Positions 1 to 64,000 of a stretch of 64,000 nucleotides of DNA are shown one piece after another. The first letter of the stretch is position 1, and each line of letters begins with the position of its first letter. This DNA comes from Piromyces finnis finn (Eukaryota > Fungi > Neocallimastigomycota): contig MCFH01000057.1 of the NCBI GenBank assembly GCA_002104945.1, forward strand, positions 248,001 through 312,000. Direction: 5' to 3'. The position numbers were made by a program, and so were the translations under genes. The notes beneath the pieces are model-generated. The model had not been told where the DNA came from. It was given only the letters and a program-made list of their open reading frames with translations, and did not search any database.

Positions 1-30
1 TTTATAATTATAATTATTTTTGTTTTATAG

Positions 31-391
31 GATATTTAGAACCTGATAGTTGTGGTATTGTTTCTGCGAAGTGGATGAATAAAACAAATATTTTGATTAC
101 TGGAGGAACAGATTCTACTCTTAGATTTTGGGATATAAGAAGAGGGGAACCAGAAGTTCATAATATTTTTTTAGATGATAGTTCAGTATCAAGCATATCA
201 TTAACAGATGGTAAACAACAATGATGATATTATATAATATATTTTCTTTTTTCATTTATTATTAATTAAATTATATTATATATATATATATATTAAAATT
301 TAAAGATGATGAATGGTTATGTGCTGGAACAAATAATGGATGTGTAAAATTACATTCAATAGATAGAGATTATATTTCTTTATGGAATTGA
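31..391 (+). CDS. WD40-repeat protein, last two exons (31-210, 306-391); 5' part lies outside the window
   Basis: Spliced translation YLEPDSCGIVSAKWMNKTNILITGGTDSTLRFWDIRRG...SLTDDDEWLCAGTNNGCVKLHSIDRDYISLWN* contains a WD40 repeat (LITGGTDSTLRFWD). GT-AG intron 211-305 keeps the frame. Confidence 0.8.
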
Positions 392-1601
392 AATAATAAT
401 AATGATGATGAATATAATAATTTTCAAAATACAAATATTGGAATATTAGAATAACACTTAAATTATTATAGAAAAATTATTTAAAAAGTTAAATTCATAA
501 ATTTAATATAAATTTTAAGATTATTTTGTAATATGAAAGTATTTAAATTTTTATATTTTCATATTACAAAACAACCTTAAATTTAAAACAGGCTAAATAG
601 TATATATATTAATTATAAATATAAATTATAATTAATGAATGGTATGTTTTTTACCTTAATTTTTTAATAAATAATATTTTTCAAAGTGGAGACTTTGGAT
701 TTTAATAGAAATCGTAATTTGTAATTTTTTCAATTATGAATTAATAATTAATATTATTCATACCTTAACCAAAAAAGAAATAAATAAAATTAAATTAAAT
801 AAAAAAAAAAAAACAATTTATATGTTTTTAGCTTTCTTTATCAGAATAGGAATAATTATTAATTATATTTATTCAAACTCTATTTAAAAAAAAAAAATTA
901 ATTCATTATCACAAAATAATGAATAATAAATAATTTATTAATAACTTAGATATAATGTATATAATAATATATAAATGATCATGAAAAAAAAATTTATATT
1001 AATAGTTTACAATTTTTATAGATCAATTAAGATATAATTATAAACTTTTTTTTTTCTTTAATTCTATAAATATATTTATCAAATTTAATTATAATATTTT
1101 AGTTTTATTGAACGCCTTTATATTCAATATTGTTGTAAAAAGTTGAATTATTAATTTACTTTATTTTATTTTAATAGATTCATCTTTAAATAAAATATAA
1201 AAAGAATCAAAATTAATTCTTTTTTACCTATTCATTGTTTTGTTACTTTTTTTTTTTTTTTTCCAACATTCCTGTAATATTTATTATATTTATTTAAAAT
1301 AAATATATAGTATTTTTAATGATTTACTTAAAAGTATTTTATTCTATTTTTATTTTTTGTTTTTTGCTTTTCCATATGAAATAATTATTTACTAATTTCA
1401 ATATTTAAATATATAGCTAACTTTCAACATAAAGTTCCAGATAAAATATATATAATAAAAAAAAAAAAAAAAGACATCATTCTATAATGAAAAAGTGAAA
1501 ATAAAAATAATTATTTTTTTTCTTTGTTGGCAATAATAAACTTTGAATATAAAGATATTTTTCAATGATTAATTTATAAAATAAAGTTTTTAAAAAAAAC
1601 G

Positions 1602-1632
<31 letters not shown>

Positions 1633-3021
1633 ATTGTGGTATATGATAAAGTTAAATTTTAATTAATACTTTTTTTTAAGGAAGCTTTTTTTTTTTTGTT
1701 TCTATTTTTAATGTTTGTTATTTATTTAGAATTTACTTTTATTAATAATAGTTATAGTTTTATTATTATTTTTAATGTTTCATCATTAACTAAAAGGTTA
1801 AATAATAATTATATTTATATATTTTATACAACCTAAAATAAGTATTACAAATTTCTTTTTCAATAATTTTATTTTTATTTAAATTTTATTAACACTTAAT
1901 ATTTATAATTATAAAATTATAACTAATAAAAAGATTAATATAAAATTTAACTATTTTTAATTCTTTTAATTCAAATTTTGTTAGTTATAATTTCTAAAAT
2001 GTGTAAATAACATATAACATAATGCTAAACTCTATTATAGTAAAAATAACTATTATTTATTTATTATATATTGTTTTAGTTATTCATGATTTAACATCAA
2101 TGTTTTAAATTCTACAAATTCTTCATATATAGGATACTATAAAAAATCCCTACAATACCAAAAGCAAATTTAAAAATACATCATTTTATTAATAATCTAA
2201 ATTCACTCTTAAGAATTAATTCATTAATAAAAAATTAAATATTTTATATAATTTTATACTTTATTTCTAATAAATATTAAAAAGTAAATAGGGTTAATAT
2301 TTTTTTTTTTTTTTAAACTTTTTTTTTTCTAATTTTGTTTATTAGAGAGATAAATAAAATTAATATTAATTTCATATTGAATATTTAATATAACATCTAT
2401 GTATTTGTGATTAATAATATCCAGATTTGTTAATTTTTCATTATAAAGGTATATAAATAAAAAAGATTTTCACAAAATATAATTACAAAAAAAAGATATA
2501 GTCACTAACATTACTATGAAATGAAAAAAAAAAAAAGAGTATCATATTCGATATTTATCACCGAGATAAAATATTATTAAAATATCAAGGAATAAAAATG
2601 TTTTAATAAGAATTTTATAAAATATAAAAAAAAATTATATATATATAATATTATCCTTTTTCATTTATTACCATGTTATAAAAATTGTTATGCCTTAATA
2701 ATATTTATTCTGTTTGATTTCATTAATTTTTAAATATAAGAAAATATTGTTATACCAAACTTTATCAATCAAATATTGATAATAAATATTTATTCAATTT
2801 AATTTATGAATTTGATATAAAAAATAAATGTTATTTTTTATAACTTATTAACAAAATATTTTGAATAATCTTTTATTATTTTTTTTTAAAAAAACAATCA
2901 AAATAATAAATTATATATAAACTAATAAAAAAAATTTTTTCATTATACCACATTCTAAAAATAAAAGACACAATATTAATTTTTCATAACAAATATTAAC
3001 ATCAGAAAACATTAAAATTCG

Positions 3022-5036
3022 ATGGGTGTATGTCATAGTAAAGGTAATGTGTACCCAAGTACACAAGAAGAAAAAGAAACTAATTCTATTATCAATAAGC
3101 AAATTCAGGAAGAAGCAAAAATAAAAGAAAAAAATGATAATTGTACATATAAAGTATTACTGTTAGGTACTATTAACAAGTTTCAAATATAATAATTATT
3201 ATTTATATGTAATGATTATTAACTAAAAATTAAAAATATTAAAATTTAAATAAAAATATAAAAGGTCCTGCAGATTCAGGAAAGGTATAATGAAATGAAA
3301 ATATTTATTAATAATTTAATAACAATAAAATATAATATAAAAAGGAATTACTATAATTTATAATATATAATGATTTAATTTTAAAATATCATACAAAATA
3401 TATATGTGTTTACATTGAATTTCTTATTACAGTCAACTTTCTTAAAGCAACTTCGTATTATTAATAAAATGCCATTAGAGGAATGTGATATTGAAAACGC
3501 AAAATATACATGTATTTCAAATTTATTATTATCAATGAAATTAATATGCCAAAATTTAGATTCTCTAAATATAAGTTACAATGAAGGAAATAAAGTAATT
3601 AAGTATTAAATTAAAAAATGAATTATATAAAAAAACTTCATATATTTATGTTATTATTCAATAACAAATATTGTTTTATATTATTTATATATAAATAAAT
3701 AAAAAATAAACAATTTTAATCATCAGAAATATATTTCAGTTGTTTTGAATAAAGTTGACACCACACTGTCAGAATATAAAGAAAAAAAGTATTATTTGAT
3801 TTATAAATTTTTAAAATAATAATTCTTATTAAAAAAAAAAAAAAAAAAAAAAAGAATTACAAAGATATTAAAAAATATTAAAATATAAAATAAAAGAATA
3901 ATTCCTGAAGATTTAATGGAAGCTTGTAAAAAACTATATAATGAAGAAGGTGCTATAAAAGAATGTTTGAAAGTTGGAAATCAAATTAACGTATTAGATT
4001 CAGCTGAATAGTAATTATAAACAAATTATAAAATAATTATTATAATATATATTATAAGATTAATAATTAATACTTTTACATATTTTATTGAAAGTTTCAT
4101 GAATAAAATGGATAATCTCTTTGATCCTAATTATGTAACAACAAACGATGATATATTACATCAAAGATCACCAACTCAACAAATCTCTGAAACAACAATT
4201 CCAATTCATGGATCTAATGATAGATTAAGGTAAAATAAAAATAATAATTAGCCTTTTAAGAAACATTTATAATTCCTTAATTATATAATCATTATAAATT
4301 ATTTATTAATAATTAAATTAATGAAAAAATATTAATTGTTGGATATTAATATATTGTTCATTTACGTTTAAAGTGTATATGATTTTGGTGGATCAAGATC
4401 ACAAAGATTAAAATGGGCAGCTTTCTTCGATAATGTAGATCTTATGATATATATTTTTGCTATAAGTGCATATGATCAAGTAAATAATGAAAATATAATA
4501 ATAATAAAGCTATACCTTTTTAAATTAAAAAAATATATAAATTATAATAATATTATTTATTTTTAATAAATAAAAATAGAATTTATTAGAAGATCCAACT
4601 GTAAACAGATTAAAAGATGCAGAACAACTGTTTAAACAATTATCAAGAAATAAAATTCTATGGCACAAAAATATTGTTATTTTCTTTAATAAAATAGATA
4701 TATTTAAGAAAAAACTCAGCATTTCTCCAGTATCAAAATATTATCCAGATTATAATGGTAATATAAAAATAAAATTTAATTTTTCATATTTTTGTATGTT
4801 ATCTATTAATAATAATATATATACATATATAAAAAATTTTAAAAAAAGGTGGTAATGATTATGCAGAGGCTGCTACATATTTTGCTAAAAAGTTTATTAA
4901 ATTAAATGCTAATAAAAATAGAACAGTATCAACACATTTAACATGGGCAACAGATACTAGACATTGTTCAACAATTATAAAATTAACAATTCAATCACTT
5001 CAACAATATGCACTTTCATCTGCTGGTTTATCATAA
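3022..5036 (+). CDS. Heterotrimeric G-protein alpha subunit, atypical (predicted GTPase-impaired). Exons 3022-3166, 3265-3284, 3433-3594, 3727-3788, 3897-4010, 4095-4229, 4374-4479, 4580-4757, 4849-5036
   Basis: N-terminus MGVCHS (myristoylation G2, palmitoylation C4). G1 LLLGPADSGKSTFLKQLRII, G2 DILHQRSPT, G3 YDFGGSRSQRLKW, G4 FFNKID, G5 TWATD. All introns are GT-AG and in frame. Confidence 0.93.
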
Positions 5037-5718
5037 ACTATATCTTATTTTAGTAGAACTTTTCCTATATCTATAATAAATTACCTTAACAAAATATATA
5101 TTTACCATTTAAAACAATATAATATATAAAAATCTTACTATTACTTAGTACTCAAAAAGAAAGAATTAACATGTTTTTTAATTTTTATAATATAATATAT
5201 AAAAATAACATAATAATAGTTTTATTATGTTTTTATTAAAAGAAAAAAATATATTCTCGATAAGTATTATTTATCGAACAAATAATAATTATTATATGTA
5301 TTAGTTTTAATACATAAATTTTTTGAGTATTTATTATATAAATTGAGATATTTAATATAAAATATAAAAATATAAATAATAAAAAAAAGTTTAAATTATT
5401 AGGTTTGTTTTAAAGTTTATATGTTTTTCATATTTCTACTATTATATTTATATATTTATAATTAATTTTATTTGATAAAATACTATAAAGTAATAATTTC
5501 ATGAATATATAAAAAGTAATAACTTTTATAAAAATATTTTTTATTACAAAATAATAAAAATAAAAAAAAGTATTATTTTTTTATAATAAAAAAAATTAAT
5601 AAATTTTTTGGAATGAATGAACATAATAATGAAATGTAATATATAAAAACAATTTTAATCTTTGAAGTAATGAATAATAATTTACATAAAAAAAAAAGAA
5701 AAAAAAATTATATTTTTT

Positions 5719-20405
<14,687 letters not shown>

Positions 20406-20877
20406 TTTGCATTATCTTATTAGATAATTATATATTGATAGTAAAATTATAAATATTGTAATAGAATTATTTGATATATTAAATAAATTGATGTTTAAAT
20501 TATTATTTCCATTTTTTATTAATAAAAACTAAAAGTATGGGTTGAATATTAATAATAAATGAAACTACTGGTATTTAATTCTATATACTTTTTCAAATTA
20601 TAACAATAATTTTATTTAATATAAATATATCAATTCTTTAGTAAATTTTAATTACTTTAATAATCTAATTTAAAATTTTTGAAAAAAAAAATTTCATGAT
20701 TGTGATTTAATTTAAATGTTTTATTGTTATAAATTATTTTATTGATTACATTTAAAATATCTTTAAATTGATTACATTTAGTTGATTACATTAATAAACT
20801 TAATTTTACAATTTATTTTCATAAAAAGAAAATCATTATGAATAATAATGATAAAATTATAACTATAAATATTATTT

Positions 20878-23822
20878 TTATATAGTTTCAATATATAAGC
20901 ATGCATTTGGTATCAATGAACTTTCCTATAAATATTCAAAATATAATAAACAATGTTTTTAAAAAAAATATATATTATATTATATATATATATATATGTA
21001 TTTTAAAGTTAATACGTTTAATATAAATGCTAACCTCTAATGTTTTATAATCTTCAAAATCATTGAATTGAAAAGGCATTTTTAATTTAAACTGATCTTT
21101 TTTAATACTATATAATTATTACAAAAATTAACATAACTATTTAAAAGATTTAAAATGGATATATATACTTTTACTTACCATAATTTCTTTTCTAAATTTT
21201 CTTTTAATAACTTAATTGTATCTGAATATTTCATTTGAACTATATACTCTTTGGTATTGTTCCTAATTTTTATTGTCGTTATTTTTTCATTTTCAGAATT
21301 TATATTTCCTTTTCCTGTTTCTAATGAAATATCTTCATCATCATCCTCTACTCCCATCTCTATTAAATCTTTTTCTTCCTTCTTTAATTAAACAAAAAAT
21401 AAGATTGATTTGTTAATATTAATTACAACGATTATTAAATGGTTATATATATATTCATACAAATAATATATTATTAGTAGCCTTTTTAATATCAATAATA
21501 TAACCATCTTTTACTGTATTCTTTGGTAGAATATCTAAAAAGCTTTTCTTTGTGGATTCTAATAATATAGCTATTTATATATATATATATATTTTCAATT
21601 CAATGATTTTGAAGATTATAAATAGCTATATTTATACATAGCAATTAAATGAGAAACTTTTTGTTAGGATATATTAAATCAATAGTATTTACCTTCTGTG
21701 CTTTTATTATTAATATTATTATTTTTATTATTTTCTGAACAAGTATCTATTTGGGAAGATATTAATTTATTAGATTCTTTTCCTTCATAAGAAGTATTAA
21801 TATTTAACTTTTCATCTAATGAAAGATTATCAGAGTTTTCTGATGCCATTGATGATGATAATGGTTTAACTAAAACACCTTTTCCTGAAACTATTTAATC
21901 AAAACATATTAATATATTAGTATTTCCATGTTATCAATTATTTGTTTAAGGATCATTATATAATTGCTTACATGGTGAATATGATGGTCTATTATTATAA
22001 TATGATAAGTGATTATCAATCAATTTAAATGGTACTATAATCGAAATATAGAAATATATATAGATTTTTAATCAAAAAAAAAGAAATGATTAAAATAAAT
22101 TTATTTATTATTTATATATAATACCTCCTTCTGGATATTTGTCTTTTAATTGGAAAGGAAAATAACCATCTACTATTTCTTTAATAAAAAGTATTGAGTC
22201 TTTTTCGCTAAATGAATGAAATTGGTTATCAAAAATAAATCCATTTGAATATACATTTAAGATTTGAGGTTCTGGCATCTATATTATATAATATTTATTT
22301 AATTAAAAGACTTTTAATTTAATTAATAATATTAACTTTTAATAATAGTTTATATTACTTTAATTGTATATGCACCATTTTTATGTTGAACTATTTGACC
22401 TATTCCTTCCTCTTTATTTAAAATATAGATGTGAATATTAATGCCGCGAGAAAGTTTTGAAATAAATATTTAAATAGTAAATATATATATTACCAGAAAG
22501 ATGATTTAAGAATTTTATTTGTTTACTAAATTGATTAAAATCGTAAGGAAATTCATGTATAAAACCTTTAGTATCATTATTAACATCATCACCAAAAACA
22601 CTTTGATCTGATTCACTTTTTATACATAAAAGTTAATAAAAGAGAAAAGAAATTAGGTAATTATTATTAAAATATTTAATATTCATACATTTCGCTTTTA
22701 TCATCATCATCTATAGTAATATTATAATGTTTCAGATAATTATATGCTAATTCAAGTTTTTTCTGACTCTTCTTAATTTTTTTTTCTAGCAAAAGTATCT
22801 ATATTATATAATATTATATTAATTAAAAGGTATATCTATAAAATTCAATAAAAATTTTTAATATATAGTTTTATACTTTTTCATCACTAGAAGATTTTAA
22901 AAGAAGATTTCTCTCTTTTAGTTCTTTTTTTAATTCATATATAATATTATTCTTTAAAATTAAATTAGTTAATATTTTATTTTATTATTACATGATCCAA
23001 AATATTATAATTATATAACTAAAATAAGGTTTACTTTCTCTTGAAGTTCTTTCATTGTTATGGATAATTGTTGTTCTAATTTTTTAACACGAGCTGTAAT
23101 TGTTGATAAACGATTTTCATTATTTATTATATTTTCATTTTTTTCTAATGAACTCATATTTATGTTTAATGTACTTGAATTTATTTCTTTTAAATGACTA
23201 TCAGAATTTATCTTTTTATCAAATAACTCCATATTCAATGATTCTAATGATTTTTTACTTAGCAAATGATTTCTTTTCTCTTCAACTAAATCGCTTAATT
23301 TATAATTATTTTTCAATATTGATGTTTGATTATCATTTATTGGAAAATCTTTAATATAATCTTTTTTTCTTCTTAAATCCGCTATTGGTTTTAATGGCTT
23401 CGAAGAACTTTTCAATTTTAGCGGAAAACTAACGTTTTTTAAATTAGCTCTAATTTTCATGCAAATAAAAAAAAATTATATATAATTATAAAAATATTTC
23501 TATTATTAATTATCAATATAATAATACAAAAAGAACAGTATAATATTTTTTTGTTACTAAGTTACTTTTTATATATATTTTCTTGATCGCATTTTGAATA
23601 TTCCTTTTTATTTGAATTATCTGATAATAATTTAGATTTTTTATTTGAAGAATTGCTTTGTGTTGTTTTTAACGATTTAATTAACTTCGATTTAATTTCA
23701 CTATGAGATTTTGATTTTATTAATTTACCATTATTGTTAAATTTATTATTATCTTCAAATTTTGGTATATCATTAAAACTAAATTTAATTGGGTTTAATA
23801 TTTTTTTATTAACACTTTCCAT
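20878..23822 (-). CDS. UBXN11: UBXN11 (Socius)-like p97/Cdc48 adaptor: coiled coil, SEP domain, UBX domain
   Basis: Spliced SEP segment MPEPQILNVYSNGFIFDNQFHSFSEKDSILFIKEIVDGYFPFQLKDKYPEGVPFKLID resembles the UBXN11 SEP domain. It is followed by FSGKG, FLDILPKNTVKDGYIIDIK and a UBX end ITTIKIR...YKTLEESSLIPNACLYIETI*. Confidence 0.8.
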
Positions 23823-24211
23823 TTTTTAATACCGTTCTCTTAAATATTTATTACAGCCTTTTTTTTTTTTTTTTTTCAACATAAATATATAGTATATTGT
23901 TTTAACCAATAATTATTCATATTTTTTAAACTTTAGTTTTAATTAAAAAAAAAAAAAAACATTTTTACAAAAAAAAATTAAAAAGTATAATTTTATATAA
24001 TAAAGAAAATGAGAGAAAAAAAAGGTTAATATATAATATAGAAATTATATATATTAAGTAGGATTTTAATTAAGATTAATTTTTATCAATTAATTTATTT
24101 CGTTACGACAATAATATTTATTTCATTTTATGAAATATAATTAATATTTTTATCAATAGTTTATTATCTATATATTTTATGAAATATGTCTATTATATGT
24201 TATTTTAATTT

Positions 24212-26399
24212 CTACAAGTTTTTATAATCATTTTTACTATCATGGCTTATTTTTTGGATTGAATACATGATGGGCAATTGTGTAATACATCATGAATATA
24301 AATATCACAATCTACACAAAATTGTTTTAAACATTTAGGGCATTCATATCTACCAGAGCTTTGTTCTGCTGGATTACGATTCATAATAGTGGGTATATTT
24401 TCAAATGGTTGTTGACAACCAAAACAATGAGTGGGTGATACAGCCGATATTCTATTTTTTATTATTTATTAATATTATTATTAAATTATAATAATTTATT
24501 TATTAGAATTAACTTTATTTTTTCCTTAATTTCAACAATATTAGTTTTTATAATATAACATTATAAATACTTTTGTCTTGGAACTTCCATATAATTAGGT
24601 ACAGGGAATAAATGGTGATAGGAACGAGCAAGATGAGGACTAGATACTAAAGTTAATCCACAAATTGCACATTTTGTTGGTAATTCACAAGCCTTTGAAA
24701 AACACCTTGGACAAATATTACCACCCTGTATAGGTCTTTGATGACTATAAAAATAATTATTATAATCATTATTAAAATATTACATAAAAATATTTTCATT
24801 TAAATAATATAAATAGTAAATGATTATGAGTATTCTCTACCATGCACATGCTGTTGGAAAACGTTCAGTAATTCTTCGAGGAAAACCCATTTCAATCATA
24901 CCAACTTCCGTTTTAGCACTAGTTGTTGATGGTGGAGGAATCATTTCAAAAAGAATATCCTTATAATGAGCTTCATTCAATACTACACCATATGTACCTT
25001 TATTTTTTTATATTTATTAATTAAAAATATAATAATTTAAATAATAGTGATTTTATAAAACTATACCTTTTGTTTCGTTACATATTCTTTTACAAATTTG
25101 AACTTCTGCTGCTAAACCAATGATTGAAACTCTAATATGATTTTGCTTTAAATGTTTAATTGTTTCATTAATATCACCGGGATCACATGTTGTTAAAGAT
25201 GCCATTAAAATTAAAATTTCTCTAGTCCCATGTGGTGGTGAATGACTAAAAAGAAAAATTAATACTTTATTTTTTTTTTTTAAAAAAATTTATTTACTAA
25301 AAATAATTACCATAGCGAGTTTTTTGCTAATTCTATTGAATTTTGAAGTGAGGGTTCTCCCCTTGTTTCACGATTTATTTTTACTTTTAATTCTTCTATA
25401 TGTTCTGATGAATTACCTTTTCAATCATGTAAAATTTAAAACATTCAATTCAATATGCATTCAATTTATTTAAAGAAAAAAAAATAATTCAAATTATGTA
25501 CCACTTAATTCAGTTAATTTTTCTGATAAACCATCTCTTGTTACAATAATTCCCAATTGACTAATTGGATTCTGATCGAAATATTCGTTAATAAACTGTT
25601 CTAATAAAGTAAAAGTTAAATCACGTCTTGAAGGTTTTAAATCTTTTTCTGCCATTGAATTTGATAAATCAATAATCACAAACAAATTTCTGATAATACC
25701 TCTTTGAATAGTTGAAGTATCTTTAATTAATCTTTTTTGTTTAGATTTTTTTTGAAATTATACAAAAAATGATTTATATATATATATAATATACACATGG
25801 AATATGTCAATTTAAAAAAATTTCAACATTTTATATTTTATAATATATTCCATTTTTAAGGTTAATTTCATATTAGTAATCATTTTAATTACAATTAATT
25901 AAATATACCTTCTTCTTTTTGTATGCTGTATACTTGAAACTACACCTTGAAGACTACCTTTTTCATCTTCCTGTAATATATCCCAACTTCTCTTATATTC
26001 ATCTTCCCAAGCTATAATTTATTAATCATTATTTTATCATAAATTTGAATTGAGAAATTATTATATTATAAAAAGAATTAAGATATTATTATATTAAAAA
26101 AAATAAATATAATTGAAAAAAAAAGGTGACAGAAAAGAAAAGATATATTAATAAGTATTTTTTAATTAAACAGAATTTGTAAATGATTTCTAAAGTTAAA
26201 TTTTTTTGATTCTTTATATAATTCACAATTATATTAATTTAATATTTTAAATTTTTTATTAAATTATATTATCATATACTATATTGTATTTTATTGTATT
26301 GTATTATGATATACCATATCCATTTCCACTAGTTCCTTTGAGAGAAGTATCTTGGTCATTGTCATCTAATATATCAATATCAATTTCTGGGTCGTTCAT
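24212..26399 (-). CDS. SSL1: TFIIH subunit Ssl1/p44 (vWA domain plus zinc fingers)
   Basis: [19 protein letters not shown]; [28 protein letters not shown]; [14 protein letters not shown]; [12 protein letters not shown]; [37 protein letters not shown]; [19 protein letters not shown]. Confidence 0.96.
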
Positions 26400-26933
26400 T
26401 TTGAAATAAAAATAAATGAAAAAAAAAGTTTATATTTTTTTTTACAAAAAAACAAATAATATTAAATTAAATCTTAAAAAAAATATATTAATTAAAATTT
26501 TTTTATCCATTTTTTTATATTTTCAAAAAATTAAGATTTAATTTAATTAAAAAATAATTAAAATTCAATGTTGTAAAATTGAGTGAAAAAGTTTACTTTT
26601 TTTTTTTTTATCTTATATATTCTTCTTCTGTAGTTATATTGTTATATATAAAAGTTTAAAGAGAAAATAAAAACAAAATATTTTAAGATTTTGGAAAAAA
26701 TAAAGATTAATTAAATATTCTCACCATCAATATTATTACAATAAATATAAAGATTATTTCATAATTACTCAATTAATTTAATATATACTAATAAACCATA
26801 AAGTTTTCAATAATAAAAAATAAGTTTCTATATCTTATACATTATAACCAGAATACAATTATAAATATGAAAATATAATATAATATATAAATATATTCTT
26901 ATTTTTCAAAAATAATAATAAGTTCTAATTAAA
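26400..26933. promoter_or_regulatory. Short divergent intergenic region between SSL1 and CEP290, possible bidirectional promoter
   Basis: Head-to-head start codons 534 bp apart. No specific motif was identified. Confidence 0.4.
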
Positions 26934-40306
<13,373 letters not shown>

Positions 40307-42520
40307 TGTAACTAATTGAAATTAATTCTTAAGTTAAACTCGTTTTTATATTTTTTCTTTATATCTATTTTTATCATGATATGATAAAAACTTTTATAAT
40401 TTAAGAGATAATAAATCATTTATTTCTTTTATTCCTTTAAAAAAACAAATTAAGATAAAAAAAAAAGTATTTTATTAATACTAATTAACATTGTAAATAA
40501 TATTTTTGTCTTTTTTTAATAAAAGTATACTAAATCTATTCTGTAATAATTTAAAAATAATATAATATAAATAAATATTTGTAAAACTTTTAAACAATTA
40601 CATATATCAAATAAAATACTTCAATTTATATAATAAATATGTATATATTATATTATAACTATTAAACTATTAAAATTATAAAATCATTTTTAAACATTAA
40701 TTAAACATATTCAAAGTTTAAAAAACTTTTTTTTTAATATTAATAATAATTTGTCTTATATTTAAATGCCTTCTTTTAATTAATTTTCAAATCAATAGGA
40801 TTAAAATCTATTATTTTATATTTTATATTTTTATAGCATTTAATATGTTATTAAAAAATTGGTATTTATACATAATATTTTATTATTATTTTGTTGTTGT
40901 TATTCTTTTTTTCTTTTATGTATTTTATATATTCGTTATTGTTTTTTTTAAAAAAAAAAAAAAAAGAAAGAAAATTGATAATTGATAAGAATTTGTGGTT
41001 CTTATATAAATAAGGATTGGTTTATTATTACAATTATGATAACTTTGTTAATAGTTTACTGCATTTATTTTGATAACCCATTCCAATGAAAAAAAATAAC
41101 ATGAATTTATTTATTATAACTTTTATACATCAAAATCATTAATAAATACAATAATTTTATTTTATTTTTTTTATAGACTATATATAAGTTTACTTCATCT
41201 TTTTTGTTTATTCTATTTTTCTTAAAAAAAAAAAAAAAGAAGAAAGAAAGGGTTATAATAATTATAATAATTAAATGGGTTAAAGTTTAACTTTAATCCA
41301 CCTGCTGAAAAAGTCGACTGTTTTTTTTTTTGTTTGTTTGTTTGGAGCTGAGTAACTTTAAATATTAAAATTTTTATAATTCTAGAGAAATTAAAATTAT
41401 TAATTAAATTATTTTTTATTGATTTGATATTTGATTATTAATAAAGATAAAAAAAAAAATAAAAAAAGGTTTATCAAAAAAAATAATAATGTTAATTCAA
41501 TAATACCATTTTAAAATCATAAATCTTTAAAAAAAAAAAAGTTAGTAAAATTAAAAAATATATATGTAATTATGTAATATCTAACATTAATAAATGGCTA
41601 CCTTTTTATTGTAACATTAATATTGGATTCATATTCATATACAAATGTATAGCCCAAATAAAAAGGAACAATGATAAATATTGAGATTGTTAATGTATTA
41701 TACATATTATACCCATTATATATAGTATATACCTAAATAGTATTCATTCCAAAAGCTCAAACTTTAAATATTTAATTACCTTTTATTATAAATGGATAAA
41801 AATTTTAATAAAAGAAAAAAATAATAATAATAGAGACAATAAAAGATATGTTTATACCTATTAAATATGATAAATATTAGACTTTAAACTTTTAAAAATA
41901 TAATTGTTCTTTTATAACAAATAGGCAAAAGCCTTTTATAAATATATTTACGAGTAAATGAATATCATATGGTGTCAGTGTTATAAGCAAATGCATCCAA
42001 TAAACCAAAAAAGTTAATAATTAATAAATTCTTTATCTCTTACTTTTTTATTAAAAAAAAAAAAAAATGCTAAAAGCCTTTTTTTAGACTTTTAAAAGAA
42101 AGGAAAGAAAAATTACAAACATAAATTTACAAAATCAATTCTTTTAAATAATTAAGTTTTTAAAACTCGAAAATTTATTTTATTTTTATTTTATTTTTTT
42201 AATTATTTAAATATATACAATTACAAATTAGCTAACTCATAAATTTTTATTATCAATTATTATTATTTTATAATTAATGCATTAAAAATCCTTATACTAG
42301 AAAAAAAAATAAATATAACAGAATAGTAAACACAAACACAAACACATAATATATATTAATTTAATTTCAATAAAATACATATCATTACTAAAAAAAAAAA
42401 ATAATTAATTTAACATTATTAAAAAAAAAAAACAATTTTAAAAAGAAAAATACAATTTTAATTTGATAAATAAATAAATTTCAATACAATTATTTTTATT
42501 CTATCATTTCATTATTATTC

Positions 42521-45500
42521 ATGGAGAACGAAATCTCTACTTTATCAATACCAGAAGATATTAAAAAAGGGACAATGGAATCACCAACAAATACGATGAA
42601 TGTAAATGAAACAAATACACCAATCCTTCAAGTTGAAGGAAACACAAATAGTAATCACCGTCCGGAAATGGATAATTCTGATATAACAACAGATGTTACA
42701 GAAGAAATAAAAAATGATGATTTAAATAATAGTTATGCCGAAAACGAAAAAGCAGTCAGTACTGGAATCTCAAATACTCTAGATGATTCTAAAAATGAAA
42801 TTAATGAAAATGAAATCAATGAAGATGGAATAAATGATGATACCAATAATGAAGTCAATGAAAATGAAATTAATGAGGATGAAATAAACGATGATACCAA
42901 TAATGAAGTCAATGAAAATGAAATTAATGAAGATGAAATAAATGATGATACCAATAATGAAGTCAATGAAAATGAAATTAATGAAGATGGAATAAATGAT
43001 GATACCAATAATGAAGTCAATGAAAATGAAATTAATGAAGATGGAATAAATGATGATTCTAATTATGACGCTGTTGAAGTCGATAATAATATTAGCGATG
43101 ATTCCAATAACAAAGATAATCTCGCCGATGATGATAAAATTAATGAAAATGAAATCAATGAAAATGAAATTAATGAGAATGAAATCAATGATGATATTAA
43201 TAATGAAATCAATGAAGATGGAATAAATGATGATATCAATAATGAAGTCAATGAAAATGAGATTAATGAGGATGAAATCAATGATGATATTAATAATGAA
43301 ATCAATGAAGATGGAATAAATGATGATACCAATAATGAAGTCAATGAAAATGAAATTAATGTGAATGAAATAAACGATGACATTAATAATGAAGTCAATG
43401 AAAATGAAATTAATAAGGATGAAATAAACGATGACATTAATAATGAAGTCAATGAAAATGAAATTAATGTGAATGAAATAAACGATGACATTAATAATGA
43501 AGTCAGTGAAAACGAAATTAATGAGGATAAAATAAATGATGATACCAATACCAATAATGAAATCAATGAAGATAGAATAAATGATGATATCAATAATGAA
43601 GTCAATGAAAATGAGATTAATGAGGATGAAATCAATGAAAATGAAATAAACGATGTTACTAATAATAATGAAATTAATGAAATAATGGAAAATGAAGTTA
43701 ATAATAATATCAATGATTTTAATAATGAACCTGTTGAAAATGAAATTAATAATAATGCCAGCAATGATTCTAATAATGACTTTGCTAAAATTGTTGATAA
43801 TACTAACAATAACTTCAACAACGAAATTATTGAAAATGAATTTAAGGAGATTTCAAGCAATAATGATAATATTGTTAATGAATTTAAAGAAAACACCAAA
43901 TCATCAAATAGTGGAATTCCAGTAATAAATGTTGAAGGTATGTCAGACGATGAAAATGATGCTATTTATAGTCCAATAGATAATGTTGATACTTCTATGG
44001 ATAGTCCAGCCATCATGAAAGATACCACTGATCCTGTTTCACCAGTCTCTCCAATTAATACAGATTTACCACAAAATCAGAATACTAATCCAAGTTTAAA
44101 TTCTGCAACTAGTACTGCAAGTGAGGCCATATCTAATGCATGGAGTTCTGTTTCTAATTATTTATGGTCTTGGTTTGAACAACCAGCTGAAAATATACCA
44201 GAAAGTATAGAAGAAGAACAATCCCCTACTAGTAATAAAACAAATACCCAATCTGAAACATCTGGTACTAATTATTATACCAGTTTTTTTGGTTCTTTCT
44301 TTAGTCGACCAGCCGCAACAGAAAGTACTACTAATAATACTTCACTTGAGAAGAAGGTCAGTAATAGTAGTCTTTCCTCCTCTCGACTTAGTTTATTAAG
44401 TCAACAAGCTCGTATGAATTCTGTTCAATTTATTGGTCTTGAAGAAAGCGATGAAGATGTCAAGCCAATTATTAATCATGAATTAACTGACTATATTCGA
44501 CCACATTTACCTTTATATCAACGTGAATCACCAAAGTGGGTACTTCGTTATTCCACAACGCAACATGGGATTAGTTTAAATACGCTTTATAAAAATGTTG
44601 AAAATGCTGGCCCACTTATACTTGCTATTCGCGATACCGAAAATAATGTAAATGATCGTATATACAAGTTACAAACAATAATATCATACCTTTTCAATAA
44701 TAATAAATAGATATATTAATAGATTTTTTTTTTTTTTTTCATACTAATATTTCATTTAAATAGGTATTTGGTGCCTATGTTTCAGAAAGTTTCCATGTCA
44801 GTAAAGGATTCTATGGTACAAGAGAATGGTAAATTTTAAATTATTATGAAAATAATAAGAAGAATATAATTTTTGATATTATTTATATATATATATAAAA
44901 GTACTATTATACATTATCTTACCTTGTTTTATTACCTCCTTCTAATTTTAATAATATAAATCATTATATACATATTCTTTTTATTATTATTATTTTTTTT
45001 CTTTCATAGTTTCCTATGGAAATACGTTAAAGGGGGATTAAAAATGTACCCAACCTCAGGATATAATGAATACTTTATTCTTTCTGAATCAGATTATATT
45101 GCTATTGGTGGAGGGTAATTATTATTATTTTTTTTTTTTAATATAAATTTAAATGGGCAATTAAGGAAGAAGAAAAAAAAAAAAAAAAGATTAAAGCTAT
45201 TTAAATAAAAAAATTAGATAATCTATTCTTTATCATTATTCATGATACAGTTAAATATTAATTTTTTTCTTATTTTATGTATATATAATGATATATTATA
45301 GAAATGGTAACTATGGTTTATACATTGATGAAGGTAATTTAAACTTTAATTCTTCTCGAATATTTTAAATAACTAAATTTTTTACTAAAACTTTTTTTTT
45401 TTTTAATAATTAATTCTCTTTTTAGATATACAAAACGGACAATCTTCTGAATGTACAGCCTTCTTTAATGAACCACTCTCCTCTTCGGTTCATTTCCAAA

Positions 45501-45535
45501 TTCTTTCTTTAGAAGTTTGGGCATTTGAAATGTAG
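42521..45535 (+). CDS. OXR1: TLDc-domain oxidation-resistance protein (OXR1-like) with a long N/D/E tandem-repeat N-terminal region
   Basis: Spliced C-terminus WVLRYSTTQHGISLNTLY...LAIRDTENNVFGAYVSESF...FYGTRECFLWK...DYIAIGGG-NYGLYIDEDIQNGQSSECTAFFNEPL...LEVWAF is a TLDc domain. First exon 42521-44647. Confidence 0.88.
42790..43700 (+). repeat. Coding tandem repeat, unit about 54 nt (NEVNENEINEDEINDDTN) plus 15-nt INENE sub-repeats
   Basis: Directly visible in the DNA (aatgaagtcaatgaaaatgaaattaatga...) and in ORF 42521-44710. Confidence 0.95.
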
Positions 45536-46080
45536 ATTAGATTTAAATTTTATTTTTCTTTTCATTGTTTTACAATTTCATTTTTATAATTTTTTATTAG
45601 TAGTATTATTTTTTTATCATTTTTTTTATTAACATTTAAATAGGATATATTTATATAATATGTAATTATAAAAATATATCTATAGTAAGCATAACTTTTT
45701 TTTTCTTTTCAATCAAAATATAAAAAATAGGATAATAATAATTTTAAATCATTTAAAACTATTTATTCCCTAAATTTATTATAATATATATATACATTTT
45801 TTAATACGTTTATACTCATCTTTTCTTTAAAATTTAAATAAAATAAATATATTCAAATATAAAAATTGCATAATAATAATAATAATAATAAATGATGAAT
45901 AAATAGTATTGATAGCTATTAATAATTACACTATATTCTCATTTATTAATTGTTTATTCCATTAAATAAAATAAAAAAAAAAAAAAAAAAAAAAAAAGAG
46001 CCTATTATTATTGCTATATTTATATTTAATATAATATAAAAAAAAAACTAAATTTTTACTATTTATAATTTTATTATAAT

Positions 46081-46637
46081 TTTTTTTTTTTTTTTTTTTT
46101 TTTAACTTCCGAGTGCATTTCTCCCATCGATCAGAGTTAGCTCCAATGGTGGTTCTTAGAGAAACGTTGGCTCATTCCTATTGCTAGGTGGTTGTGACCC
46201 TCCTGGTCTGTCATACTGTTTCTTCAGCTTCGACGCTCACTTAATCCATGTACATTAGATGCATGTCGTTGTACGATATTTCACAACTACAATGCTAAGC
46301 CTCTTATAGTCAATTTGATCACGTGTCAACCGCCCCCCAATGTTTACACTTAAATTGATTAAGGAATATTATGTGTTTTTGGCATAGCCTAAGTCACCAC
46401 TTATTAAGTTCTAATTTGGAATGTACCATGTACACTAGACCCTCTCAGGCCGGCTAGACGAGTGTTATTATCATAGTAGTAAATTAGAAAGTTCATTTAT
46501 ACTTACCTGAATATCATAACCCAACCCATGGCAAACCCAGTGGGAAAATCCACAGGCACTGACATCTGCGGGGTCGAACCAGAAGCCTTATGTATGCTAA
46601 GGAAACGCCTTAACAACCAGGATAAAAACTGGAACGA
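46081..46637 (-). mobile_element. tRNA-related SINE-like non-autonomous retroposon, 557 bp, with poly(A) tail and 14-bp TSD
   Basis: TSD AATTTTATTATAAT at 46067-46080 and 46638-46651. A23 tail (T-run 46081-46103). B-box GGTTCGACCCC (46570-46580) and A-box-like TATCCTGGTTG (46614-46624) in the 5' head on the minus strand. Markedly GC-richer than its flanks, with no ORF. Confidence 0.85.
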
Positions 46638-46859
46638 AATTTTATTATAATAACAAAATATTAGTGTTAATAATAGAGTTGTAGTTGCAGTGTAATAATA
46701 TTAATATTAATATTAGTAGCAATATCAAAATTACTTTATATTTTTAAGTGGTAAAAAGGTAGTACAAATATTAAAAATAATTTGGTAAAAATTATTAAAA
46801 AAAAAAAAAAACTATAAATTTTGTATTACCATAAAATATTATATATAAATTTTCCTTTT

Positions 46860-46976
46860 TAATTTATTTATTTATTCATTTATTTATAAATTTATTATTT
46901 ATTTATTTATTTATTCATTTATTTATAAATTTATTATTTATTTATTCATTTATTTATAAATTTATTATTTATTTGT

Positions 46977-47027
<51 letters not shown>

Positions 47028-47040
47028 TATATTTATATAT

Positions 47041-47079
<39 letters not shown>

Positions 47080-47110
47080 TTTTACATTATTTATTTATTT
47101 ATTTATTTGT

Positions 47111-47157
<47 letters not shown>

Positions 47158-47170
47158 TATATTTATATAT

Positions 47171-47201
<31 letters not shown>

Positions 47202-47214
47202 TATATTTATATAT

Positions 47215-47249
<35 letters not shown>

Positions 47250-47287
47250 GTTAGTTAGTTAGTTAGTTAGTTATTTATTTATTTATT
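46860..47287. repeat. (TTTA)n microsatellite grading into (TTAG)n
   Basis: Direct sequence. Confidence 0.95.
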
Positions 47288-50200
47288 AGTTATAATTATA
47301 ACTTTTTAACATCATCTTTTTCTTTAAAATTAAAGATTTGTTCAAATATAAAACTTTTTTATACTAAAATTCAACATAGTAATACTATCATTTTCAAAAA
47401 TACTATTTTTACTTTTTCATTCTATTCCATAATTAAAAAAAATAATAGAATAATTATTTATTTAATCTTTTGTTTTTTCCTTATATCTAGAAATGTGAAT
47501 TTCTATAATATTTAAAATTATCCTTTTTTTTTAGTTCATTACCTTTATTATTTTAAACGTTTTTGTATTAAAGTAATTGCTTTTAACTATTTATTATAAT
47601 AATTATATTTAATAGTTTCTTTATTCTACCAGAATAGTATTATTATTAATACTAGATATACAAATTCTTCATAGAATTAGTTATGAATAGAATTATGTTT
47701 TTTTTATATGATCTGACTCTAAATTAAATCTAGAAAATTGTTTTACAATACTTTTTCTTTCTTTTATATTATTTATTAGGAAAAGGTGCAAGATAAATTC
47801 TTTTATATTTAAAATGATCATTTTTCCTACTCTCATTTCTTTTCTTTCAACCTTTTTCTTTTTATTCCACTTTTTTTTTAAAAATTCACTTTATTATAAT
47901 TAAAATTTGAAAATTTTTAAAAATAAAAAAAAAATTAATTTTAAAATTTTAAAAAATAAAAATATATTAAAATGATAGTTTTATTTAAATTTCCATATAT
48001 TATAATATACTGTTAATATAAGTAAATTCTATGCATTTTAATTAGTTTTTATTATCATATATAGTGGAATTTACATAAATATATCATACAAATAATACTT
48101 TATGACTATAATAATATCTATGTAAATATTACATTTATTTATGTAAATCAATATTCAAAGGCATGATTAATTCTTTAAACCTATCTATTATGAACGGTAA
48201 AATAAAAGTTACTTAAGCATCCATTATTGAATTTGATATATCTTTATTTATGAACAATTAAAAAAAAAAGTTATCATCATTTATAATATTCTATAATATT
48301 CTAAATTCTTAGTAGGAACAGGTCTTATAATTATTAATATAAGCCACATTAAAATAATAATGATTAAAGCCACATTAGAATACAAATGAATAAAAAAGAA
48401 TTAAGAATGAAATAAAGTTATTAAATTTTATATTAATAATATATTTGACATATTTTTTTTAATATATTTTAAATAAGCCAATTTAATTAAATATTAATTA
48501 ATTAATTTATATACTATTACTATTAAATAAATAAGTAGATGAATAATTAATTAACTAAATAAAATGTTAAAAAAAAGACTAATAAACAAAGGAAATCTTT
48601 ATTTAATTAGTGAATGAATAAATAAATAAATTATTGATAATAATCAAATAAATAGATAAATACAAAATAAATATACTATTAAAATAAGGTAATGCAGCAT
48701 GCAACATGCAATATGTACCAACATCAAGCAAGGTCATAAGTTTTCGTACAATGTATGAAAAATCAATAATTAATATTTGGTCCCTTAGTAATATACTGTT
48801 GAAATTGTTAATATAAACCAAAATGAAATCCATATTGAATTCTTTAGATACAAGTTCTACTATCAAATTTTCTTTAAAATATAGACCCACTGAAAGCATC
48901 ATCCGTAAAGCAAGAGCCTTTTTCAAAGAAAAAGACAACTTGAAATAATATATTATTAATGTATTATCTATATAATAATATTATTAAATAAATTAATTGA
49001 TAATATATTTATTTATTAAAATTGAATTATAAATCAATTTTATTAAGGTTTGAAAATTTATTTGATATTGGAGATATTATTTTAATTAATTTTATTTCAA
49101 AAAAAGTAATGACTCTATTTTAATATAATTATTATATATTGTAATAATATATATAATATATATTTTAATTTTAAAATAATATAAATTATTGTTTCAATTT
49201 TTATTACTTTTCATTTAACCATATATTTAAAATATATTAATTATAAACTTTAAAATTTTAAACAAAAAACGCTTCTTTAAACATTCTTTCCTTATTTGGA
49301 AGTTATCGACTGAATGAACTTTAATTAAAAATATATATTATGACTATAGTGTAATATATTAGTCATTATTTTTTGGTTCATAAAATATTTTTAGTAATAA
49401 ATAAACTATAGTTTATAATATAGTATAGTATACTCATATATTATATAAAAAGATACTGTAGTAGTCTTATAAAAAAAGGTAGGTGGGTGGGTGGGTGTTA
49501 GTATCAATGCTAGTGAAACTGGTAGTAATAACTTGATATAACATGTAAAGATGTAATAAATGAATGATTTTAAAACAAAGATTCTATTGATAATAGCCAT
49601 AATATCACGTCCTTTGACCATATTTTTTGGCATTATTTCTCAGCCAAAATTTTAATTATAAATAATAATTAAAATTGAATTAATTAAATTAAATTATATG
49701 AATTATATTGAAAAGAATGTTTATTATATTATTGAAATGTATTTGTAATATATTGATTGTGTATGATTAATTAGAATATATTTTTGATTTAATTTGATTA
49801 TATTGTAATATATGTATAATATGATTTATGAAATTTCCTAACTAAAAAAGAAAATAAACAAATAAAATAGCCTATATCCTCCTGGAGTAGTGGTAAAAAA
49901 AAGTAGGCATAATAAATTTAAAAAAGTGTCAATGATACTTTATAATAAAAAAAAAAAAAACATTTCTGCATAAAACAGTGAAAGCATAGAATGGAAAGAG
50001 ACCTTTTATATTGTTATTTTATACATAAAACATACTAATTTTTTAATTATTTCATTCCATCGATTAAATATTTTTTTTATTTATTAATTTTATTAATTAG
50101 TATTAATTTAATTATTCTTTTTTTTTGTATTACAATTTTTTAATATTATTTATTATTAAATTTTAAAATAAAAAAAATAAAATTTTATTTTTTATAAAAA

Positions 50201-51526
50201 CTGGTCTTTTTCATTTTTTTAAAAGTTATTTAGGTATAGGATTAATACTTTTTTTACATTATATTTTGTTGTTATTATTATTGTTATTATAAATAATTAA
50301 ATGAATTGTAAATAGAAAACTAAAAAAAAAAAAAAAACTTTTTAAAAGTAGAATAATAATAATAATAATAATAAAATAAATATATTTATAATATTAATAT
50401 ACCTAAAAAGTTTGTTTTTTAAGCCAAATAAAAAACGAATAACTCTCTATGTTTGTTTGTATATAGCATTATTAAAAGGTAAACCTCTAAATATTTATTA
50501 AACTTTACTGAGTGAGAAATATACAAATACAAATGCAAGGGAATTTACAAAATAAAAAAATATATAGATAAAGATAATTGAAAATTTAAAATAAACAAAA
50601 ATGTAAAAATGGCAATTTAAAATTATTATAAACAATAATCAAAGTAATTTTCAGAAAAAAAAAAAAAAAAAAAAGAATTATGAAAATAGGAATGAAAAGA
50701 TAACCTAATGAAAATAGTAAAAAAGTTTTAAAATACACAACAAATAAAGAATGAAAAATTGTTATTTAAAAGGATAATAACATGTTCATTCATACAATTG
50801 TTCTTAATTCAAAATAGGCAAATAAAATACAAATACGAATTTTTAATAAAAAAAACTATAATAGGATAAGCAATTTGCTCTTTCTTTCTTTCTACAAATA
50901 TATATATATTATAATAATAGTTATTACAACAAATAAATAATAAATAATTTTTTATAATTTCATTTATTTATTTATTTATTTCAACTAACACCACCGCCAT
51001 TATTCAACTATAAAATCATTTTGTTTTTTCAATTAAAATTAATTCGTTAAACACATTATTCTACTTTTAGACATATTGATATATTTATTTTTAATTTTAA
51101 ACTAAAAATTATCAACTAACTCATACTATTTTTTTGTATATATATTCTATCTGTATTTGTATATATTTCTTAAATAAATAATAATAAATAAATTAAATTT
51201 TCACATTCATAAAAAAACCAATTCTGGATAAATTTTAAAACCAATAATTAAATTTAAAATTTGATATTCATTATATATTCTACTATCTCTATCTATGTTT
51301 TAAAAGTATCGAAATCATTTTAATTAATTTAAGAAAAAAAAAAAATAGTTTTATAATAATAAAAAAGAAAGAGACATAAAACCAAACTTATACAAATTAT
51401 AAACAAAAAAAAACAATATTATCTTTAATTTTTTTTAAAAGAAAAAGAGTTTTATCTATTTTACCTTTATAAAACTTCTTTATTCGCATTTTTTTTATTT
51501 ACATAATTTTTTTTAAAGTATACATA

Positions 51527-54500
51527 ATGTTAACAACTTCTTTGAATAATAACGTTTCTTCTTCAAATCAAACCAATTCAAAAGAAAGAGATAATAAAAT
51601 GAAAAATAATAAAAGTAAAAATAATATGATAGTTGATAGCAAAGATAATGATGTTTCAATGAAAAATGCCAATTTAACAACTGATAATTCTAATGAATCA
51701 AAGTCTGGCAAAAAAAATAAGGATGCTTCACATTTTTACAACCGTGATAATAGTAACAAAGGTTATAAAAGTAACTATCGTAATAATCAAAACAAACTTA
51801 ATCACAGAAATAGTCACAGCTCTATGACTTCAGATTTTTCTAATAATAATAATAATGGTCGTTTTCATAATAACAGTAGTCGAGGAGGAAATAAAAAAAG
51901 TAAACAAAATTATAATAATTCGGGAAATAATACTAACCCTACTACTAATAATAAAAAGTCTGTAAAAGAAATTAAAGATATTCAAAAAAAATTAAATAAA
52001 AAATTATCAAAGGAAAATACCACTGTGCCACCTTCAACAAATGACAATAACATTGTAATGGATGAAAATAAAGTTCCCTTAACCCTTGATAATTTCGATC
52101 CAACTATTTTAAAAAGTAATGATGATACTGATCCATTTATTAATACTGAGCCAACTAATCTAACTGAAACAGAAAAAACAGAAAATGAAGATGTAGAAAT
52201 GAATACAGAAGAATCTGATTTCCTTAACGGTTTTTCATCTGATAAAATAGAAAATGCAGGGTAAGTATTTTATGATTATAATGAAAAAATATATATATAA
52301 ATGAATAATTTCACCACATCAGTTTATATATAAATGGGAGATATAATCTTGCTAATTTATGAATTAATCAAAAATAACAAATAGTCAATAAGAGTCAATA
52401 AAAATATATAGCAAAAATATGGACAATACCATAGTTGTTTTTACGATACTTTAACATCAATTCATCACTTGTATTCTTCAATTTTTTTTTTTTTATTTAT
52501 TATTATTATTTCAAAAAAGTGCAAACAAAAGGCGAAAAGAATCATTTGATTAATTCTATAAATTAGTTATAAAAATTTAATAAAAACGATATATTAATTT
52601 AAATCATTCATATATTGCAATATAATATTTCTAATAATTTAATTTATGTATTTATTTATTAATATAGTAAAATATTTATTGGTGGTTTGACTTATGAAAC
52701 AACAGATGGTAAGTCTTTTTTATTTTATAACTAAAATAATAATAATTGTCTATTTTATTATTAAAAAAAAAAAAAAAAAAAAAACACCCTACAAAAAATG
52801 ATCAAAAGCGTAGTAAATTAACCTTTTATGTAAAATTAACAATGAAAAAAAAACCCAAATTTTAAATTTTTAAAGTTTTATTTTATATCATTTTAACATT
52901 GTACCAAAAAAAAAATTCAAATTTTGAAACCTTAAAAATTATGAAAAAGACTATTAAAGTTATTAAAAATAAAAATTTTTTAATTTAAATTGATGGTTAG
53001 GTGATACAAAACCACAGTAAAAAATTTAATAATAAAATTAAGGATAGAAAAAAAAAAAAGGAAAAAAAGGTTGGATGAAAAGGAAAAAAAAAAAATAAAA
53101 ATAAAAATAAAAAAAAATATATAAAAAATATGGTGTTTTTCATTAATGGAATAATAGATAATAATGCAATAGTTTTAATAGAAATAGGATTGAAATAAAT
53201 AATCAATATGATTTATATAATAACATTTATTTTTGTTTTTTACATAAATATTATACATATTATATTATATATAATATCCTTTAATTATTATAATAGAAAA
53301 ACTTAGAGAACATTTTGAACAATTTGGTAAAATTACTGAATGTACGGTTATGAAAGATAATAGTGGTTGTTCAAGAGGCTTTGGTTTCATTACTTATGAA
53401 AATCCAGAAGTTTTAGATAAAGTTTTAGAAATGAATCATATTTTGGACGGGAAAACAGTAAATATTATTTAATAAGAAATAAATATATACACTCTATTAA
53501 AGAATAAATTAACTCCTCATATATTTATTAAAAAATAATGATTATAATTATTATTTATATATTATTTATAAATGTTTTAAAGATTGATCCAAAAAGAGCT
53601 ATTCCAAGAGATAGACAAGATAAAACTGAAAAAATTTTTGTTGGTGGTATTCATCCAGATGTCACTGAAGCTGAATTTAAAGCTGCATTTGATTCTTTCG
53701 GTAAAGTAATTGATGCTACTTTAATTACTGCAAAGGATACTGGTAAATCTCGTTGTTTCGGTTTCATCACTTATGAAGATGGTCGAGGAGTTGAAATCGC
53801 TTATGCTAATCGTCATAACATTGTATTAAACGGAAAAAAGGTAACAATGTTAAAACAATAAAACATAGTAATAAAAAAAAAATAGTATTAAGATTTAAAA
53901 ATTGCTAAAGTAACAACAACAAGAATTATAATAATTAACAATAATAATTAAAAATATTTAATCAACACTTTTTATTAGGTTGAAGTTAAATATGCTGCAT
54001 CTAAACCAAAACTTGTTGGAAATGCATTAAATCCAATGATGATTGGAATCAATAGTATGAATATGAGAATACCAATGGGTATTCCAATGGGTATGGGTGT
54101 TATTAATATGCCACCACAACCACCACGCATGCCTCCAATGAAGTTTTCAAAATCTAGTTCTTCTTCTCCAAAGGGTAAACAAGCTCAAAAATATTATCAA
54201 CAAAATATACGTTCCGGTCAGGTTGGTCCAATTCGTAATCAACATAATCATGCTTATCCTCAAGATTTCCAATACTCTCATTACAACTTAAATATGAATA
54301 TGTATACCACTTATAATTATAATCCATATAATAGTACAGGTTACATAGGTTATGATTATGATAATTATAATATGCCACCTATGCCTAGCTATGTTAATCC
54401 ACAACCTTATCCACCAAATGGTAATACTACTTATCCACCTAGTTATGTTAATCGAAATGTAAGCCATTATTCTCAAGGTCATTCCTACGACAGTAATGGA

Positions 54501-54905
54501 AATAATAATCGTAGTAACAGCGGAGTAAATTCATCTAATTATTATCGTAGTGGTAGTCATATCAGTTCAAATGATACTAATAATTCATCATTTAATTCAG
54601 CCATTGCAAATGATAATAATGAGAATATAAATTCAAACTATAATGTCTATAATGGCTACAATATGAATATTTATCCACAAAATAATTATGCTTCCTTTAA
54701 TGGACCCCAAATTTCTCGTATGAATTCAACTAGTAGTTCTTCTTCTTCTACCAGTGGTAATATGAATCATCATCATCATCATAATGGTAATAATCGTAAT
54801 TCTAATGGTAGTATGAATGATGATAATGATGAAATAAATAATCCTTCTATATATATGAGTGTTAGTCCTAGAAATAATCATGGTTATCATCCATACTCTC
54901 GCTAA
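51527..54905 (+). CDS. HRP1: Hrp1/Nab4-like tandem-RRM hnRNP (cleavage factor IB). Exons approximately 51527-52261, 52668-52708, 53298-53457, 53583-53839, 53979-54905
   Basis: RRM1 KIFIGGLTYETT...SRGFGFITY; linker IDPKRAIPRDRQDKTEKIFVGGIHPDV closely resembles yeast Hrp1; N/Y/S-rich tail ends in a PY-NLS (RNNHGYHPYSR*). Confidence 0.9.
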
Positions 54906-55367
54906 ATAAATAAATAATAATAGTAATGAAATAAAGTGATTGTTGTAAGATCCATTCATACTTTTTACACAAAAAAAAAAAAAAAAAAAAAAAAAAAAAG
55001 CAATATAATCTATTTGATATTATCAAAAAAAAACATTCCTAATCTTTTTTTTCGATTATATATATATATATATATATATATTAAATCATTACAACAATTA
55101 TTCATATTATTCATCATTTCAATAGCATGATTTAATTCAAAAAAAAAAAAAAAATTCTTTATAATTTTTAATTTTAATGTTTTCTCTTTTTTTTTTTTTT
55201 TCTTGTTCCACTTTTATATTATTTTTTTTCTTAATTTTTATAAATAATAAAAAATAAAAGTCTTTTAAAAAAAAAAAAATTGTACTTTTTCTAATTCCCC
55301 TTCCTAAGAATTATTCAAGATAAAATTGAAATTTTCCAACCTGTTAATTTATTTACTTATATTTATA

Positions 55368-55398
<31 letters not shown>

Positions 55399-55465
55399 GT
55401 ATAGGATAGTGATTTTTTTCACTTTTAGTTTATTTATTTGTTTATTAGTTACTTAATCATCATTA

Positions 55466-55468
55466 TAC

Positions 55469-55516
<48 letters not shown>

Positions 55517-55555
55517 GTTTATGTTTATGTTTATGTTTATTATTATATTTTATTA
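55466..55555. repeat. (TAT)n/(TATGTT)n microsatellite between HRP1 and ARL1
   Basis: Direct sequence. Confidence 0.9.
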
Positions 55556-55749
55556 TTTTATTATAAAGTTATGAGATGAATTGAAAATGGATTATTCTTC
55601 TTTTAAACTTTTTTTTTTTTTTTTCCATCCCCATTGAAAAATTTATTATGGAACACTCGAGAAAGAATAAATGAATGAATGAATAGATTAAGCTTTTCAG
55701 TTAACCTAAATGCAATGAATACTATCAAAAAAGGAATAGGAATAATAAA

Positions 55750-55786
<37 letters not shown>

Positions 55787-56355
55787 CTCAAATAATTGTT
55801 TATACATGATTCAATTAAAATAAAAATATAAAACAATTTTTTTTTTTTTTTAATTTTTTTTATTTATTTTATTAATTTTGTTTTTGGTTTTCTTTGACTA
55901 TAAATGTTTGGTTTTTAATTATTTTTTTTTTTTTTTTTTTTTTTTGGTTTTTTTTTTTTTTTTTTTCGTCTATGATTTTCTTTTTTATTACTTTTATTTT
56001 TTATTTTATTTTATATAAAAGAATATATAAATTTTATAGGAAATTAAAAAAAAAATAAAATAAAATAAAATAAAAATTAAGAATGAAGGAGAAAAAAAAA
56101 AAAAAAAAAAAAAAAAAAAGAAATTAAAAAAAAATTATATATTTATATTTATATATATATAAATACATATATAAATAAAAAATAAAAAAAGTTTCTAATT
56201 TAATATTATTTACTCTGTGTTTTGTATTATTTTTAATTTTCGTCGTTATTGTTGTTGCTGTTTCGTTTTTGTTGGTTTTAAATTTTGCTTTATTTTATTT
56301 TTTTCTGATAAATTTTTCTTTTTTTTTTTTTTTTTTTTGTATTATTTCTTGTTTT

Positions 56356-56391
<36 letters not shown>

Positions 56392-56467
56392 GGTATGAAT
56401 AAGGTTCGATTTCTTTTTTTTTTTTTTTTTACTTTGGTATGAGTAAGATTCGATTTCTTTTTTTTTT

Positions 56468-58457
56468 TTACTTCTTTCCTTCTATGGTATTTACTAACCA
56501 ATCCATACCTTCAGTAAGACCTTCACCTGTTACAGCAGAACATTTAAAAATAGTCCAAGTACGTTCCTTTAATAAAGAAAGACCAAGAGCATTAGAAACA
56601 TCCATAACAGACATAGCTCCTTCCATATCTTGTTTATTAGCAAATACTAAAAGAGCTGCATCTTTTAATTCTTCTTCATCTAACATAGCTAATAATTCTT
56701 CCTTACTAGTTGCTATACGATCCTTATCTACAGAATCTACTACATATATAATAGCATCGGTATTGGTATAGTAACAACGCCAGTATGGTCTAATAGAAGT
56801 TTGACCTCCTAAATCCCAAACTTGGAATTTTATATTTTTATAATTAACAGTTTCAACATTAAAACCAATGGTTGGAATGGTAGTGACAACTTCACCAATT
56901 TGAAGACGGTATAATATAGTGGTTTTACCAGCACCTTTTTTTTTTTTTTTTTTTTTTTACCGAAAAATAGAATTTATTAGAATAAAAAAAAAAATGAAAT
57001 TAAAGAATATATAATGGAGAAAGATAATAATAAATGAATAATAATAGTATATTAATAACATTATATTAAGAAATAGTATATATATTTAAAATTGTTAGAA
57101 ATAAAATAGAAATAGATAAATAAATAGAATGATTAAATTTATTGATAAATTTATACTTTTATAAAAATAAAAATATATGGAAAAAAAAAAAGTCATCTTT
57201 TAAATGTGATGATTTCAAATGTTATGTCTTTTGTTATCGGTAAAAGTTTTATTATTGATTCATCTATGTAATATTAAAAATTATTTTTTGAATAAAATTT
57301 CACTTTTAAATGGCATTAACTAATTTTAATATATTGTTTGTCTGTTGGTTGATTTGTTTTTCAATCGTAATTGCTTTTATATAAATAATGATTTTAGTTT
57401 TATATATAATTAATAAATAACTAAAATTATTCCATAATATAAAAATAATGATAAACAGTTGATAATATAAAATTTCTTCGATACATTATACAAAAGGTTT
57501 TAGTTAAGTTTTGTTAACTTGTTTTTTTTTTTTTGTTTTTTTTTTTTAATATTTAACTGTATTGTACTAATGTATGTTGATGTTGTAGTTGTTTTGCTTT
57601 TAGTCATATGCAATGTTTATATATACAACATTTATTGGTAATATTTTATTAATATTATATTATATAATATTTTGATACTTTGTTTAAACTATTATGGAAA
57701 GAAAGTAATAATAAATTAATTCATTTTGTAAAGTATGCATTTCTCTATTGACATTGGAATTAAGTTTATTTCTATTAAATTTTAAAAAATATATCATTTC
57801 TGCTTTTATTAAAGGAATATCTATACACGTGTGTATATATTTATTTATATATAATTCAAAATAAATATAAATTTACTGTATATGTATCTTTTTATGAATT
57901 AAATTAATTGCAAATTATACATTGAAATTAATTTATATAGGTTTTATTATCGTTGTTATCAGAATAAAAAAATATTTAATTGTTTATTTTATATTTAGTC
58001 GCATTATCCAGATTACTTATTAGTATTGAAATTGAACCATTTTAATTGTATTATATAAACAATAATATAAACATAAATCATTTAATTTTGATTTATTTAT
58101 TTACTTTAAACAAATTAATAAGTAAATCTTGAATTTCCATTAATTTTACATTTAAAAAGCAATGCCTTTTAATTATATTTAAAAAAATTATGCTTGAAAT
58201 ATTTGAAATAGATTTAAGATAGATTTTATTATAAATAAACAACAATGTTTATGGTATTTCCATCTTTGCGAAATTTTTATGTATATTGATAAATTGTAAT
58301 ATTATTTTTAACTATTTAGTTTTTGTTGTACTGTTGTTTGTTATTGTTGGGTTAATTATTATACATTTGAATTTAAAATGATAACCTTTTTTTTTTCCAT
58401 AATTTTAAAATGTTTTATAAATATTATAAATTATATATATTATATATTATATAAAAA

Positions 58458-58490
<33 letters not shown>

Positions 58491-58601
58491 TTTTCTTTTA
58501 TTTCATTTCACAAGGTATTTACCATCTAAACCTAAAATTAATATTCTAACCTCCTTTGATCCCCAAAGGCGGCTTAATAAGGATGAAAACATTTGACCCA
58601 T
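56468..58601 (-). CDS. ARL1: ADP-ribosylation factor-like GTPase Arl1; exons 58523-58601 and 56468-56934
   Basis: [54 protein letters not shown]...[17 protein letters not shown]...NKQD...[21 protein letters not shown] is diagnostic for Arl1. Confidence 0.96.
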
Positions 58602-58834
58602 GTTTATAATATATTATATTGTTTATATTAATTATTTATTTATTTTTTTTTTTTTTACTAAAATAGAAAAAAGTTGATTGAATAATATTTGGAAATGGAT
58701 AAAAGATTTTAAATAATATAATGTAGTATATATTAGAAGTGAACATAATAAATTTATTATTAGTGGAGAGTTAATATATGATATAAAATATATAAAAAAA
58801 GAGAAAAAATATATTAGTTAGATGCGGAAAAAAA

Positions 58835-58884
58835 AAAAAAAAGTAATAAATATAGAATAAATAAAAGTTATTATTTATAATGTG

Positions 58885-58933
<49 letters not shown>

Positions 58934-60455
58934 TTTTATTTCTTGATTTCATTTCATTTATTTGTTCGTTTATTTATTGAAAATGGGTTATTCTAATTTG
59001 TTTTATTTTTATTATTTTGTATTGTTGTTGATATACATTTATAATTAAATTATTCTTTTCCTCTTTATATATATATATGTATAATTTCCGAGTATTAGTT
59101 ATATGATGTACAATGATTTACATAATTAATATGGTGTATATAACATGAATATAGTTTTTTAAAGATGTTTACTTTTTTATTTATAATATAATAGACGAGA
59201 TATTTTTATTCAATTGTTATTTGACATAGAAAATTTGATATTCATTAAAGTTATACAACTTATATATTTACTCTTATATAATTTCGGATAAAAATTATTC
59301 TTCTATTTATGATTGTACCGAAAAAAATAATCTTTTTTTTTATTTATTTATTTATTTATTTTATATAATTACAATTATACAGTCCATTCTATAACATATA
59401 AACATAACAATTATAAATTTTCAATCTCTCTTTTTTTACTATTACTATTATTGTTATTTGCCTCTTATTATTTTTCAATATATAATTGTTATTAGTATTT
59501 CTTTTTTTTCTTTACCTTTGTTTCTCTATAAAGCTTTTAAATAAAAATAAATATAATAAGAATTAAATTAAGTTTTTATTTTTTTAAATTAAGAAAAATA
59601 AAAATTTTTTTCTTCTTTGGAAATCTTTTTTTTTTTTTTTTTGATTTAAATAATTTATATTAATAATTTTTTAATATATAATTAAATATATTAAAAAAAA
59701 AAAAGATTTATTTTTATAATTGAAAAAGTAAACTTTTTATCAAAAAAAATATAAAGGTGGAACTGTAATAAAACAAGAAGAAATGTATAGAACAAATATA
59801 AAGAAAAGGCATTAATAATAAAAAGTAATTTTTTTATTCATTTAATGTAATAATGATAAAGTAATCCATTGACAAAAGTAACATCATCGTTAGATTGATT
59901 TATTTAATTTATTAATAATACATTCATTCATATAATTATAATAATTTATCTAATATAATATTTTTTATTCATTAACATCATAATATTAATTTATTTAGTA
60001 TAATAACAATGTATTTATTGATATAATTATAGTAATTTATTTAATAAATATATATTTATTCATTAATTTAATTATAAATATCTTCATTCTTAAAAATAGT
60101 TCATCCTTATAATTTATTAATAATAATTATCCATCCAAATTTTTACATTTATTGATTTAATATTACAAATATATTAATAATATATTATAAATATATTAAA
60201 TAATTTATTTATATAATTGATTTTATGGTTCATGTATACATAATGTATCAATATTGTATACAATGGAAAAGGAAAAAGTGGTAAACATGTTAAAACGAAA
60301 AAAAACATGATTAATATGCCATTTAAGCTACACCTTTAAATATGAAAAAAAGAAAAAAAAGTAATAAATATAGAGAATAAACGAAAATTATTATTTATAA
60401 CTTTTTTTTTAAACTTTTTTTTATTTCTTGATTTCATTTATTTGTTCATTTATTT
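58835..60455 (+). repeat. Two diverged direct copies (about 58835-58975 and 60353-60455) of a 100-140 bp AT-rich element
   Basis: Shared blocks gtaataaatatag, ttattatttataa and ttatttcttgatttcattt...atttgttc(g/a)tttattt occur in the same order in both copies. Confidence 0.75.
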
Positions 60456-60793
60456 CGGTTTTTATTATTTATTATTTATTTTTAAAGAAAGCTCTTATTT
60501 GGTATGAATAAAATTAAATGAATAAGAAGAGGTGGAAAAAATATATATATATATTAAAAAGAAATAATTTTATATCTACAACAGTTTTATTTTTATTTTA
60601 ATCTAGTGTTCTTTATAAAAAAAAAAATAAAATAAAATAAAATAAAATAAATATCTTATGGAAAGAAAATTTTGAAGAAGAAAAAAAAAGGATGGAGTTA
60701 TTATATACTTATCAATAATAATTTTATGATAAACTGTAAATTATTATTTATATTACTACGTAATCTAATATGGGAAAAAAAAAAAATTTTTTT

Positions 60794-63573
60794 TTAGTTA
60801 TTTGAGGAAAGTCGGAATACACGAACACAATTTGTACTACAAAATTTTTTATCCATAACATTAAATGGAACTTGACCAGGAGCAAATGGTTTTTCACACA
60901 TGAAACAACATGGACCATTACTACTAGTAGCACCTTTTGATGAAGATTTTTTTTCTTCTTCTTGCTTAACAAATAAAGCTGCTGTGGAAGAAGTAACACC
61001 ACCAGAAACACTAGAAGCTTTAAGACGATTCATAGCAGCTTGAGCTCTCTTTTCACGATCAAGTCGTTGACGCATTTCTAAACTCATACCAAAAGTATTT
61101 AAAGTGGATTGTCCTAATTTTTTAAGGACACTCTTTGATCCACTTGGTTTTTTAGGGGCTTCTTCTTCTGTATTACTTTCTTCTGCTGTATCGTTGGCAG
61201 ATGAAGATGTTGTAGCAGCTTTACTTGCTTGCTTCTTTTTTTGAGATTGAATACGACGTTTTTTGTCGGTTTTCTTTTTTTGTTTCTTACGTGAAGCTTC
61301 CTCTTCCATTTCTGGTGAAAGGAAGGATGTAATATGAGCATCTTGATAATTCCATTGATCTTGATGACGATAGTAATAACGACGGAAAGTATTTCGAGTT
61401 TCTTTATCCAATGCCATATCATAGGCTGTCATATTCATTAACATATTAAATTTCTTTAATACTGAACTTTCGGATTTAATATGGGTATTCAAATTAACTT
61501 TACCAGTATACGTATCACCTTCTTTTAATCTTATGGTTGGATCTGCACCAATTTCTAATAAATAATCTACCATTTCGGATTGACCATTGGCTGAAGCAAT
61601 ATGAAGTAAGGTAATTCCTTCTATATCATTGTAAAAAGGTTCATTCAATTGAATTGACGTTGAACCTGAGAATTGCTTCTTAAACATATCAATTAAACCC
61701 TTTTTACATAAATATTTTAATTTAGAAAGTTCTTCTTCTTTAACATCTACTTCTTCATCTAAACCACCTTCTTCATCATCTGTATTCTGTTTACTTTTAT
61801 TGCCCGAACCATTTTTTTTATTATTCTTTTTTCTACCAGCACTATCCTTATTTTTAGATTTTTGTTGATGTGTTGTAGATTGATCTTCTTCATCCTTAAC
61901 TTTATTAAGTTTGACATCATCAATATCTTTTACATAAGTTGTTGATAATCTTTCAAAAATAGTTGATAATTCAGAAAGGGTTGGACGACCTGTAGTAAAT
62001 GGAATATTTCTAATTCTTGGATCATCCATAGTTAAAGCATCTGTACTATTAATAATTAATTTTCTATTGGTATTTGAGGTATGAATTAAAACTAAATCTG
62101 ATGCTTTAACATAATCCTTCCATTCATTCATAACTTCTTTTACTTCCTATAAAATATTAATTAGATATTATATTAAAAAATAAATAAATATTTTATTACT
62201 CTATGATACATAAAAATCAACTTATTGCTATATACATTACTTGTTCAATCATTTGTTCATTATATCTTCTTAAATTAGCACCTGCAGATTTTGCCTTTCC
62301 TTTAGCATTATCATTACTAGCTTGACTACCACCTTGCTTTCTTCTTGTGGTATATCTATAAAGAAACAAAAAAAAAAAAAAAAAAATAAATAAATAAATA
62401 AAATTTAAATAACATTACTCATTTATGTTTATATATTTACTTCCTACTATTCTCTTATCACATTATTATTGTTATTGTATACAATACCTGTGGAAAGTTT
62501 TTTTAGCAACCATACGACCAGTTAAACAATCAACAACACCACCAGCAAAATGACCAGAAGATAATAAGATAATAGTCCAATAAAATGGTTTACCTTCCCA
62601 GTTACTTTTTTGAAGAGCATGAAGACGAGCCATAATTTCTTTTTCAGAAATAGAAATTTCACCACGAGTTTGTTGGAAATAAAGAACAGATTTATATATT
62701 AATAATACTTTACTAAAGTCCATTTCTAAAGCAACTAATGGTTGGTCTTTAGTAAGATAAGCAGCTTGACCCTTATCACTACTCTTAACTTTAGTACCTT
62801 CTTCTTGATATAAACTTGAACCGTCACTATCTGAACATTGTGAATCTTTTATTTGCACCATTATTATCAATAAATATTATAGTGTTGAAAATAAATAATA
62901 TTTAGTATTTATGATTTATTTTATCATTTTGTATATATAAAAAGGAAATGAAAATTGGCTATCTTTTGAAGTTCAAAATGAAATTTTAAATTATTATGAT
63001 TGAATTACCATCTAAACTAATTTTACTATTAAATTCTTCATCACTTATTTCTTCGTTATTTATAGATTTTAAAATGTTTTTTATGTGTTGTTCAGAATGA
63101 CAATGCTTTAAATAATGAGTAATTGATAAATTAAAAAATTATAATAATAAAGAAAAAAAAAAAAATTAATAAAAATTATAATAAAAAATTGTAATTTTTT
63201 TTTTTTTTTTAAATCATTTAATTTCTAAGAATTCAAATTTTAAATAAATATATAATTTTTAACGCTCATGGTTATAAGCATTAATATATTTATATATAAA
63301 AATTACATCTCTTAATTCCTGATCGTTATTGAAAGAAAGTTTACACTTGTTACACCTAAAATTTTTTCTACTTTCTGAATGTGAGGAATCTTCTATAGAA
63401 TCAATATCCGATTCATCTTCGGAAACTAATTTATTAATTGTTGGAAGTGAATTTGAATTTATGATTTCAATTTGTTCACTATAAATTTTTAAAGATTCAA
63501 GAATTTCTTGAGGAAGACTAAATAATGAATATGTTTCTTCTTTTGTATTTTGAATTTTTTTTGATGAATCCAT
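60794..63573 (-). CDS. VMS1: Vms1/ANKZF1 (C2H2 zinc finger, VLRF1 domain, ankyrin repeat, VIM, treble clef)
   Basis: LLSSGHFAGGV...KTFHRYTTRRKQGGSQ (VLRF1 catalytic loop, Gln retained); ankyrin TLLHIASANGQ; VIM REKRAQAAMNRL; CFMC...FCSTNC. Confidence 0.94.
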
Positions 63574-64000
63574 TTTAAATATTTATCAATTTCTTTGTTA
63601 AAATTATTTTAATTAGAAAAAGTTGTTTTCGCTATTTATTTTTATTGTTTATGGTATATATTAGTTTTTAAGTTATATATATATTGTTGTTGTTGCTGTT
63701 GTTATAATTGTGTAATAATAATTGTTTTAAATGTAACAATAATACAAATAAAAATATACAATTTGAAAAATATAATTGAAAGAAAACGATAAATTATAAA
63801 TAAAAATTATGTATATATTCGGTTTAAAGGTTTTTACATATAAAAAATATTATAAAACCTATGTTATATTCCAATGTTTTATACTATATTATAAATTTAT
63901 CCTTTTCAATTTTTCAATTTCTATTTTATTTTTTTTTTTTTTTTTTTTTTATTATTGAAATCTAACCAATAAAAAATTTAATTTTAAAATAAAATAAATC

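What the first reader, a model, noticed from the sequence alone, without database searches (positions are those of the whole stretch)
3022..5036. G-alpha naturally lacking the catalytic Gln and both RGS-critical glycines
Seen in sequence: switch II reads DFGGSRSQR instead of DVGGQRSER, so the catalytic Gln (Gai1 Q204) is Ser (TCA 4393-4395). The P-loop is GPADSGKST instead of GAGESGKST (G42 to Ala, 3270-3272). Switch I is RSPTQQI instead of RVKTTGI (G183 to Gln, 4180-4182). R178, T181, GKS, NKxD, TxATD and the lipidation signals are kept, and the gene is intact over nine exons. Established knowledge: Q204 substitutions abolish efficient GTP hydrolysis, G183S makes G-alpha RGS-insensitive, and G42 substitutions impair hydrolysis and RGS binding. 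Inference: this may be a membrane-anchored, GTP-binding but hydrolysis-poor, RGS-independent G-alpha switched by another mechanism, perhaps in zoospore or carbohydrate sensing. Gut fungi are reported to have expanded GPCR repertoires.
Basis: partly seen in the sequence, partly recalled or inferred. Interest (0 to 1): 0.78.

Follow-up and report, generated by a model that had tools for sequence, protein, structure and literature searches.

The report
Gut-fungus G-alpha without catalytic glutamine
This gut fungus (Piromyces finnis) has an intact, expressed and evolutionarily conserved G-protein alpha subunit whose key GTP-splitting glutamine is a serine, so it probably switches off very slowly or by an unusual route, but no one has measured this.

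Summary
A nine-exon GT-AG gene at 3022-5036 encodes a 369-aa G-alpha. It is 100% identical to the annotated Piromyces finnis protein ORX42988.1. Ungapped alignments to solved G-alphas put Ser at Gln204, Ala at Gly42 and Gln at Gly183. Arg178, Thr181, GKS, DxxG, NKxD and the MGxC..S lipidation motif are kept.

It is neither an assembly error nor a pseudogene:
- Orthologues in Piromyces sp. E2, Anaeromyces robustus and Neocallimastix (two copies), and in transcript-size contigs, carry the same GPADSGKST / RxPTQ(Q/R)I / DFGGSR motifs and the same TCA codon.
- Pairwise dN/dS is 0.10-0.21.
- The switch regions are the best conserved parts.
- An AlphaFold model (pLDDT 88) matches activated Gi (TM 0.94).

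Only Gln204Ser, with Thr182Gln and Val201Phe, is specific to this clade. Ala42 and the lost Gly183 are shared with three other anaerobic-fungus G-alpha clades; two of these keep Gln and one has His. Gln is also replaced in G-alphas of other zoosporic fungi and some basidiomycetes.

Slow GTP hydrolysis that RGS proteins cannot speed up is a reasonable inference, not a result. The zoospore or carbohydrate-sensing idea has no support here. The gene is known; the feature appears undescribed. Interest is moderate.

The parts
3022..3166 (+). Exon 1: start codon, MGVCHSK lipidation motif (Gly2, Cys4, Ser6), N-terminal helix, beta-1 (KVLLLG)
   Evidence: The N-terminal motif MG[VIL]C.SK is kept in all orthologues.
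3265..3284 (+). Exon 2: 20-nt micro-exon encoding the P-loop core (G)PADSGK. Ala51 (GCA 3270-3272) is at the Gi-alpha-1 Gly42 position.
   Evidence: A micro-exon of the same length is present in four other genomes.
3433..3594 (+). Exon 3: rest of the P-loop (ST), alpha-1, start of the helical domain
   Evidence: Pfam G-alpha on this piece.
3727..3788 (+). Exon 4: helical domain
   Evidence: exon length conserved.
3897..4010 (+). Exon 5: helical domain (includes the LDSAEYF nucleotide-contact motif)
4095..4229 (+). Exon 6: linker 2 and switch I, RSPTQQI (4165-4185). Arg192 (=R178) and Thr195 (=T181) are kept. Pro194 (=K180), Gln196 (=T182) and Gln197 (=G183, CAA 4180-4182) are substituted.
   Evidence: Ungapped alignment to Gi-alpha-1.
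4374..4479 (+). Exon 7: beta-3 and switch II, DFGGSRSQR (4381-4407). Ser220 (TCA 4393-4395) is at the catalytic Gln204 position; Phe217 (=V201) and Gln223 (=E207) also differ. This exon is split 43+63 nt by an extra intron in the other four genomes.
4580..4757 (+). Exon 8: alpha-3, beta-5, NKID guanine-specificity motif (4688-4699)
   Evidence: Pfam G-alpha 58.5 bits on this piece alone.
4849..5036 (+). Exon 9: alpha-4, beta-6, TWATD (4941-4955; TCAT motif with Cys to Trp), alpha-5 ending ...QQYALSSAGLS, stop TAA 5034-5036

Best explanation
The gene encodes a genuine, expressed, selectively maintained G-protein alpha subunit. It belongs to a paralogue clade, called here the Ser clade, found here only in anaerobic gut fungi (Neocallimastigomycota). 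The clade arose by duplication inside a G-alpha family of zoosporic fungi and diverged fast on its stem branch. It has since been held constant, most strictly in the P-loop, switch I, switch II and the beta6-alpha5 region.

Shown: the fold, all nucleotide- and Mg-binding motifs, the arginine finger and the dual-lipidation motif are intact. The catalytic Gln is Ser in every member.

Inferred from mutant studies of Gi-alpha-1, Gs-alpha, yeast Gpa1 and Ras:
- The protein binds GTP at the membrane but hydrolyses it far more slowly than a canonical G-alpha.
- RGS proteins only stabilise the Gln/Arg transition state and supply no catalytic residue, and Thr182, Gly183 and Glu207 in their contact surface are also changed. 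A classical RGS domain therefore cannot speed hydrolysis up.
- The active state is then long-lived (a latch rather than a timer). Output would be limited by synthesis, turnover, lipid cycling, sequestration or an unconventional GAP, as in Rnd/RhoE-type or Rap-type small GTPases.
For: - Gene model and identity to the public annotation.
- Full-length G-alpha domain.
- AlphaFold2 model with pLDDT 87.9 and pTM 0.82, with Ras-like plus helical domains. It superposes on activated Gi-alpha at TM 0.94, rmsd 1.7-1.8 A.
- Ser at the Gln204 position, Ala at Gly42 and Gln at Gly183, by ungapped alignment.
- Same residues in Piromyces sp. E2, Anaeromyces robustus, two Neocallimastix paralogues and more than ten transcript-size contigs.
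- Identical TCA codon in five genomic copies, and dN/dS 0.10-0.21 at dS 0.45-0.98.
- Invariant sites are 82-86% in the P-loop, switch I, switch II and beta6-alpha5, against 53% in the helical domain.
- Clade-specific replacements of otherwise more than 80% conserved residues: three of the seven sit at the catalytic and RGS face (T182Q, V201F, Q204S).
- Stem branch of 1.1 changes per site followed by short crown branches.
- Expression: four runs from three studies hold 0.41 of the sampled 31-mers. The expectation for a fully spliced mRNA is 0.428. The orthologue P0001 is an uninterrupted 1110-nt ORF on 1.4-1.6 kb contigs in four runs.
- The switch-I Gly-to-Ser 'RGS insensitivity' mutation is described in PMC9283941. 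The G42V and K180P Gi-alpha-1 mutant structures 1AS0 and 1SVK/1SVS are among the closest structural matches.
Against: - No biochemical measurement exists.
- GTPases that lack the Gln can still hydrolyse by other means, for example His in translation factors, trans-acting Asn in RapGAP, or K+-dependent HAS-GTPases (own knowledge).
- The arginine finger and Thr181 remain invariant, which would be less necessary if hydrolysis had been given up entirely.
- The clade gained an invariant Gln at position 182, next to the Mg-binding Thr.
- Earlier notes of this scan (not tested here) report many divergent 7TM-RGS genes in this genome, one pair with changed G-alpha contact residues. A co-evolved RGS partner is therefore possible.
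- The protein evolves about ten times faster than its Gln-bearing paralogues: 79-84% against 97-99% identity between the same genera. Constraint is real but weaker.
Confidence: 0.6

Rival explanations
1. The protein still cycles at a useful rate by using a different catalytic arrangement. Candidates are the clade-invariant Gln196 (=T182) or Gln197 in switch I, Ser220 itself positioning the water, or a partner that inserts a catalytic residue in trans (Rap/RapGAP style). On this reading it is a normal timer switch with rewired chemistry.
For: - Arg192 and Thr195 are invariant.
- T182Q is invariant in the clade and nearly absent elsewhere (1 of 170).
- The switch regions are the most constrained parts.
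- A sister clade has His at the same site, the catalytic residue of translational GTPases (own knowledge).
- RGS-domain genes are reported as numerous in this genome (untested).
Against: - In Gi-alpha/RGS4 complexes Thr182 points outward into the RGS pocket, not at the gamma-phosphate (own knowledge). Model coordinates could not be measured here.
- Position 197 is Arg in Anaeromyces, so it is not a fixed catalytic residue.
- No G-alpha is known to use such a mechanism.
Confidence: 0.2
2. The protein is a nucleotide-state-insensitive pseudo-switch. It would act as a membrane scaffold or a sink for G-beta-gamma, receptors or RGS domains, with signalling independent of GTP turnover (comparable to what is proposed for plant extra-large G proteins).
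For: - The alpha-5 C-terminus differs from the canonical receptor-coupling motif (…YALSSAGLS against …NLKDCGLF).
- Tyr320 and Cys325 equivalents are replaced.
- Evolution is faster than in the paralogues.
Against: - All five guanine-nucleotide motifs, the Mg ligands and the Arg finger are kept under purifying selection. This is hard to explain if nucleotide binding did not matter.
- Trp227 (=W211) and Lys226 of switch II are kept.
Confidence: 0.1
3. The Ser codon or the gene is an artefact: an assembly or sequencing error, or a decaying pseudogene.
For: None found.
Against: - The same codon and motifs occur in five independent genome assemblies and many cDNA-size contigs.
- The nine-exon ORF is intact and equals the public annotation.
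- dN/dS is 0.10-0.21.
- The share of 31-mers in four probable RNA runs fits a spliced mRNA.
Confidence: 0.01

Closest known systems
Canonical Gi/Gt-class G-alpha subunits (e.g. Gi-alpha-1, transducin)
   Same: Same two-domain fold (TM 0.94, rmsd about 1.8 A to activated Gi). About 30% identity over the full length. P-loop GKS, Arg finger, Mg-binding Thr, DxxG, NKxD and N-terminal myristoylation/palmitoylation-type motif are shared.
   Different: Gln204 is Ser, Gly42 Ala, Lys180 Pro, Thr182 Gln, Gly183 Gln, Val201 Phe and Glu207 Gln. TCAT is TWAT. The C-terminus ends in polar ...SAGLS instead of ...CGLF.
Engineered or disease mutants Gi-alpha-1 Q204L, G42V, K180P, G183S (yeast Gpa1 G302S)
   Same: The natural protein carries substitutions at all four of these positions at once. 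1AS0 (G42V) and 1SVK/1SVS (K180P) are among its best structural matches. The Gly-to-Ser RGS-insensitivity mutation is described in PMC9283941.
   Different: The actual residues differ (Ser, Ala, Pro, Gln), and their kinetic effect has not been measured. Here they are fixed by selection in a clade, not introduced in the laboratory.
Other anaerobic-fungus G-alpha paralogues (P0157/P0200 'alpha-1', P0158/P0212 'subunit B', P0224 'alpha o')
   Same: Same zoosporic-fungus G-alpha family on the tree. They share Pro41-Ala42 in the P-loop, a non-Gly residue at position 183 and TWATD.
   Different: Two of them keep the catalytic Gln and are 97-99% identical between genera. One has His. Only this clade has Ser204, Gln182 and Phe201, and it evolves about ten times faster.
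Rnd/RhoE, RhoH and kappaB-Ras type small GTPases (naturally GTPase-deficient)
   Same: Natural substitutions at the Ras Gly12 and Gln61 equivalents; proteins thought to stay GTP-bound and to be controlled by expression, lipidation or turnover (own knowledge). This is the working model proposed here.
   Different: A different GTPase family with no helical domain and no built-in Arg finger. The analogy is one of mechanism, not membership.
Rap1 with RapGAP or plexin GAP
   Same: Rap1 is a switch that lacks the catalytic Gln (Thr61) and relies on a GAP to supply a catalytic residue in trans (PMC3787391 listed; own knowledge).
   Different: No such GAP is known for any G-alpha. RGS domains do not supply a catalytic residue.
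[quoted passage not shown]
   Same: These are atypical G-alpha signalling systems in which deactivation, not receptor-driven exchange, is the regulated step (PMC9283941). 7TM-RGS genes are reported in this genome by earlier scan notes (untested).
   Different: There is no XLG-type N-terminal extension (369 aa). The self-activating G-alphas characterised so far keep the catalytic Gln and respond to RGS.

Membership tests
Heterotrimeric G-protein alpha subunit (Pfam PF00503) | Full-length match to the G-alpha profile above the curated cut-off | tested here: met
   287.3 bits against a cut-off of 48.8; residues 19-353 cover profile positions 2-328 of 333.
Heterotrimeric G-protein alpha subunit (Pfam PF00503) | Ras-like GTPase domain with an inserted all-helical domain | tested here: met
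   AlphaFold2 model with pLDDT 87.9. Foldseek TM 0.94 and rmsd 1.7-1.8 A to Gi-alpha and transducin structures.
Heterotrimeric G-protein alpha subunit (Pfam PF00503) | G1 P-loop GxxxxGK[ST], G2 RxxT (Arg finger and Mg-binding Thr), G3 DxxG, G4 NKxD, G5 TCAT | tested here: met
   GPADSGKST, RSPT, DFGG, NKID and TWAT (Cys to Trp) are present and conserved in the clade.
Heterotrimeric G-protein alpha subunit (Pfam PF00503) | Catalytic Gln directly after DxxG (Gi-alpha-1 Gln204) | tested here: not met
   Ser220 by ungapped alignment. It is Ser in all 24 clade sequences. This is a catalytic feature rather than a family-defining one: 14 of 106 non-redundant G-alphas in the sample lack it.
Heterotrimeric G-protein alpha subunit (Pfam PF00503) | Binding of G-beta-gamma and coupling to 7TM receptors | not testable with these tools
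   Switch II Lys226 and Trp227 are kept, while the C-terminal alpha-5 tail is divergent. No partner data.
G-alpha groups shared by Dikarya, Mucoromycota and animals | Clusters on a tree with the Dikarya, Mucoromycota or metazoan G-alphas sampled | tested here: not met
   It falls in a separate 19-row clade made only of Neocallimastigomycota, Gaertneriomyces and Paraphysoderma sequences (support 96/90). The fungal group I-III labels of the reference rows were not checked.
RGS-regulated G-alpha | Switch I Thr182-Gly183 and switch II Gln204, Ser206, Glu207, Lys210 contact set | tested here: not met
   Four of these are changed: T182Q, G183Q, Q204S and E207Q. Actual RGS binding was not tested.
Naturally GTPase-deficient switches (Rnd/RhoE type; mechanism class, not homology family) | Substitution of the Ras Gly12 and Gln61 equivalents together with intact nucleotide binding | tested here: met
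   Ala51 and Ser220, with intact G1-G5 motifs.
Naturally GTPase-deficient switches (Rnd/RhoE type; mechanism class, not homology family) | Measured lack of GTP hydrolysis | not testable with these tools
   Needs recombinant protein.
Plant-type extra-large G protein (XLG) | Long N-terminal extension with a Cys-rich region before the G-alpha domain | tested here: not met
   The protein is 369 aa and the G-alpha profile starts at residue 19.

The most novel reading that the evidence does not exclude
The Ser clade is a latch-type G-alpha. Once loaded with GTP it cannot be reset by hydrolysis. The numerous divergent RGS-domain proteins reported in this genome would then bind it not as GAPs but as effectors or sequestering partners, for example 7TM-RGS receptors or an RGS-RhoGEF. 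Alternatively, catalysis has been moved to the clade-invariant switch-I Gln196, so that hydrolysis needs a specific trigger. Either reading would mean that a whole zoosporic-fungus G-alpha family, in which Gln204 has been replaced by Ser, His, Lys, Ala or Leu in several lineages, runs a G-protein cycle without the canonical Gln-dependent off-step.
Probability: 0.12. Interest if true: 0.8.

Novelty: new variant of a known kind. Interest (0 to 1): 0.55.

Why it matters
Textbook G-alpha signalling is timed by Gln204-dependent GTP hydrolysis and its acceleration by RGS proteins. This is a G-alpha clade that has kept everything needed to bind GTP and sit on the membrane, has replaced the catalytic Gln and much of the RGS contact surface, and is still under purifying selection in several genera. 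That makes it a natural experiment on how a heterotrimeric G protein can work without the usual off-switch.

The wider pattern found here enlarges the question. Repeated replacement of the Gln in G-alphas of chytrids, blastoclads, anaerobic fungi and some basidiomycetes suggests this is a family habit rather than a single oddity. A 2025 review of fungal G proteins does not mention these lineages.

The question is directly testable with recombinant protein. For anaerobic fungi, which have large and unusual GPCR repertoires (PMC5168858), it bears on how plant-biomass signals are transduced.

Tried and rejected
Orthologue conservation and the 31-mer share were used instead.
Exon references exclude them. 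Only local scripts on the closed machine touched the whole window file (a tblastn of my own model against the window, and intron GC content).
- Word search with single exons was not possible because of the length window. The one exhaustive HMMER job was therefore run with exon 8. It returned the orthologue P0001 and, through it, the exact protein P0181.
- The long 'two-stretch' hits P0003-P0010 turned out to be tandem or merged G-alpha gene models and are irrelevant.
- A second G-alpha gene in the window: none.
- Whether anaerobic fungi also have a fully canonical G-alpha (Gly42, Gly183, Gln204): none labelled as Neocallimastigomycota appeared among the listed hits. Many canonical hits carry no taxon. 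One candidate, P0251, lies on a compact, intron-free, AT-rich contig unlike these fungi. The question stays open.
- Test of correlated loss of Gln204 with Gly42 or Gly183: raw counts are striking (14/14 and 12/14). There are only about five independent changes, so the result is not significant.
- Literature searches for a description of Gln-less fungal G-alphas, or of G-alphas in anaerobic fungi, found none. This covers open-access text only and does not prove absence.
- Pseudogene or assembly error: rejected.
- Functional link to the neighbouring dynein gene: synteny is conserved, but the genes are tail-to-tail, so this is not taken as evidence of function.
Full report
**What is in the sequence.**
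The region lies in extremely AT-rich DNA: about 26% GC in the exons and 9% in the introns. Joining nine exons, all with GT-AG borders, gives a 1110-nt open reading frame of 369 codons. The exons are 3022-3166, 3265-3284, 3433-3594, 3727-3788, 3897-4010, 4095-4229, 4374-4479, 4580-4757 and 4849-5036.

The individual exon translations already hit Pfam G-alpha. An exhaustive HMMER search with exon 8 returned a 369-aa relative, P0001. The cluster look-up then gave P0181 = ORX42988.1 / A0A1Y1UXK0, 'guanine nucleotide binding protein, alpha subunit [Piromyces finnis]'. P0181 is 369/369 identical to my spliced model.

**The residues.**
Ungapped HMMER alignments to solved G-alphas place the three substitutions as follows:
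- Ser220 (TCA 4393-4395) under the catalytic Gln of DVGGQ.
- RSPTQQI under RV(K/P)TTGI of switch I.
- GPADSGKST under GAGESGKST.

A 354-aa transducin-2 sequence in my alignment carries G40, R178 and D200 at the Gi-alpha-1 numbers, so the equivalences are Gly42 to Ala, Lys180 to Pro, Thr182 to Gln, Gly183 to Gln, Val201 to Phe, Gln204 to Ser and Glu207 to Gln.

Arg178, Thr181, the GKS(T) Mg/phosphate residues, Asp200, NKxD and T(W)ATD are kept. The N-terminus MGVCHSK has Gly2, Cys4 and Ser6, the usual myristoylation/palmitoylation pattern, and this is conserved in all orthologues. The full protein scores 287 bits on Pfam G-alpha. An AlphaFold2 model built from a 117-sequence alignment has pLDDT 87.9 and pTM 0.82, with the Ras-like and helical domains.

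**It is neither an error nor a pseudogene.**
The word search with P0001 and the cluster look-ups found the same protein type in several places:
- Piromyces sp. E2 (90% identical).
- Anaeromyces robustus (79%).
- Neocallimastix californiae/lanati, in two paralogues (84% and 79%).
- Several unnamed JGI/Logan sequences (83-88%).

All 24 sequences have GPADSGKST, RxPTQ(Q/R)I and DFGGSR.

I fetched the genomic loci of four orthologues and spliced them exactly to their proteins. Exon lengths are conserved (145, 20, 162/165, 62, 114, 135, 43+63, 178, 188). P. finnis has lost the intron that splits the switch-II exon in the others. Pairwise Nei-Gojobori dN/dS is 0.10-0.21 with dS 0.45-0.98, and the Ser codon is TCA in all five copies.

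Among the five orthologues, the fraction of invariant sites is 82-86% in the P-loop, switch I, switch II and beta6-alpha5 segments. It is 53% in the helical domain. The unusual switch sequences are thus the most constrained part of the protein.

**Expression.**
Four runs from three studies hold 0.41 of the sampled 31-mers of the gene. The fraction of 31-mers lying wholly inside exons is 0.428, which is what a fully spliced mRNA would give. The tool only guesses that these runs are RNA. The orthologue P0001 occurs as an uninterrupted 1110-nt ORF on 1.4-1.6 kb contigs in at least four runs, which is cDNA-like.

**Where it sits in the family.**
A profile search and two maximum-likelihood trees give the following:
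- The Ser clade groups with three other anaerobic-fungus G-alpha clades and a Gaertneriomyces sequence (support 92/95).
- Paraphysoderma (Blastocladiomycota) sequences come next (96/90).
- All of these are separate from the clade that holds the sampled Dikarya, Mucoromycota, Glomeromycota, Chytriomyces and animal G-alphas.
- Monophyly of the four anaerobic-fungus clades is not rejected (AU p = 0.45).
- The Ser clade has the longest stem (1.1 changes per site) and short crown branches.

The three sister clades are:
- P0157/P0200, with GPAESGKST, RIVTTEI and DVGGQ.
- P0158/P0212, with GPAEAGKST, RIMTTQV and DVGGQ.
- P0224, with GPADAGKST, RNMTTKI and DVGGH.

Ala at Gly42 and the loss of Gly183 therefore predate the Ser clade and are shared by Gln-bearing paralogues. 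GPADSGKST also occurs in Gln-bearing nematode G-alphas. What is specific to the Ser clade, at positions that are at least 80% conserved elsewhere, is T182Q, V201F, Q204S, I253L, F287Y, Y320S and V339T. Between the same genera the Ser clade is 79-84% identical, while the two Gln-bearing paralogues are 97-99% identical. Constraint is real but clearly weaker.

**Loss of the Gln is recurrent.**
In my sample the catalytic position is:
- Lys, His and His in three Paraphysoderma proteins.
- Ala in Blastocladiella and in Gaertneriomyces.
- Leu in Homolaphlyctis and in Globomyces.
- Ser in Sistotremastrum, and Ala in Amylostereum.

Among 106 representatives below 80% identity, 14 lack Gln204. All 14 also lack Gly42 and 12 lack Gly183. 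Of the 92 that keep Gln204, 74 keep both glycines. This reflects only about five independent changes on the tree, so no statistical claim can be made.

**How it most likely works.**
- Shown: a G-alpha that is intact in fold and in nucleotide binding, carries a lipidation motif, is conserved and is very probably expressed, with Ser at the catalytic Gln.
- Established knowledge (own knowledge unless cited): the Gln orients the attacking water. Its replacement in Gi-alpha, Gs-alpha and Ras lowers kcat by one to two orders of magnitude or more. Substitutions at the Gly42/Ras Gly12 position impair hydrolysis. The switch-I Gly-to-Ser change makes G-alphas insensitive to RGS (PMC9283941). RGS domains supply no catalytic residue.
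- Inference: the Ser clade binds GTP and hydrolyses it very slowly, and classical RGS GAP action cannot rescue this. The active state is long-lived and is limited by something other than the built-in timer. Rnd/RhoE-type small GTPases are the closest mechanistic analogy.

I put about 0.6 on this. The main rival, at about 0.2, is that hydrolysis persists through a rewired mechanism. The points in its favour are the invariant Arg finger and Thr181, the new invariant Gln at 182, the His in a sister clade, and the many divergent 7TM-RGS genes and the RGS-RhoGEF reported for this genome by earlier notes of this scan (not tested by me). A nucleotide-independent scaffold (about 0.1) fits poorly with the conserved G1-G5 motifs. 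An artefact or pseudogene is excluded.

The expanded, mostly class C GPCR repertoire of these fungi is documented: 34 GPCRs in P. finnis (PMC5168858). I found nothing that links this G-alpha to zoospores or to carbohydrate sensing. The only contextual oddity is a conserved tail-to-tail neighbour, a dynein heavy chain gene. It is present in the window and beside all four orthologues. I do not treat this as functional evidence.

**Novelty.**
The gene is annotated in public databases, and so are its orthologues. In nine full-text searches I found no paper describing G-alphas of anaerobic fungi, or Gln-less fungal G-alphas. A 2025 review of fungal G proteins mentions neither chytrids nor Neocallimastigomycota nor the glutamine. 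Subscription literature was not searched. I classify the finding as a new variant of a known kind: a conserved G-alpha clade, within a broader zoosporic-fungus family, that lacks the canonical off-switch residue. Interest is moderate (0.55). It is a clean, testable natural experiment, but the functional claim rests entirely on inference, and two of the three features advertised are lineage-wide rather than special.

Noticed in passing
window 5719-13231 and beyond, minus strand; L001-L006 downstream of the G-alpha gene: A dynein heavy chain gene (Pfam Dynein_C, AAA_8, AAA_9, MT stalk) lies tail-to-tail about 0.7 kb downstream of the G-alpha gene. The same arrangement is kept in Piromyces sp. 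E2, Anaeromyces robustus and at both Neocallimastix paralogues.
   Followed up: partly
window 4374-4479 (exon 7) against L001-L006: P. finnis has lost an intron. The 106-nt switch-II exon is split into 43 + 63 nt by an extra intron in the four other genomes; all other exon lengths are conserved.
   Followed up: yes
window 3265-3284: A 20-nt micro-exon encodes just the P-loop core PADSGK. It is conserved in length in all five genomes.
   Followed up: yes
P0224 cluster (Neocallimastix californiae/lanati ORY40308.1 and relatives): A second anaerobic-fungus G-alpha clade has His at the catalytic Gln position (DVGGHKNLR), together with Ala42 and Lys183. His is the catalytic residue at this position in translational GTPases.
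   Followed up: partly
P0011, P0014, P0022, P0029, P0077, P0142, P0148, P0169, P0287: G-alphas of Paraphysoderma, Homolaphlyctis, Globomyces, Gaertneriomyces, Blastocladiella, Sistotremastrum and Amylostereum also lack the catalytic Gln (Lys, Leu, His, Ala or Ser). In a non-redundant sample, all 14 Gln-less proteins also lack Gly42.
   Followed up: partly
   Followed up: no
window 3830-3856 (intron 4): A run of about 25 A interrupts intron 4. It is typical low-complexity sequence for this genome, and intron GC is only 9%.
   Followed up: no
P0003-P0010 (hits): Several database 'proteins' of 460-870 aa with two G-alpha matches are tandem G-alpha genes merged into one gene model, or true tandem fusions, in unnamed organisms.
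   Followed up: partly
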